A stretch of 64,000 nucleotides of DNA from an uncultured Poribacteria bacterium (GCA_951813565.1 OX638351.1:1120001-1184000), one strand, 5' to 3'. Counted from the first letter of the stretch, positions 1 to 64,000 are shown. Numbers and translations: made by a program. The notes: generated by a model from the sequence alone, not told the origin.

Positions 1-193
1 CATAGCATCCCAATCCAGACCCCGTGCGGTGCATACCTTTCGTGCCTTTGATTCAGCATATTTCATCCTTTCCTCACGTTCAACCGGAGTCTCCTTATGC
101 AAGCGCGCGAACGACCGATAATTTTTCTTCGGGCGGCATTTGCTGAATTAAATCAATAATCTGTTTAGTTGTTAATTCAATAGTTAAATTCAT
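1..193 (-). pseudogene. Small antitoxin-like gene, frameshifted, runs off the window edge
   Basis: RBS AGGAGG then ATG at 193 gives MNLTIELTTKQIIDLIQQMPPEEKLSVVRALA*; the +1 frame continues KETPVEREERMKYAESKARKVCTARGLDWDAM. Resembles small proteins found upstream of PIN toxins (recollection only). Confidence 0.45.
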
Positions 194-282
194 GCTAATC
201 ACCTCCTAAGCCATGTTTCACAATTATAACAAAAACCCACCTCAATATCAACAGAAATCTAAGAAATGAAGAGAGAAATATC

Positions 283-473
283 TTGGAAGAAAACTCATCA
301 TGAATTTCAATATTGCAGGTAAAATGATGCAACGATCAGCAAATTATATCGTTTTATATTTTGTTGGGAAAACAGATAAAACCCGCATGGATTTTTTCTG
401 CATACACTATTACCTTAGCCCATTTCCATGGGCATGCAATCAATCACAAAGTCATTGATGTTAAGATTGAAAA
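283..473 (+). pseudogene. Decayed tenth VOC-array copy
   Basis: Fragments MNFNIAGK, LYRFIFCW/KTDK and NHKVIDVKIEN in shifting frames match FEIAGK, FYCSIFGWKTDK and NQVTFYVKVDN of the downstream copies, in the same order. Confidence 0.6.
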
Positions 474-488
474 TACGGAGCATATTCA

Positions 489-875
489 ATGGGTAATCCT
501 GTTACATACTTTGAAATAGCAGCTAAAAACGGTAAAGAGTTATGTGGTTTTTACAGTTCCGTATTTGGCTGGAAAATAGAACAATTACCTGGCGGCGATT
601 ACGGCATTTACTCTTACGGTATTGACTCACAGTCAGAAGAGGGAATAGCCGGGCACATTTTTGTGTTGCCTGAGTTTTTTGACTTCACAAACCAAGTCAC
701 TTTTTACGTTAAGGTAGACAATCTACAAACCTATCTTCAGAAGGTGGAAAGTCTTGGTGGTCATACCCTTATACCACCTCAGCAAATTCCTGGTAACAGA
801 GGGTCATTCGCATGGTTCGTTGACCCGAGTGGTAACTGCTTAGGATTGTACAGACAACCAGAATCGAATGAGTGA
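489..875 (+). CDS. VOC/glyoxalase/bleomycin-resistance family protein, copy 1
   Basis: PVTYFEIA, FYSSVFGW, YVKVDNL, GGHTLIPP, DPSGN motifs; GGAG RBS. Confidence 0.92.
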   Translation: MGNPVTYFEIAAKNGKELCGFYSSVFGWKIEQLPGGDYGIYSYGIDSQSEEGIAGHIFVLPEFFDFTNQVTFYVKVDNLQTYLQKVESLGGHTLIPPQQIPGNRGSFAWFVDPSGNCLGLYRQPESNE

Positions 876-941
876 AGCCCTCAATTTTTACGTTCAATTT
901 GTGATTAAAGAATTTAATATGATAGGAGAAACTAAATTTAA

Positions 942-1316
942 ATGGGAAATCCAGTTGTGTATTTTGAAATAGCAGGTAGAAACGGCGAAAAGTTAAACGA
1001 TTTTTATTGTTCCATATTTGGTTGGAAAACGGATAAAAACCCTTATGGTGGGGCATATATGGTTGACTCGCAGCCGGATGATGCGGGCATCCCCGGACAC
1101 ATTTTTCCGGTTACAGAAGATATGGACTTTGATAAGCACGTCACCTTTTATGTTGAGGTGGACGATCTTCAAGCGTATCTTGACAAGGCAGAAAGTCTTG
1201 GAGGAAAGATCCTAATTCCACCACAAGAGATTCCTGGGAACATGGGAGCGTTTGCACTTTTCCTTGACCCAAGCGATAATTGCATTGGATTGTATCGACT
1301 CCCAGATTCAAATTAA
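942..1316 (+). CDS. VOC family protein, copy 2
   Basis: PVVYFEIAG, FYCSIFGW, GHIFP, YVEVDDL, DPSDN; AGGAG RBS. Confidence 0.92.
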   Translation: MGNPVVYFEIAGRNGEKLNDFYCSIFGWKTDKNPYGGAYMVDSQPDDAGIPGHIFPVTEDMDFDKHVTFYVEVDDLQAYLDKAESLGGKILIPPQEIPGNMGAFALFLDPSDNCIGLYRLPDSN

Positions 1317-1370
1317 CCATATCCATGCTTCCTTGAGCGTGAATCGTAAGAAACTTTGAGACTTACAAAA

Positions 1371-1408
1371 AGAGGGTGGCGAACTAAGGTTTACCACTCT
1401 ATTTTTTT
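1371..1408 (+). terminator. Hairpin plus T-tract inside the VOC array
   Basis: AGAGGGTGGCGAAC-taag-GTTTACCACTCT followed by ATTTTTTT. Confidence 0.5.
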
Positions 1409-1445
1409 CGCAATAATACATTCAAATTATAAAGGAGTAACTTCA

Positions 1446-1808
1446 ATGGGAAATCCAGTTGTGCATTTTGAAATAGCAGGCAAAAACACTGAAAATTTAA
1501 GCAATTTTTACGGTTCGTTATTTGGTTGGGATATACAAAAGGACAATGACGGATTTTACAACATAATGCCAGTTCCAGATTTAGAACAGGGTATATGTGG
1601 GCACATATTACCCACTACTGAAGAAATGTCTGTATCTAACTTTGTCTCTGTTTATATTCAGGTAGATGATCTTGAAGCATCACTTGAACAAGTAGAAAAT
1701 CACGGTGGCAAAACCCTTGTCCCGCCGCAAACTATTCCTGGAAGCGGGAGCTCTTTTGCTATGTTCCTTGACCCAAGTGGCAACTGCATCGGTTTGTACA
1801 AAGCATAA
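1446..1808 (+). CDS. VOC family protein, copy 3
   Basis: Start moved to ATG 1446 (AAAGGAG RBS, MGNPVVHFEIAG); DPSGN motif. Confidence 0.92.
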   Translation: MGNPVVHFEIAGKNTENLSNFYGSLFGWDIQKDNDGFYNIMPVPDLEQGICGHILPTTEEMSVSNFVSVYIQVDDLEASLEQVENHGGKTLVPPQTIPGSGSSFAMFLDPSGNCIGLYKA

Positions 1809-1889
1809 AATGTATAAAGTCAAGAAATGATGAACAGCGGCAATCACGCAGTTTTCATCATAAAACGATTTAAATAAGGAGAAATTCTA

Positions 1890-2246
1890 ATGGCAAATCC
1901 TGTCACGATTTTTGAAATAGCAGGTAAAATAGAAGATTCGTTATGCGATTTTTACAGCTCTTTGTTCGGTTGGGACATAAATCAGGACGAAGATTGTGGG
2001 AATACTGTAAAAACAGGATCCGATGAGGGCATTCAAGGACACATTGTCCAGACAACCGAACAGATGCCGATCACAAACCATGTTACTGTTTACATTGAAG
2101 TAGATGACATTGAAGCGTCTGCGAAGAAGGTAGAGAGTAATGGAGGAAAGGTAATTATGGGACCCATGCCTATTCCAGATGGCGAAAGTTTATTCGCAAT
2201 GTTCCTTGACCCAAGTGGTAATTGTCTCGGTCTGTTCCAGTCTTAA
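1890..2246 (+). CDS. VOC family protein, copy 4
   Basis: MANPVTIFEIAG, GIQGHI, YIEVDDI, DPSGN. Confidence 0.92.
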   Translation: MANPVTIFEIAGKIEDSLCDFYSSLFGWDINQDEDCGNTVKTGSDEGIQGHIVQTTEQMPITNHVTVYIEVDDIEASAKKVESNGGKVIMGPMPIPDGESLFAMFLDPSGNCLGLFQS

Positions 2247-2383
2247 GCAGCAATTGGTAGATAGTCGCTTCATTATCCACAAGGTTCGTCTGAAAATGGG
2301 GTGACACCTTTTTAGTGATTGTAAAGCAAAAGTCATTTTACCATTCGTTATGATAAAGAACCAATTTTAGATGGAGAAATATC

Positions 2384-2749
2384 ATGAGTAGTCCCGTCGT
2401 GCATTTCGAAATCGCTGGAAAAGATGTCCAAAAGTTGATTGATTTCTACAGCACCGTGTTTGAGTGGAAAATTTTTCCGTTAAACGATGAGTTATACATT
2501 GCGGACCCAGCGTCATCTCAAGGGATAGAGGGACATCTATTTGAGACAACCGAAGAAATGGGTTTCATAAACCTCGTCATCATCTATGTTCAAGTCTATG
2601 ATATCTGGGGTTGTCTGGAACAGGCGGAGAGTCTTGGTGGAAAAATCCTGATACAACCACAAGAAATTCCGGGGAATGCAAGCCACTACGCGCTGTTCCG
2701 AGATCCAAGTGGAAACTCCATCGGTTTGTTGCAACGAAGATTATCATAG
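2384..2749 (+). CDS. VOC family protein, copy 5
   Basis: PVVHFEIAG, GIEGHL, DPSGN. Confidence 0.92.
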   Translation: MSSPVVHFEIAGKDVQKLIDFYSTVFEWKIFPLNDELYIADPASSQGIEGHLFETTEEMGFINLVIIYVQVYDIWGCLEQAESLGGKILIQPQEIPGNASHYALFRDPSGNSIGLLQRRLS

Positions 2750-2788
2750 TGGAAAATCCATTCCAAACCAGTTTAAGGAGTAATCTTA

Positions 2789-3175
2789 ATGGAAAATCCA
2801 GTGACGAAATTTGAAATTGTCGGTGAGGATAGTAAAACATTAGGTGATTTTTATCGTTCCGTATTTGATTGGGAGTGGACAGAGTACGCTGAGGGATATT
2901 ACGGCTTTGAGACAGGTTCTGAATCTGATAACGGGATTGAAGGGCATATATATCCGCCAAACGATGAAATACCTTTAGTAGACAATGTTCCTTTTGCAAA
3001 CACTGTTACCATTTATGTAACAGTGGAAGATATTCATGCTACGGTTGAGAAACTTGAGAGTCTTGACGGGACGATTCTTATGCCGCCTACAGTTGTATCC
3101 GATAAAGGTGAGTTATTAGCGATGTTTCTTGACCCAATCGGTAACCGAATTGGTTTATATCAACTAAAGGAGTAA
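2789..3175 (+). CDS. VOC family protein, copy 6
   Basis: PVTKFEIVG, GIEGHI, DPIGN. Confidence 0.92.
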   Translation: MENPVTKFEIVGEDSKTLGDFYRSVFDWEWTEYAEGYYGFETGSESDNGIEGHIYPPNDEIPLVDNVPFANTVTIYVTVEDIHATVEKLESLDGTILMPPTVVSDKGELLAMFLDPIGNRIGLYQLKE

Positions 3176-3180
3176 TATCA

Positions 3181-3570
3181 ATGGGTAATCCTGTGATGTT
3201 TTTTGAAATAGCAAGCAAACAAGGTGAATTGTTGCGTGATTTTTATTGCGACCTGTTTGATTGGACTATTCTACCATTTGGTTGGAGTATACCACACTTT
3301 CCAAATGATATTTTTGCTATTGATCCGACGCCGCCTCCATTACCGGACAAAGGTATAAAAGGACATATATATCCACTATCCGATGAAATAGATTTTTCTA
3401 ATCGTGTTTCAATTTTTATACAAGTTGACGATCTGCAAGAAACACTCGAAAAGATTGAGAGTCAGGGTGGAAAAACGCTCGTGCCGCCGCAGATGCTTCC
3501 TGATAGCATGGGATCAATCGCTATGTTCCTGGATCCAAGCGGAAATGTTGTTGGTTTACATCAAATATAG
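3181..3570 (+). CDS. VOC family protein, copy 7
   Basis: PVMFFEIA, GIKGHI, DPSGN. Confidence 0.92.
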   Translation: MGNPVMFFEIASKQGELLRDFYCDLFDWTILPFGWSIPHFPNDIFAIDPTPPPLPDKGIKGHIYPLSDEIDFSNRVSIFIQVDDLQETLEKIESQGGKTLVPPQMLPDSMGSIAMFLDPSGNVVGLHQI

Positions 3571-3695
3571 GTGTTATTGTATCACGAAACTTGAATTAAC
3601 TTTTTAACCCTAAACAATGCAATGATATAAAACATATCAGAAGCGAATCAAATATTTTGAATCAATTTCATTTTTAATTTAAAGGAGTAATACCA

Positions 3696-4052
3696 ATGGG
3701 CAATCCAGTCATGTGGTTTGAAATAGCAGGCAAAAACGGTGCGGAATTATCTGAGTTCTACCGTTCACTTTTTGGGTGGGAAATTTCACCGGAGACCAAC
3801 GGTGTTCATCTGTGTGATCCATCTCCGGATCAGGGGATAAAAGGGCATATTTTTCAAACAACCGATGAGATGCCATATACAAACCACGTAACCGTTTATA
3901 TTTCTGTGGACGATCTTGAGGCAGCAGTTGCGAAGGTAGAGAGTAATGGCGGGAAGATTTTAATACCACCACAAGAAATTCCAGATTTCGGGGGTTCTTT
4001 TGCGATGTTTCTCGATCCAAGCGGCAATGTTATCGGTTTACACAAACAATAG
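3696..4052 (+). CDS. VOC family protein, copy 8
   Basis: PVMWFEIAG, GIKGHI, DPSGN. Confidence 0.92.
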   Translation: MGNPVMWFEIAGKNGAELSEFYRSLFGWEISPETNGVHLCDPSPDQGIKGHIFQTTDEMPYTNHVTVYISVDDLEAAVAKVESNGGKILIPPQEIPDFGGSFAMFLDPSGNVIGLHKQ

Positions 4053-4094
4053 AAAATATAAATAGTGTAAATTCCGAACTTTTAGAATAATAAG

Positions 4095-4135
4095 AACAGA
4101 GTGGTGAAAAGATTTCGCTACTCTGTTTTATTTTT
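4095..4135 (+). terminator. Intrinsic terminator-like hairpin directly before the RBS of copy 9
   Basis: AACAGAGTGGTGAAA-aga-TTTCGCTACTCTGTT followed by TTATTTTT. Confidence 0.6.
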
Positions 4136-4149
4136 AGGAGTAGATTTCA

Positions 4150-4527
4150 ATGGGTAATCCAGTTACGCATTTTGAAATAGCCGGCAAAGACAGTGAGGCG
4201 TTAGCTGAGTTTTATCGTTCCCTTTTTGATTGGGAGATTCATCGATTTGATTGGGAGATGATCCCGTTTTCCACCGGCATTTATGGAGTGATTGCGTCAC
4301 CGGCTCAAGGGTTAAAAGGACACATTTTCCCAACGACTGACGATATGGATTTCTCAAATCATGTCACGATTTATATCCTCGTCGATGATCTTCATGCGAC
4401 ACTTGAGAAAATAGAAAATCATGGCGGCAAGATTGTTATCCCGCCTCAGGAAATTCCTGATAACAGAGGAATACTTGCTATGTTTCAGGATCCGGGCGGA
4501 AACGTTATCGGAATTCATGAAGCATAA
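4150..4527 (+). CDS. VOC family protein, copy 9
   Basis: PVTHFEIAG, GLKGHI, DPGGN. Confidence 0.92.
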   Translation: MGNPVTHFEIAGKDSEALAEFYRSLFDWEIHRFDWEMIPFSTGIYGVIASPAQGLKGHIFPTTDDMDFSNHVTIYILVDDLHATLEKIENHGGKIVIPPQEIPDNRGILAMFQDPGGNVIGIHEA

Positions 4528-4573
4528 TTATGATTAAGTGACACATTTTGTTATACAAATTTCTTGAGACTAT

Positions 4574-7500
4574 TTATGTAAGCACTGGTTTTAGCCATCG
4601 TCTTGTCGTTTCAATGTCCATTCCAGTGCGTTTAGCGTAATCCGCAACCTGATCCTCTCCTATTCTGGCAATGCTAAAATACCGCGCATCCGGGTGTGAA
4701 AAATACCACCCGCTAACAGATGCTGCAGGAAACATCGCGAGATTCTCTGTAAGAGAAATACCTGTATTTTCAGTTGCATTCAGTAGATCAAACAAAACCC
4801 GTTTCTGGTTATGATCGGGACACGCAGGGTAACCCGGGGCAGGACGAATCCCCCGATATTTTTCTGCTATCAAAGCATTGTTATCCAATGACTCATCAGT
4901 TGCGTAACTCCAAAGGACTGTGCGGACGTGCTGATGCATACACTCAGCAAAAGCTTCGGCTAACCGATCTGCTAATGCTTTTGCCATAATGCTGTTGTAG
5001 TCATCTTGATTTTGCTCAAACTCAGCACAGAGTTCAGGAACACCGATTCCAGTTGTTACAGCAAACGCGCCAATATAGTCCGGAAGAGATGTCACTTTCG
5101 GAGCAATGAAATCGCTAAGGCTTAGGTTCGGTCTGGAGAAAGGTTGCTCGGTCTGTTGACGCAAATGATGTAGCGTGCCAATAATCTCAGTTCTATCTTC
5201 GTCAGCATATATCTGCGTGTCATCACCAACACCGTTCGCAGGAAAGATTCCCACAACAGCAGATGCACAAAGTTTTTTCGCTTCAACGATTTGATTTAGA
5301 AGCGTTTTGCCATCTTCAAGAAGTTTCCGCGCTTCTGCTCCCATATCTGGTTTTTCCAGAATATTTGGATATTTTCCTGTGAGTCCCCATGTTGTAAAGA
5401 AAGGAGTCCAATCAATATAGTCAACAAGTTGTGCTAATGGATAATTGTCAAAGACCTTAATACTTGTCATCTGTGGTTTGGGAGGGAGATAATTTTTCCA
5501 GTCAGGAATAAATTTGCGTTGTTGTGCGGTAGCAAATGGCAAAAGCCTTGTCTGTTTCCTGTTTTTTGCGCGACGTTCCCGAATATCAGCATATTCTTCT
5601 CGTGTCTGATCAACCAACTTTTGTTGGTTTTCACTGCTCATCAAATTACTGACAACACTAACACTTCGAGAAGCATCCTTGACGTGAATCGTGGCACCGC
5701 TGTACGCAGGTTCAATTTGGACAGCGGTATGAATCTTTGAAGTAGTGGCACCGCCAATAAGTAGTGGGATACGGAAACCTTCACGTTCCATCTCCTCAGC
5801 GACATGAACCATTTCGTCTAACGATGGCGTAATGAGTCCGCTCAATCCAATTATATCAGCGTTCTCTTTCCGTGTTGTTTCCAAAATATCTTCCGCTGCC
5901 ACCATCACACCGAGGTCAACGATATCATAATTATTACATCCTAACACCACGCCCACGATGTTTTTGCCGATGTCATGAACATCACCTTTCACCGTAGCCA
6001 TTACAATCTTTCCTCTGGATTGAATACCGCCTTCAGTTTGTTCCATTTCAATATACGGAATGAGATGTGCAACAGCTTTTTTCATCACGCGTGCACTTTT
6101 GACGACTTGCGGTAGAAACATCTTGCCATCACCAAAAAGTTCACCTACGCGATCCATACCATCCATCAACGGACCCTCAATCACTTGTATAGGACGTTCA
6201 TGCTTTAAGCGCGCTTCTTCTGTATCTGCTTCAACGAATTCGATAATACCTTCAACGAGGGCATGACTTAGCCGTTGCTCAACGGATAATTTTCGCCATT
6301 CCTTGTTAACGCGCTTCTTTTTTCCTTTGGCTTGCAGCGTACTTGCGAGATTAACGAGTCTATCCGTAGCATCTTCTCGGCGATTAAACAGAACATCTTC
6401 TACTGCTTCTAACAATGGTTTAGGTAGATCGTCATAGACAGCAAGTTGACCTGCGTTTACAATACCCATGTCCATGCCTGCATTGATTGCATGGTAGAGA
6501 AACGCCGCGTGCATCGCTTCACGCACTGTGTCGTTGCCACGGAAGGCGAATGAGATATTGCTTACACCACCACTCACTAATGCGGATGGACAAGTCTCTT
6601 TTATCTTTTGGCACGCCTTTATAAATGCTTGCGCGTATTCATTGTGTTCTTCAATTCCTGTTGCAACAGCAAAAATGTTTGGATCAAAAATAATATCTTC
6701 TGGTGGAAAGTTTACCTTTTCTGTCAATAATTTATACGCCCTTTGACATATCTCCACTTTACGTTCAAAAGTGTCTGCTTGACCTTTTTCGTCAAAAGCC
6801 ATCACGATAACCGCCGCACCGTATTTTCTGATAAGCCGTGCCTTATCTAAAAAATCGTTCTCACCCTCTTTTAAACTAATTGAATTGACGACACCTTTCC
6901 CTTGAATGCATGCTAAACCTACCTCGATTACTTCCCATTTGCTGGAATCAAGCATAATAGGCACGCGACTAATATCTGGTTCTGCTGCGATTAGGTTTAA
7001 GAATTTGGCAATTGCGGTTTGTGCATCTAACATGCCAGCGTCCATATTGATGTCAATAAGTTGGGCGCCATTTTCTACCTGATCCCGCGCAACCTCTAAT
7101 GCAGTCTCATAATCTTCTTTTTTGATAAGCGTTGCGAAGCGCCGTGATCCTGTTACATTTGTCCGTTCACCTACGTTAACAAAGAGAGAGTCGGGTGTGA
7201 TGTTGAATGCTTCTAAGCCGCTCAATCGGCAAGCGCTTTCTTGAGGTTTGGGTTGTCTGGGAGGATATTCTGCGGCGACTTTGGTAATGGTTTCAATATG
7301 TTCAGGTTGGCTGCCACAGCATCCGCCGACGATATTGACGAATCCGTTTTGTGCGAATTCATGCATCCAATTTCCCATTTCCTCTGGTGTTTGTGTATAG
7401 TGCCCAAGTTCGTTTGGGAGTCCAGCGTTCGGATAACAGATAACAGGAATATCCGCGAGTTTTGCCATTTCTGCTAAATATGGGCGAATCTGTTGTGCGC

Positions 7501-8248
7501 CAAAACCACAGTTTAAACCTACAGCGAGTAGGTTTGCATGACGAACGGAGTTCCAGAAAGCTTCAACTGTTTGCCCAGACAGGTTGCGTCCACCGCCGCC
7601 ACTTCTGTCAGAGGAAACGATGAGAGGGATGTCAATACCTCGTGTTTCAGCAAGGGTTTGTATTGCAAAGAGCGCTGCTTTACAGTTCAGTGTGTCCATG
7701 ACAGTTTCAACGAGTAAGAGATCCGCACCGCCATCAATTAATCCCTCTGCTTGCGTGGTATAGGCAGATACAAGTTGTGCGAAAGTAATATTTCGGTATC
7801 CGGGGTCGTTCACGTTCGGAGAGATGGAGCAGCTGCGATTTGTAGGTCCCATACTTCCCGCGACAAAGCGAGGTTTGTCTGGCGATGACCATTTGTCTAC
7901 CACTTCACGAGCGATTTGGGCTGCGGCGTAGTTTACCTGATACGCTTGATCCTGAAGTTGATAGTCTGCCATTGAAACGGATGTGCTGGTAAAGGTATTT
8001 GTCTCGATGATGTCCGCGCCTGCTTGGCAGTAATTTGTGTGGATTTCACGCACAATATCGGGTTGGGTGATAGAGAGCAGGTCATTATATCCTTTGAGTT
8101 CGGAGGGGTGATTTGCAAACTGGTCGCCTCGGAAATCTTCTTCCGTGAGTCGATAGGTCTGCAAAAGTGAACCCATTGCACCGTCAAGGGCCAATATCCG
8201 TTTCTTTAGTTCATTTTTTAGATGTATTATCCGTTCAGAATCTGCCAT
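4574..8248 (-). CDS. metH: Cobalamin-dependent methionine synthase
   Basis: 1224 aa; LDGAMG, GGCCG Zn site, [20 protein letters not shown]12 motif, [12 protein letters not shown] activation domain. Confidence 0.98.
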
Positions 8249-8336
8249 ATTTTTCCTTGTTTGTTAGGTAATTATGCCATATATATTATACCATGTGCAG
8301 AGCATTATGTCCATTTCATTTCAAATTTAATCAACG

Positions 8337-8834
8337 ATGGAAACGTTGAAAACACGCATTAAGGAGACAGATCTTTTGCAGAACACAAAAGAAGATTTTA
8401 CGCAGAATCAAGATACGGCGAAGATGCTTGAAGCCCACAAATATGCGATTCATTTTGATATTTTGCCCGAAATTTCCTATCTTAATCAGGAGTTACCTAT
8501 TATAATTGCAGACCTATTACAACTTTTTCACCAATTTCCCAAAGATGTATGGATTTCGCAGCAATCGGTTGACGAAGGGCTTGATTTTTGTAGAGTGGTG
8601 TTTTGGGTATTTTCGGAGTCGTCCGATGCGCTCAAGACATTTAGCATCTGGTTTCAGGCACTATTTCGTGAATCACAAGTTGCAAACGTTTTAGAATGTC
8701 TCGTCGCTTGTGCCTTAGATGAACCAGATGCTGCATCGGTAGAACTGACTGATTGGACGCGTTTACATGCTTTAGAAGCAGATGTTGAGAAAGTAATCCA
8801 GACTGAAAAAGAAAAAAATAAGATTGACATGTAA
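8337..8834 (+). CDS. Hypothetical protein
   Basis: 165-aa ORF divergent from metH; no motif recognised. Confidence 0.6.
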   Translation: METLKTRIKETDLLQNTKEDFTQNQDTAKMLEAHKYAIHFDILPEISYLNQELPIIIADLLQLFHQFPKDVWISQQSVDEGLDFCRVVFWVFSESSDALKTFSIWFQALFRESQVANVLECLVACALDEPDAASVELTDWTRLHALEADVEKVIQTEKEKNKIDM

Positions 8835-8852
8835 AATAGGCTATGCTATACT
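8824..8852 (+). promoter_or_regulatory. sigma70 promoter for lolA-pgsA-thpR-recA
   Basis: TTGACA-17 bp-TATACT with extended -10 TG. Confidence 0.7.
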
Positions 8853-8901
8853 ACTTAATCAAAATAAATTTCCCTCATTTCCGGAAAATAGGAGAATCGT
8901 C

Positions 8902-9606
8902 GTGAACCGCCTATATTGGAGTTTTGTTCTGCTATGCTTTTCACTCTGTTTTATCAACAGTGGGTATACTTATACATCTGATGAAGTTTACAAGAATTTT
9001 AAAGAGGCTTATGAAAAATCGAAAAACTTTAGTGCAGAATTTGAGGAGACCACACTATTTGGAACGAAAAAAAGGGTTACTCACGGGCGATTTACTTTTG
9101 GCAAACCAAACCTACTCCGCAAGGAATATGTTTCACGAAAAGATCCGAACCAAGTTACAAAAACCATCCTTTTAGATGGTACGTTCGTATGGTCCTATGC
9201 CCGATTGCTCAATCAAGTCAATAAGAAAAAGTTGAGTAATGACCAGCAGCGTGAACTCTTACCCGGAATGGGACCTTCTCTTGAAGGATTATCAGAAAAT
9301 TGGAATATAAATTTAGTTCCTGATGAAGCAGCGAACGCAAAGGGTGTACATCAAATTCAGTTAACCCGAAAAGACCGTTCGGTGAATAGAACTGAAGGCA
9401 ATGAAAAAGAGATACTCGAAATTTGGGTCAAAGAAGGTGAGTGGCTTCCCGTTCAATTTGGTCATGTGATTGAGTATGAAGATGGAAGTCGTCGAAACGT
9501 AATCGTGAAGTTATCTAAGATACAACGAGACAAAGAGTTACCCCCAAACGTGTTCAAGTTTGTTATTCCCAAAGATGCTGAGGTGATTGATTTTACTGAG
9601 AATTAG
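8902..9606 (+). CDS. lolA: Outer-membrane lipoprotein carrier LolA-like protein
   Basis: GTG start after AGGAG; signal peptide; FSAEFEE, GRFTFGKPNLLR, DGTFVWSY, FKFVIPKDAEVID C-terminus. Confidence 0.75.
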   Translation: MNRLYWSFVLLCFSLCFINSGYTYTSDEVYKNFKEAYEKSKNFSAEFEETTLFGTKKRVTHGRFTFGKPNLLRKEYVSRKDPNQVTKTILLDGTFVWSYARLLNQVNKKKLSNDQQRELLPGMGPSLEGLSENWNINLVPDEAANAKGVHQIQLTRKDRSVNRTEGNEKEILEIWVKEGEWLPVQFGHVIEYEDGSRRNVIVKLSKIQRDKELPPNVFKFVIPKDAEVIDFTEN

Positions 9607-9612
9607 GAATTT

Positions 9613-10200
9613 ATGAATTTTCGTCTCTATTTACGGTTGGCAAATCTCCTTACGTTTTCACGGTTGTTGCTGACACTGCCTTTCTTTCTCTTTTTTCGTG
9701 CAAAATTGATGGTACCTGCAGCAATCATTTTCGGATTGGCAGCTTTGACAGATTATTTTGATGGCAGAATTGCCCGAAAGCAAGGTATTACCAGTTTCGG
9801 TAGTTTCATGGATTCGATCGTTGACAAAATTTTGGTAGGTACTGCACTAATAAGTTTCTATCTTTTTCAGCATGAACACTTAGACAATGGGATAGGATTA
9901 ATTCCAATATGGATGGTGTTAGTTATCATAGGACGTGAAATTATTGTCACAGCGCTGCGAATCCTGTGTGTGGCGAAAAATGGTGAGGTAATATCTGCAA
10001 ATCGCTGGGGCAAATACAAGACTACTGTCCAAGTCATCGTGATATTCATAAGTTTGGTTTTACTCATCTTTTTTAAAGATTCTCAATATGTTATTCAACT
10101 CCACGGACCGATTTATTTTATGATGTACCTCCCCTTGGTGTTGACTGTTGCCTCAGGTATAGAATTTCTTTATGGCAACCGGAAAGCGTTTACTGTTTAG
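9613..10200 (+). CDS. pgsA: CDP-diacylglycerol-glycerol-3-phosphate 3-phosphatidyltransferase
   Basis: ANLLTFSR, DYFDGRIAR...GSFMDSIVDK, GREI, WGKYKT. Confidence 0.92.
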   Translation: MNFRLYLRLANLLTFSRLLLTLPFFLFFRAKLMVPAAIIFGLAALTDYFDGRIARKQGITSFGSFMDSIVDKILVGTALISFYLFQHEHLDNGIGLIPIWMVLVIIGREIIVTALRILCVAKNGEVISANRWGKYKTTVQVIVIFISLVLLIFFKDSQYVIQLHGPIYFMMYLPLVLTVASGIEFLYGNRKAFTV

Positions 10201-10235
10201 AGCATGCGTGAAATTTGTGGTTTTGGGGAATAATA

Positions 10236-10829
10236 ATGAAACCTGATTCAATCCGGTGTTTTGCTGCAATTGAGATACCAGAAAGGATTCAGGCTTTATT
10301 GGCAGAAGTTCAGGATGCGTTTCGTCCGAAGATTGAAAAAGCATCGTGGACGAAGCAAGGAAATTTCCATCTGACTTTGAAGTTCCTTGGAGACGTAAAG
10401 AGTCGGACTATCAATGAGATAAGTGCAGCATTACAAAAGATAGTGGAAAGTCAAACACCATTTTCAATCGAAATTGGTGGGATAGGAGCATTTCCAAATT
10501 TAGAACGTCCTCGTGTTTTATGGGTAGGTTTAAAACAAGGAATACCACTAACAGTAAAGTTGGCTCGTGCGATAAATCATGAACTTGTTAAGTTTGGTTT
10601 TGAGAAAGATACGCGTTTTCACCCACATTTAACGCTCGCGCGACTAAGAGACCAAGTGAATTTGAATACTTTTATCAGTTTATTTAAGAAATTTGAAACC
10701 CTTGACGGGACTTTGTTGACAGTAGATAAAATTACGCTTGTCAAAAGTGAGTTGCATCCGAGTGGTGCAGTCTATACCCCGTTAAAACTCTGTGAATTGG
10801 GCAAGGAGAAAGTTGCTAATGGCAAATGA
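10236..10829 (+). CDS. thpR: RNA 2',3'-cyclic phosphodiesterase (2H family)
   Basis: Two HLTL motifs ([16 protein letters not shown]); usual position upstream of recA. Confidence 0.92.
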
Positions 10830-11961
10830 CGATCAAAAAAAACCTGAAAATGAAGGAAGTCCGGGAGAGAAAAAAGCTGCTGAAGAGAAAAAAAAGGCTG
10901 TTGATCAAGCTATTTCTCAAGTAGAACGCGCCTATGGAAAAGGTGCGATTATGCGTCTTACTGATAACGAAGTGGTACCGGTAGAAGTAATCCCAACGGG
11001 TGCACTTGCACTTGATATGGCATTAGGCGTTGGCGGTGTCCCGCGGGGCAGAATTATAGAAATTTTTGGGCATGAGGGTACAGGAAAAACAACTTTGGCA
11101 CTACACATCGTTGCTGAAGCACAAAAAATGGGTGGAATCGCAGCGTTTATTGACGTTGAGCATGCTTTGGATACAACTTACGCCCGCAATATCGGTGTTA
11201 ATCTCGAAAACGTATTAATTTCGCAACCGGATGCCGGTGAACAAGCATTAGAGATTGTGGAAACACTCATCCGAAGTGGAGCGATTGACGTTGTCATCGT
11301 CGATTCGGTGGCTGCTTTAACACCACAAGCCGAAGTTGAAGGTGAAATGGGTGATGCGCATGTCGGGTTGCTTCCACGCTTGATGTCTAAAGCGTTAAGA
11401 AAACTATCGGGTGTGACGAACAAGTCGAAAACATGTGTTATTTTTACCAACCAGATTCGCCAAAAGATCGGTATCATGTTTGGTAACCCAGATACAACAC
11501 CTGGTGGACTCGCACTGAAGTTTCATGCTTCTGTGCGTTTAGAAATCCGCCGTGCTACGCAGATCAAAGAAGGTACTGAAGTGCTTGGGAACAGAGTCCT
11601 TGTCAAGGTAGTAAAAAACAAAGTAGCACCGCCCTTCAGAGAAGCAGAATTTGATGTGACTTTTGGTAAAGGTATATCAAAAGAGGGTAACCTTTTAGAT
11701 ATCGCTATTGATGCCAAGTTGATTGATAAAAGAGGTTCATGGTTCTCATATAACAATGAACGGATAGGTCAAGGACGTAATAATGCGAAAACTTATTTAG
11801 AGCAAAATCCTGAAATTGCAGCTGAACTTGATAAAAAGATTAGAGAAAATCTTGGCTCAATTTCTCAATCTGGAATAGGTGAAATCCCGGGTGTTGATGT
11901 TATTGATGAACAGGTGGATACCGAATTTGATGATACATCTGATGACGGCGATGAAAATTAG
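10819..11961 (+). CDS. recA: Recombinase A
   Basis: [46 protein letters not shown]. Confidence 0.97.
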
Positions 11962-11976
11962 ATTTTGATTAGATGC

Positions 11977-12007
11977 CTCTTGTAGGAGGGGTTTGTAACC
12001 CTGATTT
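11977..12007 (+). repeat. GTAG-type REP-like hairpin
   Basis: CTCTTGTAGGAGGGGTTTGTAACCCTGATTT; near-identical copy at about 33018-33048. Confidence 0.7.
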
Positions 12008-12049
12008 ATAATGGGACTATATAAAAACTGAATGGTTCTTTGTTTTTTC

Positions 12050-12078
12050 TTGATGTAAATTTTTCAACATGCTATACT
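12050..12078 (+). promoter_or_regulatory. sigma70 promoter upstream of arc
   Basis: TTGATG-17 bp-TATACT with extended TG. Confidence 0.55.
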
Positions 12079-12165
12079 TTTATGCACTAAGGTTGGTATT
12101 GATAAGATCCAACCTTTTTTTTACCATACCATCAATCTTTTCAATGGAAAGTGAGAACATCTCGT

Positions 12166-13965
12166 ATGGCTGGCAAAAGAGAGACTTCATCTGAATTATT
12201 GAAAGGTTCTGATATTGAAGGGATCGAATCAGATAATACGGTTGACTATCCACAGCGGATTCGTGAGTTAAACTGGCAGATAGAGATGCTTGAAAACGAA
12301 GTTTCGGATCTGAGAAGACAGTTGAGCACTGCCCCAGATGAAGATGTGGACGCGCGCCTGTATGAAATGACACGTGAACTTATGCAGGCACATAGACGCA
12401 ATCGCAAACTTACAACTACGCTCCATGAAGCAAAGGAAAAACTTGAACTCCTAAAAGAAAAGGTCAAACAACTGAGCGCGCCACCGAACAATTACGGTAT
12501 TTTTCTTGGCGCGAATGATGATAACACGATTGATGTTGACATCAGTGGAAAAAAATGGCGTGTGAATCTTGATCCTGCCATCAAAGCTGATCAAATACAG
12601 ATAGGGCAAGAGGTCATTGTTAATAGTGGCTTAAATGTCGTTGCGATCAAACCGCCTGAGAAACATGGAGATGTCGTTAAGATAAAAGAATTACTTGAAT
12701 CTGATCGCGCTATTGTGAATCTTCGGACAGATGAAGAACAAGTTGTACGGGTTTCCGCCGCTTTGAAGGATGAACCTTTGAAGACAGGAGATAGCGTCTT
12801 GCTGAATCATACCAGTGGGATGCTCCTTGAAAAACTTCCAAAGCGCGAACTTGACGATTTACTGCTTGAAGAAGTCCCTGATATAAGTTATGCGGACATC
12901 GGTGGACTTGATACGCAGATAGAGTCAATTCGAGATGCCATTGAAATGCCTTACCTTTACCCTGATGAGTACCGCGAATTTGATCTGACTCCACCGAAAG
13001 GTGTGTTGCTGTATGGGCCTCCAGGATGTGGAAAAACATTGATAGCACGAGCGGTGGCGAATAACCTCGCTGAAAGTATCCGACAAAAGACCGGTAGAGA
13101 TGACGTCAGAGGCTATTTTATAAATATCAAGGGCCCCGAGCTGCTTAATAAGTATGTTGGTGAAACTGAACGAAAGATACGAGAAGTCTTCCAAAAGGCA
13201 CGTGACAAGTCTAAAGAGGGGTATCCTGTTGTTATCTTCTTTGACGAAATGGATTCTTTGTTCCGATCGCGCGGCATGGGAATTTCATCAGACATGGAGT
13301 CCACCCTTGTGCCACAGTTTCTCGCCGAAATTGACGGTGTAGAAAATTTACGCGATGTTATTGTTATCGGTGCAAGTAATCGGCAAGACCTCCTTGACCC
13401 CGCTGTTTTGAGACCGGGTAGACTTGACATAAAGATAAAGATTGATCGTCCCAACATTGATGGTGCCAAGGATATTTTTGCTATCTATTTAACACCGGAC
13501 CTTCCGTTCGCAAAAAAAGAAATAGATGAATTTGATGGTAATACCGATAGTATTTCAGAACATTTCATAGCCGCTGCTGTGGACGAGATGTACGCGACTA
13601 CAGATGAGAATAGGTTTATTGAGGTAACATATACCCGTGGCGAACGCGAAACCCTCTTTTTTAAGGATTTTGTGAGCGGTGCAATGATTAGAAATATTGT
13701 TTCCCGCGCGAAAAAGACAGCAATTAAACGCTTAATAGATTCTGAAGGGAAGGAAAAAGGAATTTCGCTTGACGATTTGAAGTCCGCTATTCGAGAAGAA
13801 TATCATGAAAACGAGGATTTACCGAATACCACGAATCCAGATGATTGGGCAAAGATTTCTGGTAGGAAGGGCGAAAAGATTGTCAACATTCGAGCACTGA
13901 TTAATGAGCCAGAGGTGCGTAGAAAGCCAGAGGTAAGAGTTAGCAAAGGTGGAACATACCTATAG
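12166..13965 (+). CDS. arc: Proteasome-associated AAA+ ATPase (ARC/Mpa)
   Basis: N-terminal coiled coil, OB region, GPPGCGKT, NIKGPELLNKYVGETER, FFDEMD, NEDLPNTTNPDDWAKISG, C-terminal GTYL (HbYX-type). Confidence 0.97.
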   Translation: MAGKRETSSELLKGSDIEGIESDNTVDYPQRIRELNWQIEMLENEVSDLRRQLSTAPDEDVDARLYEMTRELMQAHRRNRKLTTTLHEAKEKLELLKEKVKQLSAPPNNYGIFLGANDDNTIDVDISGKKWRVNLDPAIKADQIQIGQEVIVNSGLNVVAIKPPEKHGDVVKIKELLESDRAIVNLRTDEEQVVRVSAALKDEPLKTGDSVLLNHTSGMLLEKLPKRELDDLLLEEVPDISYADIGGLDTQIESIRDAIEMPYLYPDEYREFDLTPPKGVLLYGPPGCGKTLIARAVANNLAESIRQKTGRDDVRGYFINIKGPELLNKYVGETERKIREVFQKARDKSKEGYPVVIFFDEMDSLFRSRGMGISSDMESTLVPQFLAEIDGVENLRDVIVIGASNRQDLLDPAVLRPGRLDIKIKIDRPNIDGAKDIFAIYLTPDLPFAKKEIDEFDGNTDSISEHFIAAAVDEMYATTDENRFIEVTYTRGERETLFFKDFVSGAMIRNIVSRAKKTAIKRLIDSEGKEKGISLDDLKSAIREEYHENEDLPNTTNPDDWAKISGRKGEKIVNIRALINEPEVRRKPEVRVSKGGTYL

Positions 13966-13997
13966 TATTAGTTTATGGAAAAGTTGTGCATTGCATA

Positions 13998-14064
13998 GTA
14001 GTAGGCACACGCCGTGTGCCGTAATCTCATCACTTGTGTACGGCACGCGGAGCGTGCCTACTAC
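13998..14064. repeat. Inverted REP-like doublet
   Basis: GTAGTAGGCACACGCCGTGTGCCGT...ACGGCACGCGGAGCGTGCCTACTAC. Confidence 0.8.
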
Positions 14065-14082
14065 CATGTTCCAAATCAACGC

Positions 14083-14262
14083 TGAATGCGCTTTTGGCAT
14101 TCAGCGGGTGTTAATATGTGATTGGATCAAGCCTCAGAGAGGCGAAAGGTGTATAGCAGCATCATATTTTACATTGCACAGAGTTTCAGAGGAGCGAAAG
14201 GTGATAAGAAGGACAGAATACCACACTAAATTGACACCCGCTGAATGCCATAAAGGCATTCA
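14083..14262. mobile_element. MITE-like element with ~33-bp imperfect terminal inverted repeats
   Basis: TGAATGCGCTTTTGGCATTCAGCGGGTGTTAAT...ATTGACACCCGCTGAATGCCATAAAGGCATTCA; internal direct repeat TCAGAG(A/G)(G/A)GCGAAAGGTG twice. Confidence 0.55.
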
Positions 14263-14373
14263 TAGCGTTGATTTATGGGTAGAGCGTAGCGAAACCCAAC
14301 ATTTAGATTTAGCATGCATGTGGTCTAATATTGCTTTTATAACTGTAGTATCTATTTGACTACGAAAGAGAAT

Positions 14374-15861
14374 ATGTCAGTACCAACAATTATCGGAACC
14401 GAAACTGAGTTCGGTATTTCCGTCAAAAATGCGCGAGAACAAGACCCGATAGCGGCTTCAACGTTAGTTGTAAACGCTTATAAAAGCCGTAACATCCCAA
14501 CGATTTCATGGGATTATGCGCAAGAAAGCCCATTGATGGATGCCCGCGGATTTATGGAAGAGAGTCAAAATCCATCGGTGGAAGACGAGAACAACAATGT
14601 TATTAATGATATTTTGATAAACGGTGGTAGATATTATGTTGACCACGCACACCCGGAATACTGCACACCTGAATGTTCAAATGCCCGCGACCTCGTTAAA
14701 TATGAAAAAGCAGGCGAACTCATTTTAGATTTAAGCCGACTCGCCGCAGAGCAGTTGCTGCTGGATAATCAAGAAATTATTATCTATAAAAACAATACTG
14801 ATTACAAAGGACATAGTTACGGAGCACATGAAAATTACTTGATGTCGCGTAAGGTGTCATTTTCGGATATTGTAGATGGATTAACACCTTTCCTCGTAAC
14901 ACGACAGATTATTACCGGTAGTGGTAAGGTAGGAGCAGAAAACGGGGCAGACGATACGGATTTCCAAATCTCACAACGAGCAGATTTCTTTGAAAAAGAG
15001 GTCGGTCTCAGCACAATGGTTGAACGTCCGTTGATAAACACCCGTGATGAACCACACGCAGATTCAAAACTTTATCGTAGGTTGCATGTGATTGTGGGCG
15101 ATTCGAACATGTCCGAATTTGCTATCTACCTGAAAGTCGGGATTACGGCTATCGTCTTACAATTAATTGAGAAAGGGGTTATCGGTAAGCAATTTGCTTT
15201 ACAAGAACCTGTTGCAGTGATAAAATCGGTATCGCGTGATCTATCGTGCAAAAACAAGATTGAACTTAAAGATAACCGCAAGTGGACAGCAATAGAGGTT
15301 CAACGGGCGTATCTTGAGCTTGCGCATCAACATCTTTCGGGTGAAGAACGAACGCCTATAGTTGAGGATGTTTTAGAAAAGTGGGATTTTGTTTTAAAAG
15401 GTTTAGAAGTTGATCCGATGTCTTTAGGGCAGCATTTAGATTGGATCATCAAGAAACGACTGATTGATGCTTATGTCGCACGTCACGATTTCAAATGGAC
15501 TGACCCGCGTGTTCGGATGATGGATCTTCAGTATCATGACCTGCGACCCGATAAAGGACTTTATGCACGATTGCTGAAAAATGGGCATGTTGAACGTATA
15601 TTAACGCATGAAGAAATCGTTCATGCAATTCAGCATCCTCCATTAGATACCCGCGCATATTTTCGAGGCACATGTTTACGAAAATTTCCTAATGAAATTC
15701 ATAGTGTGAGTTGGAATTCAATAATTTTTAATGGTCCAACAGGTTTTGATAAAATTATGATGGAACGTCCACACTTTGGCACACAAGAAATTGTTGGTGA
15801 ACTATTAAACACCTGTACGGTCGTTGATCTCGTGAACCAAATCCGAGCTGACTGCAAATAA
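14374..15861 (+). CDS. dop: Pup deamidase/depupylase
   Basis: GTETEFG, WDY..ESPL.DARG, NGGRYYVDHAHPEY, NTRDEPHAD, RRLHVIVGD. Confidence 0.95.
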   Translation: MSVPTIIGTETEFGISVKNAREQDPIAASTLVVNAYKSRNIPTISWDYAQESPLMDARGFMEESQNPSVEDENNNVINDILINGGRYYVDHAHPEYCTPECSNARDLVKYEKAGELILDLSRLAAEQLLLDNQEIIIYKNNTDYKGHSYGAHENYLMSRKVSFSDIVDGLTPFLVTRQIITGSGKVGAENGADDTDFQISQRADFFEKEVGLSTMVERPLINTRDEPHADSKLYRRLHVIVGDSNMSEFAIYLKVGITAIVLQLIEKGVIGKQFALQEPVAVIKSVSRDLSCKNKIELKDNRKWTAIEVQRAYLELAHQHLSGEERTPIVEDVLEKWDFVLKGLEVDPMSLGQHLDWIIKKRLIDAYVARHDFKWTDPRVRMMDLQYHDLRPDKGLYARLLKNGHVERILTHEEIVHAIQHPPLDTRAYFRGTCLRKFPNEIHSVSWNSIIFNGPTGFDKIMMERPHFGTQEIVGELLNTCTVVDLVNQIRADCK

Positions 15862-15946
15862 TTTAGTTGATAAGATTTTATCCCTAATGCTGAAAATGTA
15901 AGGTATACGGAATTTCCGTTGCCCGTAATTATAAAAGGAGTCCAAG

Positions 15947-16144
15947 ATGCCAAGCGAAAAACAGCAAGAATACAGAGATCATCCCGCGAATGAAACTGCG
16001 GAGATACAGCCCAATTCTGAATTCAATGAAAACGTAGATGAGTTGACTGAAGATTTAGATGCGCTCCTTGATGAAATCGACGAAATTCTGGAAGAAGACT
16101 CCGAGGAATTCGTCGAGAACTACATCCAGCGGGGAGGGCAGTAG
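15947..16144 (+). CDS. pup: Prokaryotic ubiquitin-like protein Pup
   Basis: 65 aa, acidic, ends DALLDEIDEILEEDSEEFVENYIQRGGQ; lies between dop and prcB. Confidence 0.95.
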   Translation: MPSEKQQEYRDHPANETAEIQPNSEFNENVDELTEDLDALLDEIDEILEEDSEEFVENYIQRGGQ

Positions 16145-16146
16145 GA

Positions 16147-16938
16147 TTGCTCAAACTCCATGATTATGGAACTACCGATTTTTTGCAAATTCTGAAGAAC
16201 CGATACCCCGATCAGGTTGGTAACTGGAACCAACCTAACGGATTACAAGATGCGCTTCCACAAAATGTTTTGGAAGGCACTACGGTCCTCGCGCTTGTGT
16301 ATAATGACGGTGTTATTATTGCCGGTGATCGTCAAGCAACAGAAGGTTACCAAGTTGGAGAACGTCGAATTCAGAAGGTTTATAAAATTGATAGACACTC
16401 TGCAATAGCGGTTGCTGGTGTTGCGGGGCCCTGTATTGAAACAGCAAAACTTTTCCAAGTTCAAGTTGAATTTTATGAAAAGATAGAAGGGGCACCCTTA
16501 AGTTTGGATGGGCAAGCGAATTATTTGTCCAGTCTTGTCAGAGCGAATTTAAGTTTAGCGATGCAAGGGTTAATTGTTTTGCCGCTTTTTGCTGGGTATG
16601 ACTTAAAACGTGAAACAGGACGGATTTTTAAGTACGATGCGCTCGGTGGACGTTACGAGGAAGACGCCTATTATGCCATCGGTTCCGGTGGGAAGGATGC
16701 GCGTTCAACTTTAAAAAAGTTGTATCAACCGAATATGTCCAAAGAATCGGCACTCAACGCTGTTGCAGAAGCACTCTGGGATGCAGCAGATGAGGATATT
16801 GCGACTGGCGGTCCTGATTTGATTCGGAAAATCTTTCCGACCTTGACATTAATTACAGAAGCAGGTGTATCAGAGGTGCCAGACGATACCGTTGCAGCGT
16901 TGTACCGAGAGTTAGTCGCTCGCTTAGAACAGTCGTAG
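16147..16938 (+). CDS. prcB: 20S proteasome beta subunit
   Basis: Propeptide ending EG|TTVLAL (catalytic Thr1), AGDRQAT, IGSGG, DAADEDIATGGPD. Confidence 0.95.
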   Translation: MLKLHDYGTTDFLQILKNRYPDQVGNWNQPNGLQDALPQNVLEGTTVLALVYNDGVIIAGDRQATEGYQVGERRIQKVYKIDRHSAIAVAGVAGPCIETAKLFQVQVEFYEKIEGAPLSLDGQANYLSSLVRANLSLAMQGLIVLPLFAGYDLKRETGRIFKYDALGGRYEEDAYYAIGSGGKDARSTLKKLYQPNMSKESALNAVAEALWDAADEDIATGGPDLIRKIFPTLTLITEAGVSEVPDDTVAALYRELVARLEQS

Positions 16939-16980
16939 GCGGGTTTTTCTACGTACTCGGTAAATCTTGAGGAGTTGTGA

Positions 16981-17691
16981 ATGTCGACGCCTTATTATGT
17001 GTCGCCCGAACAGATTTGGGAAGATAAAAAGGATTTTGTCCGTCGCGGAATTGAGCAAGCGAAAGAGGTGGTTGCCTTAGAATATAAGGACGGACTGCTG
17101 ATGGTTGCCGAAAACCCGCGCAGAACGACCTTTAAAATTTCTGAAATTTATGACAGAATAGCACTCGCCTCAACAGGTCGTGTTGCAGAATATGAGGCGC
17201 TTCGTGTAGCAGGTATTCGTGAATCTGAAGTGAAAGGTTATACTTACTACCGTGAAGATGTCACTGGAAAATGGTTGACAAACCTATATTCACAACACAT
17301 GGGGGCGATCGCTCAGGCATGGGATGCAAAACCGTTAGAGATTGAACTACTTGTATGTGAAGTAGATGGAAATCCAGCTGTCGGTAGTCAGATTTACTAT
17401 GTAGACTTTGACGGGACCTATCACGAAGAGGAAAAATTTGCAGTTATAGGTGGCAGGGCAGAATCTATAACTAATATCCTAAAAGAAACTTACACAGAAG
17501 GTTTAGAATTAGCCGCAGCATTACAACTTGCTTCACAGACTCTTGAACGTATTGAAGCAGAAGAGTCGGAACCGTATGAGATATCGCCACAAACCATAGA
17601 AGTTGCGTGTCTTGACGTAACCGCTGGACGCCGTAAATTTCGTCGGTTTTCCATTGAAGATATAGCTGAGATTTTTAACCATGCATCGTAG
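16981..17691 (+). CDS. prcA: 20S proteasome alpha subunit
   Basis: PYYVSPEQ, KISEIYDRIA, KPLEIELLVCEV. Confidence 0.95.
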   Translation: MSTPYYVSPEQIWEDKKDFVRRGIEQAKEVVALEYKDGLLMVAENPRRTTFKISEIYDRIALASTGRVAEYEALRVAGIRESEVKGYTYYREDVTGKWLTNLYSQHMGAIAQAWDAKPLEIELLVCEVDGNPAVGSQIYYVDFDGTYHEEEKFAVIGGRAESITNILKETYTEGLELAAALQLASQTLERIEAEESEPYEISPQTIEVACLDVTAGRRKFRRFSIEDIAEIFNHAS

Positions 17692-19042
17692 AATATACGG
17701 ATTGGAAACCGAGTACGGGATAATCTGTACCCCAGAGAAGAACAGAGGCAAAAAACTAACGGTTCAGAATGTAGTTATGTATCTGTTTCGTGAAATTATA
17801 TCTGGGCGGATGTATCCTGATGTATTTTTAGAAAACGGTGCGCGGTTTTATCAAGACATTGGGTGTCACCCTGAATATGCCACTCCAGAATGTGACGATA
17901 TTATAGAGTTGGTGGCGCATGATAAAGCAGGAGAGCGAATCGTAACACGACTTGCCACAACTGCTGAGCGCAGGATGCGCGCCGACGGTTTTCGCGGCAA
18001 GATCTCCATTTTTAAGAATAATTTAGATACGGTAGGAAATACTTATGGCTGTCATGAAAACTATCTCATGGAGCGAGAAAAGGTTAGTTTTCGGCAGTTA
18101 GCATCACAACTCATTCCTTTTTTTGTCACCCGACAAATATATTCAGGCGCAGGTAAAGTCAAGCGAAGCGATCAAGGTTTCTATGAGATTTCGCAGCGCG
18201 CCCAGCACATCCGAGAAGAAATTTCCATTGCTACAACGACCGCACGCGGTATCATAAATACGCGCGATGAACCCCACGCTGACCGAGAAAAATATAGGCG
18301 ATTGCATGTCATCGTTGGTGATTCCAATATGTCCGAATTTTCAACCTTTTTGAAAGTCGGCACAACCGGAATCGTTCTCCGCATGATTGAAGATCATTTT
18401 ATCAATGAACGTTTTGCCCTGCGTAATTCTGTGCAAGCGATACACGAAATTTCTGAAGACATTACCTGCAAACGACTTATTGAACTTGAGAACGGGAAGA
18501 GGCTTTCTGCTGTTGAACTTCAATGGCAATACTTTGAATGTGCAAAACGGTACCTTGAACAGGCTGAATCTGATCCGACCACTGACGAGGTTATGGCACG
18601 TTGGGAATATGTGATGACCTGCCTTGAAGATGATCCGATGCAACTGGAACGTGAACTTGATTGGGTCATTAAGCGGAAGTGGATTGAAACTTACGTCCAA
18701 CACCGCTCCTTAAACTGGGATTCCGCAGAAGTGAGACGTTTAGATTTAGAATACCACAACATTCGGCAAGATGCCGGGGTTTATTATAAAGCAGAAAAAC
18801 GAGGATTGACAGAAAGGATTTTAGATGATGCCCAGATTCGGCATGCGATGCATGCGCCACCTGAACGTACCCGCGCAAAGTTTCGAGGAAGATTTATCAA
18901 ACTCGTCAATAATGGAAAAGTTCTATGTGGTGTAAATTGGAGTTATATCCAACTGTATGAACCCTATCAAAAATTGTACTTGTCTACGGACCCGCTTGAA
19001 CCCGAATTTGAAGAAGCGAGTAGAATGATTTATTCAATTTAA
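17681..19042 (+). CDS. pafA: Pup-protein ligase
   Basis: RRIYGLETEYG, FLENGARFYQDIGCHPEYATPEC, NTRDEPHAD, RRLHVIVGDSNM. Confidence 0.95.
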   Translation: MHRRIYGLETEYGIICTPEKNRGKKLTVQNVVMYLFREIISGRMYPDVFLENGARFYQDIGCHPEYATPECDDIIELVAHDKAGERIVTRLATTAERRMRADGFRGKISIFKNNLDTVGNTYGCHENYLMEREKVSFRQLASQLIPFFVTRQIYSGAGKVKRSDQGFYEISQRAQHIREEISIATTTARGIINTRDEPHADREKYRRLHVIVGDSNMSEFSTFLKVGTTGIVLRMIEDHFINERFALRNSVQAIHEISEDITCKRLIELENGKRLSAVELQWQYFECAKRYLEQAESDPTTDEVMARWEYVMTCLEDDPMQLERELDWVIKRKWIETYVQHRSLNWDSAEVRRLDLEYHNIRQDAGVYYKAEKRGLTERILDDAQIRHAMHAPPERTRAKFRGRFIKLVNNGKVLCGVNWSYIQLYEPYQKLYLSTDPLEPEFEEASRMIYSI

Positions 19043-19116
19043 TCCTAAAACATCTGAATATAAAATAACTCTGAGTTATTATGCCTTGCCTCAACACAAT
19101 CTAATTAATTCCAACC

Positions 19117-19145
19117 TTGACACGCACTTCCGGTTACGCTATAAT
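19117..19145 (+). promoter_or_regulatory. Consensus sigma70 promoter
   Basis: TTGACA-17 bp-TATAAT. Confidence 0.75.
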
Positions 19146-19174
19146 GAATTATCAGTGAATTACCGGAGGAACCT

Positions 19175-19765
19175 ATGGCAACTTCTGCAGCACAAACATA
19201 CCTCACACCCGAAGAATATATCACTTTAGAACGCAAGGCGATACCTGACGCAGAAACAGTTAGAAGTGAGTACGTTAAGGGAAAAATAATCGCAATGTCT
19301 GGAGCAAGTTTCGCAGATAATTTGATTACAGCAAACATATCTGCTGGATTGCATGCTCGCTTGAGAGACAGTGGATGTGTCGCGATCGCTAACGAAATGC
19401 GGGTAAGCACACCCAGTACTTCATCCTATTTCTACCCTGATGTTGTTGTCGTTTGTGAAGAACCACGTTTTGAAGATGATGTCTTTGATATACTCCTCAA
19501 CCCAATTATTCTCGTAGAAGTTTTGTCACCTTCAACAGAGGCTTATGATCGCGGTGAAAAATTTATCCATTACCGACAGATTGAATCTTTACAGGAATAC
19601 ATCCTTGTTGCACAAGACAAGATTTGTGTTGAGATCTTCCGTCGACAAGAGAACAATTGGATTCTCACCGATTTTCAAAACCTTGAAGAACTCCTCCCAC
19701 TTAATTCAGTCCAATCCGAACTCCCTTTACGTGAGATTTATGATCGCGTAACATTTCCTGAGTAA
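19175..19765 (+). CDS. Uma2 family putative endonuclease
   Basis: TPEEY, YPDVVV, VEVLSPST, EYILVAQD. Confidence 0.9.
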   Translation: MATSAAQTYLTPEEYITLERKAIPDAETVRSEYVKGKIIAMSGASFADNLITANISAGLHARLRDSGCVAIANEMRVSTPSTSSYFYPDVVVVCEEPRFEDDVFDILLNPIILVEVLSPSTEAYDRGEKFIHYRQIESLQEYILVAQDKICVEIFRRQENNWILTDFQNLEELLPLNSVQSELPLREIYDRVTFPE

Positions 19766-19796
19766 AAACAGGCGGACTGTGAAAGATACCACATCT

Positions 19797-20306
19797 ATGT
19801 CAAAACAGAACTTCAACGAAAAACTGATCGCACTCCTCAAAACCAACCCAGACTTTACTGACGAATCAGACGAACTCCTCCCCGCCGCAGTCAAAGACCA
19901 TGCATGGAAACTTGACCATAACCTCATCAGATTATTGCTGTCCGACCCACAAATAAAATCTACCTTCTTTGACAAAATTGATGGACATTGGGTTTTCAAT
20001 CACAACACCTTTATTGACTATATCAGTGCCAAAAACTTCCTTGCCAATTCTTACACCCAATTCCGCAACAAAATCGGCTTGAACATCGCCGAAAATTTTT
20101 TCCTGAACTGGTATGTCAACGCAGAAACGCCCTATGAAGCAATAGAAGATTTCAAAGCCATTGATGACCTTGAAGCACAGAAACATCTATTGGTAGAACT
20201 GCTGGATAAAAATCAACTCTATGTCAACCTCTCCGAAATAGAGGATGCGGATTTTGCGGTGAGTGCGGAAGATAAGGCGTTGAATAAGATGTTTTATGGA
20301 GAATAA
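19797..20306 (+). pseudogene. Type III R-M Mod remnant: N- and C-termini fused, catalytic core deleted
   Basis: N-terminal ...NSYTQFRNKIGLNI joined in frame near 20087 to C-terminal FLNWY...LLDKNQLYVNLSEIED...NKMFY; no DPPY or FxGxG motif. Confidence 0.75.
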
Positions 20307-20451
20307 AAAACCAGGGATATAGGATTGTGCAAACCGCAGCCCGACAATCACCAGGCATGGAGCCGTTTTCGTCCCTGACAATTGATAATATTACACCACA
20401 AAGATTGGTAAATATCAATAATGAATCATATCTTTTTTGGAGAATCGTATC

Positions 20452-20480
20452 TTGACATTTTGTTTCTTTTGTGATATACT
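20452..20480 (+). promoter_or_regulatory. sigma70 promoter of the ImmA-PIN pair
   Basis: TTGACA-17 bp-TATACT. Confidence 0.7.
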
Positions 20481-20559
20481 TTAATTCACAACATGTATTA
20501 TGTGTTAATTTTATATTTACTATTGATTTATTATTATCAAGTTTTGCAGGGTGTATACC

Positions 20560-21732
20560 ATGGCTAAATCTGTCAAAGCACTCATCACACCAGAAGTCCT
20601 AAAGTGGGCGCGGGAAAGACGGATTAGATTAGACCTTGACTTTGCAGCAGATAAATTAAAAATAGATCCTGAACGTCTTGCTGCATGGGAAAACGGTAAC
20701 GATCAACCCACATTCGCGCAATTAAAGAAGATTGCCAAACTCTATAAAACGCATGTTTCTATTTTCTACTTGCCGAAACCACCTACCGATTTCAAACCGC
20801 TTACAGATTACCGGGTATTGCCAAAGTCTAAGGCACCAGATGAAGAACAGACGTATAGATTAAAGGCAAATATCGTTGAAGCTATTGATAGACGGCAAAC
20901 AATCATTGGTCTTTATGAAATGCTGGAGGAAGCTCCACCTAAAGTGTCTCTAAAAATTAATATTAACGAGGAATCTGGACATGCAGCGGAAAAAATTAGA
21001 CGATTTCTTGATTTCAATACACAAAAACTACCACGAACTAAAGATCGTTACAAAGTTTTGAAGTTTTGGAAAAGGACCGTTGAGGCGAAAGGCATTCTTG
21101 TCTGTCAAACTTCTGTAAACACACACCTTTCTGTTGAACTGCAAACAGCACGTGGGTTTTGCATAGCACAGAGACCTTTCCCTGTGATTGTTGTAAATCC
21201 TAAAGACAGTCCTTACGGTCGTATATTTACAATCATTCACGAATTAGTTCACATCGCTCTGGGGGTAAGTATCATTCAGAATATGAACTTTGAAGAAGTT
21301 AGTTTTCCGAATTTTGATTCTATTGAAGTCTTTTGCAATCAAGTAGCGGCAGAGGTATTAGTACCACAAAATGAATTGTTAAAAATGGTAAAGTTAAAGG
21401 TAAGTAATAAAATATTATCCGAAGCCTGTGCATATTTTCGTGTGAGTCCTGAAGTTATCATGCGGAGATTATTAACTCTCAACAAAATCTCTCAACGAGA
21501 ATATCAAACATTCAGAAATGATCAGCAGAAAAAGTATAAAGATAACATACAAGAACCTAAAGGATTTCCACATTACCATACCCGATTACTTAATACTTAC
21601 GGTGAGTTTTTTGCCCGTACCGCTTTCAAGGCATATTATGAGGATAAAATAACACTCTCGAAATTGGCCGCTGTTTTTTCTTATTGTGATACAAAACATC
21701 TTTCTAAAATTGAAAGTAGCATTTTTGCATGA
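20560..21732 (+). CDS. XRE HTH fused to ImmA/IrrE-family metallopeptidase
   Basis: LKWARE...WENG..QPTF.QL HTH; RIFTIIHELVH (HExxH), EVFCNQVAAEVLVP. Confidence 0.88.
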   Translation: MAKSVKALITPEVLKWARERRIRLDLDFAADKLKIDPERLAAWENGNDQPTFAQLKKIAKLYKTHVSIFYLPKPPTDFKPLTDYRVLPKSKAPDEEQTYRLKANIVEAIDRRQTIIGLYEMLEEAPPKVSLKININEESGHAAEKIRRFLDFNTQKLPRTKDRYKVLKFWKRTVEAKGILVCQTSVNTHLSVELQTARGFCIAQRPFPVIVVNPKDSPYGRIFTIIHELVHIALGVSIIQNMNFEEVSFPNFDSIEVFCNQVAAEVLVPQNELLKMVKLKVSNKILSEACAYFRVSPEVIMRRLLTLNKISQREYQTFRNDQQKKYKDNIQEPKGFPHYHTRLLNTYGEFFARTAFKAYYEDKITLSKLAAVFSYCDTKHLSKIESSIFA

Positions 21733-22226
21733 ATTCACTTTTTAACGAAAACCACATAATTTATAGTTTGGATACAAGTGCATTATTTGCAGCATATAAT
21801 GAACGATATCCAATCGCAAACTTTCCAGCATTGTGGTGTAAAATGGTAGAACTGATAAGAAAAGACAGGCTAAAAATGTCACAAGTTGTCTTTGATGAAG
21901 CGATGGAAGACTCAGGTATAAAACTATGGTGTAATCAGAACAACCTCAAACAATACTTTCAAGTACCAGTTGACGAATTCGTCCAGGAAAAGGTTAGTGA
22001 GATACTGACCGTATTCCCTAAACTGTTAGATGATAGAAGAGATAAATCAGGTGCTGATCCGTGGTGTATCGCGTTTGCACAAGTCACTGATAATTGTATT
22101 GTAGTAACGGAAGAAAACCCTACAGATAGTGTAAATAGACCGAAAATTCCCGATGTCTGCAAGCATTATAAGGTTGAGTGTATTAAAGTAGTGGACTTGA
22201 TAAAAAGAGAAGATTGGATTTTCTAA
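21729..22226 (+). CDS. DUF4411 PIN-like domain protein
   Basis: YSLDTSALF, YP...FPALW, ADPWCIA, VVTEE, KIPDVC; ATGA overlap with the upstream gene. Confidence 0.85.
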   Translation: MNSLFNENHIIYSLDTSALFAAYNERYPIANFPALWCKMVELIRKDRLKMSQVVFDEAMEDSGIKLWCNQNNLKQYFQVPVDEFVQEKVSEILTVFPKLLDDRRDKSGADPWCIAFAQVTDNCIVVTEENPTDSVNRPKIPDVCKHYKVECIKVVDLIKREDWIF

Positions 22227-22253
22227 TTCCAATCTTCAGACAAAGGTATAGAA

Positions 22254-22876
22254 ATGCCTGCAAAATTTTTATACGATCTCATATTAGAGGAATTCGGAAA
22301 ACGCACAATACAAAACACCGAAATTCCAAAATACCTAACCGATAATCTTAATCCCACTTTTGAGCTCCGTGAATATCAGAAAGAAGCGTTTGCACGGTTC
22401 CTCCTCTGTTTTGAAAATAACTTCCCTGGTGAAGGTGCGCCGCTGCATTTTCTATTCAACATGGCAACCGGCAGCGGTAAGACGCTCATCATGGCAGGCT
22501 TAATCCTCTATCTTTATGAACAAGGCTACCGCAACTTCCTCTTTTTCGTCAACTCTACCAACATCATAGAAAAGACTAAGGACAACTTCCTCAACCCACG
22601 CGCCACAAAATACCTCTTTAGTGAAAACATCCATATTGACGGGAAAAAAGTCACAGTAACAGAGGTAGACAATTTTGACGGTGTCAGTGAAAACGACATC
22701 AATATCTGTTTTACAACGATTCAGCAGCTACACACGGATATGAATTCGGAAAAGGAATTGTGTTGTTAGCAGAAGATAGGAAATATCGTATCATCGGCGT
22801 ACCTTCGTTCTATAACGAGGCACAAGAAAATCAATTCAGGGATGACCTGAATAACGCATTGAATTCCTCTCTCTAA
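22254..22876 (+). pseudogene. Type III R-M Res remnant with a large internal deletion
   Basis: LREYQKEA, FNMATGSGKT, FFVNSTNIIEKT, FTTIQQLH, then stop at 22769; a shifted frame from about 22754 reads EDRKYRIIGVPSFYNE...* to 22876, resembling a Res C-terminus. Confidence 0.75.
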
Positions 22877-22892
22877 CCACAACCGATTTTCT

Positions 22893-22921
22893 TTGACTTT
22901 TTTGGGAGAGTGCTATATAAT
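22893..22921 (+). promoter_or_regulatory. sigma70 promoter of ppdK
   Basis: TTGACT-17 bp-TATAAT. Confidence 0.65.
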
Positions 22922-23014
22922 TCCATTTATAGTAAAATCGAAAATACCTATACATTTTCTATAGAAGACAGCAATAACAACAATACGATAAGGACAAATA
23001 ACAGGAGAATTTTA

Positions 23015-25648
23015 ATGACACAACCGAAGTATGTTTACTTCTTTGGAACAGGAGAAGGAGAAGGGGATGCTACCATGCGACTCCTACTCGGTGGTAAAGG
23101 TGCAAATCTCGCTGAGATGACGAACCTCGGTGTTCCAGTACCCCCAGGCTTCACGATTTCCACTGAAGTATGCAAATTCTACTACGATAACGATAATAAG
23201 TACCCCAGCGGTCTTGACCAACAGATTACCGAGAACCTACAAAAGTTAGAAGATGCACTTGGCACAAAATTTGGAGATACCGAGGACCCGCTCCTTCTTT
23301 CTGTTCGTTCCGGTGCCGCAGTTTCAATGCCAGGTATGATGGATACCATTCTCAACCTCGGTTTAAATGATGATGCTGTTAAAGGGCTTATCGCAAAGTC
23401 GGAAAACGAACGTTTCGCTTACGATTCATATCGGCGCTTCGTCCAGATGTTCGGAAACGTTGTACTCAATGTCGATCACGATGAATTTGAGCATTTACTT
23501 GAAGAAAAGAAAAAGGCGAAAGGCGTTACATTAGATACCGAGTTAGAAGCCGACGATTTAGCTGCACTTGTCAATGAATTTAAGAACGCCGTCAAACAGC
23601 GCACAGGCAGCGATTTTCCTGATAACCCGCGTCTACAGTTAGATATGGCACGGGATGCCGTTTTTGAGTCTTCAGGCAACCCGCGCGCTATTACCTATCG
23701 CCGTCTCAACGATATTTCTGAAGAACTCGGGCGCACTGCTGTTAACGTTCAAGCAATGGTGTTCGGCAATATGGGCGGAACTTCTGGATCAGGAGTCGCC
23801 TTCACTCGCAACCCTTCGACCGGCGCGAACCAATTTTACGGTGAGTTCCTCATTAACGCGCAGGGGGAAGACGTTGTCGCTGGCATCCGTACGCCCCTTC
23901 CTGTTTCCGATTTGAGAAACATTTTGCCCGATGCATATAATGAGTTGGTTGACATAGGATTAAGACTTGAAAAGCACTACAGTGATATGCAGGACGTGGA
24001 GTTTACAATTCAGGATAGTAAACTCTATATGCTCCAAACTCGTAACGGAAAACGCACCGGTCAAGCTGCTGTCAGAATTGCCGTAGAGATGGTTGAAGAA
24101 GGCTTGATTGATAAACAAACTGCTTTGACGCGTGTTCCCGCCAATGACCTTGACCAGTTGCTGCATCCGAGTGTGGATCCGGACGCTTCTGTTGAGGTAA
24201 TAGCACAAGGTTTGCCTGCCTCCCCTGGTGCTGCTGTCGGTAAGGTTGTCTTCACGGCACTACGCGCTGAGGAACTCGCTGCCGAAGGTGAAAAAGTTAT
24301 TCTTGTCCGAACGGAAACATCACCAGAAGATATTGGCGGAATGGACGCTGCGGAAGGTATCCTCACTGCGCGTGGTGGTATGACCAGTCATGCTGCGGTT
24401 GTGGCACGCGGTATGGGAAAATGTTGTGTTGCGGGGTGTTCTAATCTGTTTATCAATGAAGAAGCACTTGAATTCATTGCCGGTGGAAAACGCTATGCTG
24501 AAGGCGATTTCATCACGCTCAACGGTTCTACAGGCGATGTACTTAGCGGACAAGTTTCGCTCATCCAGCCTGAACTTAGTGGACAATTCGGAACACTTAT
24601 GGAGTGGGCAGACGAAGTGCGCACATTGGACGTTCGTACCAATGCGGATACACCGGAAGATGCCAAAAATGCAAGAGGGTTCGGCGCTGAAGGCATCGGT
24701 CTCTGTCGGACTGAGCACATGTTCTTCGGGACAGGGATTGACGCTGTACGAGAGATGATCCTTGCAGATGAAACGTTAGAACGAAAACAGGCATTGGCGA
24801 AGCTGCTTTCGCACCAACGTACAGATTTCATCGGAATCTTTGAGGCGATGGCTGGCTATCCAGTGACTATCCGTACACTTGATCCACCTTTACATGAATT
24901 CTTGCCAAAGAACGAGTCTGAAATCCGTGATCTTGCAGAAAGAATTAACGTTGACGCTCAAAAACTCCGTGAGCGCGTCGAAGAATTACACGAATTCAAT
25001 CCAATGCTTGGACATCGCGGTTGTAGACTTGGCATCGTTTATCCAGAGATAACTGAGATGCAGGCACGTGCAATCTTTGAAGCCGCTGTGGATGTTACAA
25101 AGCGCGGTATCAAGGTTTTACCAGAAATTATGATTCCGCTCGTTGGACATATCAATGAATTCTCATTGCAGCGTAAAGTCGTTGTTGATATAGCAGAGGA
25201 AGTGTTTAAAGAGACCGGTTCTCGTGTTGAATATCTTGTTGGCACGATGATTGAGTTACCCCGCGCAGCACTTACTGCCGACAAAATCGCTGCAGAAGCC
25301 GAATTTTTCTCCTATGGGACAAATGACCTCACACAAACAACGTTTGGCATGAGTCGTGATGATGCCGTGAAATTCCTTGACGACTATGTTAAAAACGGCG
25401 TTCTTGAATACGACCCGTTCCAGGTCCTTGACCAAGAGGGTGTCGGCAGTTTATTGCAAATTGGTTGTGAAAAAGGTCGTGCTGCTCGTCCAGAATTAAA
25501 AGTTGGTATCTGTGGTGAGCACGGCGGTGAACCGAATTCCGTGAAGTTCTGCTATGGATTAGGGTTTGATTACGTTTCTTGCTCTCCGTTCCGTGTGCCG
25601 ATTGCCCGTCTTGCTGCTGCGCAGGCTGTCATTGAAGACGAAGCATAA
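23015..25648 (+). CDS. ppdK: Pyruvate, phosphate dikinase
   Basis: AGGAG RBS; LLGGKGANLAEM, SMPGMMDT, GGMTSHAAVVARG, GIGLCRTEHMF, GICGEHGG. Confidence 0.97.
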   Translation: MTQPKYVYFFGTGEGEGDATMRLLLGGKGANLAEMTNLGVPVPPGFTISTEVCKFYYDNDNKYPSGLDQQITENLQKLEDALGTKFGDTEDPLLLSVRSGAAVSMPGMMDTILNLGLNDDAVKGLIAKSENERFAYDSYRRFVQMFGNVVLNVDHDEFEHLLEEKKKAKGVTLDTELEADDLAALVNEFKNAVKQRTGSDFPDNPRLQLDMARDAVFESSGNPRAITYRRLNDISEELGRTAVNVQAMVFGNMGGTSGSGVAFTRNPSTGANQFYGEFLINAQGEDVVAGIRTPLPVSDLRNILPDAYNELVDIGLRLEKHYSDMQDVEFTIQDSKLYMLQTRNGKRTGQAAVRIAVEMVEEGLIDKQTALTRVPANDLDQLLHPSVDPDASVEVIAQGLPASPGAAVGKVVFTALRAEELAAEGEKVILVRTETSPEDIGGMDAAEGILTARGGMTSHAAVVARGMGKCCVAGCSNLFINEEALEFIAGGKRYAEGDFITLNGSTGDVLSGQVSLIQPELSGQFGTLMEWADEVRTLDVRTNADTPEDAKNARGFGAEGIGLCRTEHMFFGTGIDAVREMILADETLERKQALAKLLSHQRTDFIGIFEAMAGYPVTIRTLDPPLHEFLPKNESEIRDLAERINVDAQKLRERVEELHEFNPMLGHRGCRLGIVYPEITEMQARAIFEAAVDVTKRGIKVLPEIMIPLVGHINEFSLQRKVVVDIAEEVFKETGSRVEYLVGTMIELPRAALTADKIAAEAEFFSYGTNDLTQTTFGMSRDDAVKFLDDYVKNGVLEYDPFQVLDQEGVGSLLQIGCEKGRAARPELKVGICGEHGGEPNSVKFCYGLGFDYVSCSPFRVPIARLAAAQAVIEDEA

Positions 25649-25675
25649 GGTCAAATAAGGTGTTTTGTGATAATT

Positions 25676-25708
25676 TAGGCGTGTGTGCTTTGTAAGTGCA
25701 CACGCCTA
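25676..25708. terminator. Hairpin after ppdK
   Basis: TAGGCGTGTGTGCTT-tgt-AAGTGCACACGCCTA. Confidence 0.55.
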
Positions 25709-25822
25709 TATTATTAATGCAACCCAAGAATGTAAAAAGCAGTTGAATTCCATAAACATATTGTGGTAAATTGTCAATAGAATGTAGCAATCACATGATA
25801 ACCCATCATAGGAGGAGAAACA

Positions 25823-26389
25823 ATGGATGCACAAGAAGTTCATCAAATCATACCCGATAGTCTTCCTGCTGAGCTTCCCAAGATGACTTTGGAGGAATTC
25901 CTTGAAAGCGATTTAGAGGGGTATGAATACGTTAAAGGGGAATTAATCCCTATGCCACCAACGTCAGTAGAACACGGCTACATTAGTGTGAACCTAAGTT
26001 CTCTGTTACACTTGTATGTTCGTGAAAATCAACTGGGGCGTGTTCTCTCGGAGACAGGATTCCGCGTTGGAGAACGCGTTTTGATATCAGATATCGCCTT
26101 TATTTCAACAGATCGGATCCCAATTGATCCGAGTAAAGCATCTCCAGTACCACCAGACCTTGCTGTTGAAGTTATTTCTCCTACAGATTCATCCCACCGA
26201 GTTGAAGAAAAGGCGTTTATTTATCTTGAGGCGGGCACACAGTTGGTATGGGTACTCAAACCCCGATCCAACACGGTAACTGTCTATCGTTCTGAAACGG
26301 ACATCACAGTCCTTACACGTAACGACACGCTCAGCGGTGAGGAAGTTGTCAAAGGATTTTCTTGTCAGGTGGCAGAACTTTTTGAATAG
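25823..26389 (+). CDS. Uma2 family putative endonuclease
   Basis: MTLEEF, YEYVKGEL, PDLAVEVISP, AGTQLVWV. Confidence 0.9.
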   Translation: MDAQEVHQIIPDSLPAELPKMTLEEFLESDLEGYEYVKGELIPMPPTSVEHGYISVNLSSLLHLYVRENQLGRVLSETGFRVGERVLISDIAFISTDRIPIDPSKASPVPPDLAVEVISPTDSSHRVEEKAFIYLEAGTQLVWVLKPRSNTVTVYRSETDITVLTRNDTLSGEEVVKGFSCQVAELFE

Positions 26390-26422
26390 AGTCTCATTAA
26401 ATTTCTTGGAAAGGATAACACA

Positions 26423-26866
26423 ATGTTAATCGCAGATGTAAATGAAATGGAAGGGCGCACATATCCTGCACGTAGATTAACCAGAAATCTTGTTGGGGGC
26501 GCATCCCCTATTCAGATAGACGAATTCTGTATGGGGTTCGTCGTTTTGGAACCTAACGGTGGACAGGTGCCGTGGCACAATCACGAACAGGAAGAGATCT
26601 ACTTTATCGTTGAAGGTGAAGGTGAGATGTGTCTCGGTGAGGAGCGGCAAACGATCTCCACAGGACAAACCGTTTTTATTCCATCATGGGTTTTCCATCA
26701 GTTGACGAATACCAGTGACACACCGATGAAGATGGTCTATTGCTATGGTCCAGCAGGAGATGTTGACCATTGGAAACAAGAACTTGCTGGCACACTTCCG
26801 AAAGCCGGTATAGATGTTCCATCACTCCCTGAAGGTGCAGCACCGCAATGCACTGACAAACCTTGA
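26423..26866 (+). CDS. Cupin domain protein
   Basis: PWHNHEQEEIYFIVEGEG...IPSWVFH. Confidence 0.88.
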   Translation: MLIADVNEMEGRTYPARRLTRNLVGGASPIQIDEFCMGFVVLEPNGGQVPWHNHEQEEIYFIVEGEGEMCLGEERQTISTGQTVFIPSWVFHQLTNTSDTPMKMVYCYGPAGDVDHWKQELAGTLPKAGIDVPSLPEGAAPQCTDKP

Positions 26867-26870
26867 GAAT

Positions 26871-26929
26871 GGCTGTCAGCCGTCGGTTATCAGTTTTCAG
26901 TTTTACTGATAGCCAATATACTGACAACC
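26871..26929. repeat. Heptamer tandem repeat forming an inverted pair
   Basis: CTGTCAG CCGTCGG TTATCAG TTTTCAG followed by CTGATAG..CTGACAA. Confidence 0.55.
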
Positions 26930-26941
26930 AAAGGATAATAT

Positions 26942-28114
26942 ATGACCAATCATACCCAAAAAACACATCGTGTCGGGATAATCATGAACGGTGTCACAGG
27001 TAGGATGGGAACAAACCAACATCTCATCCGCTCGCTCTTAGCAATTGTTGAAAATGGCGGTATCCCAATCGGAGACGGCGAAGTGATTATGCCTGACCCA
27101 TATCTCGTCGGTAGAAATCCCACAAAATTAGAGAAATTGTCTGAGTCTACTGGTGTTGAAAAGTGGACTACAGACCTTGACACTGCACTCGCTGATGACG
27201 CTTATACCGTCTATTTTGACGCGCAGGTAACGTCACGCCGCGTTGATGCGGTCCAAACAGCAATCTCAGCAGGAAAACACATCTACTGTGAAAAACCAAC
27301 TGCTACCTCCACAGATGATGCCTATCGCCTCTATGAACAGGCAGCAAAGGCAGGACTTAAAAACGGTGTCGTTCAAGATAAACTCTGGCTACCCGGCATT
27401 CAGAAACTAAAAAGATTGATAGACGCTAACTTTTTCGGTAAAATCATTGCAGTGCGGGGTGAATTCGGCTATTGGGTTTTTCAAGGCGATGCTATTCCTA
27501 CCCAACGTCCCTCCTGGAACTACCGCGCCGAAGATGGCGGCGGTATAATCCTTGACATGTTTAGTCATTGGCGATATGTTTTAGATAACCTTTTCGGGGC
27601 AGTCAAGGGAGTATCTTGTATTGCAACAACGCATCTTCTACAACGATGGGATGAGGAGAACAAACCGTATCAATGTACCGCAGAAGATGCTGCGTATGCT
27701 ACCTTTGAATTAGAAGAAGGAATTGTTGCTCACTTTAACTCATCGTGGGCAGTACGTGTCAGACGCGATGATCTTCTAACAATACAAGTTGATGGATTGA
27801 ACGGTTCTGCTGTTGCAGGTCTGAGAGATTGTTGGATTCAGCCTCTCTCTGGTACCCCGCGCCCTGTTTGGAATCCTGACATTGAACAACCGATCAAATT
27901 TTTCGATGGATGGCTCAAAGTTCCAGAACAAGAGACCTACGAGAACGCTTTTAGAGCACAGTGGGAGTTGTTTCTCCGACATGTTATTAACGATGAACCG
28001 TTCCCTTGGACACTGCTTGAAGGCGCAAAGGGTGTGCAGTTAGCAGAAAAGGGAATGGAATCTTGGAAAACCCGAAAATGGATTGAATTACCAGAGTTAT
28101 CACCAATTTCGTGA
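26942..28114 (+). CDS. Gfo/Idh/MocA oxidoreductase
   Basis: GIIMNGVTGRMG, HIYCEKP, GGGIILDM. Confidence 0.9.
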   Translation: MTNHTQKTHRVGIIMNGVTGRMGTNQHLIRSLLAIVENGGIPIGDGEVIMPDPYLVGRNPTKLEKLSESTGVEKWTTDLDTALADDAYTVYFDAQVTSRRVDAVQTAISAGKHIYCEKPTATSTDDAYRLYEQAAKAGLKNGVVQDKLWLPGIQKLKRLIDANFFGKIIAVRGEFGYWVFQGDAIPTQRPSWNYRAEDGGGIILDMFSHWRYVLDNLFGAVKGVSCIATTHLLQRWDEENKPYQCTAEDAAYATFELEEGIVAHFNSSWAVRVRRDDLLTIQVDGLNGSAVAGLRDCWIQPLSGTPRPVWNPDIEQPIKFFDGWLKVPEQETYENAFRAQWELFLRHVINDEPFPWTLLEGAKGVQLAEKGMESWKTRKWIELPELSPIS

Positions 28115-28143
28115 TTTCACCTTGTATCTAAGGATATTGAAAG

Positions 28144-29601
28144 ATGGCACAACAAAACATAATCCTCCAAAAAATTGACGAATACCGCTGGCGCATTCCC
28201 AAGAGTTACATGAAAGGAATGCATGTAGACGGAATTGTTTATGCTAATGAAAAACTCTTAAACCAAGCCAAAAGTGATGAGGCTTTACAGCAGGTTGCAA
28301 ATGTTGCACATCTCCCCGGCATTGTTAAACACTCTCTTGCAATGCCCGATTTGCATTGGGGTTACGGGTTTGTTATTGGTGGTGTCGCTGCTACGGATCC
28401 GCAAGCAGATGGTGTTGTTTCTCCCGGTGGTATTGGATACGACATCAATTGTGGAGTCCGCCTCGTACGGACAAATCTTGACATCTCGCAGCTTGAGGGA
28501 AAGACAAAATCGCTTGTCGGCAAGTTGTTTGAAAACGTGCCGTGCGGTGTTGGGTCTAAAGGTAAAATTCGACTCACGGTGCAAGAAGAGCGGCAGATGT
28601 TAGAAAAAGGTGCAAGTTGGGCAATCGAGCGTGAATATGGACACCCGCAGGATCTCCAATTCACTGAAGCGACAGGCTATCTTGAACACGCCAACGCTGA
28701 TGCTGCCAGTCAACGTGCCTTAGAACGTGGGAAGAATCAACTTGGCACGCTCGGTTCGGGAAACCACTTTCTTGAGGTGCAAGCGGTTGATCGTATCTTT
28801 TACCGGGAAGCTGCTGATGCTATGGGGCTGCGTGAGGGCAATATATGCGTTATGATTCATACGGGTTCACGCGGTTTTGGTTATCAGATTTGTGATGAGC
28901 ATGTTAAAAGTTGGGTACAGGTGGCTGAGAGATATGGAATAAACTTACCTGATAGACAACTTGCTTCTGCGCCGCTAAACTCACCAGAAGGCAAAGATTA
29001 CATCACCGCAATGGCATGTAGTGCGAATTATGCGTGGAACAATCGGCAATGTATCATGCATCTCGTCCGCCAGACCTTTATGAAGTTTTTTGACACAACT
29101 GAGGACGAACTCGGATTAGAACTTGTTTATGACGTTGCACATAACATAGGTAAGTTTGAAAAACATAAAGTTGATGGTAAGGAACGCGAACTTTTCATTC
29201 ACCGCAAAGGGGCAACCCGTGCATTCCCAGCTGGACATCCAGAAATTCCACAAAAATACCAGAAAGTTGGACAACCTGTGTTGATACCTGGCGATATGGG
29301 GACTGCCTCTTATGTACTTGTTGGCAATCCGGGTGCAATGGCAGAGACATGGGGCACAACTTGTCATGGTGCGGGGAGAGTTCTGTCACGGCGGAAGGCG
29401 ATTGACTTGACAAAAGGTAGGTCTATCCAAGCGGACCTTGAAGCACGAGGCATTTTCGTTCGTGCTGAAGGTAAACGCACACTTCAGGAGGAGGTTTCGG
29501 AGGCATATAAAGATGTTGATGAAGTTGTCCGTGTTGTGGATGAAGCGGGACTTTCACGCCGTGTCGCGCGCCTCCGACCAATTGGAGTTGTGAAAGGCTA
29601 A
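28144..29601 (+). CDS. rtcB: RtcB family 3'-phosphate/5'-OH RNA ligase
   Basis: MPDLHWGYGF, GYDINCG, GSGNHF, HTGSRG, HRKGAT, CHGAGR. Confidence 0.96.
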   Translation: MAQQNIILQKIDEYRWRIPKSYMKGMHVDGIVYANEKLLNQAKSDEALQQVANVAHLPGIVKHSLAMPDLHWGYGFVIGGVAATDPQADGVVSPGGIGYDINCGVRLVRTNLDISQLEGKTKSLVGKLFENVPCGVGSKGKIRLTVQEERQMLEKGASWAIEREYGHPQDLQFTEATGYLEHANADAASQRALERGKNQLGTLGSGNHFLEVQAVDRIFYREAADAMGLREGNICVMIHTGSRGFGYQICDEHVKSWVQVAERYGINLPDRQLASAPLNSPEGKDYITAMACSANYAWNNRQCIMHLVRQTFMKFFDTTEDELGLELVYDVAHNIGKFEKHKVDGKERELFIHRKGATRAFPAGHPEIPQKYQKVGQPVLIPGDMGTASYVLVGNPGAMAETWGTTCHGAGRVLSRRKAIDLTKGRSIQADLEARGIFVRAEGKRTLQEEVSEAYKDVDEVVRVVDEAGLSRRVARLRPIGVVKG

Positions 29602-29684
29602 TTTCTACACATTCATCTGCTCCATCCATGATTGCCAAAAATTCTGAAGAGTGAGAGCGACTTCCTGTCAATACATCATTCCAA

Positions 29685-29730
29685 CAATGTCTATTTTTTA
29701 ATCATCAGATTGTCCAAAAAATAGGCATTG
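29685..29730. promoter_or_regulatory. 15-bp inverted repeat, possible enhancer (UAS) of the sigma54 promoter
   Basis: CAATGTCTATTTTTT-16 bp-AAAAAATAGGCATTG, roughly 65-110 bp upstream of the predicted start site. Confidence 0.4.
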
Positions 29731-29765
29731 TTGCCAAACAAACAGCCAAATATAACCCTTTTCCG

Positions 29766-29782
29766 TTGGCATAGAAATTGCT
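29766..29782 (+). promoter_or_regulatory. sigma54 (-24/-12) promoter
   Basis: TTGGCATAGAAATTGCT, matching TGGCAC-N5-TTGCW with exact GG-N10-GC spacing. Confidence 0.75.
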
Positions 29783-29792
29783 TAACTATTAG

Positions 29793-29920
29793 GTATGCCT
29801 CCTTAGGTGAGTCGGAACTGCAATCTCTGAAAAGCGCAACCGGTAGCCGATATTGCATGCGTTAGGTTAGGATCCCTGACATTTCTCAACCGTTTTGAGA
29901 CGTAGTTTCCGACTCTTTTT
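29793..29920 (+). ncRNA. Candidate sigma54-dependent structured small RNA
   Basis: No ORF follows the promoter; 5' tail contains CCTCCTTA; closing stem GAGTCGGAACTGC/GTAGTTTCCGACTC encloses three hairpins and ends in TTTTT. Confidence 0.6.
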
Positions 29921-29953
29921 ATATTTTGTTAAGTAATTCTAAAAGCATTAACA

Positions 29954-31414
29954 TTACCCGACCCTAATCAATTTGCGCAATGTTTGAACTAACGTGCCTT
30001 CCGAAAGCCATTTCGCAGCCACACGCCACACACTCGTTGAATAAGTCGGATATACGTGCATCATTCCGCTCAACTTCCGCAATGGAATCCCTTGCTGCAT
30101 CGCCAAAACATACTCATGGATAACCTCACCCGCATTTGCACCGACAAGGTGTACTCCTAATATCTTCCCTTTCCACTTGCTTGCGATGACTTTGCTAAAT
30201 CCGTGTGTTTCACCTTCAGCAACTGCCCTGTCAACATCTGACTGATCCAGTGTAAAAACATCAACATCTCCATATTTCTCGCGTGCTTCTGCTTCAGTCA
30301 ATCCACATCGAGCCACCTCTGGATCACAGAACGTTGTCCAAGGCACCACAGAATAGTTTATCTTTTTGGATAAAGGTAATAAAAAATTTCGGACTAACAA
30401 TTGTGCTTGAAATGCTGCCACATGTGTAAAAAGATAGTGTCCAATTACGTCACCTGCAGCGTATATGTTTTTCACATGTGTCTGAAGTTGTCCATTAACA
30501 ATGATTCCATTTTTTTCAACTTTCACACCAATTTTGTCAAGTCCCAATCCTTCAATATTTGGCGCACGTCCTGCGGCAACCAGAATCTTATCGTAAACTT
30601 GTTCCTGATTATCACTGGTAGATGTATTTTGTAATCCCGAAAACGATACTTTTATACCATCCTTTTGTTTTTCAACCTTCGCTATGTTCGTATTAAGTCG
30701 AATATCAATGCCTTCTGAGGTAAGATAATTTAGCATCCGTTCAGAAACATCTGTATCCTCTTTTGTTAGGATACGTGCGCTTCGTTGTGCTATCGTGACT
30801 CTTGCGCCAAGTCGATGAAATGCTTGCCCTAATTCAATGCCGATCGGACCGGCACCGACAACAAGCAGCCGTTGTGGAAGTTCTTCTAATTCCCATACAT
30901 TTTCACTGTCAAGATAACCACAAGATTCCAATCCGGGTATAGGTGGCGCGAGCGGACGCGACCCTGTAGAAATCACAAACTTTTTGCTTTTGAGGGTTCG
31001 GGTTTGACCGTTTTCACTGTCTTCCACAACAAAGGTATCGCGTGATTCAAAATGTCCATTTCCAAAGATAACATCAACCCCCATCTCGCGGAACCGTTCA
31101 GGATTATCGTGTTCTTCTTCAATCACATGTTGGGTACTTCGCACGTATTCTATCACTTTTTGCCATTCAGGTTTGGTTTCAGCGGTAGTAATCCCGTATT
31201 TTTTCGCGTCTCGGATATAATTTGCAACCTTTGCAGCTTTGAGCAATGCTTTAGATGGCACGCACCCTGTCCAGAGGCAATCACCACCGATGCGATGTTT
31301 TTCCACAAGCGCAGTCTTTTTTCCAAGTTTAGCACCAGCCACAGCAAGCACAAGCCCTGCACTTCCCCCGCCGATGATAGTTAAATCATAGATGTTTGCA
31401 GTTTTTTCATTCAT
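29954..31414 (-). CDS. Class I pyridine nucleotide-disulfide oxidoreductase (MerA/LpdA-like, not MerA)
   Basis: GGGSAG, GGDCLWTGCVPSK, GAGPIG, HVYPT; no C-terminal Cys pair. Confidence 0.88.
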   Translation of the reverse strand: MNEKTANIYDLTIIGGGSAGLVLAVAGAKLGKKTALVEKHRIGGDCLWTGCVPSKALLKAAKVANYIRDAKKYGITTAETKPEWQKVIEYVRSTQHVIEEEHDNPERFREMGVDVIFGNGHFESRDTFVVEDSENGQTRTLKSKKFVISTGSRPLAPPIPGLESCGYLDSENVWELEELPQRLLVVGAGPIGIELGQAFHRLGARVTIAQRSARILTKEDTDVSERMLNYLTSEGIDIRLNTNIAKVEKQKDGIKVSFSGLQNTSTSDNQEQVYDKILVAAGRAPNIEGLGLDKIGVKVEKNGIIVNGQLQTHVKNIYAAGDVIGHYLFTHVAAFQAQLLVRNFLLPLSKKINYSVVPWTTFCDPEVARCGLTEAEAREKYGDVDVFTLDQSDVDRAVAEGETHGFSKVIASKWKGKILGVHLVGANAGEVIHEYVLAMQQGIPLRKLSGMMHVYPTYSTSVWRVAAKWLSEGTLVQTLRKLIRVG

Positions 31415-31424
31415 GTTTTCACTT

Positions 31425-32975
31425 TTATCTGTGATGACGTAGTACTTTCCCTGGCAGTTTTCCGGTTACATTTCCATCTTTGATGACGGGAATTCCGTTG
31501 ACGAATACCCAATCCACACCGACAGGGGGTTGCACTGGATCAAACCAAGTAGAACGATCTGCGACAGTATCAGGATTAAAAATAACAATATCTGCAGCAA
31601 GTCCACGCGCAATTTTTCCACGGTCAGCAAGTCGGAATCGTTCTGCGGGAAAACCACTCATCTTATAAACAGCTTCTTTTAATGAAACTAACTGTCGTTC
31701 TCGTACAAATTTACCAAGATACTGCACGAAGCACCCGTAACTGCGTGGATGCGGATGTGGAATGTTATAAACACCATCGCTGGCAATCATCATACGCGGG
31801 TGTTGTGCGGTACGATTCAAAATCCGTTCATTTTTTTCTGGTGATGTAGCCCACGGCATTACAAAGGTTTCAATTGCTAATTCTTCTTGGATAAAATCGA
31901 ATGCGAATTCTTCGTTGGATTTGCCTTCACGTTTAGCAGCGTCTGAGAGTAGGATGCCGATATATCTTCCAGACTTGTTATAGCCTACAATTTGGTTGCC
32001 TTCTCCTAATTTTTCTCGCAGATAGGGGAGTGATTTTTCTCTAACATCGGGATTTTCCAGATTTGCTAACATTTCATCAGGTGTACCTGTCTGATATTCC
32101 ATTGGGAGCATCATTGCAAGGTGTGTCATCCCTGCTGGATAGAGATAAGATTCAAATGTCAAATCTATGCCTTCACGTTCAACTCGCTCAAGCACGTCCG
32201 CCGATTCATCATCAACGCGTTCATGTGAAATATGGACTGGAATCTCTGCCTGTTGCGCAATTTCAATTGTTTCCTCCCAAGCAGGTTTTCTACCAATAAG
32301 TTGGTAACGGATGTGTGCAGCGTAGATGGCATCGTAACTTGCTGCTACCTTTGAAAGATAGACTAACTCGTTCAAGTCAGCATTTGCAGAGGGTTGATAA
32401 TCCAGACCTAAACAGAGACAACATGCCCCCGCTTCAAGCCATTCGCGTGTGGTTTGCTCCATCGCTTTCAGTTCATCGGTGGTAGCAGGACGTGCATCCC
32501 ATCCCATCGCACCGAGACGGACAGCGCAATGCGGCACTTGCGGGTAGAGGTTTGCAGGAATTTGCCCATCGAACATACTGAGATATTCGTCTGGTGTTTG
32601 CCAATTTAGCGGAACTTTGTCATCTCCATACGCAAATTGCGTATAGTGCCATAGTTCTTGTGCGAGTTTTGAGGGCAAAGGTGCCCATCCAAAACCGTCT
32701 GGTGCCGCTAAATGAGTGGTTACACCCTGCATTACAGCAGCAAACTGGTCACGCCCACCCAGTAGTGAGATTTCAGAATGAACGTGAACATCAACGAAGC
32801 CGGGACACACAACCAATCCATCTGCTGATATTCGCCGTGAGGCTTCCGCTTTTTGTAAATTGCCTATTTCTGTGATCTGACCGCCATGAATACCGATATC
32901 TGCAACATAAGGTTCCCGTTTTCCTGTGCCATCAACGATGTTTCCACCGGCAATAATAATATCAAATGCCACCAA
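31425..32975 (-). CDS. N-acyl-D-amino-acid deacylase family amidohydrolase
   Basis: GGNIVDGTG, PGFVDVHVH, ASDG, HPRSYG, ADIVIF. Confidence 0.88.
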   Translation of the reverse strand: MVAFDIIIAGGNIVDGTGKREPYVADIGIHGGQITEIGNLQKAEASRRISADGLVVCPGFVDVHVHSEISLLGGRDQFAAVMQGVTTHLAAPDGFGWAPLPSKLAQELWHYTQFAYGDDKVPLNWQTPDEYLSMFDGQIPANLYPQVPHCAVRLGAMGWDARPATTDELKAMEQTTREWLEAGACCLCLGLDYQPSANADLNELVYLSKVAASYDAIYAAHIRYQLIGRKPAWEETIEIAQQAEIPVHISHERVDDESADVLERVEREGIDLTFESYLYPAGMTHLAMMLPMEYQTGTPDEMLANLENPDVREKSLPYLREKLGEGNQIVGYNKSGRYIGILLSDAAKREGKSNEEFAFDFIQEELAIETFVMPWATSPEKNERILNRTAQHPRMMIASDGVYNIPHPHPRSYGCFVQYLGKFVRERQLVSLKEAVYKMSGFPAERFRLADRGKIARGLAADIVIFNPDTVADRSTWFDPVQPPVGVDWVFVNGIPVIKDGNVTGKLPGKVLRHHR

Positions 32976-32988
32976 TCCCTCCTATAAT

Positions 32989-33192
32989 AACTCAAGTTGC
33001 TACCTATTTCGCAAATTCTCTTGTAGGAGGGGTTTCTAACCCCGATTTAGAACAAAAAACATAAGAATCAGCGAAAAAGCCTTGTTTTTTCAGTAAAAAG
33101 CAGTGTTTGCTAACTTGAAATCTTGTCCGTAGCAACTTAGGTTAAAATACAATGGCTGCCGGCTCAAAATCTTATAGGTAGCAACTTAGATT
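32989..33192. mobile_element. MITE, AACCYAAGTTG-end family, with a REP cargo and a doubled right end
   Basis: AACTCAAGTTGCTAC...GTAGCAACTTAGGTT (33143), a second right end GTAGCAACTTAGATT (33192); ATAAT on both flanks. Confidence 0.6.
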
Positions 33193-33311
33193 ATAATAGT
33201 ACTATTCTTCAATCCGAAAAGTGTAGAAGAAATACGTTTTGACCTGTCTTTGAATAATGGTTGAATTATAACATATTCCAGTGATCCATTCAATACTGTC
33301 TATATTCAGTT

Positions 33312-33433
33312 CAGGGTTATTTAGTTTTAGGGTTTTTGCCCATTTTCGTCAAAAAGTCGCGAGCTGGAGCTCGCTCCTACAGCAAGAGGGGCATTCAAGA
33401 ATAACCGAAAATATGGAGAACTGAATAACCCTG
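33312..33433. mobile_element. 122-bp MITE with CAGGG ends (ISAs1-like) carrying a REP
   Basis: TIR CAGGGTTATTTAGTT / AACTGAATAACCCTG (14 of 15 match); flanks ATATTCAGTT and GTATTCAGTT; internal GTCGCGAGCTGGAGCTCGCTCCTACA. Confidence 0.7.
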
Positions 33434-33570
33434 GTATTCAGTTGCTTATTTCACTTGCTTCTGTTATACTTGCATGACATAAACAGATAGATTAGATATG
33501 TTAATTTTCTTTACAAACTTCTGAATGATGTGTTAAAATTAAGGAAAGGTTTTATAGATAGTAGTTGTAA

Positions 33571-34443
33571 TTGTCAGCAAATATTGACGCATGCAATTTG
33601 GTGAAAACGTTGATTGATAAGAAACTGTTTCGAGAGAAATTCTTTCTCCATCTTATTAGTAACCCTTACGTCATTTACCCATTTGCGGCGGGTGTGCTTG
33701 GCGTTTTCGCGTCATGGGTGTTTAATTTAGAACCGAAGATTCTCTACTTATTCGCAAGTACTGTCATCGGTATCGGTCTTCCTATTGGTGCGCTGATAAC
33801 AAAGTGGACAACTGGCACGGACGACATCGCAAAACGCGTTCATGAAGAGATACTCCACGAAGCACAGCAAAGACAGGAACAGGAACTGAATGCGTTACAT
33901 GAACAGTTAGAAAAGGATGGAGACAAAAGAACAGAACAGATGCTGGAGGAACTTCGTGCCTTACACCAATCTTTTCAGGAGGAAGCACGGGACGCTGGTT
34001 GGATGGCAACCCTTCCTATTACGGTAAGTGCAGAAATTACCGGTAAGGTCACTGAACTTTTTACGCAAGCCGTTCAGTGTTTGAAAGATACGTTGAAAAT
34101 GCATGAGAAATCAAAAGATTCGCAATTAGCAACTGTCAAGCAAGTTCTGCAACAACACCGAGAACAGCAGATAGCAGACGTTCAGCAAACAATTGTTCAA
34201 CTTTCACATCTCTATGCACGTGTGCTTACGCTTAGTCCTGAAAGTAATGAGACAGAACTCTCACGACTACGCACGGAACTTGACGAAAGCCTCGCTTTTG
34301 CGAAGAAGGTTGATGAACAGATACGGGAGTTTACGCCAAATATTGATAAAGAGATACGTCAAACGAGTCATTCATTAGAAGACGCCCATACTGTGACTGT
34401 GCACCCGAAAGTAGAATCTACGGAAGAAAGCAAGTTTCAATAA
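33571..34443 (+). CDS. Membrane-anchored coiled-coil protein (2 TM), first gene of the PspA/AAA cluster
   Basis: Two N-terminal hydrophobic segments, then a long Q/E/L-rich helical region; start codon uncertain. Confidence 0.7.
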   Translation: MSANIDACNLVKTLIDKKLFREKFFLHLISNPYVIYPFAAGVLGVFASWVFNLEPKILYLFASTVIGIGLPIGALITKWTTGTDDIAKRVHEEILHEAQQRQEQELNALHEQLEKDGDKRTEQMLEELRALHQSFQEEARDAGWMATLPITVSAEITGKVTELFTQAVQCLKDTLKMHEKSKDSQLATVKQVLQQHREQQIADVQQTIVQLSHLYARVLTLSPESNETELSRLRTELDESLAFAKKVDEQIREFTPNIDKEIRQTSHSLEDAHTVTVHPKVESTEESKFQ

Positions 34444-34490
34444 GTTGTTAATTGTAGGCGAACTTAATCTCATAATAAGGAAGAATTCCA

Positions 34491-35166
34491 ATGTTAAACG
34501 GCATTACCCGTTATTTCAAAGGAATCTGGTATGCGCTTATTGGTCAGGCACAGAGGCAGAGCAATAGACACACGCATAATCTAAAAGCAGTACGAGCTGC
34601 CTATGAAGTCCTAATCCGTGTTAAGCAGGAGGATGTCCAGAATTACAAACAGGTGATTGGGCAAACAATCGCGCTGATTGAACAAAAGAAAAATGCCCTT
34701 ACGGGTGTTACAAACGACATTGACAAGCTCGAACAGATGAAGACAGGCGCAATTGATAAGGCAAAAAACACTGCCGCTGAACTACAAAAAACGGGTTTAT
34801 CAGCAGAGGAAATAGAACAGCATCCAGACTATGTCCGACATATTACTTCTTATAATGATTATCACTCCACATTGGAGGAGAAAAACGCGCGCATTGATGA
34901 ACTTAAGCAGGATATTGGACGCGCGCAGGAAGACATTGAAACGCATAAACTTCAGATAACCAGTCTCCATCGTGATCTGAATAAGCTTAAGACACAACAA
35001 TCTGACGCTGCACGTGAACCAAAGGGAAATCAGTGATATGTTATCAGGTATTAGTATGAATGATATTTCAGCGGATTTGATAAAGATACAGGAAGAAATT
35101 CGGCAGAAAGAGGCTGAAGGTGTTAATGAACAATCAGAAACGGATGGAGACAAAAAACCGAAGTAG
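34491..35166 (+). pseudogene. PspA/IM30-like paralog with a frameshift (ORF ends 35036, homology continues to 35166)
   Basis: Colinear with 36066..36902 (SYNDYHSTLEEKNARIDEL); lacks VADLIT, then the +1 frame reads QREISDMLSGISMNDISADL. Confidence 0.75.
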
Positions 35167-35296
35167 TTGCAGTAAGAATTCGTACCCTGAGTCAATCTAT
35201 AACAGCAATAAAATAAATGTCTGCGGAAGAAGGAAAACTCCAATAATGTGTTGCTTCAAATAATGGCAAGCGACAGCAAGACAATCAGGAAAATAA

Positions 35297-35824
35297 ATGC
35301 TTGAAACGTTTGAACCTGACATCTTCAAAAAGACCTACATGTCCTATTATCGAAAATGGTGCGTTGCATGGGGTGTTATAATGGTTTTACTTGTTGCATT
35401 GATTGTAACATCATATACCATAAACTCCGAGTCTCAAATTATTGCAACAGGTCTTTTCGTGATTGACCGTATCGCCCTAGGGATCCTAACGGGTTATGGT
35501 TTGATCGGTATTGCTGTTGTATATGCTTTTGCGATTCTTGCTATGAGTCCTGGCCAAGCATTAGGAATTATAGCAATCGGTGGTATAAATGCATGCGGTA
35601 TTATCGCAATTGGGGTTAATGCTGGTGGTATTATAGCGCTCGGTATAAATGCTTATGGAGTTATTGCTATCGGTCCACATGCTTGGGGGATTTATACATT
35701 ATCTAATTCTGAATTTGGCAAAGGCAGATATAGATTTTCACCTAACCATCAAGATGAACAAGCAGTCAAATTCTTTACACATTTTATGCCAAAATTGAAC
35801 ACAGCATTTTCACCTAACTCTTGA
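35297..35824 (+). CDS. Membrane protein with GIIAIG repeats
   Basis: TM helices, then GIIAIGGINAC-GIIAIGVNAG-GIIALGINAY-GVIAIGPHAW. Confidence 0.75.
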   Translation: MLETFEPDIFKKTYMSYYRKWCVAWGVIMVLLVALIVTSYTINSESQIIATGLFVIDRIALGILTGYGLIGIAVVYAFAILAMSPGQALGIIAIGGINACGIIAIGVNAGGIIALGINAYGVIAIGPHAWGIYTLSNSEFGKGRYRFSPNHQDEQAVKFFTHFMPKLNTAFSPNS

Positions 35825-35888
35825 CGTATAAAATATGGATAAACAGTGGTATTCAATTGTCGACTTATTACCTGTTTTAATCTAAAAG

Positions 35889-35914
35889 GTCGCGAGCTGG
35901 AGTTCGCTCCTACA
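35889..35914 (-). repeat. REP-like hairpin
   Basis: GTCGCGAGCTGGAGTTCGCTCCTACA, one mismatch from the copy at 33356-33381. Confidence 0.75.
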
Positions 35915-36065
35915 GGAAGAGGCTTTTTTAAAGAAGGAAATTTATTGGAAAATTGAATGGCTCTGTATGGATAAACACCATAACTTGTTTTAAGGTTGTA
36001 ATTATTGTAAAATTCAGGAATAGATTTCAAATCAAATTTAATCTCACACTCAGGAGGATTTACTA

Positions 36066-36902
36066 ATGGCAAACGGTTTTACTCGTTTTTTCAAAGCAAT
36101 CTGGTATTCACTAACTGGTCGTGCACACGAGCAGGCTGATAAGCTTATGGAAAACCCCGAAGCAGTGCGCGGTGCTTATGAAGATATTATCCGTGACAAA
36201 CAGGGGAATATCCAACGCTACAAAAATGCGATTGGGCAACTGATTGCACTTGTTGAACAGAAAAAGAATTCACTCAAGGGTCTCACAGATGACATAGACA
36301 AACTTGAACAGATGAAGGCGGGGGCAATCGCTAAGGCGAAAAGCACAGCCGCAGAACTAAAAAATTCAGGAACACCGGACGAGGAGATCAAACAGGATCC
36401 AGACTACGTCCGATGTGTTACCTCTTACAACGATTTTCACTCCACTTTGGAGGAGAAAAACGCTCGTATTGATGAACTTGAGCAGGATATTGAACGCGCC
36501 CAAGAAGACATTGAATCCCATAAACTTCAGATTACCGGCCTCCATCGTGATCTGGAAAAAATTAAGACAGAGCAATCTGAAGCGGTTGCCGATCTTATTA
36601 CTGCACGTGAGCAAGAGGAAGTCGCGGATATGCTATCAGGTATTAGTACGGATGGCACTTCAGCAGAATTGACACGGATGCGAGAAATTCGGGAAAAAGC
36701 AAAGGGACGTTCCAAAGTCGCACAAGAACTCGCTGGTACTGATTCGCGCGCTGAAGAAGAAGAATTTCTTGCCGCGGCACGTTCTACTTCTGCTACTGAT
36801 GAATTTGATTCCTTAATCTTCGGAGCGCAACAAACGGATACCGAGAAGAAAACTGATGATTCCGAAGAAGAAAAAGAAAGTAATTCTGAACTGCCTTTAT
36901 AA
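36066..36902 (+). CDS. PspA/IM30/Vipp1 (ESCRT-III superfamily)-like protein
   Basis: Amphipathic N-helix GFTRFFKAIW, ENP hinge (PspA EDP), long coiled-coil hairpin, RMREIREKA...AQELAG, DEFDSL, acidic tail; AGGAGG RBS. Confidence 0.75.
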   Translation: MANGFTRFFKAIWYSLTGRAHEQADKLMENPEAVRGAYEDIIRDKQGNIQRYKNAIGQLIALVEQKKNSLKGLTDDIDKLEQMKAGAIAKAKSTAAELKNSGTPDEEIKQDPDYVRCVTSYNDFHSTLEEKNARIDELEQDIERAQEDIESHKLQITGLHRDLEKIKTEQSEAVADLITAREQEEVADMLSGISTDGTSAELTRMREIREKAKGRSKVAQELAGTDSRAEEEEFLAAARSTSATDEFDSLIFGAQQTDTEKKTDDSEEEKESNSELPL

Positions 36903-36991
36903 AAGTACTCATCGTGGATTGGCGAAGATTCGCGGACTTTGTGCCTCTTGTTAACTTAATTATTGTAAATTTTTCAAATAACGATACACCG

Positions 36992-37025
36992 TTGGTCGGC
37001 GCGTTTTTGTAAGCACGCCGACCAA
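36992..37025. repeat. GC-rich hairpin (REP- or terminator-like)
   Basis: TTGGTCGGCG...CGCCGACCAA. Confidence 0.5.
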
Positions 37026-37113
37026 TAGGTGTTATATATTTTTGTATTTCACCGTGAATGTGAAGTATAGATGTCCGCGTCCTACGGAGGGAAGTGGGAA
37101 AAAGGAGGGTGAT

Positions 37114-38916
37114 GTGAACGTTAACACGTGGCATCAGGAAAATACACCGAATAGTTGGGAAGTTATCTTGGAAGGTTTAAAGGATTTTGAATCCCATGTA
37201 ACAGAAATTAATGAGAAAAAAAAGAGCGCTCCGATTCCAACTGAAACGCTTAAAAAGTTTTTTGATCTCCATAATACGTTAGTAGTGGAAACAGACAAAG
37301 TATCCCATTCATCTGAACAAAACGCCTCAATAGATATTTCATCCGGTGTCTTGGACAATATTTTTATCGAAGCGATTTGGTTATCCCTTGACCAGTATCC
37401 TGCAATTGTCAACCATTCCAATATTGAAAATATTGACACGGCTGGTTCTAAAATCTTCACCCTCTTTACAGCAGATGCCCCAACACAAAAATCAGAACAG
37501 GAAGACCTGAAGGCGCTGCTCCAAGATATATTCCATATAGATTCTAAAGCATTAGACAAACTGACGAAAAACCTCGCCATTCGAACTGCCCCTCTCATGC
37601 ATCGACATCAAATTATGCGATGTTTACAGAATCGCTTTAATTTAGTGTCCGATAACCCCCAACTTGATGCCGACATCCTTCGTCTCTTTCAGTGTTTATA
37701 TCCAGGCGCGCCTTTTGAAGTTGGCGAAGTCCGATTGATAAAAACCTGTTCTGCACTCTATTTTTGCCTACCTTCTGAAATAAAGGAAGATCCTGCCAAT
37801 ACGCTCAATGAACAAATACCCATTACAACAGATAGAACTCTTAAAAAACAATCTGGTAAAAATTTTAGTTACGCACAATTTCTACGAAGAATTTGGCAAG
37901 TTGAACCGTTTGCACATTTTCCTGTTTTTGGCACTTTTAATGCAGAAGGCTTAGATTTAAAGCTCCGAGAAGAAATTGCCAAAGATGCTGCACTGTCTGT
38001 TGAATTGGTTACGACTACGCTCACACGAATGGTCGGTGTTCTCCCATTGGAAGAACTTGATAAATATCTCATTCATGATACATGGGGACACCAGTGGCAA
38101 GAGAGTTTACTCGATTTTGAGGACCTTTATACCGAATTATCCCTCTTTAATCGGCCGTTATCCTTGACTGAATCTGCCTCAGTTTTAGGTGAACAGACTA
38201 CATTCGCTGAAGCATTCGTTAAAACGACTTCTGGAGAAATTCACCTTGATACTGAAAAAATTACGAAATTCATTGATGCCGAACTTTATGAACGTTCAAT
38301 CATAGCCTTTACACCTATTCTGGCAGAGATGTTAGCAGATGTCGTGGAATATAAATTCTTGCAACTACATCCTGAGCAAGCACATCTTTTGCCGAGTTCT
38401 TCTTTGCTTAAGGCTTTTCCGAGCAAACTTGACTTGACACTTGCAGACCTTCGCAATTGTTTTGAACGAGCCTCTGAAGCATTTCAAACGTGGGTGGATT
38501 CTGATGAAGCAAAACACCGAATACATGCTGAGGTTTGTGAACAACTCGATATTCCAGATAAAGAGATGAATCGCCAAGAATTAGATGATGTCCTTGAAAA
38601 AGCGGTGCAGCTTTGTAAAGAACGGCTTGACCTTTTTTATAAACCGGAATGGTTTTGGGAGAAAACAGCAGATGATTGCCTAAAACTCAACGCGTTTAGT
38701 TTTGCCGCGCTAAATTTTCTCCGAATTCATACTGCATTTCTCCAAACTTATGAAACACTTTCACAAATTGAGACAAAATATAGTTTCAAAGACACGCTTG
38801 TTTTAGCAATGGGAACATTTTTTGAAGTGGAACCACAAAGGAATATATGGCATCTCGAACAGTTTTTAACTGAAGGTTTTCTGCCACGATGGAAAAAGTT
38901 GGCTGAAGCAGGTTAA
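37114..38916 (+). CDS. Large hypothetical protein with a zincin-like HDTWGH motif
   Basis: GTG start after AAGGAGG; about 600 aa, helical; YLIHDTWGHQWQE and ILAEMLAD. Confidence 0.7.
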   Translation: MNVNTWHQENTPNSWEVILEGLKDFESHVTEINEKKKSAPIPTETLKKFFDLHNTLVVETDKVSHSSEQNASIDISSGVLDNIFIEAIWLSLDQYPAIVNHSNIENIDTAGSKIFTLFTADAPTQKSEQEDLKALLQDIFHIDSKALDKLTKNLAIRTAPLMHRHQIMRCLQNRFNLVSDNPQLDADILRLFQCLYPGAPFEVGEVRLIKTCSALYFCLPSEIKEDPANTLNEQIPITTDRTLKKQSGKNFSYAQFLRRIWQVEPFAHFPVFGTFNAEGLDLKLREEIAKDAALSVELVTTTLTRMVGVLPLEELDKYLIHDTWGHQWQESLLDFEDLYTELSLFNRPLSLTESASVLGEQTTFAEAFVKTTSGEIHLDTEKITKFIDAELYERSIIAFTPILAEMLADVVEYKFLQLHPEQAHLLPSSSLLKAFPSKLDLTLADLRNCFERASEAFQTWVDSDEAKHRIHAEVCEQLDIPDKEMNRQELDDVLEKAVQLCKERLDLFYKPEWFWEKTADDCLKLNAFSFAALNFLRIHTAFLQTYETLSQIETKYSFKDTLVLAMGTFFEVEPQRNIWHLEQFLTEGFLPRWKKLAEAG

Positions 38917-38919
38917 TGT

Positions 38920-40812
38920 TTGCAAACATGCAACCTTAGAAGAACGGAGGGAAGAACCATAGCCGTTAAAGATCCAACTTACAAATTCCGCACAGAAGCT
39001 GGAATGCTTATTAATTCTGGCACGTCGCGAAGCATTGTGCTTCACGGGAATATCCACGATCTCTTTTTCGTTGAAGAATCAGGAGAGGAGGATTACATAC
39101 CGCTTGTTCCGTTCCTTACACGGAGTTGGGATATTTCGGGTTTTATCCTCATAGTATATGAACTCAATGGACCGCTCCGTTTTCTGCATGCAAGCGACCG
39201 AGAAAAGGTGAAAAACGCTTTCAACTTATGGCGAGGGGATAGCGAACCTTCACAGAAAAAAACGACCAGTATTTTCGCGCTTCCCAGTAGGGAGGAAGAC
39301 CCCAACAATAAACCAAATAAATCCTTAGATGCGTCTGATGGCTTATTTGAGCAGTATCTGAACGATGCAATCGGTAGTCCGACATTAGCACATGAACTGC
39401 TACGACAATTCTGTCTGATTTCGCGATCTACTAATGCTCGCGGAGAAAAGTTTTTACAGGAAAAGTTACTCATCTTTATAGAAGCAACAGATATGTTACT
39501 CCCTGAAGGGGAAATCCGCAGTTTGAGTTTAGCTGACAGACAAAGGGTTAGCATCGTGCAGGATTGGATTTCTGATTCCGATTTCATGAAGGCTACTGAT
39601 ACGGTTGTCTTCATTGCTGAATCAAAAAGCCTGATAAACTCACGTATTATGCGCTTGCCGCAAGTTGTTGATGTAGAAATTCAATCCCCACAAGTAGAAG
39701 AGCGAAGACATTTTATTTCATGGTTTAATAGAACCCAAAAACCTGCCAAAAAGGAGTTAAATTTATGGGGTAGCCAATCTCAGCTTGCGGTGTTAACGGC
39801 AGGATTATCCATTCAAGCTTTGCGCCAATTGCTTGTTTCAGCCTGTTATTCAGGAGAAAAACTGCGTCCAGACAACGTAATAGAAAAAGTATCTGAATTT
39901 ATCCAAGCGCAGTTGGGAGAGGATGTCGTAGAATTCAAAAAACCTGCACATTCCCTCAAAGATATTATAGGCAACCAGAAATTGATTGAGTTCTTGAGGA
40001 CACAGATAATTCCGCGTATCACATCTACTGGAAAAGATTCTATCTCAGGACTGAGCGTTTGCGGACCTATCGGCAGCGGAAAAACTTTTATCTTTGAAGG
40101 ACTCGCAGGAGAACTTGACATCCCTGTGCTTGTGCTTAAGAACATTCGGAGCATGTGGTTTGGACAGACGGATGTCATCTTTGAACGTCTCAGACGTTTA
40201 CTGATGGCACTCGTGAATGTGCTAATTTTTGTTGATGAAGCGGATACGCAGTTCGGGGATGTCGGAAGGGACGCACACGCAACTGAACGTAGACTTACAG
40301 GAAAAATACAAGCGATGATGTCTGACCCACAGTTACGCGGCAATATCACATGGCTGCTGATGACAGCACGCATCTATAATCTTTCCCCTGACTTACGCAG
40401 GGAGGGTAGGGTTGGAGACATCGTAATTCCAGTCCTCGACCCAACAGGTGAAGACCGTGAGACATTTTTACGTTGGACATTGAGCAACGTTTTCAGTGGC
40501 GATATTCCAGATGAGGCGTTTAAACTCCTTCTATCGCTGACTGAAGGCTATTCAGCAGCGAGTTTCGCATCTCTCCGTGCTGACCTTGAAGCTGCCAAAA
40601 ACCGCGAAGGAAAGTTATCTGTAGACGAAATAATTGATGTAATCTCGGATAGGATTCTGCCCAATATCGGTCCAATTCGGCGCTATCAAACCTTACAAGC
40701 TTTTCTGAATTGTACCCGCAAATCCTTACTTCCGGTGGACTACTCCCCAGAAACACGTGAATCGTGGTTAGAACAAATAGCGCAGTTAGAAGCTATGGGA
40801 ATTAGAGGCTGA
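38920..40812 (+). CDS. AAA+ ATPase with a degenerate N-terminal and an active C-terminal module
   Basis: GPIGSGKT, pore loop SMWFGQT, IFVDEAD, LRREGRVG; N-terminal SIVLHGN and LLIFIE remnants. Confidence 0.85.
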   Translation: MQTCNLRRTEGRTIAVKDPTYKFRTEAGMLINSGTSRSIVLHGNIHDLFFVEESGEEDYIPLVPFLTRSWDISGFILIVYELNGPLRFLHASDREKVKNAFNLWRGDSEPSQKKTTSIFALPSREEDPNNKPNKSLDASDGLFEQYLNDAIGSPTLAHELLRQFCLISRSTNARGEKFLQEKLLIFIEATDMLLPEGEIRSLSLADRQRVSIVQDWISDSDFMKATDTVVFIAESKSLINSRIMRLPQVVDVEIQSPQVEERRHFISWFNRTQKPAKKELNLWGSQSQLAVLTAGLSIQALRQLLVSACYSGEKLRPDNVIEKVSEFIQAQLGEDVVEFKKPAHSLKDIIGNQKLIEFLRTQIIPRITSTGKDSISGLSVCGPIGSGKTFIFEGLAGELDIPVLVLKNIRSMWFGQTDVIFERLRRLLMALVNVLIFVDEADTQFGDVGRDAHATERRLTGKIQAMMSDPQLRGNITWLLMTARIYNLSPDLRREGRVGDIVIPVLDPTGEDRETFLRWTLSNVFSGDIPDEAFKLLLSLTEGYSAASFASLRADLEAAKNREGKLSVDEIIDVISDRILPNIGPIRRYQTLQAFLNCTRKSLLPVDYSPETRESWLEQIAQLEAMGIRG

Positions 40813-40851
40813 CAGGAATACAGCCAATACAAAATACACAGACAGTCTCCA

Positions 40852-42000
40852 TTAACTTATACTGATAACCTTCCCACTTGCAGCAGAACGGTATCCAGCA
40901 CAAATAATTTCAACGGAATGTGCAGCAAATTCAGCGTTCATCTCACTCTCAACTCCATTTTCAATACAATCTATAAACGCGCTAAATTCACTTGGTCCAT
41001 CATTTCCACTGCCGACATCAATCCAGTGCTGCTTTGGTTGCATTTTAATTTCTGCCTGTGTGCTACTCCACATACCCATCGGGTCAAGCGGGTGCGGTGT
41101 CGGCGGCTCAAATGCTGGTTCTGCGGCAAACACTTCTAACCTATTCACCGAAGCGTCAAATGTCAGTGTAGCCTCAGTGCCGACGAGGTGAACCTTTCGT
41201 AAGCCTCCTTGCGCATGGCTTTGCCAACCGTAACGGCCCGCAGCTACCGTTGCGGTAATATCATTTTCTAATGTTAAGACCAACGCGCCGAAATCCTCTA
41301 AGTCACAGCCGTGATGTTCTTTAAAAAAGTAATTTGCCGTTCCACCAAACACGCGCTGCACTCGTTTCTGTGTCAACCAATTCACCATTGACACAGCATA
41401 AACACCAATATCAAACATTTCTGGTTTTGCTTCCACAAAACTATACTGTTCCAAATTCGGTTTCTGTATCCGTTTTTTACCGACAGGTGCAGTTCCTGGA
41501 TGTCCTTTCGCAAACATGACATCGCAATGAATCGCTTGTAGTTTACCGATGTGTCCACTGTCTAATCCTTGTTTGACCGTCCGTGCCCATGTGCTATGTA
41601 TGTTACTGAACATCTGTGTGCGAACACCGCTTTTTGTAACAGCATCAACAATCTGTTGTGCCTGTTCAGCGTTGAGTGCCATTGGTTTATCAAGGTAGAC
41701 GTGCTTTCCTGCTTCTGCACATTTCGTTCCAACACGACCACGCCTTTCAACTTCTGTGCAGAGACTTACAATATGCACATCATCACGCGCTAACGCCTCA
41801 TCAAGGTCAGGAATGAAGGGCAAGTTTAATTCTTCTGCGAGGGAACGTGCCAATGCAACCCGTTCCGCAGGCGCATCTTGCTCATCAGCAAAGGCAATAA
41901 GTTGACATCGGGAATCATTCGCAAAAAGTTGTGCATAATTTTCTTGATGTGTGCGATGTCCACCGAGCAGTAGGACACCGTATTTTCCGTTTTTTTCCAT
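40852..42000 (-). CDS. Gfo/Idh/MocA oxidoreductase
   Basis: AGKHVYLDKP, DIGVY, YRSAASGK. Confidence 0.85.
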   Translation of the reverse strand: MEKNGKYGVLLLGGHRTHQENYAQLFANDSRCQLIAFADEQDAPAERVALARSLAEELNLPFIPDLDEALARDDVHIVSLCTEVERRGRVGTKCAEAGKHVYLDKPMALNAEQAQQIVDAVTKSGVRTQMFSNIHSTWARTVKQGLDSGHIGKLQAIHCDVMFAKGHPGTAPVGKKRIQKPNLEQYSFVEAKPEMFDIGVYAVSMVNWLTQKRVQRVFGGTANYFFKEHHGCDLEDFGALVLTLENDITATVAAGRYGWQSHAQGGLRKVHLVGTEATLTFDASVNRLEVFAAEPAFEPPTPHPLDPMGMWSSTQAEIKMQPKQHWIDVGSGNDGPSEFSAFIDCIENGVESEMNAEFAAHSVEIICAGYRSAASGKVISIS

Positions 42001-42002
42001 GT

Positions 42003-42446
42003 TTATCCCTCCACCACTATAGGCTGACCAGTTGCAAGTGCGTTAGAGATAGTCTCAGTAAGTTCTCCTGTACTACCGAGTCGAGGCGGGGTAGCACTCA
42101 GATGATGCCTGCCAATTGGCGTTTCATGGTAAATAACGCCTTTATTTCCAACCAACATAATGTCAATGGCAGTTTCAGTATCAACTCGATTGATACTCAG
42201 CACTGCCATCTGACCATCTACATATTCCACCATTACCGTGACCTGTATTGCGTCAGTATCCCCTTGGGCATAGACGCGCTGCGGTTGGGATGGTATCCAT
42301 CCGTTTGATAGCGCAACCATTTCTGCAGTAGGCTGCAGTAGGCTGCTTGTTTCACTTGCAATATTAAGTACACATCTTAAAAACACTGGACTCCCAATCC
42401 GATTCTGCTTGATTACAGAATCAATTGATTTTTTAAGCGATTCCAT
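42003..42446 (-). CDS. Hypothetical protein resembling an isolated Gfo/Idh/MocA C-terminal sheet
   Basis: IGSPVFLR, RVYAQG, LVGNKGVIY; AAGGAG RBS; adjacent to the downstream oxidoreductase. Confidence 0.65.
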   Translation of the reverse strand: MESLKKSIDSVIKQNRIGSPVFLRCVLNIASETSSLLQPTAEMVALSNGWIPSQPQRVYAQGDTDAIQVTVMVEYVDGQMAVLSINRVDTETAIDIMLVGNKGVIYHETPIGRHHLSATPPRLGSTGELTETISNALATGQPIVVEG

Positions 42447-42585
42447 TTATTCTCCTTCTAAATTTGATAATAGAAAAAATTTGACGGTTCTGGCACTTTA
42501 TGATATATTTTTACATATTGACTGGTTTACAAACTACGCCAAATTTCCTTAAGTCAATAGACTCTTAACTCTTTGGAGGACAACT

Positions 42586-42951
42586 ATGCCATTAAAAACC
42601 CTAAAAGAACTTGTCGCTGAAGCAAAAGCGAATGTTGGACATATTTCACCTGATGAGCTTACAGAAGCAGGTGATTCTGTCATCTTATTAGATGTTCGTG
42701 ACGAACCGGACTATGACGAAGAACACTTACCAAATGCAGTTTCACTCCCTCGCGGTTACCTTGAACTTGATATAGACGAGGTCGCTCCTGATGGAGATAC
42801 ACACATCGTAACGTACTGCGGCGGTGGAACCCGTGCAACGCTTTCGGCACAGACCTTAAAAAATATGGGTTATGAGAATGTTTCAGTCTTAACAGGTGGT
42901 TTCCGCGGTTGGAAAGCAGCAGGTCTGACGACTGAAAAATCCGATCAGTAA
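42586..42951 (+). CDS. Rhodanese-like domain protein
   Basis: LLDVRD, HLPNA, YCGGGTRA, GGFRGW; TTGACG-17 bp-TATATT promoter at 42481-42509. Confidence 0.9.
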   Translation: MPLKTLKELVAEAKANVGHISPDELTEAGDSVILLDVRDEPDYDEEHLPNAVSLPRGYLELDIDEVAPDGDTHIVTYCGGGTRATLSAQTLKNMGYENVSVLTGGFRGWKAAGLTTEKSDQ

Positions 42952-43076
42952 ACCATCACATATTAAGTTAGCATAATTAGGATACCTTGTCAATTTCTGA
43001 GTTTCTTGTAGTTAAGGCGATTCGTTTCGCAACGTATTCGCCTTCAACACAAAAACAGATACGAATGGAGAAAAGG

Positions 43077-44147
43077 ATGCTACATGTCTCTATGAATCGT
43101 TTCAGCTTGTTGAATGTGTTAAAGAAATATATCCCATTGGGGTTTTTCATTCTCGCTTTCTTTATTTGTGGTTGTGATGGGATGAAAAAGCAGCAGCTAA
43201 ACATCTTTACTTGGTCAGGGTACGTCAGTGAAGAGATACGTTCAGGATTTGAGGATGAGTTCGGTGTGAATGTCATTGTAGATACTTTTGGTGCCAATGA
43301 AGATCTACTTGCTAAGTTATCTGCTGGTGCAACAGGTTATGACATTATTATGCCATCAGATTATATGGTTTCTATCATGATAAAGGAAAACTTATTAGCA
43401 GAGTTGAATCGCGAGAACATTCCTAACTTTCAGAACATCAGTCCACTTTTTCTTGGTAAGTACTACGATCCAGAAAACCGCTATTCTGTGCCATATACCT
43501 TCGGCACTGCAGGTATCGCCTACGATTCATCTAAGGTTTCATCTGATCCTGAAAGTTGGTCGGTACTTTGGGATGAAAAATATAAGAATCAATTCAGTAT
43601 GCTTGATGACCAACGTGAGACACTTGGTGTCGCCTTTAAACTTCTCGGATATAGCATCAATACAACCGATCCTGAACAACTTAGACAAGCAAAAGAGAAA
43701 TTAATTGAACAGAGACCGATCGTTAAACAGTACAAGAGCGAAGCTGAAGAGCTGCTTATTGCGGGCGATGTCATTATGGCGCATTGCTGGAGTGGCGACG
43801 CGTTTCGCGCTGCAGCGGAGCGTCCTTCCATCCGCTATGTGATTCCAAAAGAAGGGTCAAGCCAATTTATTGACACCGTCTGTATTCCAAAATCCGCCCC
43901 ACATAAAGATCTTGCCGAAAAGTTTATTAATTATCTCCTCCGTCCAGAGGTCAATGCCAAAATTACTGCTTTTACCAAATATGGTACTTGTGTCACAGCT
44001 GCCAAAGAACACTTGCCAGAAGATCTGCAGAAACATAAATTTATCTATCCGCCAGCAGAAGTTATGGAGTCCCTTGAATGGTTGAAAGACCAAGGTGAGT
44101 TTACACAACAATACAGCCGCGCATGGGACGAAATTAAGGCAAGATAA
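43077..44147 (+). CDS. potD: Spermidine/putrescine ABC transporter substrate-binding lipoprotein
   Basis: Lipobox ICGC; LNIFTWSGY, GYDIIMPSDY, WSGDA, IPKEG, FINYLLRPE; start codon approximate. Confidence 0.85.
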   Translation: MLHVSMNRFSLLNVLKKYIPLGFFILAFFICGCDGMKKQQLNIFTWSGYVSEEIRSGFEDEFGVNVIVDTFGANEDLLAKLSAGATGYDIIMPSDYMVSIMIKENLLAELNRENIPNFQNISPLFLGKYYDPENRYSVPYTFGTAGIAYDSSKVSSDPESWSVLWDEKYKNQFSMLDDQRETLGVAFKLLGYSINTTDPEQLRQAKEKLIEQRPIVKQYKSEAEELLIAGDVIMAHCWSGDAFRAAAERPSIRYVIPKEGSSQFIDTVCIPKSAPHKDLAEKFINYLLRPEVNAKITAFTKYGTCVTAAKEHLPEDLQKHKFIYPPAEVMESLEWLKDQGEFTQQYSRAWDEIKAR

Positions 44148-44239
44148 ATTAGAATTCGCCCCACAAATATTTGTGGAATGCGTTATTAAGTGTGACTCTT
44201 TTTACGTCCTCCCGATCTTTTTGTAGCTACCTATTTTAT

Positions 44240-44347
44240 TACATCCACTTTTCCTGAAGAAAACTCATTCTATATACAACTATAAAATAGGAAAGTTACA
44301 AACTTTAACCTCATAAAGAAAAGTACTATGCGGAAAAGTAGAATGTA
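44240..44347. mobile_element. Degenerate MITE-like element
   Basis: TACATCCACTTTTCC...GGAAAAGTAGAATGTA inverted ends. Confidence 0.4.
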
Positions 44348-44359
44348 TCTCATAATATT

Positions 44360-44432
44360 GTAGGGCGAGGTCTCTGTGTCTCGCCGTATCTTGGCAAGAA
44401 AACAACGGGCGGGCACAGAGACCCGTCCTTAC
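44360..44432. repeat. Inverted REP-like doublet
   Basis: GTAGGGCGAGGTCTCTGTGTCTCGCC...GGGCGGGCACAGAGACCCGTCCTTAC. Confidence 0.75.
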
Positions 44433-44511
44433 AATTTAAGATTTGAATTTCTGAAAGAAATCAGATATACAATCTATGAGATAGATTGTAGTTTGATAAA
44501 GAGGAAATGTC

Positions 44512-46093
44512 GTGAAATTCCGAAAAACGTTGAAATTCATGGTTCAAAATCCGTCCACATTTTTCCTATGTTATTTATAGTAAAATTCACAATTACCTTT
44601 ACATTGGCGAGGTTAGGAAACCTCGCCAGCGCATGCGTGTGGGAATTGCTGTTCATTGAAATGTGAACATATTATTGGATTTTACTATAATATGCTGGAT
44701 TTTCTTTTCTGCTTTACACACCTTAACAGACGACCCTTTCATATATGGGACCTTACCTGATGTAGATGAGGAGGTAAAGAATTCCACAAACCACTTACCT
44801 TGGTCGCTATGGAAACTACTTTCTGCACTATCTCTTATCATTGAGGAAATCGTAAGTGATTTGTCACCTATTGAAAGAAGTTGGATTGCCTTAGTTCCTG
44901 CTCTAATCTTGGTTTACATAGAAGCAAGGGGAAATGTAAACGGTATAGCCAACGAAAGAAAGGAGTGGATGAATTGGTACGGTCAGCAACAAAAAGCAAA
45001 GGAATTAGGGAACAGTTATGAAGTGCCACCCGTAATGAATAACGATCAGGATGAATCCTATTTCATTAAAGCCCATAAAGTAATTCTATTTAGACTTCGT
45101 TCCCCCAAACGTCTATTTGTCCATTTTGGATACTGGGCTGCTTTTTTGCTTTTCGTAGCCGTCATTCTGTTTATCAACGATGGAATTGTAGTGACCGTTC
45201 AATACATTATAAAGGACCTTCATGTATTGGTTATACTTGCGGCAATACTTGCGCCCATCTCATGTTACTTTGAGACAAGGGGATTTTTGAAAGGGATTGC
45301 TGCTGAAAGCCGAATGTGGATTGAGTGGTATAATCGACAGTGGGCTGCTATAAAACTTGGTGCTGATTTTGAGGAACCACCATCATCCCCAAAAATGAGG
45401 GTTGAATCATATTCCAAGACGTTAGCAGAAACAGTCGTATTCATGCTACGAAACCCGAGATCGTTTTTCATACATTTTATGTCTTGGGTCTTTGCCGTGC
45501 CTATGTTATTCATTTTCTTTGCAATCATTTTTAATTTTTACGAAAATTTGACTATTCCATCACTGCAGGAAGTTGTGGAAATTTATTTCGAATTTTGTAT
45601 ACCTCTTACAATTTTTGCTGTTATCATCAGTTATCAAGAGGCGAAAGGAAATTTAAAAGGCGTTGTGTCTGAACAGCAGGTGTGGAATAGGTGGTATACA
45701 CGGCAACAAGCAGTTCCGCAGGATAATCCTTTTGAAGAATTGTCTTCATTTGCAAACAAGCAGCCTGATACATATTTTTTGACTGCTGAAAGGACATTGC
45801 TATCTATGCTCCGCAAACCACAGCAATTTATCCTTCACTTAATTTGTTGGATATCCGGTTTTGTGGTAGTATATGGAATCACAGACCTGTTCGTTATTGA
45901 AGAAATGCCTGATACTGTGCAGATTCTGCTTGTCATAACACTTGCATTCATCTCATGCTACCAAAGGATAAAAGGCAATATGAATGGAACTAATTCACAG
46001 CGGCGGGCATGGATGGACTGGTATAACCGACAGCAGCAAGCAGAAGACGGTTTACAACCTACTGAGTCTCCGCCAATGTTAGGGGTTTTTTAA
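44512..46093 (+). pseudogene. Four-repeat membrane protein interrupted by a MITE (residual ORF 44663..46093)
   Basis: GAGGA RBS and GTG at 44512 give MKFRKTLKFMVQNPSTFFLCYL*; removing 44578-44689 joins this in frame to ICWIFFSAL; four G..G...(E/Q)...W..WY.(R/Q)Q units. Confidence 0.75.
44578..44687. mobile_element. 110-bp MITE with a TA target duplication (IS630/Tc1-like)
   Basis: TA|TAGTAAAATTCA...TGGATTTTACTA|TA; internal hairpin TGGCGAGGTTAGGAAACCTCGCCA. Confidence 0.8.
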
Positions 46094-46139
46094 CACCCGC
46101 GACAATAGACATAATGATATATAATATTCTTGTTTGTTT

Positions 46140-46174
46140 ACGCACCAGAATAAAAACTGGTGCGTTTTGTTTTT
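46140..46174 (+). terminator. Intrinsic terminator
   Basis: ACGCACCAG-8 nt-CTGGTGCGT followed by TTTGTTTTT. Confidence 0.65.
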
Positions 46175-46286
46175 GAACTAAAGCTAAAAATGATTGACTA
46201 CAAAATCGAAAATAGGTAATATATGAATGTTATAACTAATTGAGGGGTGTGCATAAATAATTCCGATGTTAAATATGCGCTTAAAG

Positions 46287-46510
46287 GTAGTCCGCACACG
46301 CCGTGGGTTTCCGTCCACAAGTTCAAAGAGGCGCAGCATGCCACACGGGGAATGCCATAAGGCATTCGGACCCGGTGAATGACTAAAGACGAATGCGCTT
46401 GGTAGAATACGCTTTTGGTATTCTACATGATTCGCCATGATTCATACCGTTGATTTCTTGATTTGGCGCATGCTGCGTTGATTTGGCAATGAATTGCGCG
46501 ACTACAAACG
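46287..46510. repeat. Cluster of degenerate REP-like units and GAATGCC-type mini-palindromes
   Basis: GTAGTCCGCACACGCCGTG, GAATGCCATAAGGCATTC, GTAGAATACGCTTTTGGTATTCTAC, AATTGCGCGACTAC; shared with 13998-14262 and 51310-51334. Confidence 0.6.
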
Positions 46511-46610
46511 CATTTCTATAAATCAAGCGGCACTTGGCGTCTGTCCCTGTCTGTGTTGATGCGCCAAATATTTATGCACACCCCTCAACTAATTCTGAGG
46601 AAGCAAACCC

Positions 46611-46985
46611 ATGAAAAAAACACTGCTTTTTATGATGCACAACATTTCAGTGAAGGATATTATTTTTGGTGTTACAGTATGGATTTCCGGTGCACTAATT
46701 GTAACCATTCTATCTGAACTTATAGAGGGTTGGTCAGGTATTTCTAACATGATTTTTGCACTTAGCAAGAGTCTTACTATTATTGGTTTAGTTGCTTTCT
46801 TTTGCACCTACTCAAAGGCAAAAGGCAAAATGCAGGGCATTTTAGATGGCATTGCCACGGAGCGGAAGACGTGGAGAGATTGGTATAAACAACATCAAGA
46901 AGAAGTAAAATCACATGGAATTACATTTGAGACACCATCGTCATCAATGTTGCAGTGCCCTCATTGTGGAGGGAACCACGATTAA
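46611..46985 (+). CDS. Single-unit paralog of the four-repeat membrane protein
   Basis: KTLLFM, 2 TM, KAKG...GIATERKTWRDWYKQHQ...FETP. Confidence 0.75.
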   Translation: MKKTLLFMMHNISVKDIIFGVTVWISGALIVTILSELIEGWSGISNMIFALSKSLTIIGLVAFFCTYSKAKGKMQGILDGIATERKTWRDWYKQHQEEVKSHGITFETPSSSMLQCPHCGGNHD

Positions 46986-47012
46986 TTCTCGGTAAATCTA
47001 AAGGAGGAACAA

Positions 47013-48410
47013 TTGAGTAGACCGAATATACTATTTGTAATGTCAGACGACCATGCATCTCACGCGATGAGTTGCTACGGGAGTCGTATTAACAAAACCC
47101 CACACCTTGACCGAATTGCAGATGGCGGTATGATTTTCCAAAACTGTTTCTGCGTAAACTCGATCTGTACACCGAGTCGTGCAAACATCTTGACTGGTTT
47201 GCATAGTCATCTCAACGGTGTCAAGACATTAGGTGACCCACTTGATGGTAGAAAACCGAATGTGGCGAAGATGCTTCAAGCGAGCGGTTATCAAACGGCT
47301 ATGGTCGGGAAATGGCATCTCGGTCATGGTGGCAATGCTGATCCAACTGGATTTGACTATTGGAACGTCCTTCCCGGACAAGGGAGTTATTATGATCCAG
47401 TGATGATAGAAGAGGATGGTAGAAAACAGCATGAAGGGTATGCTACCGACATCATCACAGATTTCTCATTGGAATGGCTGCAGAATCGGGATAAAGATCA
47501 GCCGTTTTTCCTGATGTGTCATCACAAAGCACCACACCGTCCGTGGGATTCAGACGAAAAACATGCACACATGTTTGAAGATGGTGATGTTCCGATGCCA
47601 GATAACTTCTTTGACGATTATGCTAATCGTTCAAACGCCGCAAAGGAAGCGAAAATGCGGGTTTTCGGTCACATGAATGACAGAGATCTGAAGATTGAAA
47701 AACTGGGGCCGCCGCCCGAAGGCTTATCTGATGAAGAGTTAGCAAACTGGCAGTATCAACGTTACATCAAGGAATATTTGCGATGTGTAGCGTCAATTGA
47801 TGACAATGTTGGAAGGTTGCTTGATTATCTTGATGCAGATGGCGTTGCTGACGATACAATGGTCATTTATACGTCCGACCAAGGTTTCTTCTTAGGCGAC
47901 CACGGTTGGTACGACAAACGATTTATGTATGAAGAATCGCTACGTATGCCGTTTATTGTCCGTTATCCGCGTGCCGTTGGTGCTGGTAGTTCCACACATG
48001 CGATGGCTCTGAATATTGATTTTGCTGAAACATGGCTTGATTATGCAGGATTGCAAATTCCTGATGATATGCAGGGAAGTAGTCTGCGTCCAATATTTGA
48101 GGGTGAAACGCCGGACGATTGGCGAGAGTCTATGTATTATCGTTACTGGATGCACCTCTCTCATCACCATGTTCCCGCTCACTACGGTATTCGGACACAT
48201 CGTTACAAACTGATCTATTATTACGGAGAAGCTCTCGGTACATCCGGCTCCGTTAACCAGTCGACAGAACCAGAATGGGAACTTTTTGACCTTGAAAAAG
48301 ACCCTAACGAAATGTGCAGTGTTTATGACGATCCTGCTTATGCTGATGTCGTCAAGGAATTGACTGCGGAGTTATACCGCCTTAAAGAAGAGGCTATGGA
48401 CGACGAGTAG
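47013..48410 (+). CDS. Formylglycine-dependent sulfatase
   Basis: RPNILFVMSDD, CTPSRA, GKWHLG, SDQG; AAGGAGG RBS with TTG start. Confidence 0.93.
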   Translation: MSRPNILFVMSDDHASHAMSCYGSRINKTPHLDRIADGGMIFQNCFCVNSICTPSRANILTGLHSHLNGVKTLGDPLDGRKPNVAKMLQASGYQTAMVGKWHLGHGGNADPTGFDYWNVLPGQGSYYDPVMIEEDGRKQHEGYATDIITDFSLEWLQNRDKDQPFFLMCHHKAPHRPWDSDEKHAHMFEDGDVPMPDNFFDDYANRSNAAKEAKMRVFGHMNDRDLKIEKLGPPPEGLSDEELANWQYQRYIKEYLRCVASIDDNVGRLLDYLDADGVADDTMVIYTSDQGFFLGDHGWYDKRFMYEESLRMPFIVRYPRAVGAGSSTHAMALNIDFAETWLDYAGLQIPDDMQGSSLRPIFEGETPDDWRESMYYRYWMHLSHHHVPAHYGIRTHRYKLIYYYGEALGTSGSVNQSTEPEWELFDLEKDPNEMCSVYDDPAYADVVKELTAELYRLKEEAMDDE

Positions 48411-48458
48411 GTAATTGTTTTCTTGTGTCTGTTAAAAGATTACAAAAGGAGGCATAAA

Positions 48459-49478
48459 ATGAAAAATGGCAATCCACTGAAAAATATTGAACCCGGAATG
48501 AAAGTTACGGCACAGATGTCCCCTGAACCGAGCGAAGCAGACTTACAGTTCGCAAAACAGATGGATGTGGAGTATGTTGTTCTCTGGACGAACGGTGCAA
48601 ATGCCAATTACGATTACTTCATGAGCCGCCGTGAAATTTTTGAGAATGCGGGCTTAAAGATTTATGGTTTTGGCAATAGCGATGTCCATAATCAGGATGG
48701 GATTGTGCTAAACTTAGAAAATCGTGATGCTAAGATTGAACAGTATAAAAAGTACATCCGTGATTTGGGTAGAGCAGGGATTCCGTATACAACGTATGCT
48801 CACATGGGCAACGGTATCTGGAGTACTGAACGCGAGACAACCCGTGGTGGTGCAAGCGCACGCGCATTCAATCTTAAGACTGCACAGGAAGGACATTGGG
48901 GTGGTCAAAAATTTGGGATGCCGCTTTCGCACGGACGTGAATATAGTGAGGAGGAAATTTGGGATAACTATACCTACTTCATCAAACAGGCTGCGCCGGT
49001 TGCTGAAGAAGCAGGTGTGATGATCGGTATCCATCCTGATGACCCGCCCGCTCTACATCTTGCTGGAATTCCCAGATGCATCTTCAGTAGTTTTGAGGGC
49101 TACAAACGTGCGCTTGAAATTGCTGACAGCCCGAATGTTGGAATGTGTTTCTGTGTAGGATGTTGGCTTGAAGGTGGCGACTTGATGGGTAAAGATGTAC
49201 TTGAATCTATCCGCTACTTTGGGGAACGTAGCAAGATTTTCAAAGTCCATTTCCGAAACGTTGATCAACCGCTACCGCATTTTGTTGAGACATTTGTGGA
49301 TAATGGGTATCAAGATATGTATCACGTGGCAAAAGTGCTCCGCGAGGTTGACTTCAATGGTGTCCTAATTCCAGACCATATTCCGAGCATGGCAGGCGAC
49401 CATCGTGTTGGCACAGCATATACCATTGCATACATGAACGCCCTTGTAAAACGTGCGAATGAAGAAGTTGCGGCATAG
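48459..49478 (+). CDS. uxuA: Mannonate dehydratase family protein
   Basis: HPDDPP, FCVGC, VHFRNV, IPDH. Confidence 0.8.
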   Translation: MKNGNPLKNIEPGMKVTAQMSPEPSEADLQFAKQMDVEYVVLWTNGANANYDYFMSRREIFENAGLKIYGFGNSDVHNQDGIVLNLENRDAKIEQYKKYIRDLGRAGIPYTTYAHMGNGIWSTERETTRGGASARAFNLKTAQEGHWGGQKFGMPLSHGREYSEEEIWDNYTYFIKQAAPVAEEAGVMIGIHPDDPPALHLAGIPRCIFSSFEGYKRALEIADSPNVGMCFCVGCWLEGGDLMGKDVLESIRYFGERSKIFKVHFRNVDQPLPHFVETFVDNGYQDMYHVAKVLREVDFNGVLIPDHIPSMAGDHRVGTAYTIAYMNALVKRANEEVAA

Positions 49479-49537
49479 TAGCATAGTAGCAAAGTTTATT
49501 CATCAAATTCTATTTTTTCAGATAGGGGAGTTTAATT

Positions 49538-50101
49538 GTGAAAAAGAGTTTCGTTGCATTTCGTATGACAACTTGTTTTCTAATTTGTGGTTTAATTGCT
49601 TTGATCGGTTGTGAAAAAGTCCAAAAAACATTAACTACTCCGACTCCATCGAAGCAGGCGATTGCGATAATTAATCCAACAAGTGGAAGTACAGTAACCG
49701 GCATGGCAGTTTTTACCCTGACTGGTACGACAATCATGCTAAGTATTGAGATTAAGAATACACCTCCTGGTGTCCACGCAGTTCATATCCACGAAAACGG
49801 GGATTGCAGTTCTCCAGACGGGAAATCTGCTGGCGGGCATTGGAATCCTACTGAAGTCGCACATGGAAAGTGGGGCGAAGGTGAATTCCACTTGGGGGAC
49901 ATAGGAAATATAACTGTTGGCGATGACGGTACAGGTTCTATTGAATTGTCAACAGAACTTTGGGAAATTGGCATGGGTTCTATTCAAGATGTTGTTGGGA
50001 AAGGCATCATCGTTCATGCAGGTGCTGACGATTTTATGTCTCAACCTTCGGGAAACGCAGGTGCAAGAATTGGGTGCGGCGTGATTGAGTTGGCAGAATA
50101 A
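49538..50101 (+). CDS. sodC: Cu/Zn superoxide dismutase, lipoprotein
   Basis: Lipobox LIGC; HAVHIHE.GDC, AGGHWNP, HLGDIGN, GARIGCG. Confidence 0.92.
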   Translation: MKKSFVAFRMTTCFLICGLIALIGCEKVQKTLTTPTPSKQAIAIINPTSGSTVTGMAVFTLTGTTIMLSIEIKNTPPGVHAVHIHENGDCSSPDGKSAGGHWNPTEVAHGKWGEGEFHLGDIGNITVGDDGTGSIELSTELWEIGMGSIQDVVGKGIIVHAGADDFMSQPSGNAGARIGCGVIELAE

Positions 50102-50136
50102 ACCTGATAATTATTGTATGACAATTTACATTTTTC

Positions 50137-50165
50137 TTGCATTTTGAATTCAAAAATGCTATAAT
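50137..50165 (+). promoter_or_regulatory. sigma70 promoter
   Basis: TTGCAT-17 bp-TATAAT with extended TG. Confidence 0.55.
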
Positions 50166-50362
50166 TTCTGTAATTAGTTAATTGTGTGATTTGCATGTAT
50201 TTTTGCTATCACAATAATAAAGTATAATTTCGGCACAGCTAGCAAGCCGAATTAATAAATAATAGTTTTATTTTTATGTTGCTCAATTTGTGATTTGGGA
50301 AGCGCGCTTCTTACTCGAAAATATTCAAATTTGGGCATACTGAATAAGGAGATTTCATAGCT

Positions 50363-51091
50363 ATGAAAAAAATGACAATTTTTCTTACAATTGCTTTTGC
50401 GTGTATCGTCGTTGTACCAACGGCATTTGCGCAAAACTGGCAACCGGCTGGTGACCAATGGATTGAAAAATGGTGGGCTCTTGATTTAGTGATGAACACC
50501 GGTGGCTTTGGTCCATCTGCTGAGCGCGACTATCTCGCTGATGGGACCAATGGTGACATTACAAATGTGAATGCTTCAACTCGCTACGGTGCTGGACAGA
50601 CTGGCAGACGTGCTGTACACCTGCCCCCTGAGAACGGAGGCGTTCTTGCATGGGGAGTAGTGTCAATTGACATTGAAAGCCAAAACAATATGTCAACGAG
50701 TCGTGGCATTAATGATCTCAATAATATCACTTGGCATGGTATTATCCTCGTCTTGTCTCCGGATGACAGGACAACGACTATGTACCCTGCTCACGATGAT
50801 CATGCGGAAATTTGGCTCAATGGAGAAAAGGTTTATAACAACCCGGACTGGACTGGTGGTGCTCAAGTAGCGTCCCAACCCACAGAAATTGAACTCATTA
50901 AAGGTGAAAACTTCCTGCACTTCAAGTGCGGCGAAGGCGGTGGTGGGGATTACGTCAATCTTCGTTTTGATGAATCCGACGACGATCTTAAGATTGCACC
51001 AACACTGGATGGCCAATTCCTTGATGTTCTGACTCCTGTTGAACCAAGAGGCAAAGTGACAACAACTTGGGCAGATCTCAAGCGAAAATAA
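50363..51091 (+). CDS. Secreted beta-sandwich protein with a VEPxGKxxTTW C-terminal tail
   Basis: Signal peptide ending AFA; HDDHAEIWLNGEKV...LIKGEN; ends PVEPRGKVTTTWADLKRK. Confidence 0.8.
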   Translation: MKKMTIFLTIAFACIVVVPTAFAQNWQPAGDQWIEKWWALDLVMNTGGFGPSAERDYLADGTNGDITNVNASTRYGAGQTGRRAVHLPPENGGVLAWGVVSIDIESQNNMSTSRGINDLNNITWHGIILVLSPDDRTTTMYPAHDDHAEIWLNGEKVYNNPDWTGGAQVASQPTEIELIKGENFLHFKCGEGGGGDYVNLRFDESDDDLKIAPTLDGQFLDVLTPVEPRGKVTTTWADLKRK

Positions 51092-51110
51092 TTGATAATA
51101 TTTTTTGAAT

Positions 51111-51151
51111 AACAAAAAACCCGTATCCGGAGAGGATACGGGTTTTTTGTT
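51111..51151. terminator. Bidirectional intrinsic terminator
   Basis: AACAAAAAACCCGTATCC-ggaga-GGATACGGGTTTTTTGTT. Confidence 0.85.
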
Positions 51152-51364
51152 TAATAATCCAAGTTAATACCTATAAGATTTTAGACACAAAGACGTCATT
51201 TCTAATAGAAAACAGTTCGTTATTGGTGAATATTGTAGCGCAAACTTTCAGTTTGCGTCCTAATACCAATTCTATAAATGAATTTCCCTTTTAAATTAGA
51301 ATATAAGAGGCGCAATAAATTGCGCGACTACGAACCAGCTATTTCTTAAAGGGATGTTATTTTA

Positions 51365-52823
51365 CAATACCTTCGCCAAAAATAATTGAATAAATAGGGC
51401 GTCTGTCCTAAAGTTATAACAGTTAACCATAACTTAGAAAGGACAATCGCCCATGTCAGAAATTATAGCACTGTTTACTGTTCTTAATCCATGTTTATCC
51501 GCAACGATGACGCGGCAGTTATGCCGAGTTGTATTCGCACTACTTGCGATGAGTGGTCGGGTAGCCATGTTAAATATCTCTCGTTGGACAACCCAAGGCG
51601 GTAGCTACCGCACCATACAACGCTTTTTCAACACTGTTATGCCTTGGACGACGATGTGTTGGATGTTTTTTCGCACGCATCTGTTTGATCGTGAAAGTGA
51701 CTACATCCTCACAGGAGACGAAGTGGTTGTGCCAAAAGCAGGAAAATCTACTTATGGTTTATCTCGTTTCTTTTCTTCATTGTATGGCAAAGCGGTCCCC
51801 GGTTTGTCGTTTTTAGCCGTGTCCTTAGTGAGTGTCAACCGAAGGCGTTCATACCCGATGGTTATGGAGCAAATCGTGCGTGGCACCTCATCGTCAAATC
51901 AAGGAGTTTGTGCTTCCGAACATCAGGACAACACCGAGACAGCAACACCAAGACATAAATGCGGGCGTCCAAAGGGAAGCCGAAACCGAAACAAAGACGA
52001 TGTCATGCTCAGCGATGTGTTGAAGCAACTTCAAACGATGGTCAAGGCGTTGCTAAAACTGGTTGGCAACTTGATCCCACTCCGTTATCTTGTGCTTGAT
52101 GGATACTTCGGACATAATAATGCGCTACAAATGACAAAGCAATGTGGACTACATCTCATTTCAAAACTACGCATAGATGCTGCGTTGTATCTGCCACCGA
52201 CGACACCTTACGCCGGACAAGGGCGCCCACGCATCTACGGAGAGCGTTTCACCCCACGACAGATTGACCCTAAGTATTGTGTTTCTGCCGACACACAGGG
52301 AAACCTGAGAACCGAAGTGTATCAAATGAACTTACGCCACAAAAAGTTCACAGACTTCCTAAATGTAGTTTGCGTTCTCAAAACGAACTTGACGACGAAA
52401 CAACAAGCACACGTTTTACTGTTCAGTTCTGATTTAGCGTTAGACGCTGAAAAACTGATTGATTATTATTCCCTCCGTTTTCAAATCGAGTTCAACTTCC
52501 GCGACGCAAAGCAATATTGGGGATTACAAGATTTTATGAATGTCAACAAGATACCAGTAAACAATGCAGCGAACCTCTCAATGTTTATGGTGAATGTGAG
52601 TGCTAAACTCATAGATACGCTCCGTTGTAAAAATACTGCGTCCAGTGTTTTAGACCTAAAAGCACGCTACCGAGGTTTGAAGTATTTACACGAAACATTA
52701 AAAATACTTCCGCAAAAACCTGAACCTATTGTTATTCAACAAATCGCACAACATTTGGGAACAATCGGTGCTATTCATCACACACAACCAAAACTGAACC
52801 CCGGATAATTGGCGAAGGTATTG
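51365..52823 (+). mobile_element. Complete insertion sequence, IS4/IS701-like DDE, 1459 bp
   Basis: Perfect 15-bp TIR CAATACCTTCGCCAA / TTGGCGAAGGTATTG; 6-bp target duplication ATTTTA. Confidence 0.92.
51453..52808 (+). CDS. DDE transposase
   Basis: GDE, LDGYF, YSLRFQIEFNFRDAK (Y-2-R-3-E-6-K motif). Confidence 0.92.
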   Translation: MSEIIALFTVLNPCLSATMTRQLCRVVFALLAMSGRVAMLNISRWTTQGGSYRTIQRFFNTVMPWTTMCWMFFRTHLFDRESDYILTGDEVVVPKAGKSTYGLSRFFSSLYGKAVPGLSFLAVSLVSVNRRRSYPMVMEQIVRGTSSSNQGVCASEHQDNTETATPRHKCGRPKGSRNRNKDDVMLSDVLKQLQTMVKALLKLVGNLIPLRYLVLDGYFGHNNALQMTKQCGLHLISKLRIDAALYLPPTTPYAGQGRPRIYGERFTPRQIDPKYCVSADTQGNLRTEVYQMNLRHKKFTDFLNVVCVLKTNLTTKQQAHVLLFSSDLALDAEKLIDYYSLRFQIEFNFRDAKQYWGLQDFMNVNKIPVNNAANLSMFMVNVSAKLIDTLRCKNTASSVLDLKARYRGLKYLHETLKILPQKPEPIVIQQIAQHLGTIGAIHHTQPKLNPG

Positions 52824-52913
52824 ATTTTATAGAAATGGTATAATATGCACAAACTAAAAGTTTGTGCTACATAGATGACAACTTAGGTTTATAATAGATG
52901 TCAAAATAAACAG

Positions 52914-54575
52914 TTATTCCGATTCTGAAATCGTTATTGTTTGATTGATAGGTATATTCTCTAATTTTTGTACTGTCCCACTTGGCCACTCAATAACAAT
53001 ACTATTTACTTCCTCGGCCATATTCAAACCAAACAGCAACCGCAAATCGCTTCCCGAAGCATAACTTGAACCGCTTTTTACTTCAGATACCTGTGTGATG
53101 TTACCTGATATGAGTTTCACCTTTGCACCAATACCATCACGATTGCTCTGCGTTCCAACAAGTTTAACACCGAGCCAGTTTTTCCGATTTCCGCCTTCGT
53201 TTTTGAGCAGGACAGCACGTTGATTTGAATTCATTACGACTATATCAATGTCACCATCGTTGTCGTAGTCTGCTGAAGCGGCTGCCCTACCGACGAGTTT
53301 CTCTAAAAAATAAGCACCAGAAGTTTGTGATACATCTGTATAGGTGCCGTCACCGTTGTTGTGAAACAGCTGATCGCGTTGTGCGAAAGTTTCATAGTCC
53401 GTTAGTTGTTCAATTACCTCTTGTGGGTGTCCATTTGCACAGAATATATCCAAGTGTCCATCGTTATCGTAATCCAAGAAAAGTGGGCTAAAACCAACAA
53501 ATGGCAAGGTTGGTTTTTGTAATAAACTCTCCACAGTAGCCTCCTCAAAGAAAAAATCACCATCACCAAGATTTTGTAGTTTATAGAGTGTCGCTTTCTC
53601 GGAATTCGCAACGATGATGTCAAACCAACCGTCACGATTATAATCTCCAACGTCTACTCCCATAGAACCTTCTGCAACCCCATTTTCATCATATCCTACG
53701 CCGAGGAATAAGCTTTCATCCGTAAAAGTGCCATCTCTGTTATTATGATATAAGAAATTACGCCCTGTGTCATTCGCAACGTAGATGTCTGGAAACCGAT
53801 CATTGTCGTAATCACAAACAACTGCCGCCATGCCCCGCCCTTCACTCGGATTTACTAAACCGGCTATGTCGGCAACGTTTGTAAAGGTGCCATCACCATT
53901 GTTTCTATAGAGGACATCTGCTGTTCCCTCATAACTTCGCGGGTGTCCATAACCGACTATCCCCTTATAAGTCGTTACGGGCATTGACAATTGATAAATG
54001 AGATAGTTGACAACAAAAATATCCAAATCACCGTCCAAATCATAATCGAGAAAAACCGCTGCAATACCCCAGAGCGAATTATCAATACCTGCTGCCTTTG
54101 TTATATCCGTAAAAGTGCCATCACCATTGTTTTGGTAGAGGGTATCCTGACCAAAGTTACAAACATAGAGATCGAGGTCACCGTCGTTATCAATGTCTCC
54201 TGCGGATGCAGCCATGCCGTAGCCTGTGTCTCCTGTTCCAGAAGGATCGGTAACATCTGTGAAGCGTCCGTTTCCTTCGTTCTGAAAGAGCGCGTTTCTG
54301 GCAGCTTGGAATTCGCTCTTAGGAACGTTTTTCTCTGGGACCGGCCCACTGTTCACGAAATAGAGGTCAGCATCACCGTCCATGTCATAGTCAAAAAAGA
54401 CTGCACCTGAACCCATTGTTTCTATGATGTGCTTATGTTCGGTTTTACCGTTGTTATGTTTGAAATCTATTCCAACTTCTTTGGTAACATCCACGAAGAC
54501 AGGTAGTTGTTCAGCAGAACTGCAAATTACAAATATAATGGGAGCAAACAAGGGGATTAAAATAGATTTTAACAT
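52914..54575 (-). CDS. CRTAC1-family protein (FG-GAP repeats plus ASPIC/UnbV)
   Basis: Start moved to ATG 54575; signal peptide; repeated DYDNDGDxD; SNRDGIGAKV, LLFGL, IEWPSG. Confidence 0.9.
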   Translation of the reverse strand: MLKSILIPLFAPIIFVICSSAEQLPVFVDVTKEVGIDFKHNNGKTEHKHIIETMGSGAVFFDYDMDGDADLYFVNSGPVPEKNVPKSEFQAARNALFQNEGNGRFTDVTDPSGTGDTGYGMAASAGDIDNDGDLDLYVCNFGQDTLYQNNGDGTFTDITKAAGIDNSLWGIAAVFLDYDLDGDLDIFVVNYLIYQLSMPVTTYKGIVGYGHPRSYEGTADVLYRNNGDGTFTNVADIAGLVNPSEGRGMAAVVCDYDNDRFPDIYVANDTGRNFLYHNNRDGTFTDESLFLGVGYDENGVAEGSMGVDVGDYNRDGWFDIIVANSEKATLYKLQNLGDGDFFFEEATVESLLQKPTLPFVGFSPLFLDYDNDGHLDIFCANGHPQEVIEQLTDYETFAQRDQLFHNNGDGTYTDVSQTSGAYFLEKLVGRAAASADYDNDGDIDIVVMNSNQRAVLLKNEGGNRKNWLGVKLVGTQSNRDGIGAKVKLISGNITQVSEVKSGSSYASGSDLRLLFGLNMAEEVNSIVIEWPSGTVQKLENIPINQTITISESE

Positions 54576-54600
54576 TAGGGAACTCGTTGAAGGGAGAGAC

Positions 54601-55437
54601 CTATTTTTGGGTTTTTTCTGCTGTTTTTGCCACCCGAAAACCAACGGAGGATGTTTTCAAGGTAGGGTAGAAATAATATCGAAAGGTTGTACTACATCGT
54701 GGAAGTGAATCAATCCATGAACCGCCTCGAATTACACGCCAACTACCTACAGTTGGTCCTGTAGGATTCTTCTTTGGACTGTGAAAATAGTAGACGTCGC
54801 TGTACCAGTCTGCTGTCCATTCCCACACGTTACCTGCCATATCCATAACGCCATAATAACTCTTTCCCTTTGGAAAACTACCGACCGGCGCGATAAGGTT
54901 TTCATATCCATCATTTTTGTCAGCAGTATTCGCATAAGGTTTTATAGCATTGCCCCAGGGCCAGGTTCTGTCTGTATAACCACGAGCTGCCTTTTCCCAT
55001 TCTGCTTCTGTTGGGAGTCGCATGCCTTTCCATTCAGCGTAAGCCTTTGCATCATCCCACGATACACCAACAACTGGGTGATTAGGTAGTTTTGTAGCGC
55101 GTTCAGGCCAATCGCCAATATGGGGAAGATGGGTGAAATTTTCTGGTGTGTGTTGGGTTGCTTCAGGTGAAGATTCAGGATGATTGTTCTGCAAACTGCG
55201 CCAAAATTCGTAATACTCCGTGTTGGTAACCTCATATTTACTGATATAATAAGCATCAAGATATACCTTATGTACTGGTCTTTCATCTGGGGCGCGTTTG
55301 TCATTTCCCATTGTAAATGTTCCTGCGGGGACCAATATCATCTGATTTTCTTTTTTCTCCGCAGACACGCTTATAGAAAAGACAACATTCAATAGAAGAA
55401 TTAGGGCAGTTGTAGAAAATAACCTAATATTCAACAT
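54601..55437 (-). CDS. Secreted FGE-sulfatase (SUMF1-like) domain protein
   Basis: GTFTMG, RLPTEAEWEKAARG, DMAGNVWEW, RGGSW, GFR. Confidence 0.9.
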   Translation of the reverse strand: MLNIRLFSTTALILLLNVVFSISVSAEKKENQMILVPAGTFTMGNDKRAPDERPVHKVYLDAYYISKYEVTNTEYYEFWRSLQNNHPESSPEATQHTPENFTHLPHIGDWPERATKLPNHPVVGVSWDDAKAYAEWKGMRLPTEAEWEKAARGYTDRTWPWGNAIKPYANTADKNDGYENLIAPVGSFPKGKSYYGVMDMAGNVWEWTADWYSDVYYFHSPKKNPTGPTVGSWRVIRGGSWIDSLPRCSTTFRYYFYPTLKTSSVGFRVAKTAEKTQK

Positions 55438-55464
55438 ATCTGTCCGGTTTTTAGTGTGATACGG

Positions 55465-56670
55465 TTATCGATTTTTCTTCTGTTTTGACAAGAAATATTC
55501 ATACGCTTGATGATGTTCCTTGGCAAGTTGATGATTTCCGATACTTTCATACAGCTTTGAAAGGTTGAGATGATAGTAGGGTTGTTCTCCATCTAATTCA
55601 ATTGCTTTGCGAAATGCTGGGATTGCATTTCGAACATCTCCCAACCTTGCGTAAGTGCTACCAAGCGTATTATACAAAACCGCTATATTAGGGGCTAATT
55701 GAATAGCCTTGCGAACTGATTCTTGGGCATGTTTAGGATAATTTAGGTTGAGAAATGCTTGGCTGAGTCCGTGATAAAAACTTGCAATAACATCTGCAGA
55801 CATTTTTTGTTTGTTGGCAATCTCAATACATTTCTGGAAGACTGGTACCACATCATTATATTTTTTTTGTTGCATTAACACATTTGCCAAACCCCGCCAT
55901 GCTTGAAGGTTATTCGGCTCAGTACGAGTTAGGCGAGTGAAACGTTCGTATTCAGCATATTCTTTTTGTAACTGCTGATATATTTGCATCTCTTTTTTGC
56001 TTTTCTCTCTATCACCCATACGGAGATACGCTGTACCGAGTCCATAATGAGGTTCTGCGTAGCGAGACGGTCCAAACTTTATTGCTTTCGTAAAGTTTTC
56101 TATCGCTTGAGGATAATCCTTCAAACTGAGATAGGCAGTTCCAAGATCATTATAGCTTCCTGCGGCATCGGGTTTTAGCGCAATAGCGCGTGTTAAAACA
56201 TCAACAGCCTCCGAAAATTGACGCTGCTTGAGGTAGACTTTTCCAAGGAGTTCATGCCCGCGTGCATGTTGCGGAGATAGTGTTATCAGTTTTCGTAAAG
56301 GTTCAACTGCATCTGTCCACTGATTGAGTTTAAAATAGACAAGGCTTAACGAATGTAACCCTTCAATATTATCTGGCTTTAGTTCCAAAGAGCGTTGGTA
56401 AACTTCAACTGCTTTGTTCCAAAATTTTTCTTGTGCATACGCTACGCCTAAATAGTGCAGAATTTCATAGTGTTTCGGTTCAGCAGCAAGTGCTGATTCA
56501 AATGCTTCTATTGCTCCTTGATTGTTTCCTTGGAATAGAAAAACAAACCCTTGTTCCACATGCTGCACATATCTGGCATGATCGTCTTTTTCAGCGGTGA
56601 GTGCAGATAGTGGTAAACACAGATAAAGTATGACCAAGATTTTCAACTGATTTCGCATTTGATTACTCAA
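55465..56670 (-). CDS. Secreted tetratricopeptide repeat protein
   Basis: Signal peptide; many LG..Y...A...P TPR units. Confidence 0.9.
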   Translation of the reverse strand: MSNQMRNQLKILVILYLCLPLSALTAEKDDHARYVQHVEQGFVFLFQGNNQGAIEAFESALAAEPKHYEILHYLGVAYAQEKFWNKAVEVYQRSLELKPDNIEGLHSLSLVYFKLNQWTDAVEPLRKLITLSPQHARGHELLGKVYLKQRQFSEAVDVLTRAIALKPDAAGSYNDLGTAYLSLKDYPQAIENFTKAIKFGPSRYAEPHYGLGTAYLRMGDREKSKKEMQIYQQLQKEYAEYERFTRLTRTEPNNLQAWRGLANVLMQQKKYNDVVPVFQKCIEIANKQKMSADVIASFYHGLSQAFLNLNYPKHAQESVRKAIQLAPNIAVLYNTLGSTYARLGDVRNAIPAFRKAIELDGEQPYYHLNLSKLYESIGNHQLAKEHHQAYEYFLSKQKKNR

Positions 56671-57025
56671 TTTTCCTTCAATATTCTTGTTAATAAGAAT
56701 TCAAGAGATAGATATGATGTATACTCTATAAGATATTAACGCTATTCCGAAAAAAAATCAATCTCTTTCTTCATAATCACAAAGTCGTCGATTTTCAAAT
56801 TTGATCTATATTTTAGTGAGAATAGCGACCAGGTGGTATCTCCTACAGTAAGAAGTTTGGGATAAAGATCAAACTTCTGGAGGATTGAACGGTTCTGTGA
56901 TCCACGTAAAAAAACTTGCATAAAATTCCATAATAAGGTATCCTTTTTAAAATTGGTTGTGTCTTGCAACATCCTCTACAAGATAAGAGGATTAATCATA
57001 ACCTTGATAGACTGGAGGAATCTGG

Positions 57026-57724
57026 ATGGCGCATACACTATCCATTGTGATTCCGATTTACAATGAGGCTGAGCATTTAGAGGAAATTTTACGACAAATA
57101 AATGCGGTCGAAATCGGCATGGAAAAAGAACTTATTCTGGTCGATGATTGTTCAACGGACGGGACGCGCAAGATTTTAGAAAAACTCCAAAATTCTGCTA
57201 AAAATTCTGCTAAAATATTTTATCATGAAATAAACCGGGGTAAAGGCGCGACCTTGCGGACCGGTTTTCAACATATTACAGGAGAAATTACCCTTATACA
57301 GGATGCGGATTTAGAATATGATCCACAAGATTACCCGAAATTGCTTGAACCTATTTTGACAAACAAAGCGGATGTTGTGTATGGCTCACGATTTATGGCG
57401 GGACGGCAAGAAGGTTTATTACGGAGTTACCTTGCGAACCGATTTCTTACTTCTCTGTCAAACTTTGTTAATGGCACAAAATTAACAGACATGGAAACCT
57501 GTTATAAGGTCATTAAAACTGATATTTTGAAAGATATATCGTTATGTTCAGACAGATTTGGTTTTGAACCAGAAATTACTGCGAAATTAGCGAAACGCAA
57601 ATGCAAAATTGTTGATGTCCCAATTAGTTATCGCGGTAGAGATTATCATGAAGGAAAAACTGTAAGTTGGAAAGATGGTGTTGCAGCGGTTTTTCACATT
57701 CTAAGGTTCCGTTTTTTTTCTTAA
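57026..57724 (+). CDS. Glycosyltransferase family 2 (DPM-like)
   Basis: SIVIPIYNE, DDCSTDGT, NRGKG, QDADLEY, TDMETCYK. Confidence 0.93.
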   Translation: MAHTLSIVIPIYNEAEHLEEILRQINAVEIGMEKELILVDDCSTDGTRKILEKLQNSAKNSAKIFYHEINRGKGATLRTGFQHITGEITLIQDADLEYDPQDYPKLLEPILTNKADVVYGSRFMAGRQEGLLRSYLANRFLTSLSNFVNGTKLTDMETCYKVIKTDILKDISLCSDRFGFEPEITAKLAKRKCKIVDVPISYRGRDYHEGKTVSWKDGVAAVFHILRFRFFS

Positions 57725-57779
57725 ATCCACCATTTACAAGGAGCATCAATTAACAGACCGTACTAAAGGTTGAGAGTCT

Positions 57780-59555
57780 ATGGGAAATTTGCAGGATTTA
57801 CTAAAAGAGGTTGACGATATCCTCAATTCATCTGATGGCTTGCAAACACAGATACCTTTAGCACAACCAGAAGAACAAGATGATGAAATTCTAAAAGCAT
57901 TGAGTCAATACTTTCAATATGATACTTTTCGACATGGGCAACGGGAAATAATTGAAGCGATTTTGAATGAGGAGAATGTTTTTGCAGTATTTCCAACTGG
58001 ACATGGAAAATCTTTGTGTTATCAGTTACCTGCATTAATGTTACCTGGAACAACAGTTGTTGTATCGCCGCTCATTTCGTTAATGAAAGACCAAGTAGAT
58101 GCGCTAAAAGAGCGGGGAATAGAGTCTGCATCGCTAATAAATAGCACACTAAGCTGGGAAGAATATCGCCTTGAATTGAATAGATTAAAACAAAATAAGA
58201 TAAAACTACTCTATATTTCTCCAGAACGTTTGCGCAGTCGTAGGTTTTTAGATATACTGAATTCTGTACTTATCTCTCTATTTGTCATTGATGAGGCACA
58301 CTGTATTTCCCAATGGGGGCACGATTTTCGTCCTGCTTATCTTTCAATCTGTGATGCCATTGACACACTTTATCCGCGTGCAATTGCCCTTTTCACAGCA
58401 ACTGCACCGCCAGACATCCGAGAAGATATTCTGGAAATTCTGAAGATCCCAGAACCGCGAGTCCTGGTGCAGGGAATTGAACGACCTAACCTGAGACTTG
58501 CTGTTCACAAAAGCGAAGACGAGGAACAGAAATATACGTTACTTGAGAAAAGTATAAGTTCGCTTAAAGGAAATGGTATTATCTATGCCGGGCGCCGAAT
58601 CGAAACTGAAGAAATTGCGAAGTTTCTCCAAGAGCAAGGATATCGTACTGAGTATTACCATGCGGGGCGCGATCTGCACGAACGCAAACAGATACAGGAA
58701 GCGTTTTTTGATGATAGCCGGAATGGGTTAGACATTGTTGTTGCTACGAATGCTTTTGGTATGGGTATTGATAAAGCGAATATTCGGTATATTATTCATT
58801 GGACAATGACCGGCACCCTGGAGGAATACTGTCAAGAGGTCGGACGTGCTGGTAGAGATGAAAAAGATTCAGATTGTCTTTTATTCTATTTTCATGAAGA
58901 CCGCGAGTTACACGAATGGTTCATCAAAGAGAGTGCTCCCGACAAACCTTCACTCCTAAAACTGCTACGAACACTGGAGAATTTGAAAGGGACAGGACAA
59001 TATCGCTTGGTAGCAATGGATGAGTTGGAGTTGGAGGTTGGCGATAAGATAGCAAAAATACAGGTTGGACTTGCCTATCTGGAAAAACTCGGTTTTCTTA
59101 AAAGATGGCATAACGTTCCGTCTCAAATCTCTGTCCGGTTGAGAACGCGACCGACAGACGGGACATCAATCCAGTCTGAACTTTATACACATCTGCGTCA
59201 GCGGCGAATGACAGATATTTTGAGTTTTTGCCGAGACCTTGAACTGAGTCCACGGCGGGTTATGGAACAACTCGCAGAACTTCAAAGTGAGGGACACCTT
59301 CAGTATTGGGGTAAGAATGATCTAATGCTGATTGAATTGCTAAAGGATAGTGAACTTTTGTCAACTCTTTCTGAAGAACAGATGGGGCTTGGGGACTATG
59401 TGAAATACAAACGTAGTAGAATTGACAGAATGGTTCGCTATGCTGCAACTGATGAGTGTAGGATAAAAGTTATTCGCGATTATTTCGGGGAGGAAGTGTC
59501 AGAGGATTATCGGTGTGGGACGTGCGATAACTGCTCAACAAATGCCGCGATATAA
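57780..59555 (+). CDS. recQ: RecQ-family DNA helicase
   Basis: PTGHGKSLCYQLP, DEAHCISQWGHDFRP, AFGMGID, QEVGRAGRD, C-terminal CR...CGTCDNC. Confidence 0.9.
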   Translation: MGNLQDLLKEVDDILNSSDGLQTQIPLAQPEEQDDEILKALSQYFQYDTFRHGQREIIEAILNEENVFAVFPTGHGKSLCYQLPALMLPGTTVVVSPLISLMKDQVDALKERGIESASLINSTLSWEEYRLELNRLKQNKIKLLYISPERLRSRRFLDILNSVLISLFVIDEAHCISQWGHDFRPAYLSICDAIDTLYPRAIALFTATAPPDIREDILEILKIPEPRVLVQGIERPNLRLAVHKSEDEEQKYTLLEKSISSLKGNGIIYAGRRIETEEIAKFLQEQGYRTEYYHAGRDLHERKQIQEAFFDDSRNGLDIVVATNAFGMGIDKANIRYIIHWTMTGTLEEYCQEVGRAGRDEKDSDCLLFYFHEDRELHEWFIKESAPDKPSLLKLLRTLENLKGTGQYRLVAMDELELEVGDKIAKIQVGLAYLEKLGFLKRWHNVPSQISVRLRTRPTDGTSIQSELYTHLRQRRMTDILSFCRDLELSPRRVMEQLAELQSEGHLQYWGKNDLMLIELLKDSELLSTLSEEQMGLGDYVKYKRSRIDRMVRYAATDECRIKVIRDYFGEEVSEDYRCGTCDNCSTNAAI

Positions 59556-59585
59556 TCTGTTGTGCGGACATTGTTTCTGTTAACT

Positions 59586-59737
59586 AACCCAAGTTGCTAC
59601 CTTGTAGCACGAACTTTTAGTTTGTGCCTGTGAGGACGCAAACTGAAAGTTTGCGCTACGATATTCGCGAATAATGAACTTTTCTTGATTAAAACAGCAT
59701 CTGTCTGTCTAAAATCTTGTGCGTGGCAACTTAGGTT
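59586..59737. mobile_element. 152-bp AACCYAAGTTG-family MITE containing a REP doublet
   Basis: AACCCAAGTTGCTAC...GTGGCAACTTAGGTT; AACT on both flanks; internal GTAGCACGAACTTTTAGTTTGTGC...GCAAACTGAAAGTTTGCGCTAC. Confidence 0.75.
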
Positions 59738-59774
59738 AACTAACGATGAGTTATTGTGATTGGCTTGGATGGGT

Positions 59775-61043
59775 TTAAATTTTGCGAAGTGCTTCTTGAA
59801 AGACAGATTGAAGAGAAACACCATTTTGTTCGGCAAGAGATCTGCAATCCTCATACTCCGGCACTGTTTTGATTAGATCGCCGTTTAAATAGCCGCGTTT
59901 AGCTCGGACGGGACCCCATTGGGTATTGATTTCCATATAATCACGATTGAGTATGACACGGTCGGCAGCATAAAATCGAACACCGAAAGTAGTTGTTTCT
60001 GTTAGAAGAACTTTTGTCAACAGATCCCGTATGTTGGATGGGCAAAGTACGTTTATTTGGATTGCGGGTCTGCCTTTCTTCATAAGAATAGGAACGAAAA
60101 ATACATCTAATGCACCTTGCTCAAAAAGTTTGTCCATCACATAGCCGGAAATTTCGGGAGACATGTCATCCACATTCGTTTCAATGATTTGTATACTATC
60201 GCTGAAACCGAGGGCAGAGTCGTTTGAGGCCGGTGATGAGTCTTCGGTTGAAACTGAATGGTCATGTCCATGTTTAATGCTGTTCAAAGAAGATTTTTCA
60301 CCGATACAAATACGCAGGAGATTTGGTTGCATATCAAGGTCTCTGGTGCCAGCACCGTAACCGATTTGGTTGATGGTCATATTAGGCATAACCCCAAAGG
60401 CTTTAGCAAGAGTAGTGATGATGGCAGCACCTGTAGGTGTAACTAATTCTTTGGGTATGTCGGTTTGGCGGATTGGTACTCCGTGTAAAAGTTCCATTGT
60501 GCCCGGCACAGGCACAGGCATCATACCGTGGGCACATTTAACAAAACCACGCCCAAGCGAAAGAGGTGAAGCGTAAACATCTTCAACGCCAAGTTCTGCT
60601 AAACCGATGACAGCACCAACAATGTCCACGATAGAATCAATCCCGCTGACTTCGTGGAGATGTACTTTGGCTTTATCAGTGTTATGTACTTTGGCTTCGG
60701 CTTCAGCAAGTCTGTCAAATATGTGTTTAGCAGTATCACGAATGTTCGTTTTGAGGTCACTTGCATCAAGTAGGGCAAAAATCTCAGAGAGGTGTCTGCT
60801 GGGGCCGTGGGTGTGTTTATGATTATGTCCTTCGTGTGAATTCTCGGAAGTTTCAACTACTACTTGCGTTCCAGTGATACCGTGTTTCGTTGCTTTTTGG
60901 AAATGGAGACTGAATTCAGCATCTACATTTAGTTTCGCGAGTTCGGTTGTTAGTACCTCTGGGTCAACTCCCGCATCAATGACAGCACCGAGAACCATGT
61001 CACCACTAATACCTGAGAAGCAGTCAAAATATACGATTTTCAA
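59775..61043 (-). CDS. larC: Nickel pincer cofactor nickel insertase
   Basis: TTG start after AAGGA; YFDCFSGISGDM, His-rich loop, HLHEV, ELVTPTGAA, ETNVDD, MKKGRP, PEYEDC. Confidence 0.93.
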   Translation of the reverse strand: MKIVYFDCFSGISGDMVLGAVIDAGVDPEVLTTELAKLNVDAEFSLHFQKATKHGITGTQVVVETSENSHEGHNHKHTHGPSRHLSEIFALLDASDLKTNIRDTAKHIFDRLAEAEAKVHNTDKAKVHLHEVSGIDSIVDIVGAVIGLAELGVEDVYASPLSLGRGFVKCAHGMMPVPVPGTMELLHGVPIRQTDIPKELVTPTGAAIITTLAKAFGVMPNMTINQIGYGAGTRDLDMQPNLLRICIGEKSSLNSIKHGHDHSVSTEDSSPASNDSALGFSDSIQIIETNVDDMSPEISGYVMDKLFEQGALDVFFVPILMKKGRPAIQINVLCPSNIRDLLTKVLLTETTTFGVRFYAADRVILNRDYMEINTQWGPVRAKRGYLNGDLIKTVPEYEDCRSLAEQNGVSLQSVFQEALRKI

Positions 61044-61163
61044 TCGGGATTCCTTTAGTTGAGCGGTTGGAATTGAGGTGATGTGTCTATAAGTTGTTGC
61101 AGAACTTGCTAAGTCCTGCAACATGCTTGGTTTGTTTTTTAGATGTTAATGATGGGGCAAATT

Positions 61164-62840
61164 TTAATATTTTTGAAACAATTCTTTCAATAACTCTTTC
61201 GGTTCGTGCCGCCTAAGTTTATTGAGCGCCTCAACTTCGATTTGCCTAACCCGTTCACGACTAATTTCGAGTTTTGTACCGATATCAGCAAGCGTATATT
61301 CGGTTCCATCAATTAATCCGTAGCGCAGGACAATAACGTGAGTTTCGCGTGGGTTGAGCGTCCTGTTGAGGACTTCTTCTAACGCTTCAATTTTGGAGAA
61401 GTTAACTAATTCTGTTTCAGGTGTGATTTGAGAATCATCTGGAATTATGTCCCGGATTGGCACTTCTGGTGCTGTCTCATTAATCGGTGCATCCAACGAA
61501 ATAGGGTCTTTCGTCGCTTGCAGGATTTCATCAACCTTTTTCTCAGGGAGTTTAACCTCTTGTGCGACCTCTTTAGTTGTCGGTTCACGACCAAGTTTTG
61601 CAGTAAGATTGGACTGCACCTGTTTAATCAGCCTGCGTGTTTCACCGATATAACACGGCACACGAATGATCTGTCCTTGCTGGTCTAATGCACGTTTAAT
61701 CGATTGCATTACCCACCAAGTGGCATAAGTGCTGAAGCGGTATCGGAGTGTGTGGTCGAATTTCTCAACCGCCTTCATGAGTCCAATGCTTCCTTCCTGC
61801 ATAAGATCAAGGAAGGTCAAAGCTGTTTTGTTGAAATGGTGTTGTTTAGCAATACTCGCGACTAATCGTAGGTTTGCCTCAACAATTTTCATTTTTGTGC
61901 CGTGGGCAAGTTTGTCCGCTTCTGTAAGTTTTGATAACAAAACTTTTAGAAATTCCAATTCAGTTTGAAGTTTTTCCAAAAACGGATTTAGTGTGCCCGT
62001 AGTCCACTGTAATTCTAAGGTTTGACCGATCTTTGTATATGCCATTTCATCTAACAAATTTGGGGGCAGTTTGTTCAAAAGTTGCGCTATTTCATATTGT
62101 GTCACAGAAAAAATTTCAAGCAAACGTAATTCTTCTTCCTTTTCAAGCGGCATTGCTTCGGAAAGAGAATTACATTCTATGCTATGAGAAAACGGATTTT
62201 GTTCTTGTTCTGTGGTTGACAACCCAATTTTTTCAGGATTTTTGTACGCTGTTTCAATACTGGCGCGGATTAAACCTCGTGCGTATGCTCGGAACTTTTG
62301 ACCGCGTTCAGGTATCCAACTTTCTATTGCTTTTATAAGACTGAGGTATCCTACCTGCATTAATTCTGGAGACACGGCAACAGCGAATTCTGGATCATTT
62401 ACATATTTTTTTAGGAGATGCAGATTACCCAAAAGAATTTTCGACTTCACATTTTCTAACTTTTTTTGTTTCTTGTTCAGTTTTTTCAGTATGTCTTCTA
62501 TTGGTAGAATATATGTCGAAATTTGATCAATAATTAGTTTATGATCTGTTTGAACCGGTTTTAGATTTTGTTCAGGAATGCTGCGGGTTTTTATTGGAAT
62601 ATCTAACGTATTTATTACCCACTTGGGAAGTTTTTTGAAGTTTGACGCAAAATTTACTATGCCCTCTTGGTATATCTCAAAGAGCGTTTTTTCTTGTTCC
62701 GCATCCAATAACGGGGTCTTAGCAATAGTCTGGAGATAAGCGAAGGTTTCATCCTTTACGGGAGTAGTGTTCACCTCTTTTTTCTCCTCAATAGGAAACA
62801 GGTCAAAATCGACTGAATCTGTAGGGTAAAAGTTTTTCAT
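61164..62840 (-). CDS. sigma70 RpoD/RpoS-like factor with an extra region 1.2-2 module
   Basis: [53 protein letters not shown]. Confidence 0.9.
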
Positions 62841-63089
62841 TTTAGTATTTTCCTCATATCTATGCAGAATTTGTCTACTTTGCATATACACTAATTAACC
62901 TTTTGTATTCCAATCATTTCGTAAGGATAACCGATAATAGAATATTTGTCGCCGAATTCCGTAATAATATTTTAAAAATTTAAACTTACGTTCAAAAAAC
63001 GTCTAACGTTACTGTTTGTTTCAAAAGTTTTCGATGGTATCTATTGCCTGAGGAACTTATTGAAAAACGAAACAAAATGGAGGCAATTT

Positions 63090-63665
63090 ATGCATGAAAA
63101 ACCGCAAAAAGATGTAGTTCAACGTTTATTAGCAGGCGAATCTTTCGCTAACGAAGACCTAACCAATATAGACCTGGCAAACCAATCGCTTGTCAGTGCT
63201 GATTTTTCAGCAGCAAATTTAAGCAGTGCGAACCTTAAAAATGCTGACTTGACGGACGCGAATCTAAATGACGCAAACCTCACTGGAGCAGACCTATCCG
63301 GTGCAATTCTACTACGAACCTATTTAGTAGGAGCAAACCTAACAGAGACAACATTGGAGAATGCTAACCTATTTGGAGCGTTTTTGAGTGGAAGTCTCCT
63401 GTCTGGCACAAATTTTCGCGGTGCTGATCTACGCCGAGCTACGCTTGGATGTCCCCACTGCGTTCCTACTGCTCCCTTCGGCAATCTTACGACTTTTGAA
63501 AACGCTAACCTGGAAGAAGCGATTTTTGGTGAAATCAAATTAGACGGTATCGTCTTACTCGGTGCGAATTTCAAAGGTGCTTATCTTTACGAGGTAGATT
63601 TATCTGAAGCGATCTACCGTGAATCCGATCTGGAGGGTGCTATCACTAAACAAGGACGAAATTAA
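63090..63665 (+). CDS. Pentapeptide repeat protein
   Basis: A(D/N)Lxx repeats; GGAGG RBS before ATG 63090. Confidence 0.92.
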   Translation: MHEKPQKDVVQRLLAGESFANEDLTNIDLANQSLVSADFSAANLSSANLKNADLTDANLNDANLTGADLSGAILLRTYLVGANLTETTLENANLFGAFLSGSLLSGTNFRGADLRRATLGCPHCVPTAPFGNLTTFENANLEEAIFGEIKLDGIVLLGANFKGAYLYEVDLSEAIYRESDLEGAITKQGRN

Positions 63666-64000
63666 GGTATAATTCTGTTGCTGCCATAGTCATAGCGGAA
63701 TTTTGCGTTTAGATCGTTATAATATAATTAACTTTAGAACAAGGTTTTAACATAAGTCGTTCACAACAGCCCTGATCTGCCAAAGGTCGGGGCTTGTGTT
63801 TCTTCGTATGAAAATTCTCTTCAGAATAGGACCAGTTATACTGTAAAAGAATAAAGCCGATATAAATTTGTTGAAACGTTAATTTAGCCTGCATAGTATT
63901 GAGACGTTTTTAAATCCAATTAGTTTACAAGTGCCTAAATTTTTTACATTTTTATGTTGGTCCTGAACCGTAGCAGTCGTTTGCTTTACAAACTGTCTAA

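Follow-up and report, generated by a model that had tools for sequence, protein, structure and literature searches.

Introduction

Does a PspA-family protein encoded beside a AAA ATPase in an uncultured, sponge-associated Poribacteria bacterium work with it as one membrane-remodelling system, and so bear on the open question of how bacterial PspA/Vipp1 polymers are dismantled? PspA proteins are membrane-stress effectors. In the portion of a 2025 review available to us (PMC7619361), a Vps4-like ATPase appears to be absent in bacteria, and the accessible text of Makarova et al. (2024) confines ESCRT systems, in which vps4 occurs together with ESCRT-III, to archaea and eukaryotes. A "PspA + inactive AAA + AAA" neighbourhood has been described from genome comparisons, and ATP-dependent membrane remodelling proposed for it, in the sections of Ravi et al. 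(2024) that we could consult. The PspA-AAA pairing is thus not new in itself, being in print there as a genomic prediction, and a first-pass annotation of the present DNA had said as much: genomic PspA-AAA linkages were on record but uncharacterised. Searches of the literature outside subscription journals yielded no experiments on a bacterial PspA-AAA pair, nor any paper with both 'Poribacteria' and 'PspA'. That annotation had read the locus as a single system of membrane anchor, polymer, Vps4-like disassembly ATPase and zincin-like processing enzyme, and we checked these assignments one protein at a time.

Results

Gene content and surroundings of the locus

In the window, the whole 64,000-nucleotide stretch of DNA analysed, six ORFs (O1-O6) occupy 33571..40812, all co-oriented as previously reported:

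O1: 33571..34443, + strand; candidate membrane anchor, 290 aa (ORF, hydropathy and alignment of 13 orthologs)
O2: 34491..35109 (ORF 34491-35036), + strand; truncated, frameshifted O4 paralog (tblastn)
O3: 35297..35824, + strand; small hydrophobic Gly/Ile/Ala repeat protein (ORF)
O4: 36066..36902, + strand; putative divergent PspA/IM30 protein, 278 aa (Pfam, AlphaFold model, Foldseek)
O5: 37114..38916 (frame open from 37042), + strand; orphan protein of ~600 aa
O6: 38920..40812, + strand; tandem classical AAA ATPase, 630 aa

Only three bases separate the stop of O5 from the start of O6. The most likely start of O5 is the GTG at 37114, directly after AAAGGAGG, and the ESM Atlas record of O5 likewise begins at the residue encoded by this GTG. 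Searches with Pfam and NCBIfam gave no match to PspB, PspC, PspF or LiaF among the six ORFs or among the ten flanking ORFs scanned, in agreement with the earlier remark that pspF/B/C are missing here. The flanking ORFs scanned have metabolic functions, and none is a mobile or defence gene. Within the operon (33571..40812), Pfam detected no ABC or OmpA genes, and Pfam and NCBIfam no protease or degradation partner. Rfam gave no match at E<=0.1 over 32500-41500, and matches in promoter and terminator scans were no more numerous than in shuffles. A whole-genome search located three more PspA genes, each without an adjacent AAA, and hence a neighbouring AAA is not a general requirement for PspA.

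O4 is a putative PspA/IM30 protein with a conserved acidic tail

By Pfam's own cut-off, the sequence of O4 assigns it to the ESCRT-III superfamily as a divergent PspA/IM30 protein, by a narrow margin (35.5 bits for PF04012, cut-off 33.9; best stretch, residues 133-242), and a score of 38.5 bits was obtained for O4 and its frame neighbours in the whole-genome search. Comparison of 36066..36902 with PspA/Vipp1, the check that had been suggested, gave a mixed picture at the structural level. The best seven Foldseek matches were all Vipp1 chains (E 1e-3 to 2e-2, probability 0.97-1.0), spanning about 250 columns at probability 1.0. VIA-align was not discriminating, since generic helical hairpins (Z 10.5-12.5) scored the same as Snf7 (5fd9, Z 10.5), Shrub (5vo5, Z 10.6) and Vipp1 (6zvs, Z 10.5, rmsd 2.8, 133 aligned), with some hairpins, at Z 11-12.5, above all three. 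Against PDB sequences, O4 as a single sequence matched Vipp1 at E 0.02, and a profile with paralogs included returned coiled-coil noise only.

The AlphaFold model of O4 has helices at residues 3-16, 31-100, 112-193 and 198-255 and a disordered tail. This is the order of PspA/Vipp1, where an amphipathic helix at the N-terminus precedes a long alpha1/alpha2-3 hairpin, with alpha4-alpha5 after it; residues 3-16 are the strongest amphipathic 14-mer of the protein and have its highest hydrophobic moment. Alignment and model indicate a hairpin that exceeds that of canonical PspAs by about 26-30 residues, and residues 225-278 (nt 36738-36899) form a 54-residue acidic C-terminal tail of net charge -12, which bears out the prior description of a full PspA-like protein with a hairpin-tip insertion and an acidic tail. 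The tail contains DEFDSLIF (36798-36821) and ends in SELPL (36885-36899). Its motifs are common to Poribacteria and Planctomycetota orthologs, and a C-terminal SELP[LVI] is present in 120/120 O4 orthologs listed; this terminus is presumably unlike MIM motifs. Only the O4 ortholog carries the tail, which the paralogs lack.

O2 had been described as a second PspA-like protein. It is indeed paralogous to O4 (its ORF is 68% identical to O4 residues 1-173 and covers helices alpha0-alpha3, with no tail), but it is broken: tblastn matched O4 residues 183-211 at ~35020-35109 in a frame different from that of the O2 ORF, and on its sequence O2 is a frameshifted, truncated and decaying copy. O4 paralogs without the tail are confined to genus g1, which has one to four of them; many contain internal stops.

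O6 is a tandem AAA ATPase outside the Cdc48 and Vps4 families

Walker A, Walker B, an aromatic pore loop and a second region of homology with Arg fingers are classical AAA features. O6 consists of two AAA modules. In the degenerate first one (about residues 30-335), GNIHDL (39046-39063) replaces Walker A and IEATD (39478-39492) replaces Walker B. The second is intact, with Walker A GPIGSGKT (residues 382-389, nt 40063-40086), pore loop RSMWFG (residues 410-415, nt 40147-40164), Walker B FVDEAD (residues 437-442, nt 40228-40245), MTARI (40360-40374) and RREGR (40396-40410). When the two halves were compared with hhalign, they matched over 142 columns that begin at the Walker B region and include the lid (probability 96.6%, E 6e-10). 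The motifs are found in 120/120 O6 homologs listed, except GN[IV]HDL, present in 93/120. Alignment of GPIGSGKT, FVDEAD, RSMWFG and RREGR to Cdc48 assigns the second module, on sequence grounds, to the classical AAA clade. In the same alignment Ala stands at the position of the Cdc48 sensor-1 Asn (MTARI, in 120/120 homologs listed), and ATP turnover may consequently be slow or regulated.

O6 matched Pfam AAA at E 9e-14. Its best matches among PDB sequences were Cdc48/VAT/p97 (E 8e-19 to 1e-15), followed by AFG2 and NSF, with Vps4, spastin and katanin at E about 1e-7; NCBIfam PAN and FtsH gave weak matches. Membership of the Cdc48/p97/VAT family was nevertheless rejected, given 37 bits for NCBIfam CDC48 against a cut-off of 802.65 and, on the sequence, no N-terminal substrate-binding domain before the first module: from about residue 15 on, the conserved sequence leads directly into this degenerate module. 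Vps4/CdvC was likewise rejected, given two AAA modules, no Pfam match to an MIT domain in O6, and 24.8 bits for NCBIfam CdvC (NF041006) against a cut-off of 650. Of the annotated AAA+ ATPase with an aromatic pore loop, the pore loop is present, but neither its family nor its architecture makes the protein Vps4-like.

O4 and O6 are linked across genomes

We examined a phylum sample of 101 Poribacteria genomes. O6 is present in 74 (72 close orthologs and two distant ones) and O4 in 71, all of them O6-positive, so that O4 accompanies O6 in 71/72 close-O6 genomes; in the only one without O4, the cluster lies at a contig start. O4 directly adjoins O6 in genomes of the phylum (e.g. G053), and the two were linked in every complete Poribacteria case. 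O1 and O5 occur in 48/101 and 46/101 genomes, respectively, all O6-positive; they are an accessory pair travelling together, dispensable and not part of the core, and single-contig genomes such as G053 retain O4-O6 alone. The module is found in 65/65 sampled genomes of its own family (the genome of the window itself excluded) and is patchily distributed among the families of the phylum. Given its presence throughout the family and a sequence identity that drops with taxonomic distance, it looks vertically inherited. Pairwise identities of O4 and O6 across 21 loci correlated with r 0.88, a value reached in 0/2000 permutations but one that shared descent alone can produce.

Co-occurrence extended beyond the phylum. 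O1-O4-O6 clusters recur in Planctomycetota (L086, L119-L123), often with an ABC/OmpA module, in the gene order VWA, SBP-like+OmpA, O1, O4, lipoprotein, ABC permease, ABC ATPase, O6; in L084, an O5 homolog lies just downstream of the SBP+OmpA genes. O4-O6 pairs were found in L124 and L125 and in 8/14 close-ortholog loci, these 14 with 1.5-kb flanks only. Profiles of the six window proteins revealed minimal O1-O4-O5-O6 operons, without ABC/OmpA, in distant Poribacteria (L075-L077). For distant tandem AAAs in L100, L114 and L116, the gene directly upstream is a canonical Pfam PspA. No PspA-AAA fusion was found among seven long planctomycete ORFs. The genes do co-occur in other genomes, and hence the reading of the locus as a functional unit stands on this count.

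The accessory proteins O1 and O5, and O3

In O1, two hydrophobic segments (about residues 33-51 and 57-76) precede ~200 helical residues that are predicted to form a coiled coil and are conserved in an alignment of 13 orthologs from two phyla. O1 is therefore a candidate membrane anchor with two closely spaced TM segments and a cytoplasmic coiled coil, much as first annotated, and in related loci it adjoins O4 or O5. A Snf7- or PspA-like nature could not be confirmed: hhalign against O4 gave a probability of 0.5%, Pfam Snf7, PspA and Rv2743c matched 0/13 members, and the O1 profile found nothing under E 0.2 among PDB sequences. ESM Atlas returned only unnamed Planctomycetota clusters and a weak lead to Rv2743c (PspM), carried by the nearest named clusters (language-model feature score 0.86, predicted-structure TM 0.48-0.53, to be taken as leads only).

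O5 belongs to a family of 206 cluster representatives at E<=1e-3 (1.84 billion searched), in which the motif HDxWGHxWQ (HDTWGHQWQ in O5, residues 345-353 of the 624-aa ORF, nt 38074-38100) is invariant, as are other acidic, Ser and Lys positions; O5 is possibly metal-binding. The zincin-like processing enzyme postulated in the first-pass annotation was not borne out, as HExxH is absent from O5 and from the family (0/61 members) and no peptidase family in Pfam or NCBIfam matched, and the zincin metallopeptidase assignment was dropped. More generally, O5 had no match in Pfam, NCBIfam or PADLOC, nor in PDB when searched by phmmer or with the family profile, and Pfam on 61 family members yielded nothing consistent. 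ESM Atlas contains no structure model for its O5 record; the model obtained here is confident (pLDDT 90.3, pTM 0.90). No Foldseek match in PDB reached E<=0.001 (TM at most 0.12), and the matches from VIA-align, in a wide search and again in a second look, were confined to the N-terminal hairpin (residues 22-108, Z<=8). Judging from its model, O5 thus represents an orphan family, most of its length having no structural match.

O3, with its hydrophobic Gly/Ile/Ala-rich repeats, corresponds to the Gly-repeat membrane protein already annotated. It matched no family in Pfam, NCBIfam or PADLOC and has a homolog in only 3/80 related loci (L006, L007 and L073), and is a sporadic passenger.

Discussion

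Comparison with known systems

Like archaeal and eukaryotic ESCRT-III/Vps4 (CdvB/CdvC), the locus encodes a tailed protein of the ESCRT-III superfamily beside a classical-clade AAA with an aromatic pore loop, and the logic proposed for it, an ATPase recycling a polymer through its tail, would be the same. Unlike Vps4, O6 has two modules, lacks an MIT domain and lies closer to Cdc48, and no ESCRT-I/II-like genes are found at the locus. With the Psp/Lia systems (E. coli PspFABC, B. subtilis LiaIH, M. tuberculosis ClgR-PspA-PspM-PspN) it shares a PspA-family effector and a small membrane partner, but not PspB, PspC, PspF, LiaF or LiaRS; O1 also differs from M. tuberculosis PspM in having no Rv2743c Pfam match (0/13 members). 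PspF, in the literature text available to us, is an NtrC-type AAA+ transcription factor and not a classical AAA unfoldase. A further parallel is chloroplast VIPP1/cpHsc70-1, where, according to the accessible part of the report (PNAS Nexus 2025, PMC12798727), the oligomeric state of a PspA-family protein is controlled by an ATP-dependent chaperone bound to its C-terminal tail; that chaperone is an Hsp70 and not a AAA, and it does not share an operon with VIPP1.

The nearest published counterpart is the neighbourhood of Ravi et al. (2024), compared here with the portions of that work we could consult. Both have a PspA beside a two-module AAA with an inactive N-terminal module and a membrane-anchored helical partner, and the planctomycete relatives of our locus (L119-L123) carry the published long form (PBPB+OmpA, ABC permease, ABC ATPase). 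The Poribacteria operon differs in having no ABC/OmpA module, in its orphan O5 family and in the one to four tail-less PspA paralogs of genus g1, and the label 'TM+Snf7' given there to the membrane partner could not be confirmed for O1, Snf7 matching 0/13 members. Relative to what those portions contain, the new elements are the apparently obligate O4-O6 dyad as against the accessory O1-O5 pair, the O4 tail motif, the Ala at the O6 sensor-1 position and the O5 family, whose confident model has no structural match over most of its length.

Proposed function and alternatives

We consider it on balance probable, by a modest degree, that the locus is a module for membrane remodelling or repair, built around PspA and equipped with an ATP-driven motor of its own, and ATP-driven remodelling of PspA polymers would be its most likely function. 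O4 would bind the inner membrane via its amphipathic N-terminal helix and then polymerise. O6, seemingly its obligate genomic partner, would extract or unfold O4 subunits, probably engaging the acidic tail ending in SELP[LVI], and the aromatic pore loop of its second module would fit substrate threading; such extraction would disassemble, recycle or remodel the polymer. At the membrane, O1 and O5 may serve as anchors or regulators of the polymer. In this proposal, a branch of the AAA family unrelated to Vps4 would perform the task of Vps4. The single system first envisaged thus keeps its core, a PspA/IM30 protein linked to an ATPase, and loses its Vps4-like ATPase and zincin enzyme, with O1 and O5 becoming accessories. 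A PspA never found without its own AAA, and alone among its paralogs in keeping the tail, makes it possible to examine ATP-driven recycling in bacteria directly in vitro. A more far-reaching version, which we regard as rather doubtful, is that the Poribacteria/Planctomycetota branch is an independently arisen working analogue of ESCRT-III/Vps4: a Cdc48-like tandem AAA would recognise the fixed SELP[LVI] terminus of one dedicated PspA paralog and pull this paralog out of polymers, tail-less paralogs would co-polymerise as non-recyclable subunits, O1-O5 would make up a new membrane-bound regulatory unit, and O5 would be a metal-dependent enzyme of unsolved fold acting on polymer, tail or underlying lipid.

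O6 could instead be a Cdc48/FtsH-type extractase of membrane proteins or aggregates in quality control, with PspA, co-regulated but not a substrate, only stabilising the membrane at the extraction site. Its nearest solved relatives (Cdc48/VAT/p97, then AFG2 and NSF), the weak PAN and FtsH matches and the known role of PspA proteins as membrane-stress effectors in the literature open to us are consistent with this, but the operon has no protease or degradation partner, and neither a conserved tail with a fixed C-terminus, only on the AAA-linked PspA ortholog, nor the observation that O4 is never without O6 (101 genomes) is explained by it, and we judge it unlikely. That the locus is a genuine ESCRT-III/Vps4 system whose O6 is a true Vps4/CdvC ortholog from archaea we give almost no credence: although Vps4, spastin and katanin are among the PDB matches of O6 (E about 1e-7) and CdvC scores 24.8 bits, the CdvC cut-off is 650 bits, Cdc48-type matches are better by about twelve orders of magnitude in E-value, what occupies the N-terminal half is not an MIT domain but a degenerate AAA module, and the consulted sections of Ravi et al. 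(2024) deal separately with archaea-derived Vps4-like ATPases, whose neighbours differ. It is very improbable that the locus is an anti-phage or abortive-infection system perturbing the membrane on infection. Its patchy presence among families of the phylum would suit such a role, as would PADLOC matches of O1/O2 to coiled-coil parts of ZorA, LmuB and JetC and of O6 to IetA (E 1e-4 to 6e-6), but these are low-scoring and confined to coiled-coil or P-loop segments (best LmuB, E 6e-6, 22.7 bits); the proteins had no significant match in PADLOC-DB to models of any one defence system, the flanks are metabolic, without mobile or defence genes, and the module, in 65/65 genomes of its own family, looks vertically inherited.

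Remodelling of PspA polymers by a dedicated motor has also to be set against a role in trans-envelope transport or tethering, in which PspA and AAA would be responsible for assembling or gating an ABC importer tethered to peptidoglycan, and the Poribacteria operon would be a reduced one with its transporter encoded elsewhere. We think this quite unlikely, since neither the window's operon nor, in profiles of the six window proteins, the minimal operons L075-L077 have ABC/OmpA genes, and O4-O6 alone is retained in single-contig genomes such as G053; as the dyad persists without ABC/OmpA, a transporter is not needed for keeping it. Pointing the other way are the planctomycete SBP-like+OmpA protein, lipoprotein, ABC permease and ABC ATPase amid O1, O4 and O6, the same long operon in the available text of Ravi et al. 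(2024), and the O5 homolog just downstream of SBP+OmpA genes in L084. The ABC importer and SBP+OmpA protein inside the planctomycete cluster suggest a wider envelope function than polymer recycling alone.

Layout of the operon

An ORF listing bore out the six co-oriented + strand ORFs of the first-pass annotation, at the following positions:

33571-34443, +, O1, candidate membrane anchor, ORF of 290 aa
34491-35036, +, O2, paralogue of O4, ORF of 181 aa
35297-35824, +, O3, hydrophobic protein, ORF of 175 aa
36066-36902, +, O4, PspA-like protein, ORF of 278 aa
37042-38916, +, O5, orphan protein, 624 aa as an ORF
38920-40812, +, O6, AAA ATPase, ORF of 630 aa

The window covers bases 1120001-1184000 of a genome consisting of one 5.43-Mb contig, whose nearest relatives at the protein level carry the name Candidatus Poribacteria. 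The genes on either side of the operon are of ordinary metabolic kinds (pyridine-nucleotide disulphide oxidoreductase, amidohydrolase, Gfo/Idh/MocA oxidoreductases, RtcB, rhodanese, solute-binding protein, sulfatase), with no mobile or defence genes among them. O5 likely starts at the GTG at 37114, behind AAAGGAGG, and the conservation among homologues of the O6 residues before Met29 makes an upstream TTG start plausible for O6, 3 bases past the O5 stop. The 211-base gap from O4 to the likely O5 start (36903-37113) contains a weak terminator-like hairpin at 37015-37032, which might reduce read-through from O4 into O5 and O6; such sites were no commoner in the terminator scan than in shuffles.

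O4 is a divergent PspA with a conserved acidic tail

O4 scored 35.5 bits against Pfam PspA_IM30 (cut-off 33.9; best stretch, residues 133-242), and its single sequence retrieved Vipp1 chains from the PDB at E ~0.02. The AlphaFold model, built from 22 orthologues of two phyla, has a mean pLDDT of 75.5 (>90 across the hairpin) and shows helices at residues 3-16, 21-27, 31-100, 112-193 and 198-255, followed by a disordered tail. When this model was compared with the PDB in Foldseek, the top seven matches were all Vipp1 (6zvr, 8qbw, 8qbs, 7o3x, 7o3w, 8qhx), with E of 1e-3 to 2e-2 and probability 0.97-1.0 over ~220-255 columns. VIA-align gave Z ~10.5 for Vipp1 (6zvs), Snf7 (5fd9) and Shrub (5vo5) and Z of 11-12.5 for SMC, chemoreceptor and PI3K coiled coils, so that the likeness of O4 to Vipp1 and Snf7 is not distinguishable from that to other long helical hairpins. 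Its assignment as a divergent PspA therefore rests on the sequence model and helix order, with which the fold search is compatible. The hairpin-tip insertion noticed in the first pass is present, as ~26-30 extra residues at the tip relative to two canonical PspAs (from related loci L100 and L116).

The O4 tail (residues 225-278) has a net charge of -12, and the C-terminus reads SELPL (99), SELPV (15) or SELPI (6) in all 120 listed orthologues (74-100% identity), 105 of which have [DS]EFDxL[IV]. Planctomycetota orthologues, at 38-46% identity, retain ELAGTD, EAEFL, DEFDxLIG and a terminal x-L-P-E. The tail is missing in the extra O4 paralogues upstream of O4. O2, which corresponds to O4 residues 1-173 at 68% identity and is followed in another frame, at ~35020-35109, by a stretch resembling O4 residues 183-211, is a truncated, frameshifted paralogue. 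Paralogues of the O2 type are confined to one Poribacteria genus (g1), where in-frame stop codons, one or two apiece, interrupt many of the extra copies (for example, G028:C29:60166-60714, G029:C3:14673-15221 and G030:C1:4040331-4041511), and the array seems to turn over through duplication and decay.

O6 is a tandem AAA ATPase outside the Vps4 family

Pfam AAA matched O6 at residues 380-500, and its top PDB sequence matches were Cdc48, VAT and p97 (E 8e-19 to ~1e-15), with spastin, katanin and Vps4 at ~1e-7. The ATPase, read as Vps4-like in the first pass, is a tandem classical AAA protein and not Vps4; it scored 24.8 bits against NCBIfam CdvC (cut-off 650). Against NCBIfam CDC48 it scored 37 bits (cut-off 803) and, with both scores far under the cut-offs, membership of either family was rejected.

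Profiles of the N and C halves of O6 aligned with each other (probability 96.6%, E 6e-10, 142 columns), pairing IFIEATD with IFVDEAD, and the N half has GNIHDL at the Walker A place, so that O6 is built of a degenerate first module (D1) and an active second one (D2). The second module retains GPIGSGKT, FVDEAD, the pore loop RSMWFG and RREGR. In the segment MTARI (residues 481-485; window 40360-40374), the position aligned with the sensor-1 Asn of Cdc48 is Ala, as it is in 120 of 120 listed homologues; the distant planctomycete homologue L088 retains TNR.

O5 represents an orphan family

O5 belongs to an orphan family: Pfam, NCBIfam, PADLOC and the PDB sequences gave no match, and searching 1.84 billion cluster representatives exhaustively brought up 206 relatives at E ≤ 1e-3. 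It is not the zincin-like protein of the earlier description, HExxH being found in none of 61 family members. Across the 61 aligned members F293, P294, H345, G349, H350, E429, D433, E436, S454, D464 and D469 are invariant, and D346, W348, W352, Q353 and others nearly so; two predicted helices place His, Asp and Glu at i, i+4 and i+7, a spacing that points to a possible metal site. The very confident, mostly helical model (pLDDT 90.3, pTM 0.90) had no Foldseek match at E ≤ 0.001 (TM ≤ 0.12), and the sole VIA-align match was to its N-terminal hairpin (residues 22-108, Z ≤ 8); both comparisons used the model as a whole, and no claim of a new fold is made.

Linkage within Poribacteria

In a single 101-genome sample of the phylum, O6 occurs in 74 genomes (72 close orthologues, two distant), O4 in 71, O1 in 48 and O5 in 46, and every genome with O4, O1 or O5 is O6-positive. 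The only genome with a close O6 and no O4 is G005, in which a contig begins right at O5 and O6. Both O1 and O5 are present in 45 genomes; O5 occurs without O1 in G005 alone, O1 without O5 in G007, G038 and G061, and ~26 O6-positive genomes, including the single-contig G039, G053, G049, G062, G067 and G094, have neither. O4 and O6 are therefore an obligate dyad, and O1 and O5 an accessory pair, gained and lost together; the parts of the operon and their linkage are matters of direct observation.

Among 80 related loci fetched via the O5 motif, for which layouts were tallied approximately from locus tables, ~33 have O4, O5 and O6 together, usually in the order O1, zero to four paralogues, O4, O5, O6, and ~34 have O1 and O5 alone. 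One Poribacteria genome of the latter kind has O4 and O6 3.8 Mb away, with an IS605 TnpB-like ORF between them. The minimal layout O1-O4-O5-O6 is found in distant Poribacteria (L075-L077; O5 ~38% identity). Since its homologues occur in only 3 of the 80 loci, O3 is treated as a passenger. At L085 (9446-10603, +), in a Poribacteria genome of the kind with O1 and O5 alone, a 385-aa ORF lies between O4 and O6; by eye it is of the IS200/IS605 TnpB (OrfB) type and has a Cys-rich motif near its C-terminus. This would be an inserted element that parts the two genes of the dyad and leaves both intact.

The dyad beyond the phylum

In a sample of 301 Planctomycetota genomes, the O6 profile had a match at E ≤ 1e-40 in 59. 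Among the 14 closest loci, covered with 1.5-kb flanks only, 8 have O4 immediately upstream of O6. Seven wider regions all have O4 with O6, five of them O1 too, and in four an ABC permease and ABC ATPase lie between O4 and O6, with SBP-like+OmpA and VWA proteins upstream. O5 is rare, being present in four of the 301 genomes, all with O6, two of these four being entry points of the search. The wider O6-type AAA family is large, extending over Planctomycetota, Riflebacteria, Schekmanbacteria and Myxococcales (sources' own names). Of 16 loci with more distant tandem AAAs, three (L100, L114, L116) have a canonical Pfam PspA (52-73 bits) as the gene directly upstream, and the other 13 have no Pfam-named PspA upstream neighbour within the flank. 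One planctomycete genome (G102) has two O6-like tandem AAAs (C184:63194-65662 and C53:28835-30682), one adjoining a canonical PspA (73 bits) and the other with no PspA in the flank examined.

Across 21 loci, the pairwise identities of O4 vary together with those of O6 (r 0.88, reached in 0 of 2000 permutations), which can be explained by shared descent without interaction.

A putative PspA polymer and its proposed unfoldase

Ravi et al. (2024; PMC11237479) describe bacterial PspA occurring occasionally with a two-AAA+-domain protein whose N-terminal copy is inactive, sometimes accompanied by a divergent Snf7 anchored in the membrane, by ABC components and by a PBPB+OmpA protein, and suggest ATP-dependent membrane remodelling comparable to Snf7/Vps4. 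Makarova et al. (2024) restrict ESCRT systems, in the sense of vps4 with ESCRT-III, to archaea and eukaryotes. The degenerate D1 and active D2 of O6 match the architecture given there exactly, but the operon in the window has no ABC/OmpA module and instead has the orphan O5 and a paralogue array. According to a statement in a 2025 review (PMC7619361), a Vps4-like ATPase appears to be absent from bacteria, and no experimental work on the bacterial PspA-AAA pairing was found in the literature searched.

The best-supported reading is that O4 would form a PspA polymer and that O6, a dedicated unfoldase, would recycle or remodel it by way of the conserved tail, O1-O5 being an optional accessory bound to the membrane; that O6 acts on O4 is what we infer. 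The logic is that of ESCRT-III/Vps4, but O6 lies outside the Vps4 family. The question addressed by the locus is real and directly testable, and the central idea is already published.

Neighbouring genes and further PspA copies

An SBP_bac_8-type solute-binding protein (42987-44147, +; E 5e-36) is encoded 2 kb downstream of the operon, after two opposite-strand genes; it is probably unrelated to the operon and is of interest since the planctomycete versions include solute-binding proteins. Further on, a 476-aa ORF with no Pfam match (44663-46093, +) apparently has, as read from its translation, four internal repeats, each with hydrophobic segments and a recurring RGN..G......W..WY..Q-type motif. 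The window's own genome has three more PspA-family genes by the Pfam model, a tandem pair (81 and 94 bits) and a single gene (36 bits), located at C1:1029000-1030964 (-), ~90 kb before the window, and C1:4940896-4941516 (+).
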